Shown here one piece after another: positions 1-64,000 of a stretch of DNA of 64,000 nt. Both the position numbers and the translations under genes were made by a program. Source of the DNA: Candidatus Poribacteria bacterium. Lineage in GTDB: Bacteria > Poribacteria > WGA-4E > WGA-3G. Location of the stretch: NCBI GenBank assembly GCA_965205025.1, contig CBDBFU010000002.1, positions 32,001 to 96,000 on the forward strand. The letters run 5' to 3'. Within the stretch, counting starts at the first letter, position 1. Each line of letters begins with the position of its first letter. The notes under the pieces were generated by a model. It saw only the letters and a program-made list of their open reading frames with translations, ran no database searches and had not been told where the DNA came from.

Positions 1-1426
1 TTACTTTGGTGTCGGAGTAATCATATTAGTTCTCGTATTTACATATTATGCGCGCCAAATATCTCGACTAAGTACTGAAATTGAGGCACAAATAGAGATT
101 TTCGTTAACCTTGCAATGGAATTACCAAGTATTGAAGATCGTGAACTGCAAGTACGGTTATTACGAGTAATGAAACAAGAGTTATATGCGGAAGGCAGGT
201 CCCGACGGTTTTCCTTTATTATTACCGATTCCAACGGAAATGTGGAGATTTCACAGGGGATTGACCCCAAATTAGACGAAAAAGTCAACGCAGACAACAT
301 TGTTTCGTTAACACAAAACGAACAAAATTTAATAACTTCAACCTTAGAACGTATGGAAAGCAAGAATCCTCCACGGAAGATTCCTTTCCTAAAAGAAGAT
401 AGAAAAATAACAGGATATTTTTACTACGGTGATGCTGCTCCCAGTGAAATGGCACTACTACCATTTGCGATCACTGACACAGAGAAAAAACCGCAGAAAT
501 GGCAGATGTGGAATGATGTCGTCACTACAGAAAATGCAACACCACAACAGATCGAACGTGCGAATATCTTTGTGCAAAATACACCCGCATTCGCGCCTAT
601 TCAAATAACTCCAGAATGGCAAGACGGGTACTTTTATTATGAAATAAAATCATTCTTCGGATTATTAGTTACACCTATTCTAACCTCGGTAATTTTACCA
701 CTTTTTGCGTTTGTTTCAATTCTTATATATCGAAGAATAAAAGCCTATGAACTCGCGGCTATTTGGGGAGGATTAGCTAAAGAAACAGCACATCAACTAA
801 GTACACCAATTTCTGCTTTACTCGCCTGGACAGAATTGTTGGAGGAACGAAACAAGGAAACTGATGATAAAGTCTTGGCAGAACTCTCTACAAACATGCA
901 GAATGACTTAGAACGGCTGCAGAAAACTACTACAAGGTTTGGCATGATTGGTACAGAACCTACCAAAACACAGGTCAACCTTAAAGAAGTCCTTGAGGAA
1001 GTCCTTACATATTTTGAGAAACGACTACCTCAGATTAGTCGAAGTGTTGATATTACTGTCACATCCCATGATGTTCCCGATATATCCGCAAATGCACATT
1101 TACTACAATGGGTTTTTGAAAACCTAGTACGCAATTCGTTGGACGCAATGCAAAAAGAGGTCGGACACATTAAAATTGAACCACTTTATGATGAACGGCA
1201 AAGGAATGTCGTCATTCGATATTCTGACGATGGGTCCGGTATCCCTACTGAGAATCAACATTCCATCTTTGAACCAGGGATGACAACAAAAGCACACGGA
1301 TGGGGGCTCGGATTAACAATCGTACAACGAATTATTCAAGAGTATCACCATGGGAGCATTCGGCTAATTGAAAGCAGTCCACAAGGGACAACTTTTGAAA
1401 TACGATTGCCGTCTTCTCTCCCTTAA
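1..1426 (+). CDS. Membrane sensor histidine kinase (HisKA + HATPase_c), 5'-partial; candidate PorY-like partner of the downstream regulator
   Basis: Frame is open from base 2 (YFGVGVIILVLVFTYY, hydrophobic), so the start lies upstream of the window. H-box ETAHQLSTP, N-box ENLVRNSLDA, G1 DDGSGI, G2 GWGLGL. Confidence 0.9.
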   Translation, partial: YFGVGVIILVLVFTYYARQISRLSTEIEAQIEIFVNLAMELPSIEDRELQVRLLRVMKQELYAEGRSRRFSFIITDSNGNVEISQGIDPKLDEKVNADNIVSLTQNEQNLITSTLERMESKNPPRKIPFLKEDRKITGYFYYGDAAPSEMALLPFAITDTEKKPQKWQMWNDVVTTENATPQQIERANIFVQNTPAFAPIQITPEWQDGYFYYEIKSFFGLLVTPILTSVILPLFAFVSILIYRRIKAYELAAIWGGLAKETAHQLSTPISALLAWTELLEERNKETDDKVLAELSTNMQNDLERLQKTTTRFGMIGTEPTKTQVNLKEVLEEVLTYFEKRLPQISRSVDITVTSHDVPDISANAHLLQWVFENLVRNSLDAMQKEVGHIKIEPLYDERQRNVVIRYSDDGSGIPTENQHSIFEPGMTTKAHGWGLGLTIVQRIIQEYHHGSIRLIESSPQGTTFEIRLPSSLP

Positions 1427-1445
1427 TCAGTTTCAAGGAAATAAT

Positions 1446-3020
1446 ATGGCACAAAAAGCCTATACAATCTTATGGATTGATGATGAAATAGAGGCATTAC
1501 TTCCACATAGACGTTTGCTTGAAACACGCGGATATGATGTCACACCCGCAACAAACGGTGAGGATGGAATTGAACTTCTAAAACAGAATAAGAAGGGATA
1601 CGATGCTATCCTTCTTGATCAAGTCATGCCAGGAATAGATGGCATGGCTACACTTGACTCTATTCGAACAATAAATACACAAGTACCGGTAATTCTTGTA
1701 ACACAGACCAGCGATGACCAATTTATTGATGTGGCTCTCGGAAAACAAGTGACAGATTTCTTGGTAAAACCTATTGGAGTCGCACAAATCGCTTCCACTC
1801 TCAAACGCGTACTTGAACAACAACAAATCGTTGAGACCCAAATCCCGGGTCGCTATACTAATGACTTTAATACGATTAGCACACTAAAGGCATCACAACC
1901 CTCTTGGCAAGACTGGATTGATATCTATCTCAAATTAGTTGAATGGGATCTTCTTTCTGACCGATTAGCAGAACAAGGCTTAGAAGAAACTCACTTAGAA
2001 CAAAAGAAAGAATGTAATACAGAATTCTCTGATTTTGTTGAAGATAATTATCCACACTGGGTTAATGGAAGCCAAGATAAACCTCCATTGTCTGTTGATG
2101 TCTTAGACCAACACGTATTGCCACTAATTCAAGCCGATGTCCCCCTTTACTTTATTGTGGTTGATTGCTTTCGACTTGATCATTGGTTGGCAATAGAACC
2201 GCTGTTATATCCTTATTTCTCCGTAGATAGAAAATATAGTTTTTCCATCTTGCCAAGTGCAACTATGTACGCTCGAAATGCACTATTTAGTGGCCTGTTT
2301 CCGTCTGAATTGGCAAAGGAATACCCGCAATATTGGCAGGAAAAATCTGAAGGAGCTACCAGCACAAACCAGTTTGAACGACAACTACTTGAAGAGTATT
2401 TAAAAAGGAATGGAATCCGGCTTAAACCCGGTGTCCAATATTTCAAGATTTTTGATTTACGCGGAGGAAATGAGTACAAAAAAAGGGTTGCAGCCGCAAC
2501 GCGTGTCAGTTTATCAGCATTAGTTGTCAACTTTATTGATATATTAACACACCAACGGTCACAATCTGAAGTATTACAACAACTCGCACCGGATGAATCA
2601 GCTTTTAGAGAAGTAGCTCGCTCATGGTTCGCACATTCTGTCCTGTTTGATATCTTACGGTCTATATCGGAGCAAGGTATACATGTGGTACTTACCACTG
2701 ATCACGGGTCAGAATTCTGTAATCGAGCTACACGCGCATACGGGAATCGTGATACAAGTACAAGTCTCCGCTTTAAAATTGGCAATAATTTAGCATGCGA
2801 TGATAATCAAGCTGTATATATTTCAAACCCAAAGGAATATAAGCTGCCAGCAGAGAACGCAAGTAAAGATTATATACTCGCAAAAGACGACTATTACTTC
2901 GTCTATCCAAACGAATTTTATAAATACAAGAGGCAGTTTCAGGGTGGGTTCCAACATGGTGGTATTTCAATGGGAGAACTCATAACACCCGTAGTGACTT
3001 TAACGCCAAAGAACGCGTAG
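1446..3020 (+). CDS. porX: PorX-like response regulator: receiver domain + PglZ/alkaline-phosphatase-superfamily domain
   Basis: Receiver motifs ILWIDDE, LLDQVMPG, FLVKP; PglZ motifs VVDCFR, LPSAT, LTTDHG, FQHGG. ATG 1446 after AAGGA is preferred over the ORF-track start at 1368. Confidence 0.85.
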   Translation: MAQKAYTILWIDDEIEALLPHRRLLETRGYDVTPATNGEDGIELLKQNKKGYDAILLDQVMPGIDGMATLDSIRTINTQVPVILVTQTSDDQFIDVALGKQVTDFLVKPIGVAQIASTLKRVLEQQQIVETQIPGRYTNDFNTISTLKASQPSWQDWIDIYLKLVEWDLLSDRLAEQGLEETHLEQKKECNTEFSDFVEDNYPHWVNGSQDKPPLSVDVLDQHVLPLIQADVPLYFIVVDCFRLDHWLAIEPLLYPYFSVDRKYSFSILPSATMYARNALFSGLFPSELAKEYPQYWQEKSEGATSTNQFERQLLEEYLKRNGIRLKPGVQYFKIFDLRGGNEYKKRVAAATRVSLSALVVNFIDILTHQRSQSEVLQQLAPDESAFREVARSWFAHSVLFDILRSISEQGIHVVLTTDHGSEFCNRATRAYGNRDTSTSLRFKIGNNLACDDNQAVYISNPKEYKLPAENASKDYILAKDDYYFVYPNEFYKYKRQFQGGFQHGGISMGELITPVVTLTPKNA

Positions 3021-3239
3021 TCCTCCATCATACCACTTCCAGCCTAAAATTGACATTGATAACGTAAGACTATGGACATTACAATTTTTCGTTTACGGAA
3101 TATGGAACAACGTTCCTACATTAATGGGTTAATCTGGTCTATACCCACCATCTTTTTACAAAACTGCCGCTTCTTAAAATGATTTATATCATTAACCGAG
3201 ATGTCTATAAAAAAGGCATGATAGGAGGAAACGGTAATA

Positions 3240-4790
3240 ATGGAGAAGGAGATACTTATATCTGATGATGAATATGAAACACGGTGTGCTGTACTTGAAG
3301 AAGGCATACTAAATGAAATTCATATAGAGAGAAAAGCAGTAAAACCTGTTTTAGGGAATCTATACAAAGGACGCGTTGAGAATGTACTACCAGGAATGCA
3401 AGTCGCATTTGTAGACATCGGTTTAGAACGGCACGCATTTCTGCATATTTCTGACCTCAAACACAACAATGGAGATGAAAACGGAAAGGCTGATGATGAA
3501 TTACCAACCTTAGACATGCAATCGACTACACCCCCCAAATCCCGTGGTGGTAGAGGATTCCCATTTCTCATCACAGATCTTATTTCTAAAAATCAGGAAC
3601 TCCTTGTACAGGTAAGGAAAGAGCCTATTGGAAGTAAAGGAGCACGTGTTACAAGTAATATCACACTTCCAGGACGCTATGTCGTTTATCTACCTAACTC
3701 TTCAACTATAGGGGTTTCACGTAGAATCGAATCCGCTACTGAACGAGATCGATTGCGAGATATGGCGCAAAACTTGAAGGCTGATGTTGAAGGTGGGTTT
3801 ATAATACGAACTGCATCTGAAGGTTTGAGTGAGGAAGAATTCGCTGCTGAAATACGCTACCTAATTAATCAGTGGAAACAAGCACGGGAACGCGCAAAAC
3901 GAAAATCCGCTCCCAGTTTAGTGAGTCGAGACGTAAGCTTTACAAATCGAATTGTCCGCGATATGTTTACCAAGGAGGTTAAAACACTTCTAATTGATTC
4001 ACAATCAAGTTATCAAGAGACTATTGACTATGTAACTTCTGTAATGCCGGGTCTAAAGGATCGGATTTCACTCTACAATGAAGATACCACCCTTTTTGAA
4101 GCATACGGCGTTGAAAAGGAATTGAAAAAAGCATTGAGTGAGAAAATATGGCTCAAGTGTGGTGGACATATCATCATACAGCAAACAGAAGCAATGGTTT
4201 CAATTGATGTTAACACAGGACGGTTTGTTGGACAATCTGACCCAGATGACACAATCCTAAGCGCAAACCTTGAAGCCGTGGAAGAGGTGGTACGGCAAAT
4301 CCAACTACGGGATTTAGGTGGAATAATCGTAGTTGATTTCATTGATATGGACGAACCTGCACACAGGAAACAGGTTTTCAAACTCCTACAAGAAGCACTA
4401 CGCAAAGACAAGGCACGGACTAACATCCTTCATTTTTCTGATTTGGGTTTGGTCGAAATGACCCGACAACGGACCAGACCAAGTCTGTCCACTTTATTGA
4501 CAGAACAATGTCCATATTGTGAAGGACACGGCACGATTTTGTCTATCGAAACTGTTGCAATTGGATTGTTCCGTGCAATCAAAGTAGCACACCTGCAAAC
4601 ACGTCAATCCAAACTTCGGATTATCGCCAACGACCACATTATTTCACATCTCAATTCACAGATGTCAGCAAAATTCCGCGAACTCAAACGATCCTTGAAA
4701 CTGGAATTGACTCTCGAACCTGATGCCGATTTGCATCTTGAAGACTATCGTATATTCGCTGCAAATGGTGAAGAGCTGTTTTTAAACTGA
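3240..4790 (+). CDS. rng: Ribonuclease G / Rne-Rng family
   Basis: S1 domain GNLYKGRV..PGMQVAFVDIG; IDVNTG and GGIIVVDFIDM catalytic motifs; CPYCEG zinc link; RBS AGGAGG. Confidence 0.93.
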   Translation: MEKEILISDDEYETRCAVLEEGILNEIHIERKAVKPVLGNLYKGRVENVLPGMQVAFVDIGLERHAFLHISDLKHNNGDENGKADDELPTLDMQSTTPPKSRGGRGFPFLITDLISKNQELLVQVRKEPIGSKGARVTSNITLPGRYVVYLPNSSTIGVSRRIESATERDRLRDMAQNLKADVEGGFIIRTASEGLSEEEFAAEIRYLINQWKQARERAKRKSAPSLVSRDVSFTNRIVRDMFTKEVKTLLIDSQSSYQETIDYVTSVMPGLKDRISLYNEDTTLFEAYGVEKELKKALSEKIWLKCGGHIIIQQTEAMVSIDVNTGRFVGQSDPDDTILSANLEAVEEVVRQIQLRDLGGIIVVDFIDMDEPAHRKQVFKLLQEALRKDKARTNILHFSDLGLVEMTRQRTRPSLSTLLTEQCPYCEGHGTILSIETVAIGLFRAIKVAHLQTRQSKLRIIANDHIISHLNSQMSAKFRELKRSLKLELTLEPDADLHLEDYRIFAANGEELFLN

Positions 4791-4806
4791 GTATATTGAA
4801 AAAGAT

Positions 4807-4840
4807 TTGACATTTGACCTAAAATATGACATTATATAAT
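4807..4840 (+). promoter_or_regulatory. Putative sigma70 promoter of rplU-rpmA
   Basis: TTGACA (4807-4812) with CATTAT 17 bp downstream; TATAAT at 4835-4840. Confidence 0.5.
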
Positions 4841-4976
4841 TGTCTGCATAAAATATGGATGGATAGGTGCGTCCATGCTCCCAAACAAGTTTCAGACATA
4901 TCCAGATGGAGCATAATTAAAAAAAGAAGCCCGATGAACTTTAAGGGATTCTACACCTAAAAGGAGTGAAAAGAAA

Positions 4977-5315
4977 ATGTACGCTGTATTTGCAAGTGGT
5001 GGGAAACAACATCGAGTTGAAGTAGGAAGTCTCATAGATGTAGAGAAAATAGACAATACCGTTGGTGAAACGGTTACGTTTCCTTCCGTTTTATTAGTTG
5101 CCGGTGATGATGGACAATTACAAACCGGTACACCTTATCTTGATAACATTTCAGTTACAGGTGAAGTCGTTCAACAATCTCGAGCCAAAAAAGTTATCGT
5201 ATTTAAATCTAAGCGTAGAAAAGGTTATAAACGCAAATTAGGTCATCGTCAATCCTTCACAAGAATAAAAATTACTGGAATTGGTGACCAGGAGGTAGAA
5301 TCTGATGGCACATAA
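4977..5315 (+). CDS. rplU: 50S ribosomal protein L21
   Basis: [14 protein letters not shown] ... [21 protein letters not shown]. Confidence 0.97.
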
Positions 5316-5571
5316 AAAGGGTGGTGGGCATACACGCAATGGTCGTGACAGTATCGGCAAACGGCTTGGTGTCAAGAGATTTGCTGGAAGTTATGTTACT
5401 GCCGGAAGTATACTCGTACGACAACGTGGAACGCATTTACACGCAGGCACAAACGTAGGTGTTGGTAGGGACTATACGCTCTTCTCAAAAATTGATGGCT
5501 ACGTCTCGTTTGAGAGAAAAGACAAATTCCGCCGTAAGGTGAGTGTCTACACTGAGCGTCCTGCTTACTAA
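5305..5571 (+). CDS. rpmA: 50S ribosomal protein L27
   Basis: [31 protein letters not shown]. Confidence 0.98.
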
Positions 5572-5580
5572 GAGCATATC

Positions 5581-5612
5581 AAAAAGCCTCACCTCAATGT
5601 GGGGCTTTTTTG
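5581..5612 (+). terminator. Intrinsic terminator after rpmA
   Basis: AAAAAGCCTCAC-loop-GTGGGGCTTTTTT hairpin with T tract. Confidence 0.8.
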
Positions 5613-5702
5613 TTTGTTTCTATTCCATTGTAAAAAATCATTTCTGTTTAACAACATATCTGTAGATTATCTAACCCAACAAATTAATACAAAGGATATA
5701 CC

Positions 5703-6107
5703 GTGAAAAGGCTAATTCTACTCCTTTTTATACCCGTGCTATTTGGATGTGGTAATAAGCAAATCAAGATATTAGCAGAAGAAACAATGGACAACGCGCG
5801 GACAAGTATAACAATAGCTGAAAAACACGGAGCACGCGATGTAGCAGTTAATGAGATCAATGCCGCTGAAGAGATGTTATCCAATGCAGAATCCGCTCAC
5901 TTTGCCGGGGATATTGAAAGAGCCTATCGCTTAGCACTACGGGCATATCTTCACGCAAGAATAGCAACTGAGAAATCAATCGCTTCACAGCATGAGGAAA
6001 ATGTTACGGAAGCACAAGCATTATTAAATTACGGACAAAAGATAACAGAGGAAGCTGTGGAAAAACTGGATACTTTAAAAGTAGAACTCTCAAACATGAA
6101 GAAATAA
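5703..6107 (+). CDS. Lipoprotein, DUF4398-like helical domain
   Basis: Signal peptide with lipobox LFGC; Ala-rich helical repeat of the kind usually found upstream of OmpA-family genes. Confidence 0.7.
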   Translation: MKRLILLLFIPVLFGCGNKQIKILAEETMDNARTSITIAEKHGARDVAVNEINAAEEMLSNAESAHFAGDIERAYRLALRAYLHARIATEKSIASQHEENVTEAQALLNYGQKITEEAVEKLDTLKVELSNMKK

Positions 6108-6113
6108 GGGTAA

Positions 6114-7760
6114 ATGCCAATGCGTGTTTATGTATGGTTATTTCTATTAACATGTACACTTTATTGTGGGTGTTGGACTGTTAAAATTGGTGATGGTATT
6201 ATCTTAGACACACAATTACAAAACGCTCAAGATTCCATCTCTAAAGCAGCAGAATTGGATGCTGAACAGTTAGCATCTGATGAATATAGCCGCGCAATTA
6301 AGCTTCTGAAATTTTCTCAACAGGCTCAGGAAAGTGGAGATTTCGCGCAAAGCATAGAGTTCGCACATCAGGCAGAACTTGTAGGATATATCGCTCTGTA
6401 TCAGGCAAAGCAACAGCAATTCCGTCAACAACTCATTGATACAAAAGAATTGATATATGAAGAACAACTTACACAGAAAGATCTTGAGTTGGATATGGAG
6501 AAGACTCGAAATGAGATAAAATCCATTGAAGTTGATCAAGCTTTGAAGAAAATTGAAAAGGAACAGCAAAATGCCGGTTCATTGGCAGCTGAATTGACAG
6601 AGACGAAAAAGTCTCTACGACAGACAGAAATTAGTGTTCCGATTACCGCAACTGAAATCTATGTCCGTATAGCCACACAGTTATTTCCAGAAATAATGAA
6701 TACACCTGAGTATGAAAAAGTTCAGTCCAGTATAAAACTTGCCACATCTCATCTTGAACGGGAAGAATTCCCCGATGCAGAAAAAGTCGCAACCGATGCT
6801 CAAACAGAAGCGAATACTCTTTTTGAACTGGCAATTCTGAAGCAAACAGAACAAAATACTGCTAAAATCGCTGCTCTCATCTCTATCATTCGAGTAGAAG
6901 TAAAAGCAAAGCGTGCGGAAGCACTAAATGCCGACACACATACCCCTCAACAATTCCAACAATTGCAAAATCAGTTGGATAATGCTAACAAATCATTTGA
7001 AGAGAATGACTATGAAAAAGCACTGCAAATTGCCCAAGCTGCTGAGTTTACTGCGGATAAAGTAATTGCAAATACAGAAATATCTGAATTTCGGCAGCGC
7101 GCACAACAAGAACATGCAGCAAAAGTAAAAAGTGCACAACAAGCATTTTCTAATCTTAAGGCTGCAATAGCGGAACAGACAGAAACCAAAGTCCCACAAT
7201 TCGCCCCACAATTGTTTGAACTTGCCACAACTTCTCTAACATCTGCTGAAGCTGCGTTTGCTACAAAGGAATACACCAAGGTTGTTGAAAGTGCACAAGC
7301 AGGACAGGATTACTTAAAACGCGCAATTGAAAAAGCAGAAAATCAAGGATCTGCTCAAGAAAGTCTGGTTGAAGCTTTCAGAGAAATCCCAAAAGCAAGA
7401 ATAATAGATCTTGAAGAAGGTGTCCTTGTTCGGATTAGTGGAGGATTGTTTGCCACTACCAGCACCCAACTTAAAGAGGCATTTTTCCCCACCTTCCTGA
7501 AACTTGCATCCGTTCTACAGCAAGATGAACTCAAAGAATATGTTATAAGAATCGAAGGACATAGTGATTCACTTGGAGATGCAAAAACAAACGAAGCATT
7601 GACTGATAAGCGTGCAAATTCAATTAAACAATTCCTTGTTGACAAAGGACAGATCTCAGCTGATCGTCTAACTGCTATTGGTTTAGGTGAATCCAAACCA
7701 ATAGACACGAACTCACAGGCAAAGAACCGTAGGATTGACATCTATATTCGCAAACCATAG
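6114..7760 (+). CDS. OmpA-family peptidoglycan-binding protein with repeated DUF4398-like/coiled-coil segments
   Basis: C-terminal IEGHSDSLG..NEALTDKRA..GLGESKP..KNRRIDI; N-terminal signal peptide with Cys. Confidence 0.85.
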   Translation: MPMRVYVWLFLLTCTLYCGCWTVKIGDGIILDTQLQNAQDSISKAAELDAEQLASDEYSRAIKLLKFSQQAQESGDFAQSIEFAHQAELVGYIALYQAKQQQFRQQLIDTKELIYEEQLTQKDLELDMEKTRNEIKSIEVDQALKKIEKEQQNAGSLAAELTETKKSLRQTEISVPITATEIYVRIATQLFPEIMNTPEYEKVQSSIKLATSHLEREEFPDAEKVATDAQTEANTLFELAILKQTEQNTAKIAALISIIRVEVKAKRAEALNADTHTPQQFQQLQNQLDNANKSFEENDYEKALQIAQAAEFTADKVIANTEISEFRQRAQQEHAAKVKSAQQAFSNLKAAIAEQTETKVPQFAPQLFELATTSLTSAEAAFATKEYTKVVESAQAGQDYLKRAIEKAENQGSAQESLVEAFREIPKARIIDLEEGVLVRISGGLFATTSTQLKEAFFPTFLKLASVLQQDELKEYVIRIEGHSDSLGDAKTNEALTDKRANSIKQFLVDKGQISADRLTAIGLGESKPIDTNSQAKNRRIDIYIRKP

Positions 7761-7842
7761 TGAGCTATAAATTATTACAAAGACACACAAGGTTACAACT
7801 CTTGTATGTTTTGAATCGATATAATACAGGCAACCACACGTA

Positions 7843-8124
7843 GTGGCTAAGATTGTAATTGAACCTTATATCGTGCATCAAATCGCTCAAAACCTGTTCG
7901 GGGACCGGTATATTATAATTTATGAGAATACCATTCAGTTTCATAACCACTGTTACCATGTACAAACAATCGTTGGAACAGATCATCCTCACTACGGATG
8001 TTACTACCTACAAGACGCCAATACAAACTTAGCGATGTGGAACGATGAGACCTTCGCACCTATAGGGTATTACGGTGTTATTTTTGACCCAGAAACAGGA
8101 AATATTATTGCCTGTGAACCGTAA
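7843..8124 (+). CDS. Hypothetical small His/Tyr/Cys-rich protein
   Basis: 93-aa ORF filling the gap between the OmpA gene and guaA on the same strand; no family recognised. Confidence 0.6.
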   Translation: MAKIVIEPYIVHQIAQNLFGDRYIIIYENTIQFHNHCYHVQTIVGTDHPHYGCYYLQDANTNLAMWNDETFAPIGYYGVIFDPETGNIIACEP

Positions 8125-8189
8125 TTCTATTTTAATCTATATAATCAAATTTCCCACTACATCAACCAAACAGACAATGGAGAAATAAG

Positions 8190-9731
8190 ATGAGGCGAGA
8201 CACTATCGTCGTTTTAGACTTTGGCTCGCAATATACACAGTTAATAGCACGGCGAATCCGAGAACAACAAATTTACTGTGAGATCCAACCCTATACTCTT
8301 CCACTTAATGAACTAAAGGATTTAGAACCGAAGGGAATTATCCTTTCAGGTGGTCCCGCGAGTGTCTATGAGGATAATGCCCCACTAATAGATGCTTCCG
8401 TTTTTAACCTTGGTATACCTGTATTAGGTATCTGTTACGGTATGCAGCTTATTGCCTATCTATTAGAAGAAGGGAAAGTTCATCCTGCCTCTGAACGTGA
8501 ATATGGAAATGCACAGCTTCAACTAAACGCCGAATCTAACCGTCTATTTAATGGTTTACCCTCAGACATTACAGCATGGATGAGTCACGGCGATAAGATT
8601 GACTGTCTTCCTACTGGATTCCATACAATTGCACAAACACAAAATTCTCCTGTCGCTGCAATGGTTGATTCTAAAGGGATGTTATATGGGTTGCAATTTC
8701 ACCCCGAGGTAGAACATACACGAGATACTGATAAAATACTATACAACTTCGCACGACAAATCTGCGAATGTGAACCTGAATGGACGATGGACTCCTTTAT
8801 TACAGAGGCTATATCACAAATTCAAGAGACAGTTAAAGATGAAAAAGTTTTGTGTGCCGTCAGTGGGGGTATAGATTCTATGGTCTTGGCAACACTTCTT
8901 CATCAAGCAATAGACAATCAATTGGTCTCTGTTTTTGTCGATAACGGCTTACTCCGTCAGAATGAAGTAGAGCAAGTATTGTCAACATGTGAGATGATCG
9001 GGATTAATATAGAATTTGTGGATGCCACTGAATCCTTTCTAACAGCATTAACTGGTGTTGTAGATCCTGAACAGAAACGAAAGGTGATTGGAGCACAATT
9101 TATCGAAACCTTCAGGTCAAAAGTCAGACAGCTTGGTCCTTGTAGGTTTTTGGCACAAGGAACTCTATATCCAGATGTCATAGAAAGCGTTTCTACCAAG
9201 GGACCTTCATCCACAATAAAAACTCACCACAACGTTGGAGGACTCCCTCCTGACATGCCGTTTGAACTCATTGAACCATTCCGTGAGTTATTCAAGGACG
9301 AGGTGCGAAAAGTGGGAGCAGAATTGGATGTTCCATCATACGTACTTGGAAGACATCCGTTTCCCGGTCCTGGACTTGCTGTAAGAATTCTGGGAGAGGT
9401 AACACCAGAACGGTTAGAAGTCCTACGCTCCGCCGATGCAATTTTTATCCAAGAAATCAAAGATGCCGGTCTATACGATGAAATCTGGCAGGCGTTAGTT
9501 GTACTCCTACCTGTGAAAAGTGTCGGTGTGATGGGAGATGAACGAACCTACGAAAACGCTGTTGCGCTTCGCGCTGTTACAAGTAGTGATGCAATGACTG
9601 CCGATTGGGCAAGAATACCGGATGATGTGTTAGCGAGAATCTCTACACGCATTATTAATGAAGTAAAAGGTATCAATCGCGTAGTATACGATATCAGTTC
9701 AAAACCACCCAGTACCATTGAATGGGAGTAA
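8190..9731 (+). CDS. guaA: GMP synthase (glutamine-hydrolysing)
   Basis: LDFGSQYTQLIARR, GICYGMQ, QFHPEV, SGGIDS, HPFPGPGLAVR, KPPSTIEWE. Confidence 0.98.
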   Translation: MRRDTIVVLDFGSQYTQLIARRIREQQIYCEIQPYTLPLNELKDLEPKGIILSGGPASVYEDNAPLIDASVFNLGIPVLGICYGMQLIAYLLEEGKVHPASEREYGNAQLQLNAESNRLFNGLPSDITAWMSHGDKIDCLPTGFHTIAQTQNSPVAAMVDSKGMLYGLQFHPEVEHTRDTDKILYNFARQICECEPEWTMDSFITEAISQIQETVKDEKVLCAVSGGIDSMVLATLLHQAIDNQLVSVFVDNGLLRQNEVEQVLSTCEMIGINIEFVDATESFLTALTGVVDPEQKRKVIGAQFIETFRSKVRQLGPCRFLAQGTLYPDVIESVSTKGPSSTIKTHHNVGGLPPDMPFELIEPFRELFKDEVRKVGAELDVPSYVLGRHPFPGPGLAVRILGEVTPERLEVLRSADAIFIQEIKDAGLYDEIWQALVVLLPVKSVGVMGDERTYENAVALRAVTSSDAMTADWARIPDDVLARISTRIINEVKGINRVVYDISSKPPSTIEWE

Positions 9732-10594
9732 GTCGGGTGAGAGTCCGAAACTATCAGGATGTATTAGATAGAATCCTTCCCGCCATAGAAAAATCTGAAC
9801 TGTTAACAATTTGCCACCATTCTAATTCAACACCAACACCTTCAAACTGTCTATCTTATCCCTTATACTGCATCCGATATACAGTTAAACATTCCAATTC
9901 CCCTTTAGTGTATGTATCTGCAGGTATTCATGGGGACGAACCCGCGGGAGTTGAATGTGCTGTCCGTCTTATTGAGCAACTTTCCGATAATCAGCGATAT
10001 AAATACTGGGATTTCTTGTTAGATACGTATAACTGGATGATCTCCCCATGTGACAATCCTTATGGATATGAACGAGACATGCGTGAAAACTCCGTAGGAC
10101 TTGACTTAAATCGTATGTTTGAAACACCTGGACACGCAAAAGAAACAGAGTTTATCGTTGAATCCTTAAAACGAAATCAACAACAAAAACACATCAGTAG
10201 TGATGAGGGTAGTGAACGGTTAACAATAAACCTTGCACTTGATCTCCACGAGGATATGGATAGTGCAGGATTTTACTTGTGGGAACGACGGAGAACTTAT
10301 CATACACCAATAGGTGATGCTATCGTAAATAAGGTCAATTCAGTATGTAGTATAAATCGGACATCCACAATAGAAGGACATCATAATATTAATGGAGTGA
10401 TAACCTTACTGGATCAAATTACATCAAAAGGATGGACACGGGGTAGGTATTTAGCAGAATACGAAAACACTCCGTGTCTAATCCTTGAAACACCTACCCG
10501 TTTAACTTGGGACACGCGCATTACTGCACACATGATGGCTGTGCAAACAGCAATTGATATGTTACTGGGAACACCATTGAAAACGGAATTATGA
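9722..10594 (+). CDS. M14-type zinc peptidase / succinylglutamate desuccinylase-aspartoacylase family
   Basis: AGIHGDEPAG, NPYG, DLNR, LDLHED, ETP motifs. The real start may be GTG 9737. Confidence 0.8.
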   Translation: MGVSRVRVRNYQDVLDRILPAIEKSELLTICHHSNSTPTPSNCLSYPLYCIRYTVKHSNSPLVYVSAGIHGDEPAGVECAVRLIEQLSDNQRYKYWDFLLDTYNWMISPCDNPYGYERDMRENSVGLDLNRMFETPGHAKETEFIVESLKRNQQQKHISSDEGSERLTINLALDLHEDMDSAGFYLWERRRTYHTPIGDAIVNKVNSVCSINRTSTIEGHHNINGVITLLDQITSKGWTRGRYLAEYENTPCLILETPTRLTWDTRITAHMMAVQTAIDMLLGTPLKTEL

Positions 10595-11767
10595 TAAACT
10601 ATGGTATAGTGCAGCTGCTGCACTCACAGCAGTTCCTGCCTTCACACTATACCCAAACTCAATCAAAAGTTTTTCAATAGCATTCAATACCAGAAGCACG
10701 TTTTGTTCGTTTGCAGCATCCCCCATAAGACCTATACGCCATGCTTTTCCAGCAAATATACCTAATCCACCCCCTATTTCAATGCTATAGTCTTGTAATA
10801 ATCTCTTACGCAAGGTAACATCGTCAATTCCGTCCGGAATTCGGAGTGTAGTTAGCATTGGTAGGCGATAGTCTTCCGCCGCTGCAGGATCAAGACCTAT
10901 GGCTTCTGCTCCTGCAATTAAAGCTGCTGCATTCTGTTCGTGACGTTTATAACGTTCTGATTGTCCTTCCTCCTGTATAATACGGAGTGCTTCTCTTAAG
11001 GCATATATCAGTGACATTGATACAGTATGGTGATATTTACGCGTATCACCTGTCCAGTATTCTTCAAGCAGTGTTACATCAAGATAAAAACTTTGGATTC
11101 TTGTCTTACGTTTCCGAATTACATCCACAGCCCTATCACTAAAACTCACTGGAGAGAGTCCTGGGGGACCGGCAAGACATTTCTGTGTACAACTGTAGGC
11201 AATGTCAATGCCACGCACATCCAAATCAACAGGTTGTCCACCAAGTGATGTCACACAATCAGCCAAGAACAATGCATCATTTTTATGTGTAATGTCAATA
11301 ATATCTTCTAACGGTTGTAGAATACCTGTTGATGTTTCACCATGGACGATGGCAATCAACTTAGGTCTGACTTTTTCACAGGCTTCATCAATCTGTTCAG
11401 GTTGAATTATTTCTCCCCATTCTGCCTCAATAGGTGTGACGACTGCACCACATCGTTCTGCTATATCTGCTATCCTACCGCCAAAATAACCATTAATTCC
11501 TACTATGACAGCATCACCAGGTTCTATAATATTTGCGAGTGATGCTTCCATTCCTGATGTACCGGTACCTGAGACTGGAAAAGTAAGTTTATTCTTTGTC
11601 CCATAAACTTCGCGTAACAATTCTACTGTATCATTCATTATCTGTACAAAGTCAACGTCTAAATATCCCAGCATAGGGGTTGTCATTGCTTTAAGTACAC
11701 GAGGATTGGCTATGGTCGGTCCGGGTCCAAGTAGTATCCGTGGGGGTACTTTTAATTCATCATACAT
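10589..11767 (-). CDS. Class V PLP aminotransferase (alanine-glyoxylate / serine-pyruvate family)
   Basis: LLGPGP, HGETSTG, DCVTSLGG, SCTQKCLAGPPG, YHHT, WRIGLMG. The start at MYDELK (11767) avoids the upstream hairpin. Confidence 0.92.
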   Translation of the reverse strand: MYDELKVPPRILLGPGPTIANPRVLKAMTTPMLGYLDVDFVQIMNDTVELLREVYGTKNKLTFPVSGTGTSGMEASLANIIEPGDAVIVGINGYFGGRIADIAERCGAVVTPIEAEWGEIIQPEQIDEACEKVRPKLIAIVHGETSTGILQPLEDIIDITHKNDALFLADCVTSLGGQPVDLDVRGIDIAYSCTQKCLAGPPGLSPVSFSDRAVDVIRKRKTRIQSFYLDVTLLEEYWTGDTRKYHHTVSMSLIYALREALRIIQEEGQSERYKRHEQNAAALIAGAEAIGLDPAAAEDYRLPMLTTLRIPDGIDDVTLRKRLLQDYSIEIGGGLGIFAGKAWRIGLMGDAANEQNVLLVLNAIEKLLIEFGYSVKAGTAVSAAAALYHSLS

Positions 11768-11827
11768 ACCAAAATTTCCTTTGATTATTCTATTCCATTC
11801 CTGATAACGTTGTCTATGATGCAATGG

Positions 11828-11858
11828 TATAGGGACAGATATAATATCTGTCCCTATA
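11828..11858 (-). terminator. Hairpin between TPR gene and aminotransferase
   Basis: TATAGGGACAGAT-loop-ATCTGTCCCTATA perfect inverted repeat; weak T tract. Confidence 0.55.
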
Positions 11859-11883
11859 AATTAAATCATCCTTATGTCTAAGA

Positions 11884-14800
11884 CTATTCGTTACCGCCCT
11901 CTTGAGTTTGGCGTAGTGGAATATTCTTAGATTTCATGTAATCTTGGATTACCTGAATTTGACGGAGACAATAGTTAATAGCTCCTTCCACTTGGTTGTC
12001 AGATGGAACTAAAGTAGCATACTTCTTAGGTAAGTAGTTGAAATATTCCAATGCGTCGTAGTAATAGTCTACTTCCTTATCAGCGAGCATCGTATAAGCA
12101 TCCCCTATCTTACCATGAGATAGATCACCATACTTCGTAGTTGGATATTCGTTGATAATAGCCTTGAATTGTTCAACAGAAGCTAAAATAGCATCTTTGT
12201 CACCAGACTTTTGAGCCTTGCCGTAGGAATCCATTGCTTGCTTATACTCATTAAGTGCAAGTACACCAGAAGTTTCATTGAGGAATCCTTCGGCAGTACT
12301 CTTTGACTCTGCGTCGAGTCCAGGAACACTTAATGCACGTTTATAACTTGCAATTGCCTCACGGAAAAGACGTATTTGTTCCTCAGCTGGCAATCCCTGC
12401 TCTAAAGCAGCATTATAATGTTTATTGCCTATGTTAATAAAGGCTTCACCAGCAAACGTGCTATTAGGATATTCAGCTACAAGTGTCTCATTTACTTCAA
12501 ACAACTTGTCAAGATATGCTGCCTCTGCTTCCGCATCACCTGCATCCCTTGCTGTTTCAGAAAGAGATTGGTAACAGGTTGCAATTGCGTATAAGGATTC
12601 AGGTGCTTTTTCATGTGATTTGTTCACTTTCCTGACCTTATCATATTCTTCAATAGCTTTAGTAAACTGCTCAGTAATGTAATATGACTCTCCTGCCTGG
12701 TATTGCCATAGTGCAGCGTCTTTCGCACTTGGATAACGTTTAACAAGGTCCTTAAATGCCTTAGCAGAAGCATCAAAATAAGCCACAGCCTGAGTGGACA
12801 TTTCTTCATCAATTCCTACCTGCATCCGACCAAGGTCAAAATTAGCCGATGCCAAATAGGTTAGTGCCGTTTCCACATTCGCTGTCAGGTCGTCTGAGGC
12901 AGGAAATACACCTGCATCTGCATATTTAACATATTCCTTCAATGGATCAATAGCATATATCAATTCTTCTCTGCGTTTGAGACCTATGCCAACAGAGTAG
13001 TAAATTTGTCCAGATTGGAATAGTGAATTTTGCACATACGGGATGACAGTCTGTTTATCCGCTTTCTCTATTGGCATAGCAAGTTTACTAACTAAAAAGA
13101 AAGCACGGGCAGCCATTCCACTGGTATCAATATAAGGTTTGAGATCAGACCCAGCCTCATTAGAGAATACTGAGCGTGCTTTATCAGAATAGAGAAATCC
13201 TAAGTTATATTGTGCTGCAACTTTCTGTGAAACAGTTGCATTTTGATTTGCCTTAAGACTCTCAACTGAACTTTCCGCTTCAGCTATAGCTTCGTCCAAC
13301 CGTCCTAATTTGACGTATAAATCAGAACGACGGATACTGGCATCTGCCACCATTGAAGCAACACCTGCGTTCTTTTCTGAACCATGGTTCGCTATCAAGT
13401 TCTGGAACACTTCTAACGCTTTATCAAGTTCATTAAGTTTGTCTTGATAGATTAGACCTGACCGATAGTAGGATTGTGCTTTTACAACATTATCTGCCAA
13501 CTGAATGGCATTTTGATAACTTACCAAAGCATCATCATATAACTTAAGGTGTTCATCTTGGGCAAATCCCATTGCAAAATAGGAACGTCCCCGAAGATCA
13601 TCATCATCAGTATTTGCGATGATATATTGATACTCCTTGACAGCCGACGCATAATCGCCTACACCGCTATGTAATTCAGCAAGGCGAGAGTGTGCTTGAG
13701 AAATTAGATTCTTTCGATTCTCATCTTCAGTTTGTCCTTCAAGAGCAGTGACTTTCATGAATGCACTAATGGCTGCTTTTGTATCTTTCAATCCCAATTT
13801 TGCCAAACCAAGTGTATAATAAGAACTGATAAGGTTGTCAACATTATCAGTCATCTCAGCGACTTTTTCAGCTGCCGTTGCTGCATTGGTATACCCGAGT
13901 TTTGCGGCTTCAGCATCTTCCGCGTTCTGTGCTATTTGGTAATAACACACAGCAGCTTGATATTGAGCACTTGGAGCAATTTCACTGTCTGGGAAAGTTT
14001 CAACAAACTGTTGATAGGCTGCAAGAGCTTCTTGATAGCGTTCTTTACTATAATACGTATGTCCGATTTTTAGTTGTGAACGGACACGAGCATTTTCTGG
14101 AGCCCCTGGATTATCAATAATTCTTTGCAATCCAGCAATCAACCCCTCGACATTATCTGGGTCAGTGTTCTCAAGAGCAGAAGCTTTAATCAAATCAATC
14201 TGTCCGAGTGTCCGAAGGACTAAGTCGTCGTCACTGTCTGCAAATTCTTCACTGGCTGCGTCTGCAGTCTGCTGAACCAGAGACCATTTAGATGTATCGC
14301 CATGTTTTTGTGCTGCATCTTGATAGACCAATGCTAAACCGTAATAAGCTTCAATAGCATTTGGACTGTCCCCGTATTCTGAAATCACAGAATTAAAAGC
14401 AGTAATTGCCTTGTCTGCAAGTTCAACCTTTTCAGAAGAAGCATGGTAGTAACAGAGACCAACAAGGTAAAGTGCATCATCCGCATATTCCCCTGTTGGA
14501 TTACCATCCACAACAGTTTGATATTGTGTAGCGGCCTCTTCAAAACGTTTCTCTGCGCGTAGTAAGTCAGCGAGTTTAATTTCCGCTAATGAGAGATTGT
14601 CCCTATCGGTAAGTTTCGGCAATATAGAATCGTAGTATGATATAGCTTGCGCTTTATCTCCCTGCCGCACATAACTATTAGCAGTTAGAAGAAGCGCCCG
14701 TTCATGATAATCACTGGATTCAGGAATCATAGCGTACCGTTGTCGTGCCATATCCCAATCACCCAACATTTCGTGTGAAAGTGCTTCATTCATTAGACAT

Positions 14801-16578
14801 GCTTCAACTTGAGGAACACGTTCTGGAAAATCTTGGTATCGTCCTTCATTAATTCCGGGAAGGAATGCGTCATCAGAGAACATATTGAATGCATCTTGGT
14901 ATGCAGCAATAGAGTTGCCAAGGTATTCTGTATTAAAGTTCTCTGTGGAATCGTCGTCTTGATATCCTTCAGGTTTCGCAGCTTCAAAATAGGAACGTCC
15001 TTCAAAGAATTTACCCATCAGCTTCACGAGATGGAACTTAGGTAGTGGACGATAATCCCACAACTTGGCGTATTCTTCGGCAGCTTCCAAATACTGTTTA
15101 AAGTCATCGCGTTTCATATCAGCAAATCGAAGTTGTACTTCTGCTGCAAGAATATCAAATTCGTTATCATTCTTGTTTTTCTCAATAAATTCGTGTGCGA
15201 CTTTCTCCATGTCATCTTTACGACCTAAGTCGTTTAGGGTCCAAATTGCACCATATAAAGCATGCGGTGCTACAGGATTTTCTGGAAAGTCATCAACTGT
15301 TTGCTGATACCATGTCAAAGCAAGTTCAAGAGTAGCATTCGACTCATCCATCATACCTGAATCACGCTGGTTAGTTCCGAGTCTATAATAGGCTTCAGCA
15401 ATTTGGTAAGATGCATACGGTGTGAATTCGAGTGCCCCACCATCACTTTCACTTTTCTCATGTTCAATGACAGATTCATAGGCAGGAATAGCGTCATTCC
15501 AATTCTCCAATTTGAATTGACTATCGGCTATACCAAGCTTTGCATCACCGATGAATGAACTATCAGGATATTCTTCCAATAGTTTCGTGTATTCAACGAT
15601 AGCGTTTTCATAGTCTGTTTGATCATAGTAAGTTTGTCCTATTGCAGACTGAATTTCAGATTGCAGATCTCTATCTGCGGTATTCTGAAGAGCCAATTCG
15701 TAGTTAACACGAGCGTTGTCATAGTCTTTCTGTTTTGCATAAATTGCCCCTTGGTCAAAATAGGCAGCAGTTACAAAATGGTGTTCAGGGAATTGTGTGA
15801 TAAAATTGGTATAACGACTTATAGCTTCATCGTGTCTATCCAATTGATTCAAACAGTATGCAGCTTTATACATTGCTTCTGCTTGCAATTCTGTGAAGTT
15901 CTTGAATTCTTCGGTAGCGAATTTATCAAATTCTGGGTATGCCCCTTCATAGTTATTTTCATCAAGGAAAGATTGAGCTATGAGCAGCTGCGCATCGTCT
16001 TTGAATTCAGAGTTTGGAAACCCTACAAGAATACTATTGAAGGCAGTTCGAGAACTTTCGTAGTTGCCCAACTTATAATTCAATTGTCCTATTGCATACC
16101 AAGCATTCTCTACTCGAAGACTATTCGGGAAATTAGCAATCAATTGTTCGAATTTCGCCTCTGCGAGTTCATACTGTTCTGTCCGATAAAGAATATGTCC
16201 CCAGAGATAGGTTAGACCTTCCTGATGTTTAGCAACGGTAGCAGTTGGTGCGACATCTTCGATATATTGAAGGGCAGTCTCAAAGTGGTTGACGTCCCCT
16301 GATTGTTCAGCAAGCCGTGAATAACAGACTGCAATTTGGAAATTCGCGAGTGTTGTGAAATCCTTATCAATTACTTCCGTCTTAACACCCCGTTTTTTCG
16401 ATTCTTCAAGTGCCTCAGTATACTTTTCAATGGACCCCTCATAATCCCCTTGATCATATAACTCTTTAGCAGTTACATAGAGTTGTTCCACTTTCTTGGA
16501 ACTCCCCATCATGAAGGGAGAGAGGAGTGCGACGACCAAGGCAATACCACCGATAATGCCCAAAATTCTTGGATTCAT
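11884..16578 (-). CDS. Large tetratricopeptide-repeat protein (1564 aa) with N-terminal membrane anchor/signal
   Basis: Many TPR units of the BamD/CpoB type (e.g. AWYAIGQLNYKLGNYESS..FPNSEF); hydrophobic N-terminus; RBS AGGAG. Confidence 0.9.
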   Translation of the reverse strand: MNPRILGIIGGIALVVALLSPFMMGSSKKVEQLYVTAKELYDQGDYEGSIEKYTEALEESKKRGVKTEVIDKDFTTLANFQIAVCYSRLAEQSGDVNHFETALQYIEDVAPTATVAKHQEGLTYLWGHILYRTEQYELAEAKFEQLIANFPNSLRVENAWYAIGQLNYKLGNYESSRTAFNSILVGFPNSEFKDDAQLLIAQSFLDENNYEGAYPEFDKFATEEFKNFTELQAEAMYKAAYCLNQLDRHDEAISRYTNFITQFPEHHFVTAAYFDQGAIYAKQKDYDNARVNYELALQNTADRDLQSEIQSAIGQTYYDQTDYENAIVEYTKLLEEYPDSSFIGDAKLGIADSQFKLENWNDAIPAYESVIEHEKSESDGGALEFTPYASYQIAEAYYRLGTNQRDSGMMDESNATLELALTWYQQTVDDFPENPVAPHALYGAIWTLNDLGRKDDMEKVAHEFIEKNKNDNEFDILAAEVQLRFADMKRDDFKQYLEAAEEYAKLWDYRPLPKFHLVKLMGKFFEGRSYFEAAKPEGYQDDDSTENFNTEYLGNSIAAYQDAFNMFSDDAFLPGINEGRYQDFPERVPQVEACLMNEALSHEMLGDWDMARQRYAMIPESSDYHERALLLTANSYVRQGDKAQAISYYDSILPKLTDRDNLSLAEIKLADLLRAEKRFEEAATQYQTVVDGNPTGEYADDALYLVGLCYYHASSEKVELADKAITAFNSVISEYGDSPNAIEAYYGLALVYQDAAQKHGDTSKWSLVQQTADAASEEFADSDDDLVLRTLGQIDLIKASALENTDPDNVEGLIAGLQRIIDNPGAPENARVRSQLKIGHTYYSKERYQEALAAYQQFVETFPDSEIAPSAQYQAAVCYYQIAQNAEDAEAAKLGYTNAATAAEKVAEMTDNVDNLISSYYTLGLAKLGLKDTKAAISAFMKVTALEGQTEDENRKNLISQAHSRLAELHSGVGDYASAVKEYQYIIANTDDDDLRGRSYFAMGFAQDEHLKLYDDALVSYQNAIQLADNVVKAQSYYRSGLIYQDKLNELDKALEVFQNLIANHGSEKNAGVASMVADASIRRSDLYVKLGRLDEAIAEAESSVESLKANQNATVSQKVAAQYNLGFLYSDKARSVFSNEAGSDLKPYIDTSGMAARAFFLVSKLAMPIEKADKQTVIPYVQNSLFQSGQIYYSVGIGLKRREELIYAIDPLKEYVKYADAGVFPASDDLTANVETALTYLASANFDLGRMQVGIDEEMSTQAVAYFDASAKAFKDLVKRYPSAKDAALWQYQAGESYYITEQFTKAIEEYDKVRKVNKSHEKAPESLYAIATCYQSLSETARDAGDAEAEAAYLDKLFEVNETLVAEYPNSTFAGEAFINIGNKHYNAALEQGLPAEEQIRLFREAIASYKRALSVPGLDAESKSTAEGFLNETSGVLALNEYKQAMDSYGKAQKSGDKDAILASVEQFKAIINEYPTTKYGDLSHGKIGDAYTMLADKEVDYYYDALEYFNYLPKKYATLVPSDNQVEGAINYCLRQIQVIQDYMKSKNIPLRQTQEGGNE

Positions 16579-16753
16579 TACATTCTCCTTTAGATAATAT
16601 TGTAAAACTTCGCGGGTGTAATTGAGACTTGTGTTAACCCGCCGATTCGTCTTGCTGTGACGGAATAACTATTCCTCACATCAGTTTTCAAACTACTCTG
16701 AAGCACGACAAAGCAGTTGAATAGATATATAAATGTCTGGGTAATAGATTCTA

Positions 16754-17674
16754 TTACAAATTACTTAAGACATGAAGTCCTGGAATTGTGAGTATTTCAG
16801 AAGGCACGTGCATTACCTTCGCAACAAACCCGGACAACTTACGATTCTTTGGCTGGATATTTTCAGTAAAAGCAACGACCTGGCTTTCTAATGGACGTGC
16901 TGTATAACTATCATCTTGTATAGGTGATTTTCTACTCAAGATATCTGGTTCTGTATAAACAGTGAGTTCTGATTCGGATGCGTCACTCGGAACAGAACGA
17001 TCATTACTGATATGCATTACTATTATATGTCCACCCGTATCGGTTGTTACCGGATCAGAAAGTGTCCAATAACCATCTTTCTGCATATTTTCAGTAAGTA
17101 TGGGTGAACTAACTTCACCACGGGCATTTCGTTTGGTTCTACGTTGGTTTTGAATATCCTGTAGAAATTCAGTCTGATCTTCAATAGGTGTTGGATTTGC
17201 AGTAACTGTTTGATTATTAACTTCCTGCTGATAGTTTGTAAACGGTAGCATGTTGTGATTTGCCAAATGAATAGTCACAAAACCTACTATCATTATAGAC
17301 AGAAATACACCCATTGGAAGAACATTCCTTCTTATAAAACTATATCTATCAAAATATTGACGGAGTTGCGTCAATATATACCACACATGTTGTGTCGCAG
17401 ATGCTATGACACGTTGGTTCAGTCTTGTCGGTCCTCTTCTATCTATCCGTTGTTGTAATTCTACTTCAAACTGTTGAAAATAGGTGTCTGACACCTCTGG
17501 TTCAACATAGAAACCAACAACGAGATCACGGGTCTTTTTGAGTGCAGTTACTTCATGTTGACACATTGTGCATAATTTTAGATGTGTTTCAACATCCTGT
17601 TTATCCTCTGTTGATAACGTAGCATCTATGTAGTCTGATAGCAATTTTTGTATGGTGTTACATTTCAGTTTCAT
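16754..17674 (-). CDS. Zinc-finger (zf-HC2) transmembrane anti-sigma factor
   Basis: C...LLSDYID...HLKLCTMC (Hx3Cx2C), one TM helix; lies directly downstream of the ECF sigma gene. Confidence 0.85.
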   Translation of the reverse strand: MKLKCNTIQKLLSDYIDATLSTEDKQDVETHLKLCTMCQHEVTALKKTRDLVVGFYVEPEVSDTYFQQFEVELQQRIDRRGPTRLNQRVIASATQHVWYILTQLRQYFDRYSFIRRNVLPMGVFLSIMIVGFVTIHLANHNMLPFTNYQQEVNNQTVTANPTPIEDQTEFLQDIQNQRRTKRNARGEVSSPILTENMQKDGYWTLSDPVTTDTGGHIIVMHISNDRSVPSDASESELTVYTEPDILSRKSPIQDDSYTARPLESQVVAFTENIQPKNRKLSGFVAKVMHVPSEILTIPGLHVLSNL

Positions 17675-17757
17675 TGTTTGTGTTGGTTCTAAACTATTAC
17701 TAATATTAGAACCACTCCTCAAATTAAGTAACACTTAATTAATGAATTTCCGCTATA

Positions 17758-18330
17758 TCAGAATGTATCGGAGTTGGCATCAACGTACGGTTTTAATAAA
17801 ACTCGAAGTTGTTTACGGGCGTAGTGCAGCCGTGATCTGACTGTGCCTTCTGAACAATTTAGAATAGATGCTATTTCTGGGTGTGTTAACCCTTCTAATT
17901 CATGAAGAATAACTACCATACGGTGTTTTAGTGATAGGCTATTAACCGCCTTGGTTACCCAGTGCCGCAATTCAGCTTTTTCAGCCAGAATTTGCGGGTC
18001 ATTACGAACGTCTGTCAGTAATTCGGATTCGTCACCTGTATCAAGAGAAGATTCCCGACGGCGTTTCCGCATCTTTACATAATTGAGTGCTTGATTGACG
18101 GCTATCTTATAAACCCATGTTTCAAATGCTGCCTCCTGCCGAAAGGTGTGAATTGACTGATATACCTTAATAAAGGTTTCTTGCATGACATCATTAGCAT
18201 CTTCATGGTTATTAGTAATCTGCAATGCTAAGCGATGTACCATCCGTTGGTATTTCTTCACCAACGGAGCTAATGCTGTTTCATCACCTTCTCGGAGATG
18301 ATCAATAAGCAAGGCTTCAGTTCTTTCCAC
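17758..18330 (-). CDS. ECF sigma-70 factor
   Basis: DANDVMQETFIKVY, FETWVYKIAVN, EIASILNCSEGTVRSRLHYAR; GTG start at 18330 after GGAG. Confidence 0.92.
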   Translation of the reverse strand: MERTEALLIDHLREGDETALAPLVKKYQRMVHRLALQITNNHEDANDVMQETFIKVYQSIHTFRQEAAFETWVYKIAVNQALNYVKMRKRRRESSLDTGDESELLTDVRNDPQILAEKAELRHWVTKAVNSLSLKHRMVVILHELEGLTHPEIASILNCSEGTVRSRLHYARKQLRVLLKPYVDANSDTF

Positions 18331-18515
18331 GAAACTACTCCTTCGGCATTTGATATGTATAGACAACACAATCTCAAAAACCGTTCAATCTAATTGAATT
18401 ATTATAGCATATATTGATAAATTGTCTATTAAAAAATAGTTTTCACCCTACGAAAAGATACTATATCGGTACGAACAATTCATAGATAAGATAGACTGTT
18501 TATAAATGTAGAAAT

Positions 18516-18554
18516 AAAAAAGGACAATGTGTCTTAGACACATTGTCCTTTTTT
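18516..18554 (-). terminator. Intrinsic terminator after the Ig-like lipoprotein gene
   Basis: AAAAAAGGACAATGTGTC-loop-GACACATTGTCCTTTTTT perfect stem with A and T tracts. Confidence 0.85.
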
Positions 18555-18572
18555 ATCGAAATAGTCAGAAAT

Positions 18573-19217
18573 TTACTCTTTAGCTTTTGTGACAAAGGTA
18601 ATACTGACTTCGGCTTCGTTCCCAGCACCGTCTTTCACTGTACCTGCAATTTCATATTCGGTTTCGTTGCTGAGTTCTTGTCCGGCGTTCCCTGTAAGGG
18701 TAATCTTGTTATCTGAGGCTTCGGATCCCCAACCGACATCATCATCGCCATCCATGAGCATTAGATCTCCAGTGACGTTTTCATTGAAGGTGACCTCAAT
18801 ACCATCTTCAAACACTTTTGCGGGGTCAACGCCTTCAGCACCGTCTTTAGGACTGCTGGCTGTAACTTCTGGAGCGGTTTCATCTGCGGCAACAACTGTA
18901 TAGTTGAGTGTGTGGCTACCGTCACCGTTTGTCCAAGTGAGGTTGAGTGCAAGGGCACCAGGTGTAAAGGGACCAGAGATGGTACGAGATTTACCTGATC
19001 CAGCTACTGTACCGGCACTGGCTGTTACATCACCAGGATTGTTGTCAAATGTAACGGAAATGCTACCATTAGCTGCGAGATCACCACTTGCGGGTGAAGC
19101 ACTTACAAACGCAGCGGCTGCGGGTTCAGGATCATCACCATTTCCACCACAACCAACAATGTAAACGGCAAGCAATGCAGACAGGACTATTGCCAAGGTT
19201 CTAAAATAAAGTTTCAT
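18573..19217 (-). CDS. Lipoprotein with bacterial Ig-like (Big_5-type) domain
   Basis: Lipobox IVGC; DETAPEVTASSPKDGA..IEVTFNE..VKDGAGN..ITFVT. Confidence 0.8.
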   Translation of the reverse strand: MKLYFRTLAIVLSALLAVYIVGCGGNGDDPEPAAAAFVSASPASGDLAANGSISVTFDNNPGDVTASAGTVAGSGKSRTISGPFTPGALALNLTWTNGDGSHTLNYTVVAADETAPEVTASSPKDGAEGVDPAKVFEDGIEVTFNENVTGDLMLMDGDDDVGWGSEASDNKITLTGNAGQELSNETEYEIAGTVKDGAGNEAEVSITFVTKAKE

Positions 19218-19682
19218 GAGTAGTTAACTCCTTAATTAAGGTTTTTCAGAATGTTATATACTTGTATATCAAGTAAAATATTAATTAAAGTGTAATTATA
19301 GATGGAATTTCCGTGTCGTTAGTTATTATTTTCGACAGAAGTACAGGAAATATACCATCAAATCCATGTTTGGTCAAGTAATCTTCAGACTATTTCGTGT
19401 GCCTTCCTCCAATATCTTCAGAGGATAGACGTTGCTTTGAGAATAAAACTTCAACGGAACACTTGTCTTGAATGTCATAATTGGACAAGCAATTTCGGTT
19501 CCGAAAGTCAACACCCAAACTCTATACCTTTAAGTTTAGCAAAAAGTGCAAAAACTGTAAAGGTAAAAAAAATACGTATTTCTCACCCTTAATACTACAA
19601 TACCTAAATGATATTGTAAAGTGAAAAATTAAATTTATTTTGACTTGCTACAAAATAACATAAACGAAAAATATAGTCAAGT

Positions 19683-20747
19683 CTAAATTGAAGCGTCAAT
19701 ATCACCATTTTGCATATCTGAAGGTTTTTGGTTTTCCTGATTGTCAAAAAGCGTAATCTGTTCCGCTCCAGAACCTATATTTTCCTTTTTTAGACTTTCT
19801 GGATCCTTTAACATTTCAACCACAGTGTCAAGTTGATCAGGTAAAAATGATATAGCACCTGTCTTTATAAGTTCATGTGTTCCATCACTTTGCTTATTAT
19901 CTGAACCCCATTGGCATGCGAAGACAGTTCTGTCTTGTAATTCAGCATATCGTGCGGTATGCATTGATCCTCCATCTATTGATGTTTCAATAACTACAGT
20001 TGCCATTGAAAATCCACTAATGATACGATTTCGCCTCACCAAATTGGCTGGTGTGGGTGGGGTTGGAAATGGATGTTCCGAAAAAAGACATCCTTTTTCG
20101 TATATATTCATCGCAAGTTCGTGGTTCTCAGGTGGAAAGATAGATGAAAAATCTGCTGCTACAATACCAACGGTCTTACCGTTTACGCCTAATGCACCAT
20201 AATGTGCATTTGTATCTATACCATTGGCAAGTCCACTTACGATCGTAAAACCTGACTGTACCAAACGGATAGCAAGGTCAAGTGTAACATTAATTGCTTC
20301 AGGTGTAGGCTGTCTACATCCTACAATTGCCACAGTATTTTCGTTTACCTCTGATAATTCTCCGACTCGACAGAGAACAATTGGAGCATCCGGTACAGAT
20401 TTAAGGAGTGCGGGGTATTCACTATCATCACGAAAAAGTACTGTAATACCGTTTTTGGTTAATTCTTCTAATTTTTGCTGTAACTCAGGTAAATTCTTTC
20501 TAACCGTAAGTATTCGTGATGCTAAGATGGGATTAAAGTATGGGAGTTGTGCTATTTCATGTAACTCTGCTTCGAAAACTTGCTCAACACTATCAAAACG
20601 TGCCAACAAACGGTTAATGCGAACTGGTCCTATTCCTTTAACCGAAGCCAGAGCAAACAAGTATTCGCGTTCTCTTTTTTTATCCGTATGTGTCATATCT
20701 ATTGTAGACGTTGCATCCCTATTAATAGCGTGAGTTTGATAAGACAC
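19683..20747 (-). CDS. dprA: DNA-processing protein DprA
   Basis: HhH VKGIGP, YPALL..DAP, VAIVGCR, IVSGLANGID, RRNRIISG. Start may be slightly downstream. Confidence 0.93.
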   Translation of the reverse strand: MSYQTHAINRDATSTIDMTHTDKKREREYLFALASVKGIGPVRINRLLARFDSVEQVFEAELHEIAQLPYFNPILASRILTVRKNLPELQQKLEELTKNGITVLFRDDSEYPALLKSVPDAPIVLCRVGELSEVNENTVAIVGCRQPTPEAINVTLDLAIRLVQSGFTIVSGLANGIDTNAHYGALGVNGKTVGIVAADFSSIFPPENHELAMNIYEKGCLFSEHPFPTPPTPANLVRRNRIISGFSMATVVIETSIDGGSMHTARYAELQDRTVFACQWGSDNKQSDGTHELIKTGAISFLPDQLDTVVEMLKDPESLKKENIGSGAEQITLFDNQENQKPSDMQNGDIDASI

Positions 20748-21038
20748 ATTGTACCCGAACTATTAGATAACACAAGAGTGTACAAACTGGAAAGTTTGTG
20801 CTACAAAGACTATCTTCAGAACAAAATTCTGTTTATCGAACTGACATTTTTATTATCAAACTGACGTTATTAATATATTAGTATGGTTTCATAAGGAAAC
20901 CATAACCATGATGTATACAATTCAAGGATTCTGTGATTGAGTATAACACATTTATATTTTATATACAACAATTAGTGATATGGCATCAGAAGTATTCAAT
21001 TGTCCAGTTTCTCCGAAGTATTAACAGATTTTATTCAA

Positions 21039-21068
21039 TTGACACTTACACCTATTTTAAGGTATCCT
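21039..21068 (+). promoter_or_regulatory. Putative sigma70 promoter
   Basis: TTGACA-18 bp-TATCCT upstream of the livG-like gene. Confidence 0.5.
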
Positions 21069-21097
21069 ATAAGTTATGATTACAGTAGGAGAGAAGT

Positions 21098-21880
21098 ATG
21101 GCAGAACAACCTGTAAACATCCTTGAAACAGAAGAATTAAGTCGACATTACGGTGGTGTTATAGCCTTATCAAAAGTAAATCTGGAAGTACGTTCTGGTC
21201 AAATTTCCAGTTTAATCGGTCCAAACGGTGCTGGCAAAACAACACTATTTAATTGTGTAACGGGATTAGATAAACCCACTATTGGAAAAGTCCGTTTTTC
21301 AGGTAGATATATAACGGGTTTACGTCCAGATGAGGTGACTGGACTGGGAATCGCCAGAACATTCCAAAACATCAGATTATTTAGTGAATTAACTGTCTTA
21401 GACAACGTAAAAATAGGAAGGCATCCTCGTACTTCAAGTTCTTTTCTTGGTTCAGTGTTAAGGACTGCAAAACAAAAACAGGAAGAGAACGAAATTATAG
21501 ATTCTGCCATGGAAATGCTCAATTTTGTTGGATTAGGTGATATTAGCGAACAGAAAGCGGGGAACCTATCCTACGGAGACCAACGGCGTGTTGAAATTGC
21601 CAGAGCATTAGCAACCCAACCAATACTACTTCTCTTAGATGAACCTGCCGCAGGGATGAATCCGCAAGAAACGCAAGAACTTATTGATTTGATATATACC
21701 ATTCGCGAGCAAGGCATATCTGTACTCCTCATAGAACACGACATGAAATTGGTCATGAAAATTTCTGATTGGGTTTCGGTTTTAGATCATGGTGAGAAAA
21801 TTAGTACCGGCATTCCTGCTGATGTACAAAATGATGAACGTGTAATTGCTGCCTACTTAGGAACATCTGATGATGCTTAA
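21098..21880 (+). CDS. livG: Branched-chain amino acid ABC transporter ATP-binding protein (LivG-like)
   Basis: GPNGAGKTT, GIARTFQNIRLF, LSYGDQRRVEIARAL, LDEPAAG, IEHDM. Confidence 0.92.
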   Translation: MAEQPVNILETEELSRHYGGVIALSKVNLEVRSGQISSLIGPNGAGKTTLFNCVTGLDKPTIGKVRFSGRYITGLRPDEVTGLGIARTFQNIRLFSELTVLDNVKIGRHPRTSSSFLGSVLRTAKQKQEENEIIDSAMEMLNFVGLGDISEQKAGNLSYGDQRRVEIARALATQPILLLLDEPAAGMNPQETQELIDLIYTIREQGISVLLIEHDMKLVMKISDWVSVLDHGEKISTGIPADVQNDERVIAAYLGTSDDA

Positions 21881-22577
21881 ACTCAAGGATATTCATACAT
21901 ATTACGGAAACATACGTGCTGTCCGTGGAATCTCTATTGAGGTTAATGCAGGCGAAAAAGTGTGTATGATTGGTGCAAATGGTGCAGGTAAATCAACCAC
22001 ACTCATGACAATTTCAGGTGTTAATGCTCCTGTAGAAGGTAGTATAGAATTTGAAGGTGAGGATATAACATCTACCTCAGCAGAAGAACGAGTTACATTT
22101 GGAATTTCGCAAGTGCCTGAAGGACGTCTCATTTTTCCTGATATGACTGTCCTTGAAAACCTTGAACTGGGTGCTTACATTAGGAAAGATACTGTTGAAA
22201 TGAAATCCGATTTGGACAAAATATTCGGGTATTTTCCAATTCTTGCTAATCGTAGGAAACAGAGAGGTGGCAGTCTCAGCGGAGGTGAACAGCAGATGTT
22301 AGCTATCGGGAGATCCCTAATGTCTAATCCGAGACTTCTGCTATTGGATGAACCTTCTTTAGGACTCGCTCCCCTAATTGTCAAACAGATTTTTGAGATT
22401 ATTGAGCAAATTAATGAGGAGGGTACGACAATCCTATTGGTTGAACAGAATGCACAACTTGCTTTGAATGTTACAGACAGAGGTTATGTGATGGAAACGG
22501 GTGAGATAACAATTGATGGCGCCTCATCTGATCTATTAGCGGATGAGCGAGTTAGACAGGCCTACTTGGGGGAATAA
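21870..22577 (+). CDS. livF: Branched-chain amino acid ABC transporter ATP-binding protein (LivF-like)
   Basis: GANGAGKST, VPEGR, LSGGEQQMLAIGR, LDEPSLGLAP, VEQNA. Confidence 0.93.
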   Translation: MMLKLKDIHTYYGNIRAVRGISIEVNAGEKVCMIGANGAGKSTTLMTISGVNAPVEGSIEFEGEDITSTSAEERVTFGISQVPEGRLIFPDMTVLENLELGAYIRKDTVEMKSDLDKIFGYFPILANRRKQRGGSLSGGEQQMLAIGRSLMSNPRLLLLDEPSLGLAPLIVKQIFEIIEQINEEGTTILLVEQNAQLALNVTDRGYVMETGEITIDGASSDLLADERVRQAYLGE

Positions 22578-22582
22578 ATTAG

Positions 22583-23437
22583 ATGTTTCCAACGCTAATT
22601 CATTTCGGTACAATTGGTTCGACGCCGATAGGTATTCATAGTTACGGTGTCATGTTGGCGACATCCTTCATAGTTTGCAGCCTGATGTTACAACGCGAGT
22701 TGAACCGTAGAGGGTTTGAAGGTGAAGTTGCACCAACACTGGTCGCTGTAGGTGCTATTGGTGGGATAATCGGAGCAAAAATTTATTTTGTATTACTCGA
22801 TTTTAATATAGAGTGGGATGAGATATTCTCCGCCAGTGGATTGGTTTGGTATGGTGGTCTATTTGGTGGTGCGGCTTCGATAATTTGGTTTATTCATAGA
22901 TCTCCGAACCCTTTCCTACCAACAATTGACGTTATCGGTCCGCTCCTTTTACTTGGCTATGGTATCGGACGTATCGGATGTCTGCTTGCAGGTGATGGGG
23001 ATTACGGCCCACCCACCGATGTACCGTGGGCAATGTCGTTTCCAAACGGTACTGTACCTACCACAGAACTTGTTCACCCTACTCCAATTTATGAAACCCT
23101 TATGTCATTTATATGTTTCGGTGTTCTTTGGGCACAACGGGATAAATATGCGTCAATTCAAGGTCTAATTTTCGGGGCAAGTATTCTGTTGGTGGGTGTG
23201 GAGAGATTTATAGCAGAATTTTGGCGGTTAACACCACGAGTTTTTCCTGAAACATCTTCCTTGTCGTGGTTAACATCCCCACAGGTCGTGAGTATAATTC
23301 TGGTGTGTTTTGGGATTTTCTTTATGGTGTGGATGTATAAGCGTCCGAGGGTTGAAGTGGAAGTTCAAACTCCTGTTCCTGAACCTGAACCAAGAAGTGA
23401 AAAACAAAAAACACAAAGAAGAAGACGGAGAAGGTAA
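22583..23437 (+). CDS. lgt: Prolipoprotein diacylglyceryl transferase
   Basis: HSYG, GLVWYGG, GRIGCLLAGD, HPTPIYE, ERFIAEFWR; multiple TM helices. Confidence 0.9.
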   Translation: MFPTLIHFGTIGSTPIGIHSYGVMLATSFIVCSLMLQRELNRRGFEGEVAPTLVAVGAIGGIIGAKIYFVLLDFNIEWDEIFSASGLVWYGGLFGGAASIIWFIHRSPNPFLPTIDVIGPLLLLGYGIGRIGCLLAGDGDYGPPTDVPWAMSFPNGTVPTTELVHPTPIYETLMSFICFGVLWAQRDKYASIQGLIFGASILLVGVERFIAEFWRLTPRVFPETSSLSWLTSPQVVSIILVCFGIFFMVWMYKRPRVEVEVQTPVPEPEPRSEKQKTQRRRRRR

Positions 23438-23438
23438 A

Positions 23439-24716
23439 TTATTCACGCACCTGACCATCCCCATATATAATATATTTATAACTTGTCAATCCTTCCAATC
23501 CCATCGGACCACGGGAGTGGAGTTTTTGTGTACTTATCCCTACCTCAGCACCCAATCCAAATTCGTATCCATCGGTGAATACAGTACTTGCATTGACATA
23601 AACTGCTGCAGAATCTACCTCTTTTAAGAAACGCTCCGCAGCTGAATAACTTTCCGTAATGATTGCATCAGAATGATGTGACCCATACATTTCAATATGG
23701 TCAATCGCTGTATCCATACTATCAACAACCCGAATTGACAGAATATAATCAAGGTATTCTGTTTGCCAATCCTCTTCGGTTGCAGGTTTTGCAGATGAAA
23801 CTATCTTCTGAGTCCGTTCACATCCCCGAATTTCCACATCTTCACGCTGTAGGTTATCACAGATGTTAGGCAGGTATTCTTCAGCAACAGCCTCATGGAC
23901 TAATAATGTCTCTATAGCATTACAGACAGCGACTTTATACCCAACTTTTGCATTCATACAAAGATTGTTTGCCATAGCAAGGTCTGCCGCTGCATCCACA
24001 TATATATGACAGATGCCGTCTGCATGACCGAGTACTGGCACAGCAGATTCCCTCATCAATTTCTGCACGAATTCATTGCTACCACGCGGAATAACGAGAT
24101 CAACATAGTCTGGTAAACTGATGAGTTCATAAACTGCTTGCCGGTCAATGGTCTCAACGAATTGGATTGCATCCGGCACACCTTCTTTAGCTGCGGTATC
24201 ACCCAGTATATTTGCAAGGATCGTATTCGACTGAATTGCTTCAGAACCCCCTCGAAGGATAACACCGTTGCCGGATTTGATGCAAAGTGCTGATACTTCT
24301 ACTGTAACATCTGGTCGTGATTCATATATCACACCGACAACACCGATAGGAACACGTACTGTTCCAATTTTGAGTCCGTTAGGACGTTCTCGCATGCTGA
24401 TAACTTCACCGATCGGGTCGGGTAGTGCTGCGACTTGACGTAGGTTGTCAGCCATTCGATCAATTTTCTTATCATCCAGCAGTAGTCGTTGCATCAGCGG
24501 TTTAGGCACTCCAGTTTTTTCACCATTTTCTAAGTCAATTTGATTCACTGTCTGAATTTCTTTTCTTGACTTAAGTAGGTTTTCAGCCATTGCTAAGAGT
24601 GCGTTATTTCGTATATCGGCGGAACTCCGAGACAAAATACGCATTGCTGATTTTGCTTTTCGTGCTTTCGATTGGATCATGTTCGGTATGTTTTCGTTCA
24701 TATTATCCTTTATCAA
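23439..24716 (-). CDS. proA: Gamma-glutamyl phosphate reductase
   Basis: VPIGVVGVIYESRP, ILRGGSEA, VCNAIETLLVH, NASTVFTDG..GISTQKLHSRGPMGL. Confidence 0.96.
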   Translation of the reverse strand: MIKDNMNENIPNMIQSKARKAKSAMRILSRSSADIRNNALLAMAENLLKSRKEIQTVNQIDLENGEKTGVPKPLMQRLLLDDKKIDRMADNLRQVAALPDPIGEVISMRERPNGLKIGTVRVPIGVVGVIYESRPDVTVEVSALCIKSGNGVILRGGSEAIQSNTILANILGDTAAKEGVPDAIQFVETIDRQAVYELISLPDYVDLVIPRGSNEFVQKLMRESAVPVLGHADGICHIYVDAAADLAMANNLCMNAKVGYKVAVCNAIETLLVHEAVAEEYLPNICDNLQREDVEIRGCERTQKIVSSAKPATEEDWQTEYLDYILSIRVVDSMDTAIDHIEMYGSHHSDAIITESYSAAERFLKEVDSAAVYVNASTVFTDGYEFGLGAEVGISTQKLHSRGPMGLEGLTSYKYIIYGDGQVRE

Positions 24717-24732
24717 TTAGGTGTATAAGACA

Positions 24733-24978
24733 TTATTTCCGTTCTTTAGCGATATGTTTATGAATTAGGTCAAGTACAACTTGTACCAATTCTGTAGGAA
24801 TTGCCATCAACGTACTTGATTCATTCTGTAATGCTTCTTCTGCTTCAGCGATTGCTTCATCCTCTGTTTGTTGATCATAATAATCAATAACGTCTTGCAC
24901 ACGCTTTTCATCCCATTCGATGGGTAATCCTGTTATTAGGTTATTATCAGAACATATGTTGCTATTATTCTTTACCAT
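24733..24978 (-). CDS. Small hypothetical protein, antitoxin-like acidic family
   Basis: LPIEWDEKRVQDVIDYYDQQTEDEAIAEAE..IPTELV resembles a recurrent small-protein family; no partner toxin seen; start uncertain. Confidence 0.55.
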   Translation of the reverse strand: MVKNNSNICSDNNLITGLPIEWDEKRVQDVIDYYDQQTEDEAIAEAEEALQNESSTLMAIPTELVQVVLDLIHKHIAKERK

Positions 24979-25100
24979 CGGATAATTATAGCAGAATTTG
25001 GGCAAGTTAGCAAATATTGTATAATGTAATAGTGTATTTGCGTGTCTGTCAAAGTTTGACTCTATTCAACTGTTATGGTATACTGATTTTAGTATAATTT

Positions 25101-25699
25101 GACGTGAGTTTGATAAATCATATTTTATATTCGGTGCGGTTAGGAAACCGCACCATAGGCGTCAATTTTAGAATATTACTTTATAGAATATGTCTACAAA
25201 TCTACTATTGCTATAACATAACAAGCTATCATACACTAAATGGAGTCCCGTAGGAACGGAATGTTTATAGCAAAGATGCTTGCTTCATATTCTTGAGTCC
25301 CGTAGGGACGGAATGTTTATAGATATACGGGACTGTATCCGTTCTAAAGACACATGGATGTCTTCAATAGACCTGTCTACGAAATGTTTATAGAAGTTCA
25401 TACGTCTCATAAGAACTCCACCTATATGTTGATATAGACATTCCGTCCCTACGGGACTCTTTCGGTTAATTGATCCTTTTTCTATAGACATTCCGTCCCT
25501 ACGGGACTCAAAACAATAAATCATAGTCTAAATTGAGGCTAATAGTGCGGTTGGGAAACCGCACCTACCGGTCTGGGATACAACACTATTTATCTTAAAT
25601 TGACGCTAATGGTGCGGTTAGGAAACCGCACCTACCGGGCGTATAAGAGTAATATTTTTTGAAAAATGAAGCTTATTTGCCTATTATCAAACTCACGTT
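25101..25699. mobile_element. Nested non-autonomous element (MITE-like) cluster
   Basis: Outer IR ACGTGAGTTTGATAA / TTATCAAACTCACGT. Inner element 25155-25610 with ends ATAGGCGTCAATTT / AAATTGACGCTAAT is flanked by a 22-bp direct repeat GGTGCGGTTAGGAAACCGCACC. Four internal copies of TAGACATTCCGTCCCTACGGGACTC (two inverted). Confidence 0.75.
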
Positions 25700-25760
25700 A
25701 TAATTGACGCAATGCTACGAAGAAATATCGTGGCTTTAATGGAACTGTAAAGGAGTCCAA

Positions 25761-26015
25761 ATGAAGGTTACAGTTAAATACTTTGCCGTATGTCATGAGA
25801 TGTTAGATAGATCCGAAGAAGAGATGGAACTTCCAGAAGATGCTACTGTAAGGACGATATTAAAACGACTTGAGGAGGAATGGCCCGAAATCGCTGAATT
25901 TTATGAAGTGATGCAAATGTCGGTCAATTGGGAGTATGCAACTGAAGACACTGAACTCACAGAAGGTGATGAAGTAGCATTGATTCCACCTGTTACCGGA
26001 GGAACAGATGTTTAA
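25761..26015 (+). CDS. moaD: Molybdopterin synthase sulfur carrier subunit
   Basis: MKVTVKYFA..SVNWEY..GDEVALIPPVTGG followed by a TDV extension. Confidence 0.9.
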   Translation: MKVTVKYFAVCHEMLDRSEEEMELPEDATVRTILKRLEEEWPEIAEFYEVMQMSVNWEYATEDTELTEGDEVALIPPVTGGTDV

Positions 26016-26448
26016 GATTACTTCTGAAGTTATTACGGGGGAAGAAGTAAAGGAAGCAGTAGAAGCACCGGATGCGGGGGCGGTCGTTTTATTCTTTGGC
26101 ACTGTTCGGAATAATACAGATGGTAGACCGACAAAATATCTTGAATATGAAGCATATCCTCCAATGGCAGAAAAGAAGATGACAGAGATTTCAGAAGAAA
26201 TTGCGGATAAGTGGGGTATCCATCGTGTTGCGATGATTCACCGCGTAGGTAAATTAGAAATCGGTGAAGTCAGTGTGGCTGTAGCGGTTGCTTCTCCACA
26301 TCGAAAAGATGGGTTTGAAGCGTGTCAATATGCTATGAACCGTCTAAAACAGATTGTCCCTATTTGGAAACGTGAGGTATGGGTAGATGGAGAGGCAGAC
26401 TGGGTAAAACCGGATGCTGTGTTTTTTGAAGAATTACCTGAGAGGTAG
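26008..26448 (+). CDS. moaE: Molybdopterin synthase catalytic subunit
   Basis: GAVVLFFGTVRN, LEYEAY, HRVG, SPHR, LKQIVPIWKRE. Confidence 0.95.
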   Translation: MFKITSEVITGEEVKEAVEAPDAGAVVLFFGTVRNNTDGRPTKYLEYEAYPPMAEKKMTEISEEIADKWGIHRVAMIHRVGKLEIGEVSVAVAVASPHRKDGFEACQYAMNRLKQIVPIWKREVWVDGEADWVKPDAVFFEELPER

Positions 26449-26549
26449 TTAGTTAACAGATTAAAGACAGAATTTCTCTCCAAACTTGTACCGTGAACTT
26501 CCAGTTTGCGGAATAAAGATGTACAAACTAAATCAAGATTAAATAAATA

Positions 26550-26735
26550 GTTCGGTTGATATAGACATTCCGTCCCTACGGGACTCATTCGGTTAATTGA
26601 TTCGTTTTCTATAGACATTCCGTCCCTACGGGACTCAAGGAATCAAGGAATCAACGGTATGAATGACATTTAGTCATTCACCGGGTATGAATGCTATTTA
26701 GCATTCCCCGTGGTTAGGAAACCGAACCTACCGTG
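26550..26735. repeat. REP-like repeat cluster
   Basis: Two TATAGACATTCCGTCCCTACGGGACTC copies, two GGTATGAATG..CATTC hairpins and GGTTAGGAAACCGAACCTAC, all shared with the 25 kb and 31.8 kb clusters. Confidence 0.8.
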
Positions 26736-26819
26736 TTTGGGAGAATTAGAATTACCGATTTAAAAAATTAATCTTCATAAAATTTGTGCTACATCGGTAG
26801 CAACTTAGGCTAAAATAGG

Positions 26820-27941
26820 CTATAGACAGAATTTCTCTACAAACTTATTAAAAATATCACTTCCCAGATCAAACTGATCTAACGCCATCCATTCATCAAC
26901 AGTATGTGCCTGTAAAATACTTCCTGGACCTATTATGACAGTATCCATGTGATTTGAAAAGCATGCAGCGTCTGTACTGTATGCGACAGTATGGGGTTTT
27001 GTATCACCCGTAATTTCAAGTGCTGCTTGTATAATTTCTGCATCAGGTGCTGTACGTACAGGACCTGCATTAATGAATAGATCAAAATCTAACTCGTACT
27101 TCTCAGCAGATTCGCGTGCTTTATTTATCCATAATTCAGCATCATCCCCTGGCATTGGACGGTAGTTTATAGTACATACACTCTCAGGTGAGGTTATGTT
27201 TGCTGTACACCCGCCATCATTGATGGTGATATTCCAGTCCGTATATGGTGGTGTAAATTCTGTATTGTAGTATTTGGTGTCCGTGGTTAATTCCTGATAG
27301 ATATCACGCATTTCTGAAAGGAATGGAATTAGTTTTAAGGTAGCATTATCACCTTCACCCGTACTACTATGTGCAGCACGTCCGTGTGCAGTCACAGAAA
27401 ATCGTACTGCTCCTTTGTGTGCGTATACGGCTTTCAATTCCGTAGGTTCACCGACTACCCCGTATTGTGGGAATCCATATTTTTGAAACATTTCTGACTT
27501 TGCTGCGACGGCTCTTGCCCCAAAATAGCCGACCTCTTCGTCAGCGGTTATCACAACATAAAGAGGTGCATCTAATTGGGATGGAGAATAACGGGATGCA
27601 ACCTCAATCATACAGGAAACGCTTCCCTTCATATCACAACTTCCACGTCCGTACATTTTGCCATCAACAATCCGTGCTTCAAATGGATTTTCTGACCAAC
27701 CGACTGCTGGAACAGTGTCTATGTGTCCAAGCAAGGCGAGTCCCCGTTCACCAGAGTTGCGTCCCTTTCTACCTATCAGATTGACTTTAAGGACACCCGC
27801 TGGATCGGTATATTCCACACGTTCAACTTCACAATCAATGGACTCTAACACTCCGGTGAGGTAATCCATGACTTCAACGTTGGTTTTGGAACTTACGGTA
27901 TCATACGTGATGAGAGTCTTCGTTAATTCTATTGCATTCAT
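26820..27941 (-). CDS. argE: M20 family peptidase / acetylornithine deacetylase
   Basis: LLGHIDTVP, GRGSCDMKG, ADEEVG, GEPT, AHKG, GRAAHSS, AHTVDEW. Confidence 0.85.
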   Translation of the reverse strand: MNAIELTKTLITYDTVSSKTNVEVMDYLTGVLESIDCEVERVEYTDPAGVLKVNLIGRKGRNSGERGLALLGHIDTVPAVGWSENPFEARIVDGKMYGRGSCDMKGSVSCMIEVASRYSPSQLDAPLYVVITADEEVGYFGARAVAAKSEMFQKYGFPQYGVVGEPTELKAVYAHKGAVRFSVTAHGRAAHSSTGEGDNATLKLIPFLSEMRDIYQELTTDTKYYNTEFTPPYTDWNITINDGGCTANITSPESVCTINYRPMPGDDAELWINKARESAEKYELDFDLFINAGPVRTAPDAEIIQAALEITGDTKPHTVAYSTDAACFSNHMDTVIIGPGSILQAHTVDEWMALDQFDLGSDIFNKFVEKFCL

Positions 27942-28041
27942 AGTTTCGTATTCTACAAATAAGCAGGAAGTATGTCAATTCTTTTTTGTATCATTGGTTT
28001 CTGATTTATAGTAAACTTTAGATTTAATTAGACACTTTACT

Positions 28042-28131
28042 TGTAGGAGCGACCTCCCGGTCGCGACCAGGAGGTCGCTCCTACAGAAGAGGGGCCCGGT
28101 CGCGACCAGGAGGTCGCTCCTACAGAAGAGG
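28042..28131. repeat. GTAG-type REP doublet with partial tandem duplication
   Basis: TGTAGGAGCGACCTCCCGGTCGCGACCAGGAGGTCGCTCCTACA palindrome; the segment CCCGGTCGCGACCAGGAGGTCGCTCCTACAGAAGAGG occurs twice (28056 and 28095). Confidence 0.85.
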
Positions 28132-28189
28132 TGTGGGACGCAAACGTAAGTTGAGCCAACTGTAGACATATTATTTTTTGGAGGTTTTC

Positions 28190-28609
28190 TTGAAATATAA
28201 CAATAATATCTATTCATCTATTTTCTATTTAGCATTCGCATGTATGCTCCTGACCATACCATTTATGTTGGGATGTAGTGGCAAAACAATTGAAACTGAT
28301 AGTTCTGACATGCCAACCCTATCTGGGACAATTACAGAAATTGACGACCATGGAAACGCGGTTACAGATATAACTGTCCAAGCATTTACAAAAAACGGCT
28401 GGAAACTTGGAGATAGTCTTGAAGTAGCTTTCTCAACAGGACAAAAGATAACTATAAAATATGTTGAGAATTATAGCGATGTACCTGATGGTGATTATTT
28501 AGGTCGGTTTTCTACTTCGACTGGTCATTTCAAGATTGCTATTAATAACGGTTATCTTGCAGGTGCTTTGAAATTAAAAGCTCCAACGCAAATTGGTATT
28601 ACAAAGTAG
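28190..28609 (+). CDS. Lipoprotein consisting of a SAM hydrolase/halogenase C-terminal-like domain
   Basis: GTITEIDDHGNAVTDI..YSDVPDG..FSTSTGHFKIAINNG resembles SAM_HAT_C (DUF62 C-terminal); lipobox MLGC; TTG start 5 nt after GGAGG. Confidence 0.7.
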   Translation: MKYNNNIYSSIFYLAFACMLLTIPFMLGCSGKTIETDSSDMPTLSGTITEIDDHGNAVTDITVQAFTKNGWKLGDSLEVAFSTGQKITIKYVENYSDVPDGDYLGRFSTSTGHFKIAINNGYLAGALKLKAPTQIGITK

Positions 28610-28667
28610 CGTTTGTTCTATAGTAAAACCTATATCTGTTAACATCCGATTGAGAAATCTACAACTC

Positions 28668-28910
28668 CATTCACGGAAACCTTCACGGAGCAATTCTACG
28701 GACCCTTATCCTATAAGGGTTTATAATTTAAAGTATACCCATTCTCCGTGAATCACATATGTTAATCACACTACAACTTAATTGTGTGTTGAGTTTTCTA
28801 TAGACATAGTACTCCGCTGGAGTACGGTATTTTTGATATACAAAACTGAATAAAAATAGACTTATCATTAGATACTCAGCTTCCTCTGAATTAGAATTGT
28901 TAATCCTAAT
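28668..28910. repeat. Dispersed repeat A (copy 1 of 2)
   Basis: TTCACGGAAACCTTCACGGAGCAATT...TTCTCCGTGAATCACAT...TAGACATAGTACTCCGCTGGAGTACGGTATTTTTG...ATAGACTTATCATTAGAT recurs at 52015-52320. Confidence 0.85.
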
Positions 28911-29430
28911 ATACAGACAATAAATAAGGTCTAAAAACAGACATTTAATCCTAAATACTCGAACGGTAGATCGTGTTGGTGTTGCATTCTCTATGCATCG
29001 AAAACATGAAAAAAGTTACACTTTTTGTCACACGGTGTGACATTGAAATTGGTGTAATTTACCTGTATAACCCCTGTCATAGACTGACTTTATTCCACTT
29101 TGAATTGACTTTATAAGAAATTCTAAAAAATGTGTTTTTGTGTTATTGTTGTCCTTCCTGATTTTGAGATTCCCAACGGTTAAAAAGGTATGCTTTTTTG
29201 ACGTATATGAAACTCTGTAATTAGGATCGTTTTCGTGTAATGGATTAGCAAATATAAAATGAACTGTATGATATGGCATAAATATATTTTCCTTTTGACA
29301 AACATTATTGAGATGTTTGTCTATTCTTGTGATATATGTATGTTAGTTGTTAGAGATGAATGTTTTCTTCATTTTTTTTGTTTGATTGGTTTCATTTACT
29401 TCTTATTAATGCCAAATACTTTACACACCC
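28900..29430. repeat. Dispersed AT-rich repeat B (copy 1), ending in TGCCAAATACTTTACACACCC
   Basis: Colinear inverted homologue at about 63290-63830; shares the terminal motif and the TGTCACACGGTGTGACA palindrome block with 52360-53530. Confidence 0.8.
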
Positions 29431-29520
29431 CGATACTCCGTAATAAGTTGATTTTTCTGACGGATTCTTATACAATGTAGATAAGTGGGAACATCAGAAA
29501 ACAATTCGTTTTTTGTGTTC

Positions 29521-29550
29521 AATTAGGGGGTTACAGCCCCCTAATTTTTT
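29521..29550 (+). terminator. Hairpin with T tract
   Basis: AATTAGGGGG-loop-CCCCCTAATTTTTT. Confidence 0.55.
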
Positions 29551-29671
29551 ATTTCATATACCATATAAACCTAATCAATACAGGGGATTATCGCACTTTT
29601 CATACATTTTACCAAGTCTAAAACAACTAATTCCGAAACCGAATGATGCTGAATGAAAAAAGGAGAAAACG

Positions 29672-30058
29672 ATGACGATTAGATTTGTATCAATCATTCT
29701 ATTTGTGTCGATCCTCAATATGCCGATGCTCGTATCCGCGCAGGAGTCGGTATCTGAAGCACAGCAAGCTCGCGCTGATGCTGAAAAAGATGCTGAACAG
29801 AACGTTTCCTCACTCGCATGGGGATTCGGAGGTTTTGCGTTTAACGTTTTTGGCGTTGGCTATGCATACTTTGCAACCCCACGCATACCCGCAGGGACGT
29901 TACTTGAAAAAACACCAACGTATACTGAGACTTATACCCAAGTATACCGCTATCACGCCAAGCGGCGACGGCTGCAAGCCTCTGTTATCGGTTTGGGTGT
30001 ATTAATTGCTATTGGTATATTGGCTAGAACTTTTCGTAAAAGCCGTCAAAATTCATAA
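29672..30058 (+). CDS. Hypothetical exported/membrane protein
   Basis: RBS AGGAG; signal peptide ending VSA-Q; two further hydrophobic segments. Confidence 0.75.
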   Translation: MTIRFVSIILFVSILNMPMLVSAQESVSEAQQARADAEKDAEQNVSSLAWGFGGFAFNVFGVGYAYFATPRIPAGTLLEKTPTYTETYTQVYRYHAKRRRLQASVIGLGVLIAIGILARTFRKSRQNS

Positions 30059-30189
30059 ACAAAAAGGGATGGGTTGCTGGTAGGTTTGAATGGAAGTGGT
30101 ATGGAAGAAGAGAAGGATGGAAGATTGTGAGTGGAAGGTTATCTGAATGAATGTTGATATACAGCTAATCAGCGTGTAGGATTCTGTCT

Positions 30190-30232
30190 TGTCTGAATCA
30201 CGGATTACGCAGATTACACGGATTACACGGAA
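30190..30232. repeat. Short tandem 9-bp repeat
   Basis: TCTGAATCACGGATTACGCAGATTACACGGATTACACGGA. Confidence 0.6.
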
Positions 30233-30339
30233 TGGAATTGGTGGTATAAGGTTTCTTGGACAGGATAGATGTTTGTGGATCTGAACCATGGATTACTTTG
30301 ATCACTCCGCTCCTTGTATATCTCAACGAGTGGAAGTTG

Positions 30340-31056
30340 TCAAGGATGTGGCGGTGTATCCGGTCTATCTACATATGCTTGCACCATAGATGCCAGTTTC
30401 GGGTTACGTTTAATGAGCATTGAAATGATCTGGAGCAGGTTGGATTTCGGTTTCAACGCAAGCGTGGGGAGTAAGTCTCCGATGTGGAGGAATGTCTCTG
30501 GTGCTTCAATATAGGTTAAAAGGAGTGCGACAATATGTTTACAGTCTCCCTCCCAATCATAAGGACAGGAACAGCGAGTGTTGGCAATCCCGGATGGCTC
30601 CAGTTCCGCAGATGTATGATATGGTCTTATATTTGATCCTTCACACCTTGCCGACAACGTCCAGTCTTGAAGTACTGGGTTGCTGATAGCACCGGCGAAG
30701 AAGTATGCTACACCGCGTTCATAACTCTGTTCCGTGCATCTGCTACGAACCTGATGGGGGGTAAGGTCGGGAAGTTGCTTATCCGACGACAATTGTTTTG
30801 GGTCTGATGTCCCTTCTCCGTCAGCAGACTCTTCAATCCGGTCAATACAATCACTGCAGAGGGTGTAGTAGCGAACAGAATCTTGAGAAGGATCGATGAC
30901 ACCATTAACAACGTGTCTGAGTTCTTCAAACTGTGTCTTGTTCAGATGTGCTTCAAATACACTAAACTGAACGCGGGTGCCATACCCTTTTAATACTTTG
31001 GCAAGTTTGTTGCGTCTTTGGTCATCTGGTATGTCGTAAGAAATAATATAAAACAT
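30340..31056 (-). CDS. cas2: Cas2-domain / SWIM zinc-finger fusion protein (orphan; frame open upstream to 31188)
   Basis: MFYIISYDIPDDQRRNKLAKVLKGYGTRVQFSVFEAHL..DSVRYYTLCSDC is a typical Cas2 signature. C-terminal YERG..CSCPYDWEGDCKHIVALL is a SWIM CxC..CxH motif. Confidence 0.85.
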   Translation of the reverse strand: MFYIISYDIPDDQRRNKLAKVLKGYGTRVQFSVFEAHLNKTQFEELRHVVNGVIDPSQDSVRYYTLCSDCIDRIEESADGEGTSDPKQLSSDKQLPDLTPHQVRSRCTEQSYERGVAYFFAGAISNPVLQDWTLSARCEGSNIRPYHTSAELEPSGIANTRCSCPYDWEGDCKHIVALLLTYIEAPETFLHIGDLLPTLALKPKSNLLQIISMLIKRNPKLASMVQAYVDRPDTPPHP

Positions 31057-31126
31057 TTGCTGAAGTCTTCGGTAATTAGTCCAAAACCTCCGTGTTGTCT
31101 TGTGGATGTACCCCGATCCGCGTGAT

Positions 31127-31429
31127 CTATAGATACTTGACTCTCCCTGTCCGGACATCTTCAAGTGCTTCTTTACGAAATTTATCAAGCTTCCCAGCTT
31201 TCACATCCGCCTCAAACTGCTTCTCCCAGGCTTCTTCTTCAGCAACGAGTGTCTCATGTAGTTTTTTTTCGAGGATTTTTAGCAGCACGGATTCTGTGGA
31301 AGCCTCACATTTGACTTTTGGAACCTCTGGAATCCACCCGATCCAGTTGGTTCCGTTGCATTGGATGTTGGCGGTATAAGTCTCCCCAAAGACTTTGTCT
31401 TGAATTTCGACCTTCTTTATTTGCTCCAT
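31127..31429 (-). CDS. Antitoxin-like protein: HicB-like N-terminus + 'WxxQFEADVKAGKLD' helical C-terminus
   Basis: YTANIQ..WIGWIPEVPKVKCEAST..L resembles the HicB partial RNase H fold. The C-terminus resembles antitoxins found upstream of ParE/RelE-like toxins. AGGAGAG lies upstream. Confidence 0.7.
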   Translation of the reverse strand: MEQIKKVEIQDKVFGETYTANIQCNGTNWIGWIPEVPKVKCEASTESVLLKILEKKLHETLVAEEEAWEKQFEADVKAGKLDKFRKEALEDVRTGRVKYL

Positions 31430-31646
31430 GATTTGTTCTATGGTTCTCTCCTTATTGACAGAACTTTTAGCGAGAAAATTAAGAGTTCAAAGTAAATATG
31501 CCCCTGAAGTAGAAAAAATGGGACATACAATACTTTTTCCTATTTTACCACAACCTCATATTTTATTCAATCTGACCTTCATAGTTAAATAAGGTTATTT
31601 ATTTTAATGAATTATCAGTTTCTGAGTGTTACTGATAATTTATTTC

Positions 31647-31978
31647 GTAGTTTGGGTTGAACCACAGGTGAAACCCAACATTTCGTGTATGCTTAGTGTT
31701 AAATCTTGAGGTTCGTTCCTCAATCCAACCATAGGCGTCAATTTAGGGATACACCTTTCGCCCCGCAAATCAACGGTATGAATGCCTTATGGCATTCACC
31801 GGGGCTTGGGATATTGGTGATAACGACTTCTATAGACATTCCGTCCCTATGGGACTCAATTATTGTGCTTACACATTTTCTATAAACATTCCGTCCCTAT
31901 GGGACTCAATTTACCAAAACCAAGAGTTTCATTTCCTAAAATTGTCGCTAATGGTTCGTTCCACAATCCAACCTACAG
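31647..31978. mobile_element. GTAG-type REP pair interrupted by a MITE-like insert (31731-31952)
   Basis: Insert ends ATAGGCGTCAATTT / AAATTGTCGCTAAT; flanking 21-bp direct repeat GGTTCGTTCC(T/A)CAATCCAACC; two internal TAxACATTCCGTCCCTATGGGACTC copies. Confidence 0.75.
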
Positions 31979-32169
31979 GTAGTTGATATAGAAATGTGAA
32001 AGAATAGCAGAATAAACGAAAACTAAATAACCCTAATATGTTCTGAGCAGATATTTTACTTGACACAAATCTATTTGTGATTTAATTTAGTGTGTAATAC
32101 ATCAAGTCAACAAATGTGTAAGGAAAACTTCACAAGCAAACACGAGTCGATGCGCGAGGTTATGTATAG

Positions 32170-32977
32170 ATGGGAATTCTAACGACAGATCAGCGTAAGC
32201 AGTGGAAGACAGAGGGTTATCTCGTTTTGAAAGAAGTACTCTCGTTTGAAGAAGTGCAAGCTTTGAGAGCGACAGTAGATGAAATGGACGCGGGAGTTTC
32301 GGAAAGGGGAGAACGTTACTGCGGATTCTGTTTTCGACAGGCGGAATGTGATGGAAGATAATGACATTTTTGTCAATCTGATGGATCATCCGGTGACATT
32401 TCCGATCGTACGTGAGTTGTTAGGTGATTACATACAGTTGAGTATGTCCGAGGTTATCGTCCGTCCCCCGAATCCGAAAGACCAAGGTTATCTGCATACC
32501 GACGGCGGACAAGCGATGCGAACTATTCGGGTCAGCAGATCGAGTTCACCACTGCAAGTCAAAATCCACTATTTCTTGACGGATCTTGAACGTCCAGACA
32601 GTGGGAACTTCACCGTTGTGCCGGGTAGCCACAATCGGACTTTTCCAGCAACGGGAGTCAAGGACGGAGCCTATATCCCTGAAGCCATCCAGTTATGCGT
32701 GAAAGCAGGAGATGCTGCCTTTTTTCCACACGCCTTATGGCACGGTGTTGTCGCAAATCGGTCAGAACAACCTCGAAAGACCTTGATCTATTGCTACAGC
32801 CACCAGTGCTTCCGTCCCTTTGACTACGAAAAGGCAACACCAGAACTTATGGAGCGATGCACGCCTCGCCAACGTCGGTTAATTGGAGATATCGGTGATT
32901 GGAAACCGGGTTCCTACTTCTATTCTCCAGGCGATCAAGAAAAGGTTATCGACGGATTAGAGGAAGTGGAAGATTAG
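32170..32977 (+). pseudogene. Phytanoyl-CoA dioxygenase (PhyH) family Fe(II)/2OG oxygenase with a +1 frameshift
   Basis: N-terminus LTTDQRKQWKTEGYLVL is in one frame; HTD, VVPGSH and LWHG..NRS..R are in the next. Removing one G at 32292-32294 gives ..DEMDAEFRKGE.. May be a sequencing error. Confidence 0.8.
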
Positions 32978-33001
32978 TCAGTCAATTTCAACGACGACAT
33001 A

Positions 33002-34021
33002 ATGATAAAAACAGAATCTCAATTAGAATCATATTTATCCGAACCGTCAGATGAAGTGATATCCGCTATTGCATCGCTTGAAGGCGATATTCTTATTCTG
33101 GGTGTTGGTGGTAAAATGGGACCGTCACTTGCTAAACAGGCAAAACGCGCTATTGATTCTGCGGGGATTGACAAAAAAGTTATAGGTGTTTCCCGCTTTT
33201 CGACCCCCGGTATTCAGTTGTCATTAATAGATGCAGGGATTGAGACTATTATCGCAAATCTACTCCGAGAAGATAATCTGAAAGACCTACCGGATATTCA
33301 AAATGTCATTTTTATGGCAGGTCGAAAGTTCGGATCAACTGATAACGAAGGTTTGACATGGGCAATAAACACCTATCTACCGGGACGTATTGCAGAAAAG
33401 TTCAGAGACTCTCGGTTAGTTGTTTTTTCTACAGGAAATGTGTATCCTTTGACACAAATTTCACACGGTGGTGCAACAGAATCTACAGAAGTAAATCCAA
33501 TTGGTGAATATGCGCAATCGTGTCTTGGGAGAGAACGGATATTTGAGCATTTCTCAGCACAATTCGGAACGCCGATGACTATTTTGCGTCTGAACTATGC
33601 AATTGATCTACGTTATGGTATACTACTCGACATAGCTGAGAAAGTATACGCTGAAGAACCAATTTCTCTTGAAATGGGACATGTAAATGTAATTTGGCAA
33701 AGGGATGCGAATGCTGTTGCTCTGCAATCTCTTGCACACTGCCAAACACCTCCACTGATTCTCAACGTAACTGGTCCTGAGATAATTTCTATTCGACATC
33801 TCGCCTTGCAATTTGGCGATATTTTCAACAAGACAATCCAACTTGAAGGTGAAGAATCTGAAACAGCATTACTTAGCAACGCGGGATTATGCCATCGGTT
33901 GTTTGGTTATCCACGAGTTTCGTTAGGGCAGATGATTGAATGGATTTCAGAGTGGGTGTTAAGTGGTGGGAAAACTTACGAAAAACCGACTCATTTTGAA
34001 GTGCGTGATGGGAGATTTTAA
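33002..34021 (+). CDS. NAD-dependent epimerase/dehydratase family protein
   Basis: ILGVGGKMG, GVSRFS, MAGRKFG, FSTGNVY, GEYAQSCLGRE, RLNYA. Confidence 0.88.
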   Translation: MIKTESQLESYLSEPSDEVISAIASLEGDILILGVGGKMGPSLAKQAKRAIDSAGIDKKVIGVSRFSTPGIQLSLIDAGIETIIANLLREDNLKDLPDIQNVIFMAGRKFGSTDNEGLTWAINTYLPGRIAEKFRDSRLVVFSTGNVYPLTQISHGGATESTEVNPIGEYAQSCLGRERIFEHFSAQFGTPMTILRLNYAIDLRYGILLDIAEKVYAEEPISLEMGHVNVIWQRDANAVALQSLAHCQTPPLILNVTGPEIISIRHLALQFGDIFNKTIQLEGEESETALLSNAGLCHRLFGYPRVSLGQMIEWISEWVLSGGKTYEKPTHFEVRDGRF

Positions 34022-34067
34022 GACTGAATTTGAATAATTCAGGACAATTAACCTAAATTGACAAAAA

Positions 34068-35033
34068 ATGCGAAACTTGTTAATATATCATATAGGTTTA
34101 ATACTATTATCCCTTAATGGGGTAGTAATTAATAACGCTTTTTCTAATGTAGTTCCACCAGTTCCTATTGTATTCGCTTCAGATATTAACGACAATTGGG
34201 AAATATACCTTACAGATTCAGACGGTAAGTTGCCTGTCAATCTCACACATAATCCTGAAGCGGATTACTATCCAATGTGGTCACCTGACACCACAAAAAT
34301 TGCCTTCTTCTCCCGTCGAGACGGTAATCATGAAATATATGTGATGCGGGTAGATGGGACACATCAGAGACGACTAACACACCATCCTGCAGCAGATAAA
34401 GCTCCATCATGGTCTCCTGATGGCAAACGTATAGTTTTTATCTCAAATAGGGAAGGTTTTTTTAATATCTATCTGCTTGAATTAGAGAGCGGAATAGTAG
34501 AACAAATTACGACTAACACCTTTGAAGATGAAGCACCGATCTGGTCTCCACATGGAGATTATTTAGTATTTCACTCAAAACGGAATCTAAACTGGGATAT
34601 CTATACAATAAATGTAAATACCCGTAAAGAACAAAGATTGACGAAACAGCGATTAATGGATACTTATCCTGCTTGGTCTCCTGATGGCAAACATATCGTA
34701 TACTCCTCTATGCGACAAGATGTTGATCAGGCAGATTTTGATCTTTATGTGATGGATGCTGCTGATGGTGGTAATAAAAAACCGCTAACAGATACATTAT
34801 TTGATGAAGCGGTACCGTCATGGTCACCGGATGGTAGCACAATTGCATTTCAATCCGAACAAGATGGTAGATGGGTAATTCATTTGATGAATGCTGACGG
34901 AAGTGATCGACGTGAACTAATTGACAATGGGGCATGGGCTGCACAACCAAAATGGCAACCTGATACCCAACAACTGCCTGTGAAACCTATATTTATTCAG
35001 GCACAACAATGGGGTAAACTTAAAACTCAATAA
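34068..35033 (+). CDS. Secreted TolB-like beta-propeller (PD40 repeats) with C-terminal WGKLK tail
   Basis: Repeated PxWSPDG..I.F.S units; signal peptide; ends PVKP..QQWGKLKTQ. Confidence 0.88.
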   Translation: MRNLLIYHIGLILLSLNGVVINNAFSNVVPPVPIVFASDINDNWEIYLTDSDGKLPVNLTHNPEADYYPMWSPDTTKIAFFSRRDGNHEIYVMRVDGTHQRRLTHHPAADKAPSWSPDGKRIVFISNREGFFNIYLLELESGIVEQITTNTFEDEAPIWSPHGDYLVFHSKRNLNWDIYTINVNTRKEQRLTKQRLMDTYPAWSPDGKHIVYSSMRQDVDQADFDLYVMDAADGGNKKPLTDTLFDEAVPSWSPDGSTIAFQSEQDGRWVIHLMNADGSDRRELIDNGAWAAQPKWQPDTQQLPVKPIFIQAQQWGKLKTQ

Positions 35034-35080
35034 CAATAAATAAAAGTGTAATTTCTACACCTATATTTAGGAGATATATT

Positions 35081-35731
35081 ATGCAGACAAAGTTGTATCT
35101 ATTAGGGATTTTTCTTTTAGTCGGTTTTTTAATGGTAAACAATATCAGTTTCAGTTATGACCGTGCGTTTGAAGCAGAAAAAGCAGACACACTTGAGGCA
35201 CCAATGGTAGTAGCAGAAGAAGCCGAAGCATCTGATGGGAAATACATTTGGATGGAAGGTGAACCGGCAACTGGTGGTGGTGATCAAGGTTGGGCAGAAT
35301 ATAAACTTGATATTCCAACTGCCGGCACATACGCACTCTGGGCAAGAGTATTTGTGTGGGATGGAAATAGTGATTCCTTTTGGGTCACATGGCAACCTGC
35401 CGATCCAGATGAAGACGCACAACAAACCAAAAACACAGAATACCGTTGGAGTATTGGTAAGAAAAATGAATGGCATTGGGATCGAATCAACCACTGGTTA
35501 AATAGTGGGACATTCGACAGAGAATGGGATTTACCGGCTGGAGAATCCACTCTCCGTATTGCCGTTAGAGAAGATGGAGCTAAGTTAGATGTGGTTTTCC
35601 TTACTGACAATCTGTCTGCAGATGAAGCAGATGTCAATCCGCGCCTACCTGGACCTGAAGATAATACCACCCCTGTTGAAGCGAAAGAGAAACTTACGAC
35701 CACCTGGGGTAAAATAAAAAATCAGAGATAG
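35081..35731 (+). CDS. Secreted jelly-roll/CBM-like protein with C-terminal TTWGKIK tail (paralogue 1)
   Basis: Signal peptide; FEAE, GTYALWARV..DSFWV..WHW..REDGAKLD; tail VEAKEKLTTTWGKIK. Confidence 0.8.
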   Translation: MQTKLYLLGIFLLVGFLMVNNISFSYDRAFEAEKADTLEAPMVVAEEAEASDGKYIWMEGEPATGGGDQGWAEYKLDIPTAGTYALWARVFVWDGNSDSFWVTWQPADPDEDAQQTKNTEYRWSIGKKNEWHWDRINHWLNSGTFDREWDLPAGESTLRIAVREDGAKLDVVFLTDNLSADEADVNPRLPGPEDNTTPVEAKEKLTTTWGKIKNQR

Positions 35732-35793
35732 AATAACTCAAGGAGAGTGGTAATTAATAGCCACTCTCATTCTCAAATAGAAAGGAGTTCCTG

Positions 35794-36459
35794 ATGAAAA
35801 ATAGTATTTTACTTCTAATGGTTATATTTACAGTTGCCGTAATATTAAATCTTGAAGCTGAGGTAGAAATTGCTCTTGAAGCAGAATTAGCAAATGTCAT
35901 CCAAGCACCAATGGTAATAGCAGAAGATAAATTGGTATCTGATGGAAAATATGTTTGGATGGAAGGGGCACCGGCAACTGGTGGTGGTGATCAAGGTTGG
36001 GTAGAATTCATAATTAATCTACCTGAATCCGGAAAGTATGCACTCTGGGGACATACATTTGCATGGGATGGAAACAGTGACTCTTTCTGGGTGACTTGGC
36101 AACCTGCTGATCCAGATGAAAATGCTCAACAGACGAAAAACACACAGTATAGGTGGAGCATTGGCACTAAGAACGTATGGCATTGGGATCGAATCAATCA
36201 CTGGTTAAATGCTGGTACATTTGATAGAGAATGGAAGTTTGATAAAGCCGGTGAGACGGTTTTACGTATCGCTGTTCGTGAAGATGCAACGAAATTGGAT
36301 GCTATTTTCGTCACTTCAAATGAGAATGCGGTTGATTCAGGTGCTGCAAATGTGCGGCTTCCAACAGAAGAAGATCGGAAGAGACAGGTATCGGGATTAG
36401 CGGTTCATGCCAAAGGAAAGGCAACAACCACTTGGGGTTCACTGAAGATGGCATATTGA
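35794..36459 (+). CDS. Secreted jelly-roll/CBM-like protein with C-terminal TTWGSLK tail (paralogue 2)
   Basis: Clear tandem paralogue of 35081-35731; RBS AGGAG; tail AVHAKGKATTTWGSLK. Confidence 0.8.
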   Translation: MKNSILLLMVIFTVAVILNLEAEVEIALEAELANVIQAPMVIAEDKLVSDGKYVWMEGAPATGGGDQGWVEFIINLPESGKYALWGHTFAWDGNSDSFWVTWQPADPDENAQQTKNTQYRWSIGTKNVWHWDRINHWLNAGTFDREWKFDKAGETVLRIAVREDATKLDAIFVTSNENAVDSGAANVRLPTEEDRKRQVSGLAVHAKGKATTTWGSLKMAY

Positions 36460-36865
36460 TAGATCTCAAGAGTTCTTGTCTATCTGAAATATCATACATT
36501 GGAATATTCTGATCCAACAAATCAGATGTATCGTGATTAAGGAAAGAGGTGGAATAAGCCTTTTTCCTTATGAAACGATTGTTTAAAAACATGTAGAAAT
36601 GATCATGATAGTAATTGACACTCCACTTTTCAAATCCTCGTTCAAACTCAACTATTCTTTTTGGCGTACCAAGTTTGAATTGTAACTTCTCCCCCGTATG
36701 TCTATCCTGTCTAACAAGTGTGTGTGTCACATAAGCCAGTCCCGCCAGAATCCCAGCAAGAGTTAGTTTTCCTCTCAGTTTGACAGATATCCCTTCCGCA
36801 CGTATACTGAAACATCCTACCATACCAACTATTAATATAAGTGAAATTGCTTTATTTACTTTCAT
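36311..36865 (-). CDS. Hypothetical exported/membrane protein
   Basis: Signal-peptide-like N-terminus plus a second hydrophobic segment. The 3' end overlaps the convergent gene by 149 bp, so the C-terminus is doubtful. Confidence 0.45.
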   Translation of the reverse strand: MKVNKAISLILIVGMVGCFSIRAEGISVKLRGKLTLAGILAGLAYVTHTLVRQDRHTGEKLQFKLGTPKRIVEFERGFEKWSVNYYHDHFYMFLNNRFIRKKAYSTSFLNHDTSDLLDQNIPMYDISDRQELLRSINMPSSVNPKWLLPFLWHEPLIPIPVSSDLLLLEAAHLQHLNQPHSHLK

Positions 36866-36908
36866 TTCTTTTTATTTATGAAATATTACACTTTTATCTG
36901 TGTTATTC

Positions 36909-36937
36909 TTGACAAAAACTAATATAGTGGGTATCCT
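36909..36937 (+). promoter_or_regulatory. Putative sigma70 promoter of nadA
   Basis: TTGACA-17 bp-TATCCT. Confidence 0.55.
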
Positions 36938-37088
36938 AATAAGAATAATGAAGATTTGCTAATAAAGTCTGTATGCATCCATACACTTATTATACCTAAT
37001 TAGCGGTATTTAAGGAATTACGGATTCAAACAGTACAGTTGATAAATACCTTCAACATCCATTAGCGAAAACTTGGAGCGTGATTAGC

Positions 37089-38207
37089 ATGCATCCTACG
37101 GGAAAAACTCCCAATGCAGAGAAACCCCTGAATGGTAGTAAGGAACTGTCACTTGAGGACGTTAAAACCGAGTTACATAAACGACACCACCCGAGTTTAA
37201 CATCACTTGATATAGAAGCACACGCAAGAACTGTTCATAAGATACGAATATTAAAAGAAAAGCATGACGTTGTGATGTTAGGACACAACTACATGGAACC
37301 TTTAGTATTTGGTTTATCCACGAAGGAGGAACAAGGTGACTCGTTAGGGTTGAGTATGTTTGCTGCGAAAACAGAAGCACCGTATCTCATCTTTAATGGG
37401 GTACCATTTATGGCAGAAACAGCTAAAATATTGAGTCCGGACAAAACTGTTTTAGTTGCAGATAAAACCGCTGGTTGTTCATTGGCAGATAACTTCGGTG
37501 CCGAAGATGTAAAGAAGTTAAAAGAACTATATCCTGGTGCCCCAGTAATGATTTATGTAAATAGTTATGCGGATGCCAAAGCAGAATCAGATATTTGTTG
37601 TACGTCTGCAAATGCTGCCCACATTGCAAAAACCATGCCTGGAGATACAATAATATTCGTACCTGACATTTTCTTCGCCCAAAACTTAGAAGAAGAGTTG
37701 AAGGGGGAGAAAAACGTGGTATACCCAGGTAAAGACAATACCGCGCGTGGTGCTGTCTGTGAAGTACATGAACGATTTACTCTGACAGATTTAGTTGCAA
37801 TCCGAGAATCCTTCGAGATTCCAAAAGGACATGAGCGCAGGAAATTATATGCCCACTGGGAATGCCGTCCAGATGTTCTAAAAGAAGCAGACTTCTACGG
37901 TAGCACAAGTCAAATCATGAAGGATATAGCTGTCCGAGTAGAAAAGGATCAATTAGAACGAGCATTTGTTGCCTCAGAGTGTGAATTAACCTCCAATTTA
38001 TCTCAAGAATTTCCACAAGTAGAGTTTTGGACAGCCTGCTCGGTACGATGTTCACACATGGCAAAAGTTCGCTTAGATAAAATTGCTAATATCTTAGAAG
38101 CGATTGATAACGGTGATGATCTTGACGAATACGAAGTGACATTGGATGCGGATGTTATTGATAAAGCGCGGTTACCGATAGAACGAATGCTTGAAGCAAG
38201 TGTGTAG
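37089..38207 (+). CDS. nadA: Quinolinate synthase
   Basis: LGHNYM, GDSL, FMAETAKILSP, GCSLA, YVNS, CTSANA, CEVH, HWEC, C.HM. Confidence 0.93.
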   Translation: MHPTGKTPNAEKPLNGSKELSLEDVKTELHKRHHPSLTSLDIEAHARTVHKIRILKEKHDVVMLGHNYMEPLVFGLSTKEEQGDSLGLSMFAAKTEAPYLIFNGVPFMAETAKILSPDKTVLVADKTAGCSLADNFGAEDVKKLKELYPGAPVMIYVNSYADAKAESDICCTSANAAHIAKTMPGDTIIFVPDIFFAQNLEEELKGEKNVVYPGKDNTARGAVCEVHERFTLTDLVAIRESFEIPKGHERRKLYAHWECRPDVLKEADFYGSTSQIMKDIAVRVEKDQLERAFVASECELTSNLSQEFPQVEFWTACSVRCSHMAKVRLDKIANILEAIDNGDDLDEYEVTLDADVIDKARLPIERMLEASV

Positions 38208-38256
38208 AGAATATATTTACTCCACACGATAAAATACATTTACGATTTATATTTTT

Positions 38257-38301
38257 AAACATAATGGGAAGCATGAATTTCATGCTTCCCATTATGTTTT
38301 T
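38257..38301. terminator. Bidirectional terminator between convergent nadA and porV-like gene
   Basis: AAACATAATGGGAAGCATGAA-loop-TTCATGCTTCCCATTATGTTTTT. Confidence 0.85.
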
Positions 38302-38364
38302 CAGTCAAAAAATAGAGAGTTTATGAACTACATAACCCTTTGTTGGAATATCTTTGATTGACTA

Positions 38365-39339
38365 TTAGAATCTTGTGATAACAGAGATTCTATGCGAATT
38401 CCCAACATAAGCGTCTGGAACAAAAGCATAATCAAATTGGAAGTCAATACCTGCTAATGAGTCCATGCCACTACGTCTTACACCCAGTCCGATTGACAAT
38501 CCGTCATTTGGGTTTTCATTTAATCCCACTCGATATCCAACACGTGCAGCAACGCTATTGAAAAACCATCGTTCGATACCGAGATGGAAACTTGGGTTGG
38601 CATCAATGAGTGGGAGATATGCATCTGCAACAAATGCCCAGACATCTTGATTCAACATAACATCTTCAGTGTCTGATTGTTGTTCATCCCATATTCTGTA
38701 AGCGAGTCCAGCACGAAGTGCCATCGGTAAATTTTCCTCTCCGCTCAATACACCTGCATTCTGCACAGTAAGTCCAACACCTAAATGATTGTCTATTAAT
38801 CGTAAAATTACACCGATATCCGCTCCGATACCATATATATTTTGTATATCCAATTGTTGTGATATTAACTTTGCAGTACCTCCGATTGAAGCCATGTTAC
38901 CAAGTGGGTACGCAAGAGATAACCCTGTAGCAAACCCACCAACCGTAACTGTGCTATCCGGGGTTTCAGTTGGTCCAATACGGCGTTCAATTTCAGTAAA
39001 ACTACCGAGAAAACTCGCTCCCCAGACCAATTGATTCGCGCGTTGTGCATACCCAATAGATTGATTGTTGATGTCAACAAACGAGAAATGCTGCATAGCC
39101 GTTAATTCTCGCGTTTGTACTGTTGTTAAACCCGCCGGATTCCAAAAAATAGTGTTAATATCATTGGCAAGTCCTGCGAATGCCCCACCCATACCGACAG
39201 GTCTGCTACCGGGTTCAATTTTGAGAAATGCCGCACCTGCCGTACCAGCACTATCATGGATATTATCAGCTGCATTACTATAGGGAATACACCATAGCAT
39301 ACAAAAAATAACGACGACTATAACCACACTCTTGTGCAT
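38365..39339 (-). CDS. PorV/PorQ-family (FadL-like) outer-membrane beta-barrel
   Basis: AAFLKIEPGSRPVGMGGAF..IFWNPAGL; C-terminal DYAF..SHRISVITRF; signal peptide. Confidence 0.85.
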   Translation of the reverse strand: MHKSVVIVVVIFCMLWCIPYSNAADNIHDSAGTAGAAFLKIEPGSRPVGMGGAFAGLANDINTIFWNPAGLTTVQTRELTAMQHFSFVDINNQSIGYAQRANQLVWGASFLGSFTEIERRIGPTETPDSTVTVGGFATGLSLAYPLGNMASIGGTAKLISQQLDIQNIYGIGADIGVILRLIDNHLGVGLTVQNAGVLSGEENLPMALRAGLAYRIWDEQQSDTEDVMLNQDVWAFVADAYLPLIDANPSFHLGIERWFFNSVAARVGYRVGLNENPNDGLSIGLGVRRSGMDSLAGIDFQFDYAFVPDAYVGNSHRISVITRF

Positions 39340-39375
39340 TATCTATCTCCTTTTCTGTTTTCCGTTATTGATGCC

Positions 39376-42300
39376 TTAGTCAACGACAAGTATCTTGCCG
39401 ACGGCGTTGGCGCGATTCCCTGCTCCATTGACTGCTTCTAAACGGAACACGTAAAGGCCACGCGCTACAGGGGTTCCAGATTGATTTTCCAAATTCCATT
39501 TTATATGTGTATCACTCCGTTCGCCGGGGATAATATCTGTGTATGTTTTGGAGTAAACCAAATCTCCACCCCAATCATAGATATACAAAACCAATTCAAT
39601 ATTCTCTTCAGCCGCTGCGTTTAGATCGAAAGAGAAGAAGGCAACATCACTCTTTGAGTGTCGTAATGGATTTGGCCATCCGAAGGTGTTTCCACTGAAA
39701 GAGAAGGAAACCGACATGGTATATTCACCAATGTCATAAACAGCGAAGTTTCCTGCTTTATCTGTAACTCTGAGATCTAAATCATACTCACCAGATCGTG
39801 TAGGTAGAAAGTCTGCTGTCCACCTACTCCACGGTTGTTCTTGTGCGTCACTCTCATCCACTGCCGGAACGGGTTCAATAGGTTGTCCATCCGGACCTGT
39901 CCCAACAATCTCCACCAACCAAACACCCGATGCCGGTATAGGAATCTCCCCATCTCCTTGTTGGGGAGGGACTCTACGGACACCTTGCGGATCGGTCGCA
40001 GTTCCTTGAAAGGGTATAGGTGCATCGGTGAGTTCTGTTTTCCCACCATCGTCTGTGACCACACCGCTCGGCTCTGTGGTTTCATATAGGAACTCCGTAG
40101 TGATGGAGCCTTTAGGAGCAAACCCAAGCAATTCAGAGTCATTACCTATACCTGTAACATTAACCTGATATATGCCTTCTATAGGTAATCCATCAGATTT
40201 GAAAATGATCGTATCCACACCGTTCTGATGTGTAGTGCCTGATACCTCTTGTCCGTTTGGATTTGTAATTATAATTTTCGACTGTGATAGATTAACTCCT
40301 AAGCCTGTATCGGTAACACTTGCTTGTACGACAACACCACCTGTGGTGGATATTGCACTGGGATAATCTTCAGCAGTAATATCCGTTAGTAAAGGCAGAT
40401 CATTAAGGAGAAGTGAGTTAGGATCTATAACAGGCGGACTTGTATCATAGGTGAACACCTTTTCATAAGTTTCTTCACCATTCCCTGCTTGGTCTACTGG
40501 TGTAACTTCAATTCGGTATTTCCCATCTGCGGACCCGTTGTCTGCCAACGGTACAGTAAGTCGGAAAATAAGGTTATTTTGTTCATCAAAAGACACTCGT
40601 CCCTCTATTTCCGTTGCATTTGGTGAAACACGTTCAAAGTTGATCCAATCTTCATCAAGATTCTCCCAATCAATACCGGATTGGTTATCCGTAATCGCAA
40701 CCTTTATTTCAATAAGCGAATTGTTAACTTCTGGTTCAGAGACAACCAAAGTTATGGCTTCGGATTCAATTTCCGGTACCTGTGTATCGTAAGTGAAAGT
40801 CAACTGTTGGACTTCACCACTCCGTCCAGAAGCACTAATCGGGGTGAACTCAATTGTATATATACCATCCTCAGATCCATCTGTCGCAAGTGGGCGAATA
40901 AGTGTATATACCAATCGACCAGATGAACGTTGTTGTTGTCCTGCTACAACCTGTCCATCGGCATTTAGTAAACGAAGTGTGGACAAATGATTGTCATCAG
41001 TTGTCTCAAGTCTAACCTCAACTTGGTCAACTTCTTCATTTGTATATGCTTCCTCTGCGGGGGCAGTGACTGGTAATGTTGAGAGGACTGCGGGTAATCG
41101 CCTTGATAATAGGAAACTATTTTCAAATACTGAATTACTTCCATTCCCTGCTCTGTCGACAGCTTGAACCCGTATCTCATACCGACCATCTGCTACAAGT
41201 TGATTAGTACGGAGTGTCAATTGCGTTCTACCATTACTCGTCAACTCACCAGAAATCGTGTCTCCATTAGGATCGACTAAGGTCACAGTTGTTAATGTCC
41301 AATCTATCCCACTATCACCTCTATCATTCAAATTCACTTGTATCTGTGTGATGTCCTCAGTAAGTTGTGCACCATTGGCTGGGACTGTACTCACAAGTGT
41401 CGGTGCCTGTGTGTCGTAGATTATTGGATGTTCAAGGGCTAATACGTTCCCCGCTTTATCAGAAAAATCGGTTACAACGGTGTATTCTCCATCTCTACTA
41501 CCATCAAGGGGTAAAGACTCATCTAATGTAAGATACAATTGGTTATTAGAATCATGTGTTAATTGTGTAGAAATAAGTGCACCACTCTGATTTCGGAGGC
41601 TAACTTTCTGGTCATCAAGTATTATATCTGCTGGACCAACATCCTGTAATGTAAAACTAAGTTGTGTCAAACTATCACTAATATAAGACACAGGTTGGCT
41701 TAGATTAATAGGAGAGGCAGAAGTAATTTCCGGTTCTTGAGTATCATAAATGAACTCTCGGTACCCAGTATTACCAGAACGTCCCTTTTTATCTACAGGG
41801 GTGACATATACTGCATATCTACCATCAGAACTTCCATCAGTAGAAAGGGTTATCGGTTCCCATACAAGTAAATCTGTTCCATTCGTTGCAGTTGATCCTC
41901 GTACAATGATATTATCAAGGGTTGCTACCAATATATTCGAGCCGGTGGTAACATCAAAAGATAAACCTGTTTCTGCTGGATCAAGTAAGTTGGCAATGAT
42001 TCTCAAGTTATCCGCATTAACATAAGCAATGTCCCCACTTCCCAAAGTTACAGTATCACCAATTACGATAGATTCGATTTCTGGAAGGATAAACTCAAGT
42101 ATAAATGAGTATTGGATTGGATTCTGTGCAGTATTTCCCGCCACATCTTGTGGAATTAAAGTTAGCGTATACTGACCAATCTGCGTTAAACCAACAAAAT
42201 TCAATGTTAGTTGGGAAACACCGTCATTTTCTAAGTTTATTGGAATTGTTGCGTCATCAGGATCAAGTAGGGATACGGTTGTATTAGTAAAGTCAACCAA

Positions 42301-45300
42301 CGTGGCTTCTGCGAACTTTATAATAATTGTACTGATAGACTCCGAAATATCTGTAACTTGATTTTGGACAAGTTCCGTAGGATTGCCTACAGTATTTGCT
42401 GTAACTGACGACACTTGTGGCATTTTAGAATCGTAAATAATTTTATACCGAGAATTCAGTCGATTTCCAGCTTTATCTATCAGCAGTACATTTAATGTAT
42501 ATATACCGTCCATACTTCCATCATTTGCGAATGGTTGGGTAAGCGTCAGATATAACTGCCCCGCAATTTCATCGTATGTCAGGGTGGCAAGAATTGAGTC
42601 TCCTGAAGAATCTTGTAAGGCAGCAACTTGAGAAGCTAAGTCAATACCAGATGGGCCAACATCTTCAATATTAATCACAAATTGACTTAATCCACCTCCA
42701 ATATAAGAAACTGGAGCATGTATTGTTAACGGTGTAGCTGAAGTTATACGAGGTGCTTGACTATCATAGATAAACTGCTGATTCACAACAGTTCCTGTTC
42801 GACCAGATTTATCTACAGGTGTGATAGTAACAGCGTATGTACCATCGGCGCTACCATCTGTTGGGAGTGGTGTCGCTCTCCAAGTCAACTGATCTGATCC
42901 GTTGGATGTGGTAACACCAGACACAAGCATGCCTTCAGAATTCTTCACAACAATTGTTGAACCGTCATCTTCAAGTGATAAGGCAATACCATTGTTATCT
43001 GAGAATGTGGCAATTATTATAGGAATAGATTTACTTACGTAAACAGTCGATCCAGGTTTTCCATCAATTAGAACAGAACTGACCGAGGGAAGTGGAAAAA
43101 CAAGTCTAAACTGGTATTGAGTAGCATTTTTAGCGATATTTCCTGTTATATCTTGTGGTGTAACTGAAAGTGTATACACACCACTTTGCATTAACGGTAC
43201 AAAGCGAACTACCAACTGAGATGCCTCATCTTCTTCTGTTGTTACTGCAATTCCTTCTTCGTTTGGTCCCGTCAAAAGTATATTAGTATTCTCAAAGTCA
43301 ATCTGTGACGCATCGATGAATTCAAGTGTGAGGGCATTGACAGAATCCGAAAATTCAGTAACATCATGCTGAATGAGTTCAACAGATGTCTTTTCAGTAG
43401 TTGCTTTCACAGATGCTATTGCAGAAACTTGAAACTTGAGTTGGAAAGGATATATTACAGACCCTTGTGCAGCATTACCCGCTATATCTTGTGGGGTGAT
43501 AGAAAGTGTATACATTCCACCTTGCGTTAATGACACAAAACGCACATACAAATGAGTAGCATCAGTTTCCATACTCACAGGGATCTCTTGACCATTGTCA
43601 CCTGTTAGTGAGACACCTGTATTTTCAAAGTCAATTCGACTTGAATCTGTAAATACTAAGGTGAAGCTGCTCACTGATTCAAAAATATCGACAGTCTCGT
43701 AGGATATAAGTTCTACTGAACCCACATCTGTATTCGCTGCTACTGAAGAAAGACCGGGAACTTCAAACTTAAGACGAAACGGATACAAGACTGCTCCTTG
43801 AGCAGTATTACCTGATATATCTTGTGGGGTGATAGAAAGTGTATACATGCCACTTTGGGTTAAAGAAACAAAACGCACATTCAAACGATTAGCATCAACT
43901 TCTAAACTGATAGGTATCTCTTGACCGTTGCCACCTGTGAGACTCACACTTGTATTCTCAAAGTCAATCCGATTTGAATCCGTAAATACAAGTGTAAAAC
44001 TGTTGATGGACTCTGAAATATCAACAGCCTCGTAGGATGTAAGCACTACAGAACCCACATCTGTATTCGCTGCTACTGAAGAAAGTCCGGGAACTACGAA
44101 CTTAAGGTGGAAAGGATATAGGACTGCTCCTTGAGCAGTATTACCTAATATATCTTGTGGGGTGATAGAAAGTGTATACATGCCACTTTGCGTTAAAGAA
44201 ACAAAACGCACATACAAATGAGTAGCATCAGTTTCCAAACTCACAGGGATCTCTTGACCATTGTCGCCTGTTAGTGAGACACCTGTATTTTCAAAGTCAA
44301 TTCGACTTGAATCTGTAAATACTAAGGTGAAGCTGCTCACTGATTCAAAAATATCGACAGTCTCGTAGGATATAAGTTCTACTGAACCCACATCTGTATT
44401 CGCTGCTACTGAAGAAAGTCCGGGAACTTCAAACTTAAGACGAAACGGATACAAGACTGCTCCTTGAGCAGTATTACCTGATATATCTTGTGGGGTGATA
44501 GAAAGTGTATACATGCCACTTTGCGTTAAAGAAACAAAACGCACATTCAAACGATTAGCATCAACTTCTAAACTGATAGGTATTTCTTGACCGTTGCCAC
44601 CTGTGAGAGTCACGCTTGTATTCTCAAAGTCAATCCGATTTGAATCCGTAAATACAAGTGTAAAACTGTTGATGGACTCTGAAATATCAACAGCCTCGTA
44701 GGATGTAAGCTCTACCGAACCCACATCTGTATTCGCTGCTACTGAAGAAAGTCCGGGAACTACGAACTTAAGGTGGAAAGGATATAGGACTGCTCCTTGA
44801 GCAGTATTACCTAATATATCTTGTGGGGTGATAGAAAGTGTATACATGCCACTTTGGGTTAAAGAAACAAAACGTACATTCAAATGAGTAGCATCAGTTT
44901 CCAAACTTACAGGGATCTCTTGACCATTGTCGCCTGTTAGTGAGACACCTGTATTTTCAAAGTCAATTCGACTTGAATCTGTAAATACTAAGGTGAAGCT
45001 GCTCACTGATTCAAAAATATCAACAGTCTTGTAGGATATAAGTTCTACTGAACCGTCAGTTGTATTCGCTGCTACTGAAGATAGTCCGGGAACCTCAAAC
45101 TCAAGCTGAAATGGATACTGTGTCGCACCTTGTGACACATTACCTGTTATATCTTGAGGCGTTATAGATAATGTATACAAACCACTCTGGGTTAAGGATA
45201 CAAAACTTGCAGTAATTTGGTCCACCCCATTGTTCTTTAGGGTGAGAGGTATTACTGAATTCTCCGGTCCCATAAGTGTTACAGTAGTATTTGAAAAATC

Positions 45301-48300
45301 AACGCCGGTAGACTCGGTAAATATGAGGGATACTTCATTTATAGTCTCTGATAAATTGGCAACCTCATAAGGTACAAGTTCCATCGGGGTTTCAGTACTC
45401 AGAGAAACTGAAGATATTTGCGGTGCTTGAGAATCGTAAAAAATGTCGTGTTCAGTCTGATATACATTACCCGCTTTGTCAACAAGTGTAATATTTAATG
45501 TATACTTCCCATCAGCACTCCCATCAGTTGGTAATGGATTAGATAGGGTGAAGAAAAGTTGGTTTGTTCCATCATGTGTGATTTCACCTTCAACGGGTTC
45601 GCCGTCCATCTGGTTTAAACCAATAATTTGGGAATCAATATCAAATGATGCTGGACCAATATCTTCAATAGCAAACTGCAACTGTGTCAAACTACCACCG
45701 ATATTTGAGATAGGTTGATGGAGGGTTGCAGGTGAAGAAGAGGTGATCCGAGGTGCTTGTGTATCATAAATAAACTCTTGATTGACAACTTTACCTGTAC
45801 GTCCGGCATTATCTATCGGTGTAATAGAAACAGTATATCTTCCATCTGCACTTCCATCGGATGGTAGTGCTGTGGTACTCCAGTTAAGTTGATCCGAACC
45901 ATTAGATTCTGTTATTCCTTGAATGATAAGTCCATTTGCATTTGTAACAACAATATTTGACTCGTCATCACCAAACGCTAATCCTACACCAGTTGGCTCA
46001 ATGAAAGTAGCAATTATGGAAAAATCAGTATCATTGACATATATAGTTGAGCTTGATTTTCCATCAATCAGAACTGAACTGACTGTTGGCAAGGCAATAT
46101 CAAGTCGGAACTGGTAGGGAATTGCTGTTTGGGCAGTATTTCCTGATCTATCCTGTGGTGTGACAGTTAGCATATAGAGACCGCTTTGCGTCAGTGAAAC
46201 AAACCGTACCACCAACTCAGTATCCACATTCTTTTCCTTGGTGATAGGAATCTCTTCTCCATTTATATCTGTCAACATTACCTGTGTATTCTCAAAGTCT
46301 ATCCTTGAGGCATCAGTAAAACTGAGTACTAAACTATTGATGGATTCAGTTATTTGAATAATCTCATGTTGTACAAGTTCTATTGAAGTATCCGCTGTGT
46401 TGGCGATTACAGATGATATGCCGGGAACATCAAACTCAAGTTGAAATGGATACTGTGTCGCACCTTGTGCCACATTACCTGCTATATCTTGGGGGGTTAC
46501 TGATAAAGTATATAAGCCTCCTTGTGTCAAGGATACAAAACTTACAGTCAATTGGTCCACCCCATTATTTTCTAAGCTAAGTGGAATGGACGAACCACCA
46601 GGTCCTATTAAGTCGATAACAGTATTCGCAAAATCAACGCGTGTCATCTCAACAAAATTAAGTGTAAGTTGGCTGATAGACTCAGAGAGATTGATGACCT
46701 GATAAGGTGTCAGTTCTAAAGGTGTATCTGTGCTCAAAGAGACCGATGACAGACTGGGGGCTTGCGAATCATAAAAAATGTCGTGTTCAACCTGATAGGA
46801 ATTTCCTGCCTGATCTACGAGGTTAACTGTCAGCGTATATTCTCCATCAGCACTCCCATTAGTCGGTAACGGTGCGGAAAGTGTATAGAAGATCTGATTA
46901 ATACCATCGTGTGTTATATGTCCTGAAACTGCTTCTCCATCTTTCTTTTGCAAACCAATTGTCTGAGCATCAAGATCAAGGAGGGCAGGACCAATATCTT
47001 CAACTGTAAACTGGAATTGTGACAAACTCCCACCAATATAGGAAATAGGTTGATGTAATGTCACAGGCGAAGATGCAGAAATACGAGGTAATTGTGTATC
47101 AAATATGAATGAACGAAATACAACATTCCCAGTTCTACCCGCTTTATCTACTGGCGTGATAGCAACAATATACTGTCCATCAGCACTGCCATCCGTCGGT
47201 AACGCTATGGGTCGCCAGATCAACTGATTAACACCTTTTGACGTTGTGATTCCTGGGACAGGCAGTCCTGATTCAGTGGTCACAACAATGCGGGATTCAC
47301 CTTCTCCTAATGCCAAACCTGTTCCAGTTGAATCAGTTAAAGTTGCTATAATCTCATCATCACTGCCATTAACATAGACAACCGCACCAATCTGACCACC
47401 AATCAATACTGACGTAACGACAGGCACATCTATATCTAACTGGAATCTATACACAAACGGTGTAGTAGAAACATTACCTATTCTGTCTATGGGTATAACC
47501 GAAAGGGTATATGTTCCAAGTTGGGCAAGGTTTTGAAATTCAAGTGTTAAATGGGTATTACCATCATCACTCCGATGTGATGCAATTTCTGTCGCACCAG
47601 GACCTGTTAACGTGACAACGGTGTTTTCAAAGTCAATATCTTGACTATCAAATCCAACAGTAATTTGTGAAAAAGCCTCAGATATGTCAGTTGTAGTATT
47701 AATTGAAAGGTTCAGTGGGGGATCTGTCCCAACCGAAACAGTGTTTATTCCAGGAAATTGGGTATCTAATACGAGAGAAAACTGTTGGGTATAAGATTGT
47801 CCTGAGAAATCAACAAAAACGACACTAACAGTATATTCGCCATCTGCAGTACCGTTTCGTGGAATTACAGCTTCTGTGCTCCAGGTTAACTGGTTATTTG
47901 CTTCATCCGCCTCAACCTTAGATTGTGGTACAGCGATTCCTTGTACGTCACTTACTGTTATGGTTGAATCATCAAAATTAATCCCTGAACCTATATAATT
48001 CTCAATTTCTACAGTGATGTCTCCCAAACTACTAACAGTACCGGTTTCAGGTGTTGTTAGTCTAATTTTAGGTTGTGTCTGGCTGACAAGGTAGAATTGC
48101 CGACGTACAACTGCCCCGGAATTCCCCGCAAGGTCTGTGGGGGTAATTTCGATTGTATAAGTGCCATCATCGGAACCATCTAAAGCAATCGGTTGTAATG
48201 GAGTGAGAGTAGCGGTATCTGTCCCATTGGTTTGAATATTTACAGGCACTTCCACCTGATTTTCCCCATCAGAACGTTTCAATTGGAAATTGCTCTGAGT

Positions 48301-50358
48301 AAAGTCTATTCCGCTGGTCACTTCATTAAGCTTGATAACAACTTCAGATAGATTCGAGACTGTTTGATTTGCTGCAGGAACTGTTGAACTTAGTGTTGGA
48401 AGTTGTGTGTCAAACACGAACCTATGGGGATAAGTTTCAGTATTTCCAAGTTTGTCTGTAGCTGTGACGTTAATAACATATTCACCATCTTGGCTGCCGT
48501 CGGTTTTTATAAGGGGTGTATTCAATATATAGGTAAGAACGTCATTGTTGATGTCTGGAAATGCACGACCCTCCCTTATGTCAAGGTCTCCATCTTCTTT
48601 GGGAATACCGAAAACAATTCGAGAGTTTTCAGCACCTGTAAAGACGACCCCAGTACCAAACTCTCCATCAGAGAAAGTCGCAACAAATTGGTTAATAGGG
48701 GAATTGTAATAAACTGTATCACCTAAGAAATTAAAGGGGTCTCCATCTCTGGACGGTTTAAGTGAAACAAGCTTCGGTGCAAGATTATCGAATAGAAAGG
48801 AAATCTGAATAGTCGAGGTATCATTCTCTGCTTTATCCTTCCCAATAATTTCTATAGTATATTGTCCATCCTGAAGTCCATCTTCTGCTAATAGAGGAGA
48901 CAGCAGGTTCCAACGTATTTTCCCATCAGCATGTTGGGATTGCTGTCCGACTATACGGCTTCCGTCAGGCCCAATCAGTCGTATAGATGACCCCGCAAGA
49001 TTCAGTTGGATGTTGTCTTCCAATTCGACTTCAACATAATTCGTCCTTCCGTTTACTCCGGTACCTGAAGATAATTCCCCTCTGTTGGTAGCAACGGTTT
49101 TTATGATAGGTGGAACGTTATCAAATGTAAATTTCACACTGTCTGAGGAAAGATTTCCGACTCTATCTGCGATAATGACAGTAACCTCATATTCTCCATT
49201 TTCTTGTAGGTCATCAAGCGGATTCTCAAGGGCAAAGGTAGGTTGATTACCATAAGTTAACGCACCCTTTATATCCTTACCTCCAACAGGTCTAATAGAT
49301 ATTTCTGTATCAGCACCACTCGGATCAAGAGGTGTCCCTTCTCCAGCATCTGCACTAAAACTAATTCTCTGTATAGAGGCATTGGTAAACATACCGTTTA
49401 CGAGTGATAATGAATCATTTAATGTAATACCTGTAATACGGGGCTTTTCGGTGTCAATTGTGATTTCTTCTGTTTTACTACTTATTACTTCATTTCCACC
49501 CTTATCTATTACACGGAGTCTTAATGTATATTTTCCATCATCAAAGGTTCTGCTTCCATAATCGTCCCCTTTCCATTGGTATGTATGACTACCACTGGAA
49601 ATATTTAGAGGAATAGGTCTGCCCGTTGAGGCATCCCCAGGAGATCTTTGGAATAGTAGCCACGATTTAGATACATCCTCGTCAATACTATAGTAAACAG
49701 GAAGAGAATATAAATCTGGTGAAAACTCATTAAAATTAAAACCAATATCAATTGTAATCTCCGGAGCTTTGGTATCTATAGTAACATCTGCTGTCAGTTC
49801 TAAAACCAATTCGACTGGTTGAACAACAGTTTCGACTTGTTCATCATCAGTTTCGACTAGTATAGGAGCAGTTTGCGGTGGTGGAGGATCAGGTGTAAGT
49901 TTGACCCGTATTGTATAGTCTCCATCCGGTAATTGCTCACGTATTGTACTACTTTCTCCATCAGATCCACGAACCTCCCCTTTTACTACCTTACCATCCC
50001 ATTGTAGACTTACAGTTTGGTTCTTTGATATATCACCCTTAGAAATATAACCAACATGATTATCCACAAGAACTTCATACGTATATTTTTGATTTTCACC
50101 GCCAAAATCACTGGTAGAAAAGGTGATCGTTAACTTTTCATTTGCTCCATTAAATACGGAATCCCCGTTGGCATCTACTGATAAATTTGTAAGTCCTGCC
50201 CAAGCCATTGGCTGCAAAACCAATAGAGTGAAAAATACATTAAAAATGATTATAGGTAACCACCTAAAACCAAACGGAAATATGAGCTTCTTTTTATTTT
50301 TGTCCAGAACCGATAAACAATTTATGATTTTTGACACGCGTTTCCCCCGATATCGCAA
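39376..50358 (-). CDS. Giant (3660 aa) secreted Ig-like repeat protein with FlgD-Ig/T9SS-type C-terminal domain
   Basis: Many Ig-like modules (DGSADGxY..DxAGN..YDTQAP); C-terminal WPNP..IYDWGGDLV..WNLENQSG..GLYVFRL..KILVV; signal peptide ending AWA. Start uncertain. Confidence 0.9.
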   Translation of the reverse strand: MRYRGKRVSKIINCLSVLDKNKKKLIFPFGFRWLPIIIFNVFFTLLVLQPMAWAGLTNLSVDANGDSVFNGANEKLTITFSTSDFGGENQKYTYEVLVDNHVGYISKGDISKNQTVSLQWDGKVVKGEVRGSDGESSTIREQLPDGDYTIRVKLTPDPPPPQTAPILVETDDEQVETVVQPVELVLELTADVTIDTKAPEITIDIGFNFNEFSPDLYSLPVYYSIDEDVSKSWLLFQRSPGDASTGRPIPLNISSGSHTYQWKGDDYGSRTFDDGKYTLRLRVIDKGGNEVISSKTEEITIDTEKPRITGITLNDSLSLVNGMFTNASIQRISFSADAGEGTPLDPSGADTEISIRPVGGKDIKGALTYGNQPTFALENPLDDLQENGEYEVTVIIADRVGNLSSDSVKFTFDNVPPIIKTVATNRGELSSGTGVNGRTNYVEVELEDNIQLNLAGSSIRLIGPDGSRIVGQQSQHADGKIRWNLLSPLLAEDGLQDGQYTIEIIGKDKAENDTSTIQISFLFDNLAPKLVSLKPSRDGDPFNFLGDTVYYNSPINQFVATFSDGEFGTGVVFTGAENSRIVFGIPKEDGDLDIREGRAFPDINNDVLTYILNTPLIKTDGSQDGEYVINVTATDKLGNTETYPHRFVFDTQLPTLSSTVPAANQTVSNLSEVVIKLNEVTSGIDFTQSNFQLKRSDGENQVEVPVNIQTNGTDTATLTPLQPIALDGSDDGTYTIEITPTDLAGNSGAVVRRQFYLVSQTQPKIRLTTPETGTVSSLGDITVEIENYIGSGINFDDSTITVSDVQGIAVPQSKVEADEANNQLTWSTEAVIPRNGTADGEYTVSVVFVDFSGQSYTQQFSLVLDTQFPGINTVSVGTDPPLNLSINTTTDISEAFSQITVGFDSQDIDFENTVVTLTGPGATEIASHRSDDGNTHLTLEFQNLAQLGTYTLSVIPIDRIGNVSTTPFVYRFQLDIDVPVVTSVLIGGQIGAVVYVNGSDDEIIATLTDSTGTGLALGEGESRIVVTTESGLPVPGITTSKGVNQLIWRPIALPTDGSADGQYIVAITPVDKAGRTGNVVFRSFIFDTQLPRISASSPVTLHQPISYIGGSLSQFQFTVEDIGPALLDLDAQTIGLQKKDGEAVSGHITHDGINQIFYTLSAPLPTNGSADGEYTLTVNLVDQAGNSYQVEHDIFYDSQAPSLSSVSLSTDTPLELTPYQVINLSESISQLTLNFVEMTRVDFANTVIDLIGPGGSSIPLSLENNGVDQLTVSFVSLTQGGLYTLSVTPQDIAGNVAQGATQYPFQLEFDVPGISSVIANTADTSIELVQHEIIQITESINSLVLSFTDASRIDFENTQVMLTDINGEEIPITKEKNVDTELVVRFVSLTQSGLYMLTVTPQDRSGNTAQTAIPYQFRLDIALPTVSSVLIDGKSSSTIYVNDTDFSIIATFIEPTGVGLAFGDDESNIVVTNANGLIIQGITESNGSDQLNWSTTALPSDGSADGRYTVSITPIDNAGRTGKVVNQEFIYDTQAPRITSSSPATLHQPISNIGGSLTQLQFAIEDIGPASFDIDSQIIGLNQMDGEPVEGEITHDGTNQLFFTLSNPLPTDGSADGKYTLNITLVDKAGNVYQTEHDIFYDSQAPQISSVSLSTETPMELVPYEVANLSETINEVSLIFTESTGVDFSNTTVTLMGPENSVIPLTLKNNGVDQITASFVSLTQSGLYTLSITPQDITGNVSQGATQYPFQLEFEVPGLSSVAANTTDGSVELISYKTVDIFESVSSFTLVFTDSSRIDFENTGVSLTGDNGQEIPVSLETDATHLNVRFVSLTQSGMYTLSITPQDILGNTAQGAVLYPFHLKFVVPGLSSVAANTDVGSVELTSYEAVDISESINSFTLVFTDSNRIDFENTSVTLTGGNGQEIPISLEVDANRLNVRFVSLTQSGMYTLSITPQDISGNTAQGAVLYPFRLKFEVPGLSSVAANTDVGSVELISYETVDIFESVSSFTLVFTDSSRIDFENTGVSLTGDNGQEIPVSLETDATHLYVRFVSLTQSGMYTLSITPQDILGNTAQGAVLYPFHLKFVVPGLSSVAANTDVGSVVLTSYEAVDISESINSFTLVFTDSNRIDFENTSVSLTGGNGQEIPISLEVDANRLNVRFVSLTQSGMYTLSITPQDISGNTAQGAVLYPFRLKFEVPGLSSVAANTDVGSVELISYETVDIFESVSSFTLVFTDSSRIDFENTGVSLTGDNGQEIPVSMETDATHLYVRFVSLTQGGMYTLSITPQDIAGNAAQGSVIYPFQLKFQVSAIASVKATTEKTSVELIQHDVTEFSDSVNALTLEFIDASQIDFENTNILLTGPNEEGIAVTTEEDEASQLVVRFVPLMQSGVYTLSVTPQDITGNIAKNATQYQFRLVFPLPSVSSVLIDGKPGSTVYVSKSIPIIIATFSDNNGIALSLEDDGSTIVVKNSEGMLVSGVTTSNGSDQLTWRATPLPTDGSADGTYAVTITPVDKSGRTGTVVNQQFIYDSQAPRITSATPLTIHAPVSYIGGGLSQFVINIEDVGPSGIDLASQVAALQDSSGDSILATLTYDEIAGQLYLTLTQPFANDGSMDGIYTLNVLLIDKAGNRLNSRYKIIYDSKMPQVSSVTANTVGNPTELVQNQVTDISESISTIIIKFAEATLVDFTNTTVSLLDPDDATIPINLENDGVSQLTLNFVGLTQIGQYTLTLIPQDVAGNTAQNPIQYSFILEFILPEIESIVIGDTVTLGSGDIAYVNADNLRIIANLLDPAETGLSFDVTTGSNILVATLDNIIVRGSTATNGTDLLVWEPITLSTDGSSDGRYAVYVTPVDKKGRSGNTGYREFIYDTQEPEITSASPINLSQPVSYISDSLTQLSFTLQDVGPADIILDDQKVSLRNQSGALISTQLTHDSNNQLYLTLDESLPLDGSRDGEYTVVTDFSDKAGNVLALEHPIIYDTQAPTLVSTVPANGAQLTEDITQIQVNLNDRGDSGIDWTLTTVTLVDPNGDTISGELTSNGRTQLTLRTNQLVADGRYEIRVQAVDRAGNGSNSVFENSFLLSRRLPAVLSTLPVTAPAEEAYTNEEVDQVEVRLETTDDNHLSTLRLLNADGQVVAGQQQRSSGRLVYTLIRPLATDGSEDGIYTIEFTPISASGRSGEVQQLTFTYDTQVPEIESEAITLVVSEPEVNNSLIEIKVAITDNQSGIDWENLDEDWINFERVSPNATEIEGRVSFDEQNNLIFRLTVPLADNGSADGKYRIEVTPVDQAGNGEETYEKVFTYDTSPPVIDPNSLLLNDLPLLTDITAEDYPSAISTTGGVVVQASVTDTGLGVNLSQSKIIITNPNGQEVSGTTHQNGVDTIIFKSDGLPIEGIYQVNVTGIGNDSELLGFAPKGSITTEFLYETTEPSGVVTDDGGKTELTDAPIPFQGTATDPQGVRRVPPQQGDGEIPIPASGVWLVEIVGTGPDGQPIEPVPAVDESDAQEQPWSRWTADFLPTRSGEYDLDLRVTDKAGNFAVYDIGEYTMSVSFSFSGNTFGWPNPLRHSKSDVAFFSFDLNAAAEENIELVLYIYDWGGDLVYSKTYTDIIPGERSDTHIKWNLENQSGTPVARGLYVFRLEAVNGAGNRANAVGKILVVD
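43433..45097 (-). repeat. Intragenic tandem array of five 333-bp (111-aa) units in A-B-A-B-A order
   Basis: CTTGTGGGGTGATAGAAAGTGTATACAT recurs at 43488, 43821, 44154, 44487 and 44820; units alternate ETDATHL / EVDANRL. Confidence 0.92.
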
Positions 50359-50608
50359 AGTTTATTCTATACCTAATCTCTTAACTCCGTGGAATTACAC
50401 ATAAGATCTCTTTTGAACAGATGGCAATCAACACAAAATGGATTCACACCAAGTACAGCAAGTACTACGTCTCATAGTGTTGGTGCACCCTTATATCTAT
50501 TTTAAGATGTCAATTTTTAACAGTCAGGGCATGATGTAAAATTGTTGTTAAGACGCAATATTTCAAATTAGGTTGATAAAAACCGATTCATCCTTAAAGC
50601 ATCGTTAT

Positions 50609-50636
50609 AGTTAGGCAGTTTAAACCTGCCTAACTA
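50609..50636 (-). terminator. Hairpin downstream of the oxidoreductase gene
   Basis: AGTTAGGCAG-loop-CTGCCTAACT. Confidence 0.5.
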
Positions 50637-50661
50637 AGAATAAAAATTCTGAGTCCCTAAT

Positions 50662-51666
50662 TTACCCAATATCCCCGTTAGCAACCATAGTTAAGAGAGC
50701 AGAATCGTCTGCTGTAAGAGGTAAAGTAATCTTTGCCCGTTCTCTACTGGAGTGATAGGTTGCAAAAATAAGCTCTGTCGCCTGAATAGCTTTACGTCCA
50801 CTAAGTTCAGGTTCACGCCCCGTTTTAACGCTATCAATAAGATCAAGTACAGAAAGTGTTGTATCATTACCTTTAGGTGTAACATCGCTTAAATCTGGTA
50901 CTTCCCATTCACTTGAACCTTCACGTAGCATACGGACCGGAGCACCACCGCCAACATCAACGATACCTTTCGTACCAATAATTCGATTGGAAAATCCACT
51001 TAAAGAAACACCACCAGTTGTCAACAAGCCCTCAACACCATTTTTCCACCGTATCCATGATAAGCCACTTGTCTCAACTTGGGTACCAAAGACGATTCTT
51101 TCTTCTGTTACCCCTATTTGACCGATAACCCACTCTGCAGGTTCGTCATTATTATAAAAAAAGAACATATCGAACCAGTGTGTTCCCCAGTCAAGTAGAT
51201 TTGAACACGAACCCTCAAGCCGTCGTATGTCACCAATTGATCCATCATTAGCCAATTGTTTAGCTTTAATGAATTGCGCGCCAAAACGTCTTTGATGACA
51301 AAAAGTAATGACGACGTTATTGTCCTCGCAAGCCTGATAAAGTGCTTTGGCGTCCCCCCATGTAGGTGCCATTGGTTTCTCGGAATGTATGGCTTTGATA
51401 CCACTGTTTGCCGCAGCAATCACCATATCCCTATGAAGCGCAATCCACGTACAAACACTCACAAAATCAAGGGTTTCTTTTTCTAACATTTCATTATAAT
51501 CTTCATAAGTCCGTGGAACATCAAACTGTTTAGAGAAATTATCTCGTGCACCTTCAGCTGGGTCTGAACAAGCTACAATCTCAACATCTGGAGATGCCTG
51601 ATACCCTTGTGCATGGGCACGTCCACGACCACCACAACCTATAACACCTGCTTTAAAAGTTGCCAT
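50662..51666 (-). CDS. Gfo/Idh/MocA family oxidoreductase
   Basis: GVIGCGGRG, EKPMA, HQRRF, LLDWGTHWFD. Confidence 0.92.
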   Translation of the reverse strand: MATFKAGVIGCGGRGRAHAQGYQASPDVEIVACSDPAEGARDNFSKQFDVPRTYEDYNEMLEKETLDFVSVCTWIALHRDMVIAAANSGIKAIHSEKPMAPTWGDAKALYQACEDNNVVITFCHQRRFGAQFIKAKQLANDGSIGDIRRLEGSCSNLLDWGTHWFDMFFFYNNDEPAEWVIGQIGVTEERIVFGTQVETSGLSWIRWKNGVEGLLTTGGVSLSGFSNRIIGTKGIVDVGGGAPVRMLREGSSEWEVPDLSDVTPKGNDTTLSVLDLIDSVKTGREPELSGRKAIQATELIFATYHSSRERAKITLPLTADDSALLTMVANGDIG

Positions 51667-51717
51667 ATATTTTCCTTTCAATTGAATAAATTCGTAGATT
51701 GTTCACTCTGTTGATAC

Positions 51718-51873
51718 TTATTCCTGGTAGGCGGATAAATCCATGTGTTTTCGTCCACGCAGTTCAGCTTCCATTAGTATATCTGTAATTACAGCAGCAT
51801 CATTTACAGACATTCCGCATTTTTTCAAGTAAGATTCAGAGAGTTTCCGCGCTGCATCAATAGATATTTGCAC
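51718..51873 (-). pseudogene. Truncated, frameshifted Ldh_2-family (malate/L-lactate/ureidoglycolate dehydrogenase) remnant
   Basis: Manual translation gives MQISIDAARKLSESYLKKCGMSVNDAAVITDILMEAELRGRK; adding one A continues THGFIRLPGI, matching the family's A(D/E)LRG..HG..RLP motif. The rest of the gene is absent. Confidence 0.7.
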
Positions 51874-52014
51874 GTTTTTCCTATGTTCTTAGTATACATT
51901 TATTATACTCTACCATTAAATCTTAGGTAACTCAAGACTCTTTAGTGGCAGGGTAGGGTTATTTAGTAAGTGAATGGTAAATTTGTTAATATTTATCGTT
52001 TTGAAATGGTTGCA

Positions 52015-52320
52015 CTTTCACGGAAACCTTCACGGAGCAATTTTACGAAGCCTTATTCTATATAGGTTTATAATTTTAATGATACCAATTCTCCGTGAAT
52101 CACATTCGTTAATTATACTATAACTCAATTGTATGTTGAGTGCTTATATGTTTTTCATACGAAGTGTATAGGGACATAGCACTCCGCTGGAGTGCTAGAC
52201 TGTTCCGATATTGTTTTCTATAGACATAGTACTCCGCTGGAGTACGGTATTTTTGGTATAGAAAACTCAAAAAATAGACTTATCATTAGATTCTTAGTTA
52301 CCCCCTGAAATAGAATTGTC
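52015..52320. repeat. Dispersed repeat A (copy 2 of 2)
   Basis: Direct homologue of 28668-28910 with an extra GACATAGCACTCCGCTGGAGTGC unit. Confidence 0.85.
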
Positions 52321-52358
52321 AAAATTATAGTAGTGAAGAATAAACTGTAATTCTCGAA

Positions 52359-53530
52359 AGGGTGTGTAAAGTTTTTGGCATGAATATTACGGAATCATAG
52401 GGTTCTTTTTTCCATGTATTATATTGAACCGAGGGTAATTTTACTGTAATTTTACTGTAATTTTGCTGTTTTTTGATGTTCACAATAGTAATATTTTAGT
52501 TATTTACGTGTTGAATAAAGTTACACTTTTTGTCACATGGTGTGACATTGATAAAACCCCTCTCCCGTCAGTACTACACTGGGTTTAGATCCACATTTTT
52601 AAGGTCACAAGAATTTGTTAAAATTATAAAGTGGTGATGAATTTTGTGTCTTTTACTTTTCTCTTTGATCCATTGATTTAGGATTGTTTGAATGTGAAGT
52701 TTCTTATCCATCCATTTTGACAAGATATTGAAACATATCTCATAAATCATAGATTTGGAGGATTCATTAGTCTTACCATTTGCTATATTTTGAACCAACG
52801 GACAGGGAAACATCAATCCTATGAAGAGAATTATATCTGTATGGACGATTCGTAGTAATGAGATACACTGTAGTTTTCTGTTGTGCATGATAGTCTGTTT
52901 TGTTTGAAGTCGGTCTAATTTTTAGTTTTTCAAGTTTTTTTAGTTTTTCAATTTTTTTTAGTTGCTTTTTAAGAAATGATTTTTTAATGAGCCGTAAACC
53001 CTGTTGGGGATTGGGATAACAAAGAATTTGAGTAATAGGTGTAAAATTTTAAAATTTGAAAAACTAAAAAAATATTCGGTTGAATTCGCATTGATTTTCC
53101 TCTGTATCTGCTTATGAGGTGATAATTCTGAATGTTTTCGTTGTAATTCTAACATGGATTTTCCTATTTCCCAGATAGTGGATTTGGTTGAATTTGGCAT
53201 AAAGTTTAGAAGCCAACATAATTAGTAAATAGTTACACTTTCACGGTATAAACAATATTTCGTATCTTCCAAGTAATGTGTTAGTTTTAGTTTATAATTA
53301 ATGAACGATATAGTATTGTATCATTTTGTTTGCATTTTGACAAATATTTTTAATTTATTTTATATTATTGTGATATATGTGTGTTAGTTGTGATATGTTT
53401 ATATTTTCTTCAAATTATTTTAAGTCTTATGGAAAAAGTGTGAAATTAGAATTTGATACAGTTTATATTAAGAACCTGTATTTGATCCGTTTCTATTACG
53501 TAAATTAATGCCAAAAACTTTACACACCCT
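52359..53530. mobile_element. About 1.17-kb AT-rich non-autonomous element with terminal inverted repeats (repeat B family)
   Basis: AGGGTGTGTAAAGTTTTTGGCAT at 52359 and ATGCCAAAAACTTTACACACCCT ending at 53530 form a perfect 23-bp IR that continues imperfectly inwards. No transposase ORF inside. Confidence 0.75.
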
Positions 53531-53546
53531 GATAACACCAAACACC

Positions 53547-53575
53547 TTGACTCTCGTTGTAAAATGTGTTAAAAT
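53547..53575 (+). promoter_or_regulatory. Putative sigma70 promoter of res
   Basis: TTGACT-17 bp-TAAAAT. Confidence 0.55.
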
Positions 53576-53674
53576 ACCCACTTATTATTACTCATTCGTT
53601 ATATTGATTATTGTAAGATATAATTGTTTTCTATCCAAATTTACGTCCACTCTGTTAAAAGCAAAGAGATAATT

Positions 53675-56360
53675 ATGGCTTTACATCCCGATTTTCCTGA
53701 GTCTCCACATACAGTTATTGACCCCTCAGTACGTTGGACACCAGATGCAACGCAATTGTCCTTAATGGATAGCGATGTTTTACTCCCGCCACTTGTTCAA
53801 AAGATTCGTGAGGCAGTCAAAACGTGGCGTGATGATAACTACAAAGGTGCTTCCGAAACAAGCAAGGCACTGCTCAATTGGTGGTTCAAGACACCACACC
53901 TGCAAGAACAGTCTGATGGTACGACAACAGAGTTTCAATATTACTTTGCCCAACGCGAAGCAATGGAAACTATTGTTTATCTATATGATGTTGTCAAGGT
54001 CCAAGACGAAGTTGATCTGATAAGATTTGACAGTTCAAATGCTGTTTCAAGAGGGATGTTCGATGAAAATTGGCGACGGTTTGTCATAAAAATGGCAACA
54101 GGCACAGGTAAAACAAAGGTAATGAGTCTCGCTATCGCTTGGAGTTTCTTTAATAAGTTGTATGAACCCGATTCTGAACTTTCTCGAAATTTCCTTGTCA
54201 TCGCACCAAACATCATCGTCCTTGACAGACTTTATCACGATTTTCAAGGATTACGTATTTTCTTTGGCGACCCTGTTTTACCTGATAACGGTTTTGAAGG
54301 ACAGAATTGGCGAAACGATTTTCAACTCACCTTACATGTCCAAGATGAAGTGCGGACCACTCGCGCTACCGGAAACATCTTTCTCACAAACATCCACCGC
54401 GTCTATTCTAGTGATCAAACGCCACCATCACCGGATGACGACAATACTATGGACTACTACTTAGGTGAAAAACCAACCGGGGCAACCACAGATTCCAAAG
54501 TGGACCTTGGAGACATCGTCCGAGACATTGACGAATTGATGGTACTAAACGACGAGGCACATCATATCCATAACCCTAAGATGGCATGGTTTAAGTCTAT
54601 TGAGGATATTCACAATCGCCTTGTGCAAAAAGACAGCGAATTGGCTTTGCAGATTGACGTAACGGCAACTCCAAAACACAACAACGGTGCAATCTTTGTC
54701 CAAACTGTCTCGGATTATCCGCTTGTTGAGGCTATTTCGCAAAATGTCGTTAAACATCCAATTCTCCCAGATGATTCAAGCAAGTCAAAACTTAGAGAAA
54801 AACAGAGTGTAAAGTTCACAGAGAGGTATGTGGATTATCTTAATCTCGGCGTTATTGAGTGGCGTAAAGCCTATGCAGAACATGAGAAATTGGGCAAAAA
54901 AGCAATTCTTTTTGTGATGACCGATGACACACGAAATTGTGATGAAGTGGCAGAATTCCTCGAAAATTTCTATCCTGAACTTAAAGATGCTGTACTCACA
55001 ATTCATACCAAGAAAAACGGTGAAATCTCTGAAGCAACAACTGGAAAGAAAAAGGAAGAACTTGAAAAAACTCCGTAAACAAGCGAATGAGATTGATTCA
55101 TGGGAGAGTCCATACAAAGCAATCGTTTCTGTGTTAATGCTCAAGGAAGGATGGGATGTCAAGAACGTCACAACCATTGTGGGACTCCGTGCCTATTCTG
55201 CCGAAAGTAACATCCTACCGGAACAGACTTTAGGACGCGGACTCAGACGAATGTATAATAACCCAGTGGATGAGTCTGTGAGTGTCGTCGGGACCGATGC
55301 CTTTATGGATTTTGTGGAAAAGATTCAAGAAGAAGGTGTTGAATTAGAACGTCAAGAAATGGGTGAGGGGGTTGGTCCTCCACCAGTTCTTGTGATTGAG
55401 GTGGACAAAGAGAATGTCAACAAGGACATTGGCGCACTTGATATTGAAATTCCGATACTGACGCGGCGCGTCTATCGTGAATACAAGAATCTTGAAGACT
55501 TGGATGTTAGAAGTCTTGTCTTTAAACCGATTATCTATCAGTCTTTTGGTGTAGATCAGTTACGAGAGATTGAATTCCGTTATATGACAACAAGTGAGGT
55601 TGCACATACAACAGTTTTAGAAAGTCCCGGTATCGAAGATTATCGTAATGTCCTCGGTTATTTTGCACAAACCCTTATGAAAGAACTCCGACTCGTCAGC
55701 GGTTATGATGTCTTGTATGCAAAGGTAAAAGTATTTATACAACATCATCTATTTGGTGAGACTGTAGCGTTAGATAATCCCAATACTTTGCGTAATCTCG
55801 CGGAGCTTCCCGCTACAAAAACTGTCATTGAAACGTTCAAGCAAGCCATCAACGACTTAACGGTCCAAGACAAAGGCGATGCACAGCTAATCGAAACCAC
55901 TAAAATAAGCAGTACAAGACCCTTTAGGGTGAAAGATAGAGAACATTTGGTTCCAGCAAAATCTGTGTTCAACAAAATCGTTGGTGATAGTCATTTTGAA
56001 TTGGAATTTGCCAGATTTTTGGAAGTATGTCCAGATGTTGTTTCCTACGCTAAAAACTACTACGGGGTGCATTTCAAACTTGATTATGTCAATGCAGATG
56101 GCGATATTTCAAACTACTATCCTGACTTTATTGTCAAGTTGACAGATGAGAGTGTCGTTGTCGTCGAAACGAAAGGATTAGAGGATTTAGATGTACCGCT
56201 CAAAATGGAACGTTTATCGCAATGGTGTAAGGATGTTAACAATATCTCATCAGATGTAAGTTATGATTTTGTTTTTGTTGATGAGGAGAGTTTTCGGACA
56301 TATCAACCAACAACATTTCAGATGTTGCTTGACGGGTTTACTGAATATAAAACAACATAA
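53675..56360 (+). pseudogene. res: Type III-like restriction subunit (SF2 helicase + PD-(D/E)xK nuclease) split by a +1 frameshift
   Basis: YFAQRE, KMATGTGKT, NDEAHH, VTATP in ORF1; MLKEGWDV, EQTLGRGLR, YYPDF..VETKG in ORF2. Removing one A from the A6 run at 55065-55070 gives EELEKLRKQA. Confidence 0.88.
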
Positions 56361-56408
56361 CGATGCCTTAAACCGCAATGATAATGTAGTGTTGTAAAGT
56401 AATAATTT

Positions 56409-56437
56409 TTGACATTCATACTAATTTGTGTTAGGAT
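56409..56437 (+). promoter_or_regulatory. Putative sigma70 promoter of the ParA-HEPN pair
   Basis: TTGACA-17 bp-TAGGAT, about 50 bp upstream of the AGGAG RBS and ATG. Confidence 0.55.
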
Positions 56438-56486
56438 TTTAAACGAGATTTATTACATATTTTACCTTTTGAGAGGAGATAGCATT

Positions 56487-57581
56487 ATGAAAGCTTACGC
56501 ATTCTGGAACAACAAAGGAGGTGTCGGAAAAAGTTTCTTAAGTTTTGTTGCAGCAACTGAGTATGCCCGTACTTACCCAAACACCGATGTCTATGTTATA
56601 GACCTTTGCCCGCAGGCAAATATCTCTGAGATGTTGCTATTAGATTCCGAAATCTTAATTAATTCCAAGGACCAACTGCCAATATTTAGTTATGAGGTAG
56701 TCCGTGAAAATTTTGATCCAATACACAAACTGATAGGAAAAAATCCGCGTGCTACAGTTGCGGGCTACCTTGAAGCGCGACTGAATTCTCCATTCAAACT
56801 GATTGAGGATGTATCTCCTTATGTGTGCCGTCCTCAGAACTTCAATACAAAACTACCCGAAAACTTACTTTTGGTATGTGGTGATTATCTGTTGGAAATC
56901 CTCTCAGAAGCAATTAGACAAACCTCTCAACTCGCCATTCCAGTAGATGCATGGAAGCAGGTCCTCAGTTGGATCAAAGATCTAACATCTGCGTTACGTA
57001 AGCGCAGCGGAAGCAGAAATGCCCTTTTTATCCTTGACTGTAATCCGAGTTTCGCTGTCTATACGCAATTGGCTCTCGCTGCAGCTGAAAACCTTGTAAT
57101 ACCTTTTACACCTGATGATAGTTCGCGGAGAGCTGTGGAGAATGTCGTTGCGCTACTTTATGGTCACGGTATAGGTGACCCGAAGATAGAAACTTATGCG
57201 AAAATCAACTTCGCTGATAAAGCAAAGGAAGAAAGTTTAGATGTTCCGAAGCTTCATACCTTTGTCAGTAATCGCGTAACCCTTTACCGTGGCACAGCAA
57301 GTAAGGCTTTTGAAGCAATGAGTGAATCCATCAAAGAAACAGTGAATAGGCTTCATGAGGAACATCCGAAGATCTATGCAACTCCAAAGGAGTTCCCGAG
57401 TAAAAGGTTCATAGAGGTCCCCGACTATCACAGTGCATGTGTCGTCATGACAGTTAAAGGAATACCCTTAGACAGCCTTCATGCCAGAGAATATATGATT
57501 CGCAAAAAGCGGGTTCAACTTAGTCCTGAACCTTTAGATCGGTATCGTGAAGCACTCACCGAATTTGTAAGTTATCTTTAA
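56487..57581 (+). CDS. ParA/Soj-family ATPase
   Basis: Deviant Walker A NNKGGVGKS, IDLCPQAN, LDCNPSF, LVIPFTPDDSS; start MKAYAFW after AGGAG. Confidence 0.88.
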   Translation: MKAYAFWNNKGGVGKSFLSFVAATEYARTYPNTDVYVIDLCPQANISEMLLLDSEILINSKDQLPIFSYEVVRENFDPIHKLIGKNPRATVAGYLEARLNSPFKLIEDVSPYVCRPQNFNTKLPENLLLVCGDYLLEILSEAIRQTSQLAIPVDAWKQVLSWIKDLTSALRKRSGSRNALFILDCNPSFAVYTQLALAAAENLVIPFTPDDSSRRAVENVVALLYGHGIGDPKIETYAKINFADKAKEESLDVPKLHTFVSNRVTLYRGTASKAFEAMSESIKETVNRLHEEHPKIYATPKEFPSKRFIEVPDYHSACVVMTVKGIPLDSLHAREYMIRKKRVQLSPEPLDRYREALTEFVSYL

Positions 57582-57590
57582 AGGTTTCTT

Positions 57591-58193
57591 GTGCCATCAC
57601 CAGCAGCATTGAAGTACACGGACTCGGCAAATCGCATACAGACGCTTCGTAGAGCAGCAACAGATAGGCGATTACGCCCTATGTCCCATGATGAGATACA
57701 GGTTTTCTATCACGCAGCTCTTACCAGTTACGTCGCAGCGTGGAATGCATACATTGATAACTTAGTGCGTAACTTCTATGATGTGATAGTAGATCCTGCG
57801 AACCCTGAATTTGACGCTATACATACACTCGCCAAAGGTGTAGTAGAAAATGCCTTGGTAAGATTCAATACTCCAAACTGGGAAAACACACGCGATCTCC
57901 TCAATCAATACACGGGATACGATCCTATCAACGATTGGGGCGGATCTCAAGGGAATATGAATCTCCAACAGATCCATCAACGATTAAATGAGATATTACG
58001 GGTACGCCATAGTCTTGCACACGGTTCCGATATGCCTGCTTATAATTGGACACAATCACCAAGTCGCAGTGTCCGCCTAACCAGCAAAGCTATTCAAGAG
58101 ACTGAGGCTTTCTTCAAAAATCTTGTTAAGGTTACGGACAAGGGCATGAAAGAACATATTAAAGACACTTATAAACTTACCAACATTTGGTGA
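57591..58193 (+). CDS. HEPN-domain protein (RiboL-PSP-HEPN/MAE_28990-like), predicted RNase
   Basis: Helical protein with VAAWNAYI, FNTPN and RVRHSLAHG (Rx4H); starts 9 bp after the ParA stop. Confidence 0.75.
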   Translation: MPSPAALKYTDSANRIQTLRRAATDRRLRPMSHDEIQVFYHAALTSYVAAWNAYIDNLVRNFYDVIVDPANPEFDAIHTLAKGVVENALVRFNTPNWENTRDLLNQYTGYDPINDWGGSQGNMNLQQIHQRLNEILRVRHSLAHGSDMPAYNWTQSPSRSVRLTSKAIQETEAFFKNLVKVTDKGMKEHIKDTYKLTNIW

Positions 58194-58365
58194 CTAATAC
58201 CTTAATAATTCCAACTCACACTGTTTTTCTGAAGGCACATTATAGTAAAAACCCTTTATTCTCAGTTTTCGCTCCAGCGGAGAAATATGTCTATAGTAGT
58301 TGATAAATCCCGTAAAGGCGAGGTACCCTCGCCAATTCAATAGTTGATCGGTGGTGGTATATGAT

Positions 58366-59109
58366 ATGAAGGTTAACTACTCCGAAGAACTACCACATGC
58401 TTTTGTTGTTGGACCAGATGAACTAAAAAAACTGGTTGGACTACTGCAAGAGTGTATCGGTGAAGTTAGTCTTAGTGTTGATTGTATAGATAAATTACAA
58501 CGCGAATTCCCTACAGTAAAAGATCTCATTGATTATGAAAATCCCAAGTCAAAAAGGATTTGTCGTATCTATCTGAGTGCCCGCGAAGATATTGAAAAAT
58601 CCGCCACAATTACTTTCCGTGATGCCTCCTCTTTTAGCGGAGGCGTATCACTTAGTATAACTGCACGCGAAGACGTTGTTTTGAGATTAAAAGATAAAAT
58701 GTTGGATATTGTTGCGGGGACGCGTCCATGGTATAACTCACTCGCTCGCTCTGATTTAGCCTCCCAAACTGGACTTGTCTTTTATTTTTTATCTTTTCTG
58801 GGAGTAATTGTCTTGAGCACATTCATTGCCTTCAAATTTGGACTTATCTCGGATTCCAAAGAAGGAATGGAATTCGGTGATCAATTAAGGTCCTTTATCT
58901 GGTTCACATCTGCTATTTTTGTCATTGTGTATTTAGCATTCTTTTCTAAACTACTCAAGTGGTTATTTCCATTAGCTGTTTTTACTATCGGTCAAGGAGA
59001 ATATCGATTTGAGACATTGAAACGAGTTCAGTGGGGTGTAGTAATCTCTTTGGCAGTTTCACTTGCTGCTGGATGTCTACTTCTGATTTTTCAAGTAATT
59101 GCTGCATGA
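58366..59109 (+). CDS. Hypothetical membrane protein (soluble N-terminal domain + about 3 C-terminal TM helices)
   Basis: Long ORF with hydrophobic segments LVFYFLSFLGVIVLSTFIAF, FIWFTSAIFVIVYLAFF and WGVVISLAVSLAAGCLLLIF. Confidence 0.75.
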   Translation: MKVNYSEELPHAFVVGPDELKKLVGLLQECIGEVSLSVDCIDKLQREFPTVKDLIDYENPKSKRICRIYLSAREDIEKSATITFRDASSFSGGVSLSITAREDVVLRLKDKMLDIVAGTRPWYNSLARSDLASQTGLVFYFLSFLGVIVLSTFIAFKFGLISDSKEGMEFGDQLRSFIWFTSAIFVIVYLAFFSKLLKWLFPLAVFTIGQGEYRFETLKRVQWGVVISLAVSLAAGCLLLIFQVIAA

Positions 59110-59160
59110 TATTATACTACCCCAAAACTCATAGTATAATCCTAATTAAAAGAGAAACCT

Positions 59161-61395
59161 ATGTCACGACTCACAGAACAAGAACAACAGGAAATCATCC
59201 GCTTCATAGAAGCAGACAAACCACTACCCGAAAAATACCGATTTCTACTATTTGAAGACAAACGCGAAGTAGAACTCGTTTGGAACGGCAAGACCAACGA
59301 AGTTTGCAACATTGTGCTGCCATTTCAGACAATTGAGCATGTAGATGAACCTCGTGCAGAATCCAATGAACAACTTGATCTTTTTGATATGCGTGGAAGA
59401 CAACAGAAAGGGTGGACAAACAAGTTAATCTGGGGTGACAACAAACTAATTTTATCATCACTCAAGAACGGACCGCTACGCGAGGTAATTGAAGCACAAG
59501 GCGGTCTCAAACTTATCTATATTGACCCACCCTTTGACGTAGGCGCGGATTTTTCTATGGATATTGAGATCGGTGAGGAGACCCTCACTAAAAAACCAAA
59601 CATCCTTGAAGAAATTGCCTATCGTGATACATGGGGAAAAGGTGCTGACTCATTTATGGCAATGATATATGAAAGACTAATTCTCATGCGTGACTTACTT
59701 GCAGATGATGGTAGTATTTATGTTCATTGTGATTGGCGAGTGAGTGGATATATACGACTTATATTGGATGAAGTATTTGGAAAGGACTACTTTCAAAATG
59801 AGATTATATGGCAAGGAGCTATAGGGGACACATCTGATAAGAACAAGAAATTTATCAAGTCACATGAGACCATTTACTTCTATCGTAGGAATAAGATATT
59901 ATGGAATGATGTTTTTCAAGAGTATAGTGATACAAGTAAGAAACTTTATAGGTTTGAAGATGAAAAAGGTCGTTATAGATTAGGACCTGTTGATAATCCA
60001 GGAGGAGGAGGTTACCTGTATGACCTCGGATTCGAAGAAAAACCCCCAGCAGGTGGATATAGAATGCCTCTTGAAACTGCTCTTATCTGGATTGAAAATG
60101 GTGAACTTTTTATTGAAAAAGGTAAAGTTCCTTCTAGAAAACTATACATGGGAGAGGGTGTTAGATGTCGTGATGTTTGGGTAGATATCAATTCCATACA
60201 AGGTTCCGAATATTTAAAATATCCAACACAAAAACCTGAAGCATTAATTGAACGTATTATCAAAGCATCCTCTAACGAAGGTGACCTTATTGCTGATTTC
60301 TTCTGTGGTTCTGGCACAACTGCCGCCGTTGCTGAAAAACTTGGGCGTAAATGGATCGTTACGGACCTCGGTAAGTTTGCTATCCACACAACACGCAAGC
60401 GGATGATAGGGGTTCAGCGGGAACTCAAAACAGATGGAAAAGATTATCGAGCCTTTGAAATCCTCAATCTCGGCAAATATGAACGTCAACACTACGTTGG
60501 CATCAATCCGAATCTACGAGAAGTTGAACAGCAGAAACAATTAGAGGAAAAAGAAAATGCATTTATGGAGTTAATCCTGCGTGCCTACGCTGCAGAAAAA
60601 GCTGAAGGCTTTGAAAGTTTTCAAGGTAAAAAAGCGGGTAGACTTATCGCCATCGGTCCCGTCAATTTACCCGTGACGCGTCTATTCATAGAGGAAATTA
60701 TCCTTGAATGCCGTAAGCATCAGATCACCCGTGTTGACGTTCTCGGATTTGAGTTTGAGATGGGACTATTCCCTAACCTGTTAGAAGAAGCGAAAAGCAA
60801 AGGTATTGACCTTGCACCGAAATACATCCCTGCCGAAGTATTTGACAAGCGTGCTGTGGAGCAAAATCAGGTTGTGTTTCATGATGTGGCATTTATTGAA
60901 GTTAAACCTCATGTAACAGCAGCAGAAAAAGATAAACCAACTACAGTAGCAGTAGAACTAACCGATTTTTCTGTCTTTTACTCCCAAGATTCTATCTCCG
61001 ATGCTACACAAACATTAAAGAACAAGAGCAGTAAGATCGTGGTGAAAGAGGGAAAGGTCATAAAGGTTAGCAAAGATGCAGATGGGATTGTTAGTCCTGA
61101 GGAGTTAACTAAGCACTGGACGGACTGGATTGATTATTGGTCAGTTGATTTTGACTTTGAGAGCAAACGCGAAATTATCCGCGTACAGAATCCTGATACA
61201 GAAGAATGGGAAGAACAGTGGTCAGGTGACTTTATCTTTGAGAATGAGTGGCAAAGTTTCCGCACCAAAAAAGATCGTTCTTTGGAGTTGACGAGTATAG
61301 CGCATGAATGTGAACCCGGCCCCCGCAAAATTGCAGTTAAGGTTGTAGACATTTTTGGTAACGATACGATGACAATTGTTGAGGTGACAATTTGA
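59161..61395 (+). CDS. mod: Beta-class amino-DNA methyltransferase (type III-like Mod) with long C-terminal extension
   Basis: LIWGDN, IYIDPPF (motif IV), YPTQKPE, DFFCGSGTT (motif I), C-terminal KVVDIFGND. Confidence 0.92.
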   Translation: MSRLTEQEQQEIIRFIEADKPLPEKYRFLLFEDKREVELVWNGKTNEVCNIVLPFQTIEHVDEPRAESNEQLDLFDMRGRQQKGWTNKLIWGDNKLILSSLKNGPLREVIEAQGGLKLIYIDPPFDVGADFSMDIEIGEETLTKKPNILEEIAYRDTWGKGADSFMAMIYERLILMRDLLADDGSIYVHCDWRVSGYIRLILDEVFGKDYFQNEIIWQGAIGDTSDKNKKFIKSHETIYFYRRNKILWNDVFQEYSDTSKKLYRFEDEKGRYRLGPVDNPGGGGYLYDLGFEEKPPAGGYRMPLETALIWIENGELFIEKGKVPSRKLYMGEGVRCRDVWVDINSIQGSEYLKYPTQKPEALIERIIKASSNEGDLIADFFCGSGTTAAVAEKLGRKWIVTDLGKFAIHTTRKRMIGVQRELKTDGKDYRAFEILNLGKYERQHYVGINPNLREVEQQKQLEEKENAFMELILRAYAAEKAEGFESFQGKKAGRLIAIGPVNLPVTRLFIEEIILECRKHQITRVDVLGFEFEMGLFPNLLEEAKSKGIDLAPKYIPAEVFDKRAVEQNQVVFHDVAFIEVKPHVTAAEKDKPTTVAVELTDFSVFYSQDSISDATQTLKNKSSKIVVKEGKVIKVSKDADGIVSPEELTKHWTDWIDYWSVDFDFESKREIIRVQNPDTEEWEEQWSGDFIFENEWQSFRTKKDRSLELTSIAHECEPGPRKIAVKVVDIFGNDTMTIVEVTI

Positions 61396-62954
61396 AAATA
61401 GAGTCAATACATTTACAGAATTTCAAGCGATTTACTGACTTGAAAATTCAAAACATTCCAGCGACAGCAAAATTAGTAGTACTTCTTGGACCTAACGGCT
61501 GTGGAAAATCATCTTTGTTTGATGCGCTACATCAAAAATCTTATGAGTATAGGCAAATAGGACACTCCAAAGATCCTGATTACTATTTTAAGATGTCGTC
61601 TACTACAATACAACAGCAAGTACCTCTTACTATTGAATTTCACAATGCTTCACAAGCCGATCTAAGAAAATCCATTTATGTGCGAACCGCCTACCGTAAT
61701 GATCCGGTGATAGATATTGGTTCGATACGAACAATGTCCTCGGTTTTGCAAGAGACAAGATTCATGAGGATGATTGAAAACGATGCTGCAGCTGGGACGA
61801 ATTTTCAAAGGCTTGCTTCTAATGCCCTTGAACGTGCGTATAGAAGAGAAGATCGCGCAAAAACTTTAGCGGACTTTCAAGACGAGACACTTGGTGAGAT
61901 TCAGGACGCTATGAGAAGACTTTTCCCTGATTTAGTCCTCAATAGTTTAGGAAATCCGCTTACGGACAGAAGTTTTACTTTTGACAAAGGAACAAGTAGA
62001 AACTTTCATTATAAGAATCTTTCCGGTGGAGAAAAGTCTGCTTTTGATTTGCTTCTTGACATTTTCGTCAAGAAAGTAGAATACGATGACACTGTGTTTT
62101 GTATAGACGAACCAGAAGCACACATGAATCCAAGATTACAAGGAAAACTCCTTGAAGAACTCTTTCGCCTTGTAGATGATAAATCGCAATTGTGGATTGC
62201 AACGCATGCGATCGGAATGATGCGAATGGCATTGAAATTGTACGAGCAACATAGAGATCAAGTTGTATTTCTTGATTTTACTGATGGAAACTTTGATGAT
62301 TCAGAAATTATAGAACCTGCCACACCCAATCGTAGATTCTGGGAACAAACACACGCGATTGCTTTAGACGACTTAGCTGCCCTGGTCGCCCCAGATCAAA
62401 TTATAATTTGCGAGGGAAAACAAGGAAGTGAAGGCTTTGACGCATCATGCTACAACTATATCTTTTCTGAAGAATTTCCGAATACAAAATTCGTTTCGGC
62501 AGGTGGGAAAAGAGACTTACAAAATTATATTTCAGTTGTTGAAGCCGTTACGATGGGGACAAAGGTCTTTGGACTCAGAGATTCTGATAGGAATACTTCA
62601 CCTGAAGATGTAGTCCGATTAGAAAAGGAAGGAATAAAGGTTCTACAACGTGGGAAAATCGAAAACTACCTGCTTGCTGATGATGTATTGGATGTCCTAT
62701 GTAAAAATAAGGGATTAGAACCTCATCCGGAAAAGGTAGCTGAATTGATAAAATTACGAGACAATGCTGAAGATATAAAAAGTGCTCCTATTCAAATCCG
62801 GAACAAGCTAGATAACTGGGGAGTGCACGGGGTCGGAGAAAATTATCAAGGCTTTCTGAGCAATACACTTGCTCCGTTAATCAAGCCAGGGATGCAAACT
62901 TACGATGACTTGAAAGAAATAATTTTTGGCAATGACCCCATGACAAATCAATAG
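61392..62954 (+). CDS. ABC-type ATPase + TOPRIM nuclease (OLD-like family)
   Basis: LQNFKRF, GPNGCGKS, LSGGEK, IDEPEAH, IATH; then ICEG, RDSD and IENY TOPRIM-like motifs. TTG start overlaps the mod stop. Confidence 0.82.
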   Translation: MKIESIHLQNFKRFTDLKIQNIPATAKLVVLLGPNGCGKSSLFDALHQKSYEYRQIGHSKDPDYYFKMSSTTIQQQVPLTIEFHNASQADLRKSIYVRTAYRNDPVIDIGSIRTMSSVLQETRFMRMIENDAAAGTNFQRLASNALERAYRREDRAKTLADFQDETLGEIQDAMRRLFPDLVLNSLGNPLTDRSFTFDKGTSRNFHYKNLSGGEKSAFDLLLDIFVKKVEYDDTVFCIDEPEAHMNPRLQGKLLEELFRLVDDKSQLWIATHAIGMMRMALKLYEQHRDQVVFLDFTDGNFDDSEIIEPATPNRRFWEQTHAIALDDLAALVAPDQIIICEGKQGSEGFDASCYNYIFSEEFPNTKFVSAGGKRDLQNYISVVEAVTMGTKVFGLRDSDRNTSPEDVVRLEKEGIKVLQRGKIENYLLADDVLDVLCKNKGLEPHPEKVAELIKLRDNAEDIKSAPIQIRNKLDNWGVHGVGENYQGFLSNTLAPLIKPGMQTYDDLKEIIFGNDPMTNQ

Positions 62955-63289
62955 AACTTATGCACTTCCTTTAAAATCATCTGATAAGGGCATTTAGGGG
63001 TGCGTTTTAGTGGACAGTCAAGTAAGTATATAGAAATGTAAAATCAGTAGGTACGGTACAGATATACAGTCAAAAAGATACATAACACCATAGGAAAGGT
63101 ATTTATCCTTACCCTTGATTACGAACCTTGTAAAATTGTAATACCATTTCTTTTTAAAATTTAAACAGTTCACATTACGAATACTCTTAGTAGTCCCTCT
63201 GATAAGGGGGATTTAGGGGATTTCTTCAATTGCAGGGTTCCTTCAGATGCTGGGGTTTCTTCAATTGCTAATGAACAATCATTATTTTG

Positions 63290-63830
63290 GATAAAATAAA
63301 AAAATGAAGAAAACATCTACCGCCAACAACTAACATACATATCACAATAATATAAAAATACTTGTCATAATGAAAATATAATTATACAATACTATATTGT
63401 TCAATAATTGTAAACCAAAACTAATAGGTTTTTAATAGGAATATGAGTCCGAAAAATAATGACACAAACTAAAAACCAATGACTATCTATAAAAACGATC
63501 CTAATTACGAAATTTCATTTACATCAAAAAAGCATCTCTTTTTAACGGGTGGGAATGTCAAAATCAGAAAGGACAACAGAAACACAAAATCACACATTTC
63601 TGATTTTTTTATAAATCAAGTTCAAAATGGCGTAAAGCAAGTCTATGACAGGGTTTATAGGGATAATTTACACGATTTTCAATGTCACACCGTGTGACAA
63701 AAAGTGTAACTTTTTTCATTTTTGCGACGCACAGAGTAATGCAACATCTACACAATCTATTGTCTAAGTATTTAGGATTAAATGTCTATTTTTATACCTC
63801 ATTTTCTTGCTATATATTAGGATTAAATAT
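63290..63830. repeat. Dispersed AT-rich repeat B (inverted copy; may continue to the window end)
   Basis: Reverse-complement match to 28900-29390 and to 53275-53420; contains TGTCACACCGTGTGACAAAAAGTGTAACTT. Confidence 0.8.
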
Positions 63831-64000
63831 CTGTTTTATACCTTTTCACAACATTCACAACAAGTTGTGAAAAATTTCAGAAATTATAAACCCTTCAAAA
63901 CCTATACCAGCACAGGGTTTGTCTTACAATATTTGATAAACTAAAAATCATGTTAAAAAAATAATGAAAATTAGACTAAATCTCCTAAACCCTTTCTACA

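Follow-up and report, generated by a model that had tools for sequence, protein, structure and literature searches.

A Cas2-SWIM fusion protein in Poribacteria, probably the retained remnant of a type III-D spacer-acquisition operon

Introduction

In the usual view, Cas2 plays a structural part in the Cas1-Cas2 integrase; the question of whether it leads an independent life is a long-running one. The Cas2 fusions known to be characterised are Cas2-Cas3, from type I-F systems, and Cas2-DEDDh, from type I-E systems (PDB 8fy9).

A 2023 study (PMC10910872, Fig. 6B legend and text) reported a gene for a SWIM zinc-finger protein in linkage with cas adaptation genes. We liken it to the SWIM family discussed below by description only, and that legend and text give no function, fusion or orphan form for it. 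A literature search found no text on a Cas2-SWIM fusion; the supplements of PMC10910872 may include the SWIM family. Here we analyse a gene in which the two are joined, found in a 64,000-nucleotide stretch of a Candidatus Poribacteria genome (the window), directly downstream of an antitoxin-like gene.

Results

A single open frame on the minus strand (30340..31188; 282 aa from a TTG) reads through a complete Cas2 domain, then a linker and lastly a SWIM zinc-finger domain. Residues 45-117 of the 282-aa product matched the Pfam family CRISPR_Cas2 (PF09827; E 8.5e-25, 87.2 bits, cut-off 23.8), and the product also matched the cas2 model TIGR01573 of NCBIfam (E 1.3e-17, 63.8 bits, cut-off 24.5) and Cas2d of PADLOC (E 1.3e-27). 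Residues 190-226 matched the Pfam SWIM family (PF04434; E 6.3e-5, 22.8 bits, cut-off 19.6). The Cas2 part carries an SYDIPDD motif with the strand-1 Asp, and it also has D8 and the remaining columns on which 32 Cas2 sequences all agree. The zinc finger, CSCPYDWEGDCKH, has the CxCxnCxH signature, the Cys and His columns of which were invariant in an alignment of 27 homologues. A preliminary description made from the sequence had proposed just this Cas2-linker-SWIM architecture, and the matches above the Pfam and NCBIfam cut-offs, together with the Asp of SYDIPDD, bear it out. The features of the locus, with protein residues numbered from the cas2 ATG, are as follows.

31127..31429, minus strand: orphan antitoxin-like gene (100 aa), homologues of which directly precede ParE_like toxin genes in relatives
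31057..31158, minus strand: ParE-like toxin remnant, 34 codons from ATG 31158 (three-frame comparison with toxin N-termini)
30835..31056, minus strand: Cas2 core, residues 1-74 from ATG 31056; ferredoxin-like fold, Asp8 kept
30760..30834, minus strand: linker, residues 75-99; predicted to be disordered, pLDDT below 50 at residues 75-89
30343..30759, minus strand: complete N-terminal domain of a SWIM/solenoid protein, residues 100-238 (Pfam, model, structure comparison), with the CxCx7CxH zinc finger of the SWIM domain at 30535-30573
30340..30342, minus strand: TGA stop in place of an interdomain-linker Gly codon (alignment with intact loci)
30295..30339, minus strand: SWIM-gene sequence that persists untranslated beyond the stop ('QLPLVEIYKER..'), where similarity ends

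Local scores were obtained for the models of both domains (pLDDT 85-96 for residues 1-70 of the Cas2 core; 88-98 up to residue 230 of the SWIM domain and 79 for its final eight residues). The Cas2 model superposed on 1zpw with a Z score of 13.2 (rmsd 2.8 over 75 residues) and on the Cas2 chains of solved Cas1-Cas2 complexes with Z scores of 8.7-11.7 (7mi4_E, 11.7; 7kft_B, 9.8).

The usual surroundings of Cas2 are missing. The genome (5.66 Mb, 95.5% complete) gave no match anywhere to a cas1, cas6 or RAMP family, nor to a reverse transcriptase (RT) query, and the fused frame was its sole Cas2 match. The absence of cas1 and other cas genes that had been reported for the window was thus confirmed, and for cas1, cas6 and RAMP genes it extends to the genome. 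No cas1 or CRISPR array stands beside this cas2, whereas both do so at the orthologous loci of relatives. Two degenerate copies of the CRISPR repeat of the family lie 313 nt apart on contig C13, separated by duplicated sequence; no cas gene turned up within 10 kb of them. A repeat of ~35 nt at 30200-30235 of the window was considered as a CRISPR repeat and rejected, being a dispersed element built of 9-mers with flanks that repeat too.

Those relatives point to the source of the gene. In related Poribacteria, cas2 neighbours a gene for a SWIM/alpha-solenoid protein of 457-502 aa within a type III-D operon, cas6-cas2-SWIM-RT-cas1. Sixteen loci were fetched in all; leaving out one of them, that of the sister species G068, the five genes stood in this order at all 15 loci from other genomes, with RT or SWIM damaged in four. 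Beside these operons lie genes for RAMPs, Csx10, Csx19, Csx7, Csx1 and Csm6 (Pfam, NCBIfam), and arrays with a 37-nt repeat adjoin cas1. The operon RT matched the PADLOC models for CRISPR-associated RT and for the RT part of RT-Cas1 fusions. Matches to the Cas2 part and the SWIM part were adjacent in 22 of 100 other genomes of the family that were searched, and the window Cas2 is 60-79% identical to the cas2 products of intact CRISPR loci. Outside Poribacteria, 30 loci with a related Cas2 (L064-L093) were of the Cas1-Cas2 or RT-Cas1-Cas2 kind and gave no SWIM hit. Of the full gene set of a type III-D system with an RT-linked adaptation module (Csx10, Csx19, RAMPs, cas6, cas1, cas2, RT and an array), the window retains only cas2 and part of the SWIM gene; its locus is what is left of such a system and does not itself qualify as one.

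Alignment with the intact loci, where the SWIM gene normally starts 1 nt after the cas2 stop, accounts for the fusion. A 1-nt deletion between 30803 and 30802 (gap column 310) shifts cas2 into the SWIM frame, and the linker also contains the old stop codon of cas2 and the old start codon of SWIM, which has become AAG (30778-30780). The TGA that ends the frame falls at a position corresponding to a linker of low confidence (pLDDT below 50, residues 138-146) in the model of a full-length homologue, the domain there comprising residues 1-137. The remaining ~300 codons of the SWIM gene are absent from the genome, since residues 1-254 of P0215, a full-length fusion from a public assembly, matched with one internal TGA and nothing else matched genome-wide. 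The 1-nt deletion, the ATG-to-AAG change, the TGA stop and 4 nt inserted downstream of that stop are common to the window and G068. The order of events that these alignments show begins with the 1-nt deletion, 13 codons before the cas2 stop, which placed cas2 in frame with the SWIM gene and created a Cas2-SWIM fusion. Through the Gly-to-TGA change in the disordered linker and a deletion, the solenoid was then lost along with RT, cas1, cas6 and the genes of the effector, leaving a two-domain protein (the Cas2 core, a flexible linker of ~25 residues and the whole SWIM N-domain) that purifying selection has kept in a clade. We are highly confident that the frame is a derived remnant of a type III-D spacer-acquisition operon that originated in this way.

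The junction is real and is not confined to this assembly. Ungapped contigs from three other studies cross it (run X3 record 20, 30367-31033; run X2 record 11, 30551-30999; run X4 record 28, 30698-31018), and a further ungapped contig, from run X1, which may be the source sample, spans 30520-31205. Public assemblies hold ten other distinct fused protein sequences, so that 11 are known in all, each keeping the junction; 8 of the 11 end at the position of the window TGA, and 2, of 206 aa, have 'MFEAHL' as their called start, so that residues 1-32 of Cas2 may be missing from them. In P0215 (552 aa), which is 88% identical and has the same junction, Cas2 is joined to the full-length SWIM protein; this sequence surfaced only in a search for longer proteins. 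All 13 fused rows of the tree formed one clade (support 100/98), in which the 12 truncated rows grouped together beside P0215 as their sister (99/95). The truncated fusion is thus one clade of 12 sequences, and in G068 it is syntenic with the window, both loci having genes for an M20 peptidase, SAM_HAT_C, an epimerase and PD40 in the neighbourhood. A further 1-nt deletion in G068 (at window 30761) splits the SWIM frame, without a start codon, from cas2; elsewhere, G068 also has a second pair of Cas1 and Cas2. In an exhaustive search of representatives, no hit among the best 150 of 4741 covered both domains, which argues that the fusion is confined to near relatives, and scans of JGI metagenomes and of genome contigs found no relic DNA beyond G068. 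The preliminary description had allowed for a recent chimera; a chimera it is, but the dS of 0.4-0.6 to the sister species shows that it is not a recent one.

That divergence also allowed selection to be assessed, although the dN/dS values come from one DNA pair, the window and G068, the other 10 fused sequences being known as proteins only. The ratio was 0.16 for the Cas2 part (dS 0.63) and 0.19 for the SWIM domain (dS 0.40), with binomial tests departing from neutrality in each (p 8e-6 and 1.4e-7, respectively). Flanking genes gave 0.05-0.175 for comparison, and intact loci 0.09-0.39 for Cas2 and 0.20-0.39 for the SWIM N-domain. Differences between the two sequences fell 17, 9 and 30 times at codon positions 1, 2 and 3, and not one of 20,000 spectrum-keeping permutations was as low in amino-acid changes as the observed pair in either domain. 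Substitutions in the linker, between the two constrained domains, were neutral-like (p 0.21), and just 3.4% of neutral runs stayed free of stops. Changes between relics in their SWIM domains stood at 3/48 at columns invariant in intact SWIM proteins versus 20/98. Of 49 positions at which 15 intact Cas2 proteins all agree, 6-12 are changed in the relic Cas2 sequences. These include F34 and R62 (in P0002) as well as the entire tail 'VPAVGD', which is invariant in intact loci and altered in all relics; these changes indicate a changed or relaxed constraint. The proposal that this Cas2 had left CRISPR adaptation and was still under selection agrees with dN/dS ratios of 0.16-0.19 in a genome with no Cas1. 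Judged from these substitution patterns, Cas2-SWIM is reasonably likely to be still functional without Cas1.

The antitoxin-like gene and the toxin codons upstream of cas2 overlap. The 100-aa antitoxin-like protein had no family match in Pfam or NCBIfam. In relatives, a toxin ORF followed its homologue at five of seven loci, and a comparison of four loci showed a full toxin at three and a truncated one at the fourth; both of the toxins scanned matched ParE_like (PF24732, Pfam; E 1.3e-9 and 1.1e-7), and the paired genes overlapped or were spaced by 1 nt. In the window, the toxin stub overlaps the end of the antitoxin gene and is in frame with cas2. Its residues 'IYRS..IHKTTRRFWTNYRRLQQ' align with ParE-like toxin N-termini from relatives ('IYRTNRKFWDFYQQLP', 'IYRTNQTFWACYRNLS'), as the preliminary description had suspected, and the similarity stops at the cas2 ATG. 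Public annotation starts a 272-aa protein (P0214) at the ATG of the stub, 31158. Where a ParDE-like pair would have its cognate toxin gene intact, only 34 toxin codons remain, which leaves the antitoxin without a partner. The arrangement is also not conserved across lineages: the similarity of G068 to the window begins at query position 445, which is window 31056 and the cas2 start codon, a run X3 contig likewise diverges at 31056/31057, and the other 10 fused proteins lack the stub, being called from the cas2 ATG or, in two cases, from a later Met. The native AGAGG ahead of cas2 has been lost in the window, and a scan of 29900-31800 gave 6 promoter-like sites (4.5 expected) and 1 terminator-like site (1.7 expected). 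In this lineage alone, a ParE-type cassette would have been cut back such that the antitoxin gene and 34 toxin codons came to abut the cas2 ATG in frame, and the remnant probably supplies transcription and perhaps a new translation start. Because the junction is restricted to the lineage of the window, we read it, on this sequence comparison, as an accident of deletion.

The SWIM part has a structural relative in ZSWIM8. The whole SWIM N-domain, not the finger alone, aligned to residues 104-270 of ZSWIM8 (9rwz_M; Z 12.4, rmsd 4.1, 144 residues), and the full-length SWIM protein has the SWIM-plus-helical-repeat layout of ZSWIM8 (Foldseek E 1.1e-6). The PADLOC candidate PDC-S62 was a further match (E 1.7e-10). 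In ZSWIM8, the SWIM domain is described, in part of PMC13083262, as a zinc-centred module that organises dimerisation and partner assembly. A predicted complex of two Cas2 chains and the SWIM N-domain of an intact locus (G058) scored 0.01 against a mark of 0.32, with the controls not folded, and so weighs neither for nor against such a complex.

Discussion

Taken together, these results favor, with good though not full confidence, the reading that Cas2-SWIM is the remnant of a lost operon, that it is still selected and that its junction with the toxin-antitoxin genes is accidental. The preliminary description had instead cast Cas2-SWIM in the effector role of a toxin-antitoxin-like defence module, with the upstream antitoxin to neutralise it. 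It does sit in the toxin position, in frame with the first 34 codons of the toxin and probably on one transcript with the antitoxin; the Cas2 fold is shared with VapD-type toxins (BPSL1038, 7vxr, Z 6.9); and the frame is under purifying selection. However, the junction is seen only in the lineage of the window, G068 and the X3 contigs diverging at 31056/31057. Since the other fused proteins start at the cas2 ATG or a later Met, selection on the fusion predates the junction and is independent of it. The homologues of the antitoxin pair with ParE_like toxins, and an identity of 60-79% to intact CRISPR cas2 means that this Cas2 does not belong to a VapD-like lineage, as does its better fit to Cas2 (Z 13.2) than to BPSL1038. 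Cas2 and SWIM inherited their pairing from the cas6-cas2-SWIM-RT-cas1 operon, and their fusion is older than the junction; we consider an effector role quite improbable.

Decay offers another account, in which the gene is a neutral pseudogene of a degraded CRISPR locus that has not yet accumulated disabling mutations. All of its partners are gone and it is truncated, the G068 copy is frameshifted, the start of Cas2 may be missing from 2 of the 11 sequences, and residues invariant in intact Cas2 are changed in the relics. Against this stand dN/dS ratios of 0.16-0.19 at a dS of 0.4-0.6 accrued after the shared truncation, with differences concentrated at third codon positions. None of the 20,000 neutral permutations was as conservative and few neutral runs stayed open, the constraint is as strong as in intact loci, relic changes avoid the SWIM-invariant columns, and the neutral-like linker is flanked by constrained domains. 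We regard neutrality as unlikely. That Cas2-SWIM serves CRISPR adaptation in trans, with cas1 and an array carried by a mobile element or lying in the ~4.5% of the genome that is unassembled, is highly improbable. In its favour, the sequence is a metagenome-assembled genome of 95.5% completeness, there are degenerate repeats on contig C13 and G068 has its second Cas1/Cas2 pair; but no Cas1, Cas6, RAMP or RT-query match occurs in 5.66 Mb, the tail invariant in intact Cas2 is altered in all relics, and the C13 repeats, separated by duplicated sequence, have no cas gene within 10 kb. An assembly chimera, which nothing but the odd architecture would suggest, deserves virtually no credence given the ungapped contigs of three other studies and of run X1, the synteny with G068 and the ten other fused proteins.

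On the reading of a selected operon remnant, a role can be proposed for the protein. In intact systems, the SWIM N-domain would dock the SWIM/solenoid protein on Cas2, and the solenoid would reach the free-standing RT or its substrate; the retained piece would most likely be a dimeric nucleic-acid-binding or -cleaving module or a protein-assembly module. We put this specific biochemical role forward as a rather doubtful suggestion. It is possible, and we hold it as a tentative view, that Cas2-SWIM(N) was exapted as a stand-alone functional protein, a gene family derived from cas2 that selection has maintained since CRISPR-Cas was lost completely, the SWIM/solenoid protein being an uncharacterised RT-linked subunit of type III-D adaptation that binds Cas2 by its SWIM domain and links the integrase to the free-standing RT. 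The natural fusions, both the 552-aa full-length one and the truncated ones, speak for a physical partnership of Cas2 with the SWIM/solenoid protein, which points to the latter as a candidate accessory factor for acquiring spacers from RNA in systems whose RT and Cas1 are separate proteins. The locus offers a natural case in which cas2 and one domain of an accessory neighbour are selected as strongly as in intact loci, in a genome without cas1, effectors or array, and it illustrates that deletions can create a merely apparent toxin-antitoxin-like gene order.

Among known systems, the window Cas2 has the family and fold of the Cas2 of RT-associated type III adaptation (Cas6-RT-Cas1--Cas2, PDB 7kft; Pfam, NCBIfam, PADLOC and the 7kft_B superposition), but its genome lacks cas1, RT, cas6, effector genes and array, and it is fused and changed in its C-terminal tail. 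From VapD/Cas2-like stand-alone nucleases such as BPSL1038 it differs as a two-domain fusion, with purifying selection on both domains and a clade of 12. The gene upstream is of a family found ahead of ParE_like toxins (PF24732) in ParDE-type type II toxin-antitoxin systems, but here the toxin is reduced to 34 codons. The N-terminal "E3 superdomain" of ZSWIM8 (PDB 9rwz) has the fold of the SWIM N-domain; at 18% identity, however, the SWIM protein is bacterial and CRISPR-linked and has no cullin or BC boxes, and a common fold does not imply a common function. Cas2-SWIM is a new Cas2 fusion variant. Like Cas2-Cas3 and Cas2-DEDDh, it has Cas2 covalently joined to a partner from the same locus, as P0215 shows for the full-length SWIM/solenoid protein; unlike them, its partner is a SWIM zinc-finger/alpha-solenoid protein in which no enzyme domain was recognised.

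The Cas2-SWIM gene

The preliminary description of this DNA was right on all points of observation, that is, the ORFs, the Cas2 and SWIM domains, the antitoxin-like neighbor and the absent cas1. The ORF listing gave the following two features:

31127-31429, minus strand, antitoxin-like ORF, 100 aa
30340-31188, minus strand, Cas2-SWIM ORF, 282 aa from a TTG, overlapping the end of the 100-aa ORF

Pfam placed Cas2 (PF09827, E 8.5e-25) at residues 45-117 of the 282-aa ORF and SWIM (PF04434, E 6.3e-5, over the cut-off) at residues 190-226, and NCBIfam also assigned the ORF to cas2. The Cas2 part has its own ATG at 31056 (“MFYIISYDI”), giving a 238-aa protein, and the 272-aa protein of the public annotation (P0214) uses another in-frame ATG, at 31158. 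The 100-aa protein matched no Pfam or NCBIfam family. This Cas2 is the only one in the genome (5.66 Mb, 33 contigs, 95.5% complete), in which no Cas1, RAMP or Cas6 family matches were found. When the junction was checked in reads, as had been proposed, contigs of three other studies crossed from Cas2 into SWIM with 3-6% differences and no gaps, and in run X1, which may be the source sample, Logan contigs covered 30000-30541, 30520-31205 and 31312-31600 with no differences.

The cas2-SWIM operon of relatives

We searched 101 genomes of the family and fetched 16 loci from those with adjoining Cas2 and SWIM. The two matches adjoin in 22 of the 100 other genomes, in most of which the SWIM part is the start of a ~470-510 aa open frame. 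The gene order by tblastn was Cas6, Cas2, SWIM, RT, Cas1 in all 15 fetched loci other than that of G068, the sister species sharing the truncated fusion; RT or SWIM was damaged in four of the 15. The neighbors in these relatives were named RAMPs, Csx10, Csx19, Csx7, Csx1/Cas_APE2256 and Csm6 (Pfam, NCBIfam), and the locus is of type III-D. CRISPR arrays with a 37-nt repeat adjoin cas1, and the RT matches models of group-II-intron-like RTs, CRISPR-associated RTs and the RT part of RT-Cas1 fusions. A single base separates the cas2 stop codon TGA from the SWIM-gene ATG in intact loci.

The SWIM gene is accessory. It is missing from eleven further Cas6-Cas2 loci, some of which have RT and Cas1 and one of which has a small array where SWIM would be. 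Outside Poribacteria, 30 loci with related Cas2 (~40-55% identity) carry Cas1-Cas2 or RT-Cas1-Cas2, and no SWIM match was found in them.

Several loci have features of their own. A gene for a 543-aa PLP-dependent decarboxylase, an odd, conserved intruder, is found on the opposite strand within the cas2-SWIM-RT-cas1 operon or at its edge in several genomes (L022, L024, L031, L033 and L035), between SWIM and RT in 5 of the 15 fetched loci. G066 has a small CRISPR array between cas2 and RT, at the expected SWIM-gene position (L104:8345-9158). In G047 (L030:9917-11381), an internal deletion is suggested by SWIM residues 1-266 abutting RT residues 1-217. G068 has a second, different adaptation pair (C115:1390-2728, L105), with Cas1 in a 549-aa frame beside a Cas2 of 42% identity.

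Origin of the fusion and truncation

Alignment of the window and G068 with two intact loci revealed a 1-nt deletion common to the first two, between window positions 30803 and 30802 and 13 codons before the cas2 stop, that brings cas2 into the SWIM-gene frame. In Cas2, just the four C-terminal residues are replaced, and AAG now stands in place of the SWIM start ATG. Both sequences have TGA (30340-30342) at the same codon, where homologues have Gly, and a 4-nt insertion just past it; in both, similarity to the SWIM protein is gone after residue ~165, and the flanking genes are the same, with M20 peptidase and SAM_HAT_C at one end and epimerase and PD40 at the opposite end.

A public 552-aa protein (P0215), 88% identical and with the same junction “TSDPKQLSSDKQLPDL”, consists of Cas2 fused to the full-length SWIM protein. 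In a maximum-likelihood tree of the SWIM N-domain, all 13 fused rows form one clade (support 100/98), P0215 branches as sister to the 12 truncated rows (99/95), and the sister group of the fused clade consists of separate SWIM genes, for example that of G065. It follows that fusion preceded truncation, after which the truncated form diversified. We concluded that Cas2-SWIM is a real feature of ordinary origin, the decay of a CRISPR locus.

Just downstream of the truncated gene, at 30200-30235, read depth peaks over a copy of a dispersed repeat that consists of 9-mers (CCGTGTAATCC...), which has many copies across the genus and tandem 71-nt units at G000:C2:339150-339660 in the window's own genome. 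We rejected it as a CRISPR repeat on account of this dispersed 9-mer makeup and of flanks that are repeated as well; it might mark the deletion breakpoint. Elsewhere in the genome (G000:C13:229154-229490, L106-L108), the family's CRISPR repeat survives as two degenerate copies at a distance of 313 nt, the stretch between them containing duplicated sequence; no cas genes were found around them, and within 10 kb there are three antitoxin-like paralogues, one with an intact ParE-like toxin. These copies are probably another leftover of the lost locus.

Selection on the fusion

Since the window and G068 share the fusion and the stop, all divergence between them is later than both events.

Nei-Gojobori estimates (relic values from the single DNA pair, window versus G068)
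Sequence; dS; dN/dS
Cas2 codons 1-79, window versus G068; 0.63; 0.16
SWIM codons 94-238, window versus G068; 0.40; 0.19
M20 peptidase (flank); 1.05; 0.05
Epimerase (flank); 0.54; 0.11
SAM_HAT_C (flank); 0.86; 0.145
PD40 (flank); 0.55; 0.175
Cas2, six pairs of intact loci; 0.10-0.58; 0.09-0.39
SWIM N-domain, six pairs of intact loci; 0.24-0.45; 0.20-0.39

Binomial tests on the window-G068 pair rejected neutrality (p 8e-6 for Cas2, 1.4e-7 for SWIM), and differences in the SWIM part at codon positions 1, 2 and 3 numbered 17, 9 and 30. When the observed substitutions were placed randomly 20,000 times with the base spectrum kept, changed residues averaged 25.4 (minimum 16) in Cas2 and 35.2 (minimum 23) in SWIM, against 15 and 22 observed; the linker was neutral-like (5 observed versus 6.4, p 0.21), and the frame stayed free of stops in only 3.4% of runs. 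In the SWIM part, changes between the two relics avoid columns invariant in intact SWIM domains (3 of 48 such columns versus 20 of 98 elsewhere). The junction is kept in all 11 distinct fused proteins (84-100% identical), eight of which share the same end residue. Against function, a further 1-nt deletion in G068 (window 30761) detaches the SWIM frame, which has no start codon there; two of the 11 fused proteins begin only at “MFEAHL”; and relic Cas2 departs from intact Cas2 at 6-12 of the latter's 49 invariant columns, chiefly in the C-terminal tail. We read the pattern of substitutions as that of a protein that has lost the constraint imposed by Cas1, with constraint on the fold remaining.

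The junction with the antitoxin-like gene

At least 20 genomes of the genus carry homologues of the 100-aa gene at other sites. An ORF of 83-92 aa lies behind the homologue, overlapping or at most 1 nt away, in five of seven loci, and both follower ORFs scanned matched ParE_like (PF24732); in further loci the toxin frame is full in three of four and truncated in one. In G076 (L050:1433-1720 and downstream), the ParE-like toxin stops after ~40 residues; orphaned antitoxins of this family therefore recur.

The preliminary description had proposed, as one of two readings, that Cas2 in the toxin position serves as the effector of a toxin-antitoxin or defense module. Toxin N-termini (“IYRTNRKFWDFYQQLPRDIQ..”) do match the window's “IYRS..TTRRFWTNYRRLQQ”, and the match ends exactly at the cas2 ATG, which is also where DNA similarity between the window and G068 starts. 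The ribosome-binding site of AGAGG type before cas2, kept in G068 and in intact loci, is lost in the window. Two contigs of run X3 cease matching the window at 31057, and none of the 10 other fused proteins has the toxin stub. The junction is therefore later than the fusion and was seen in the window's lineage alone; the proposal of Cas2 as a toxin is not supported. Through the in-frame join, the antitoxin operon may now drive Cas2-SWIM expression, but there is no sign that the fusion protein is controlled by the antitoxin.

Nearby, at 32170-32977, a gene for a PhyH-like dioxygenase seems split into overlapping ORFs (32170-32361 and 32279-32977), the Pfam match in the longer spanning only profile positions 34-212, and is probably frameshifted. 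No counterpart was found among the G068 ORFs between the epimerase gene and cas2.

Domain structure and relation to known systems

In the AlphaFold model of a full-length SWIM protein (457 aa, mean pLDDT 88.9), residues 1-137 form an alpha/beta N-domain around the zinc finger, residues 138-146 are disordered (pLDDT below 50) and residues 150-454 make up an all-helical repeat domain. The stop in the window maps to residue 146, within the disordered stretch, and the truncation is a clean one, falling between domains. In the model of the 238-aa fusion (pLDDT 89.0), the Cas2 core is confident and matches solved Cas2 structures (1zpw, Z 13.2), the linker (75-89) is disordered, and the SWIM N-domain is very confident (pLDDT 88-98 up to residue 230).

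Many Poribacteria have a 334-aa SWIM paralogue (L058, L060 and L061, around 5992-7002), whose neighbors are a Yip1 gene at one end and, at the other, two DUF488 genes and a DuOB-RecQ-type helicase. It nests within the CRISPR-linked SWIM clade of the tree and would be a second escape of the SWIM gene from the CRISPR locus.

Two things here are not ordinary: the SWIM protein is a new fusion partner of Cas2, and an orphan Cas2-SWIM(N) evolves as a working gene does, in a genome in which other cas genes were not found. Our literature search on SWIM, Cas2, RT and CRISPR found no paper describing a Cas2-SWIM fusion. Type XIII retron RTs have been linked with a different SWIM protein and with HEAT/ARM proteins (Mestre et al. 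2020, PMC7736814). A panel legend on new adaptation-module associations lists “SWIM: Zinc Finger domain” (Altae-Tran et al. 2023, PMC10910872); the association of SWIM with adaptation may therefore already be catalogued there, uncharacterised in the accessible part of the text. The PADLOC defense candidate PDC-S62 has its N-domain in common with the SWIM protein (E 1.7e-10). Foldseek ranked ZSWIM8 first for the full-length SWIM model (E 1.1e-6), with TPR, HEAT and PPR repeat proteins next. ZSWIM8 residues 104-270 match the SWIM part of the fusion (Z 12.4, rmsd 4.1, 144 residues), a region described in ZSWIM8 as the zinc-centered organizer of a dimeric assembly platform (PMC13083262).
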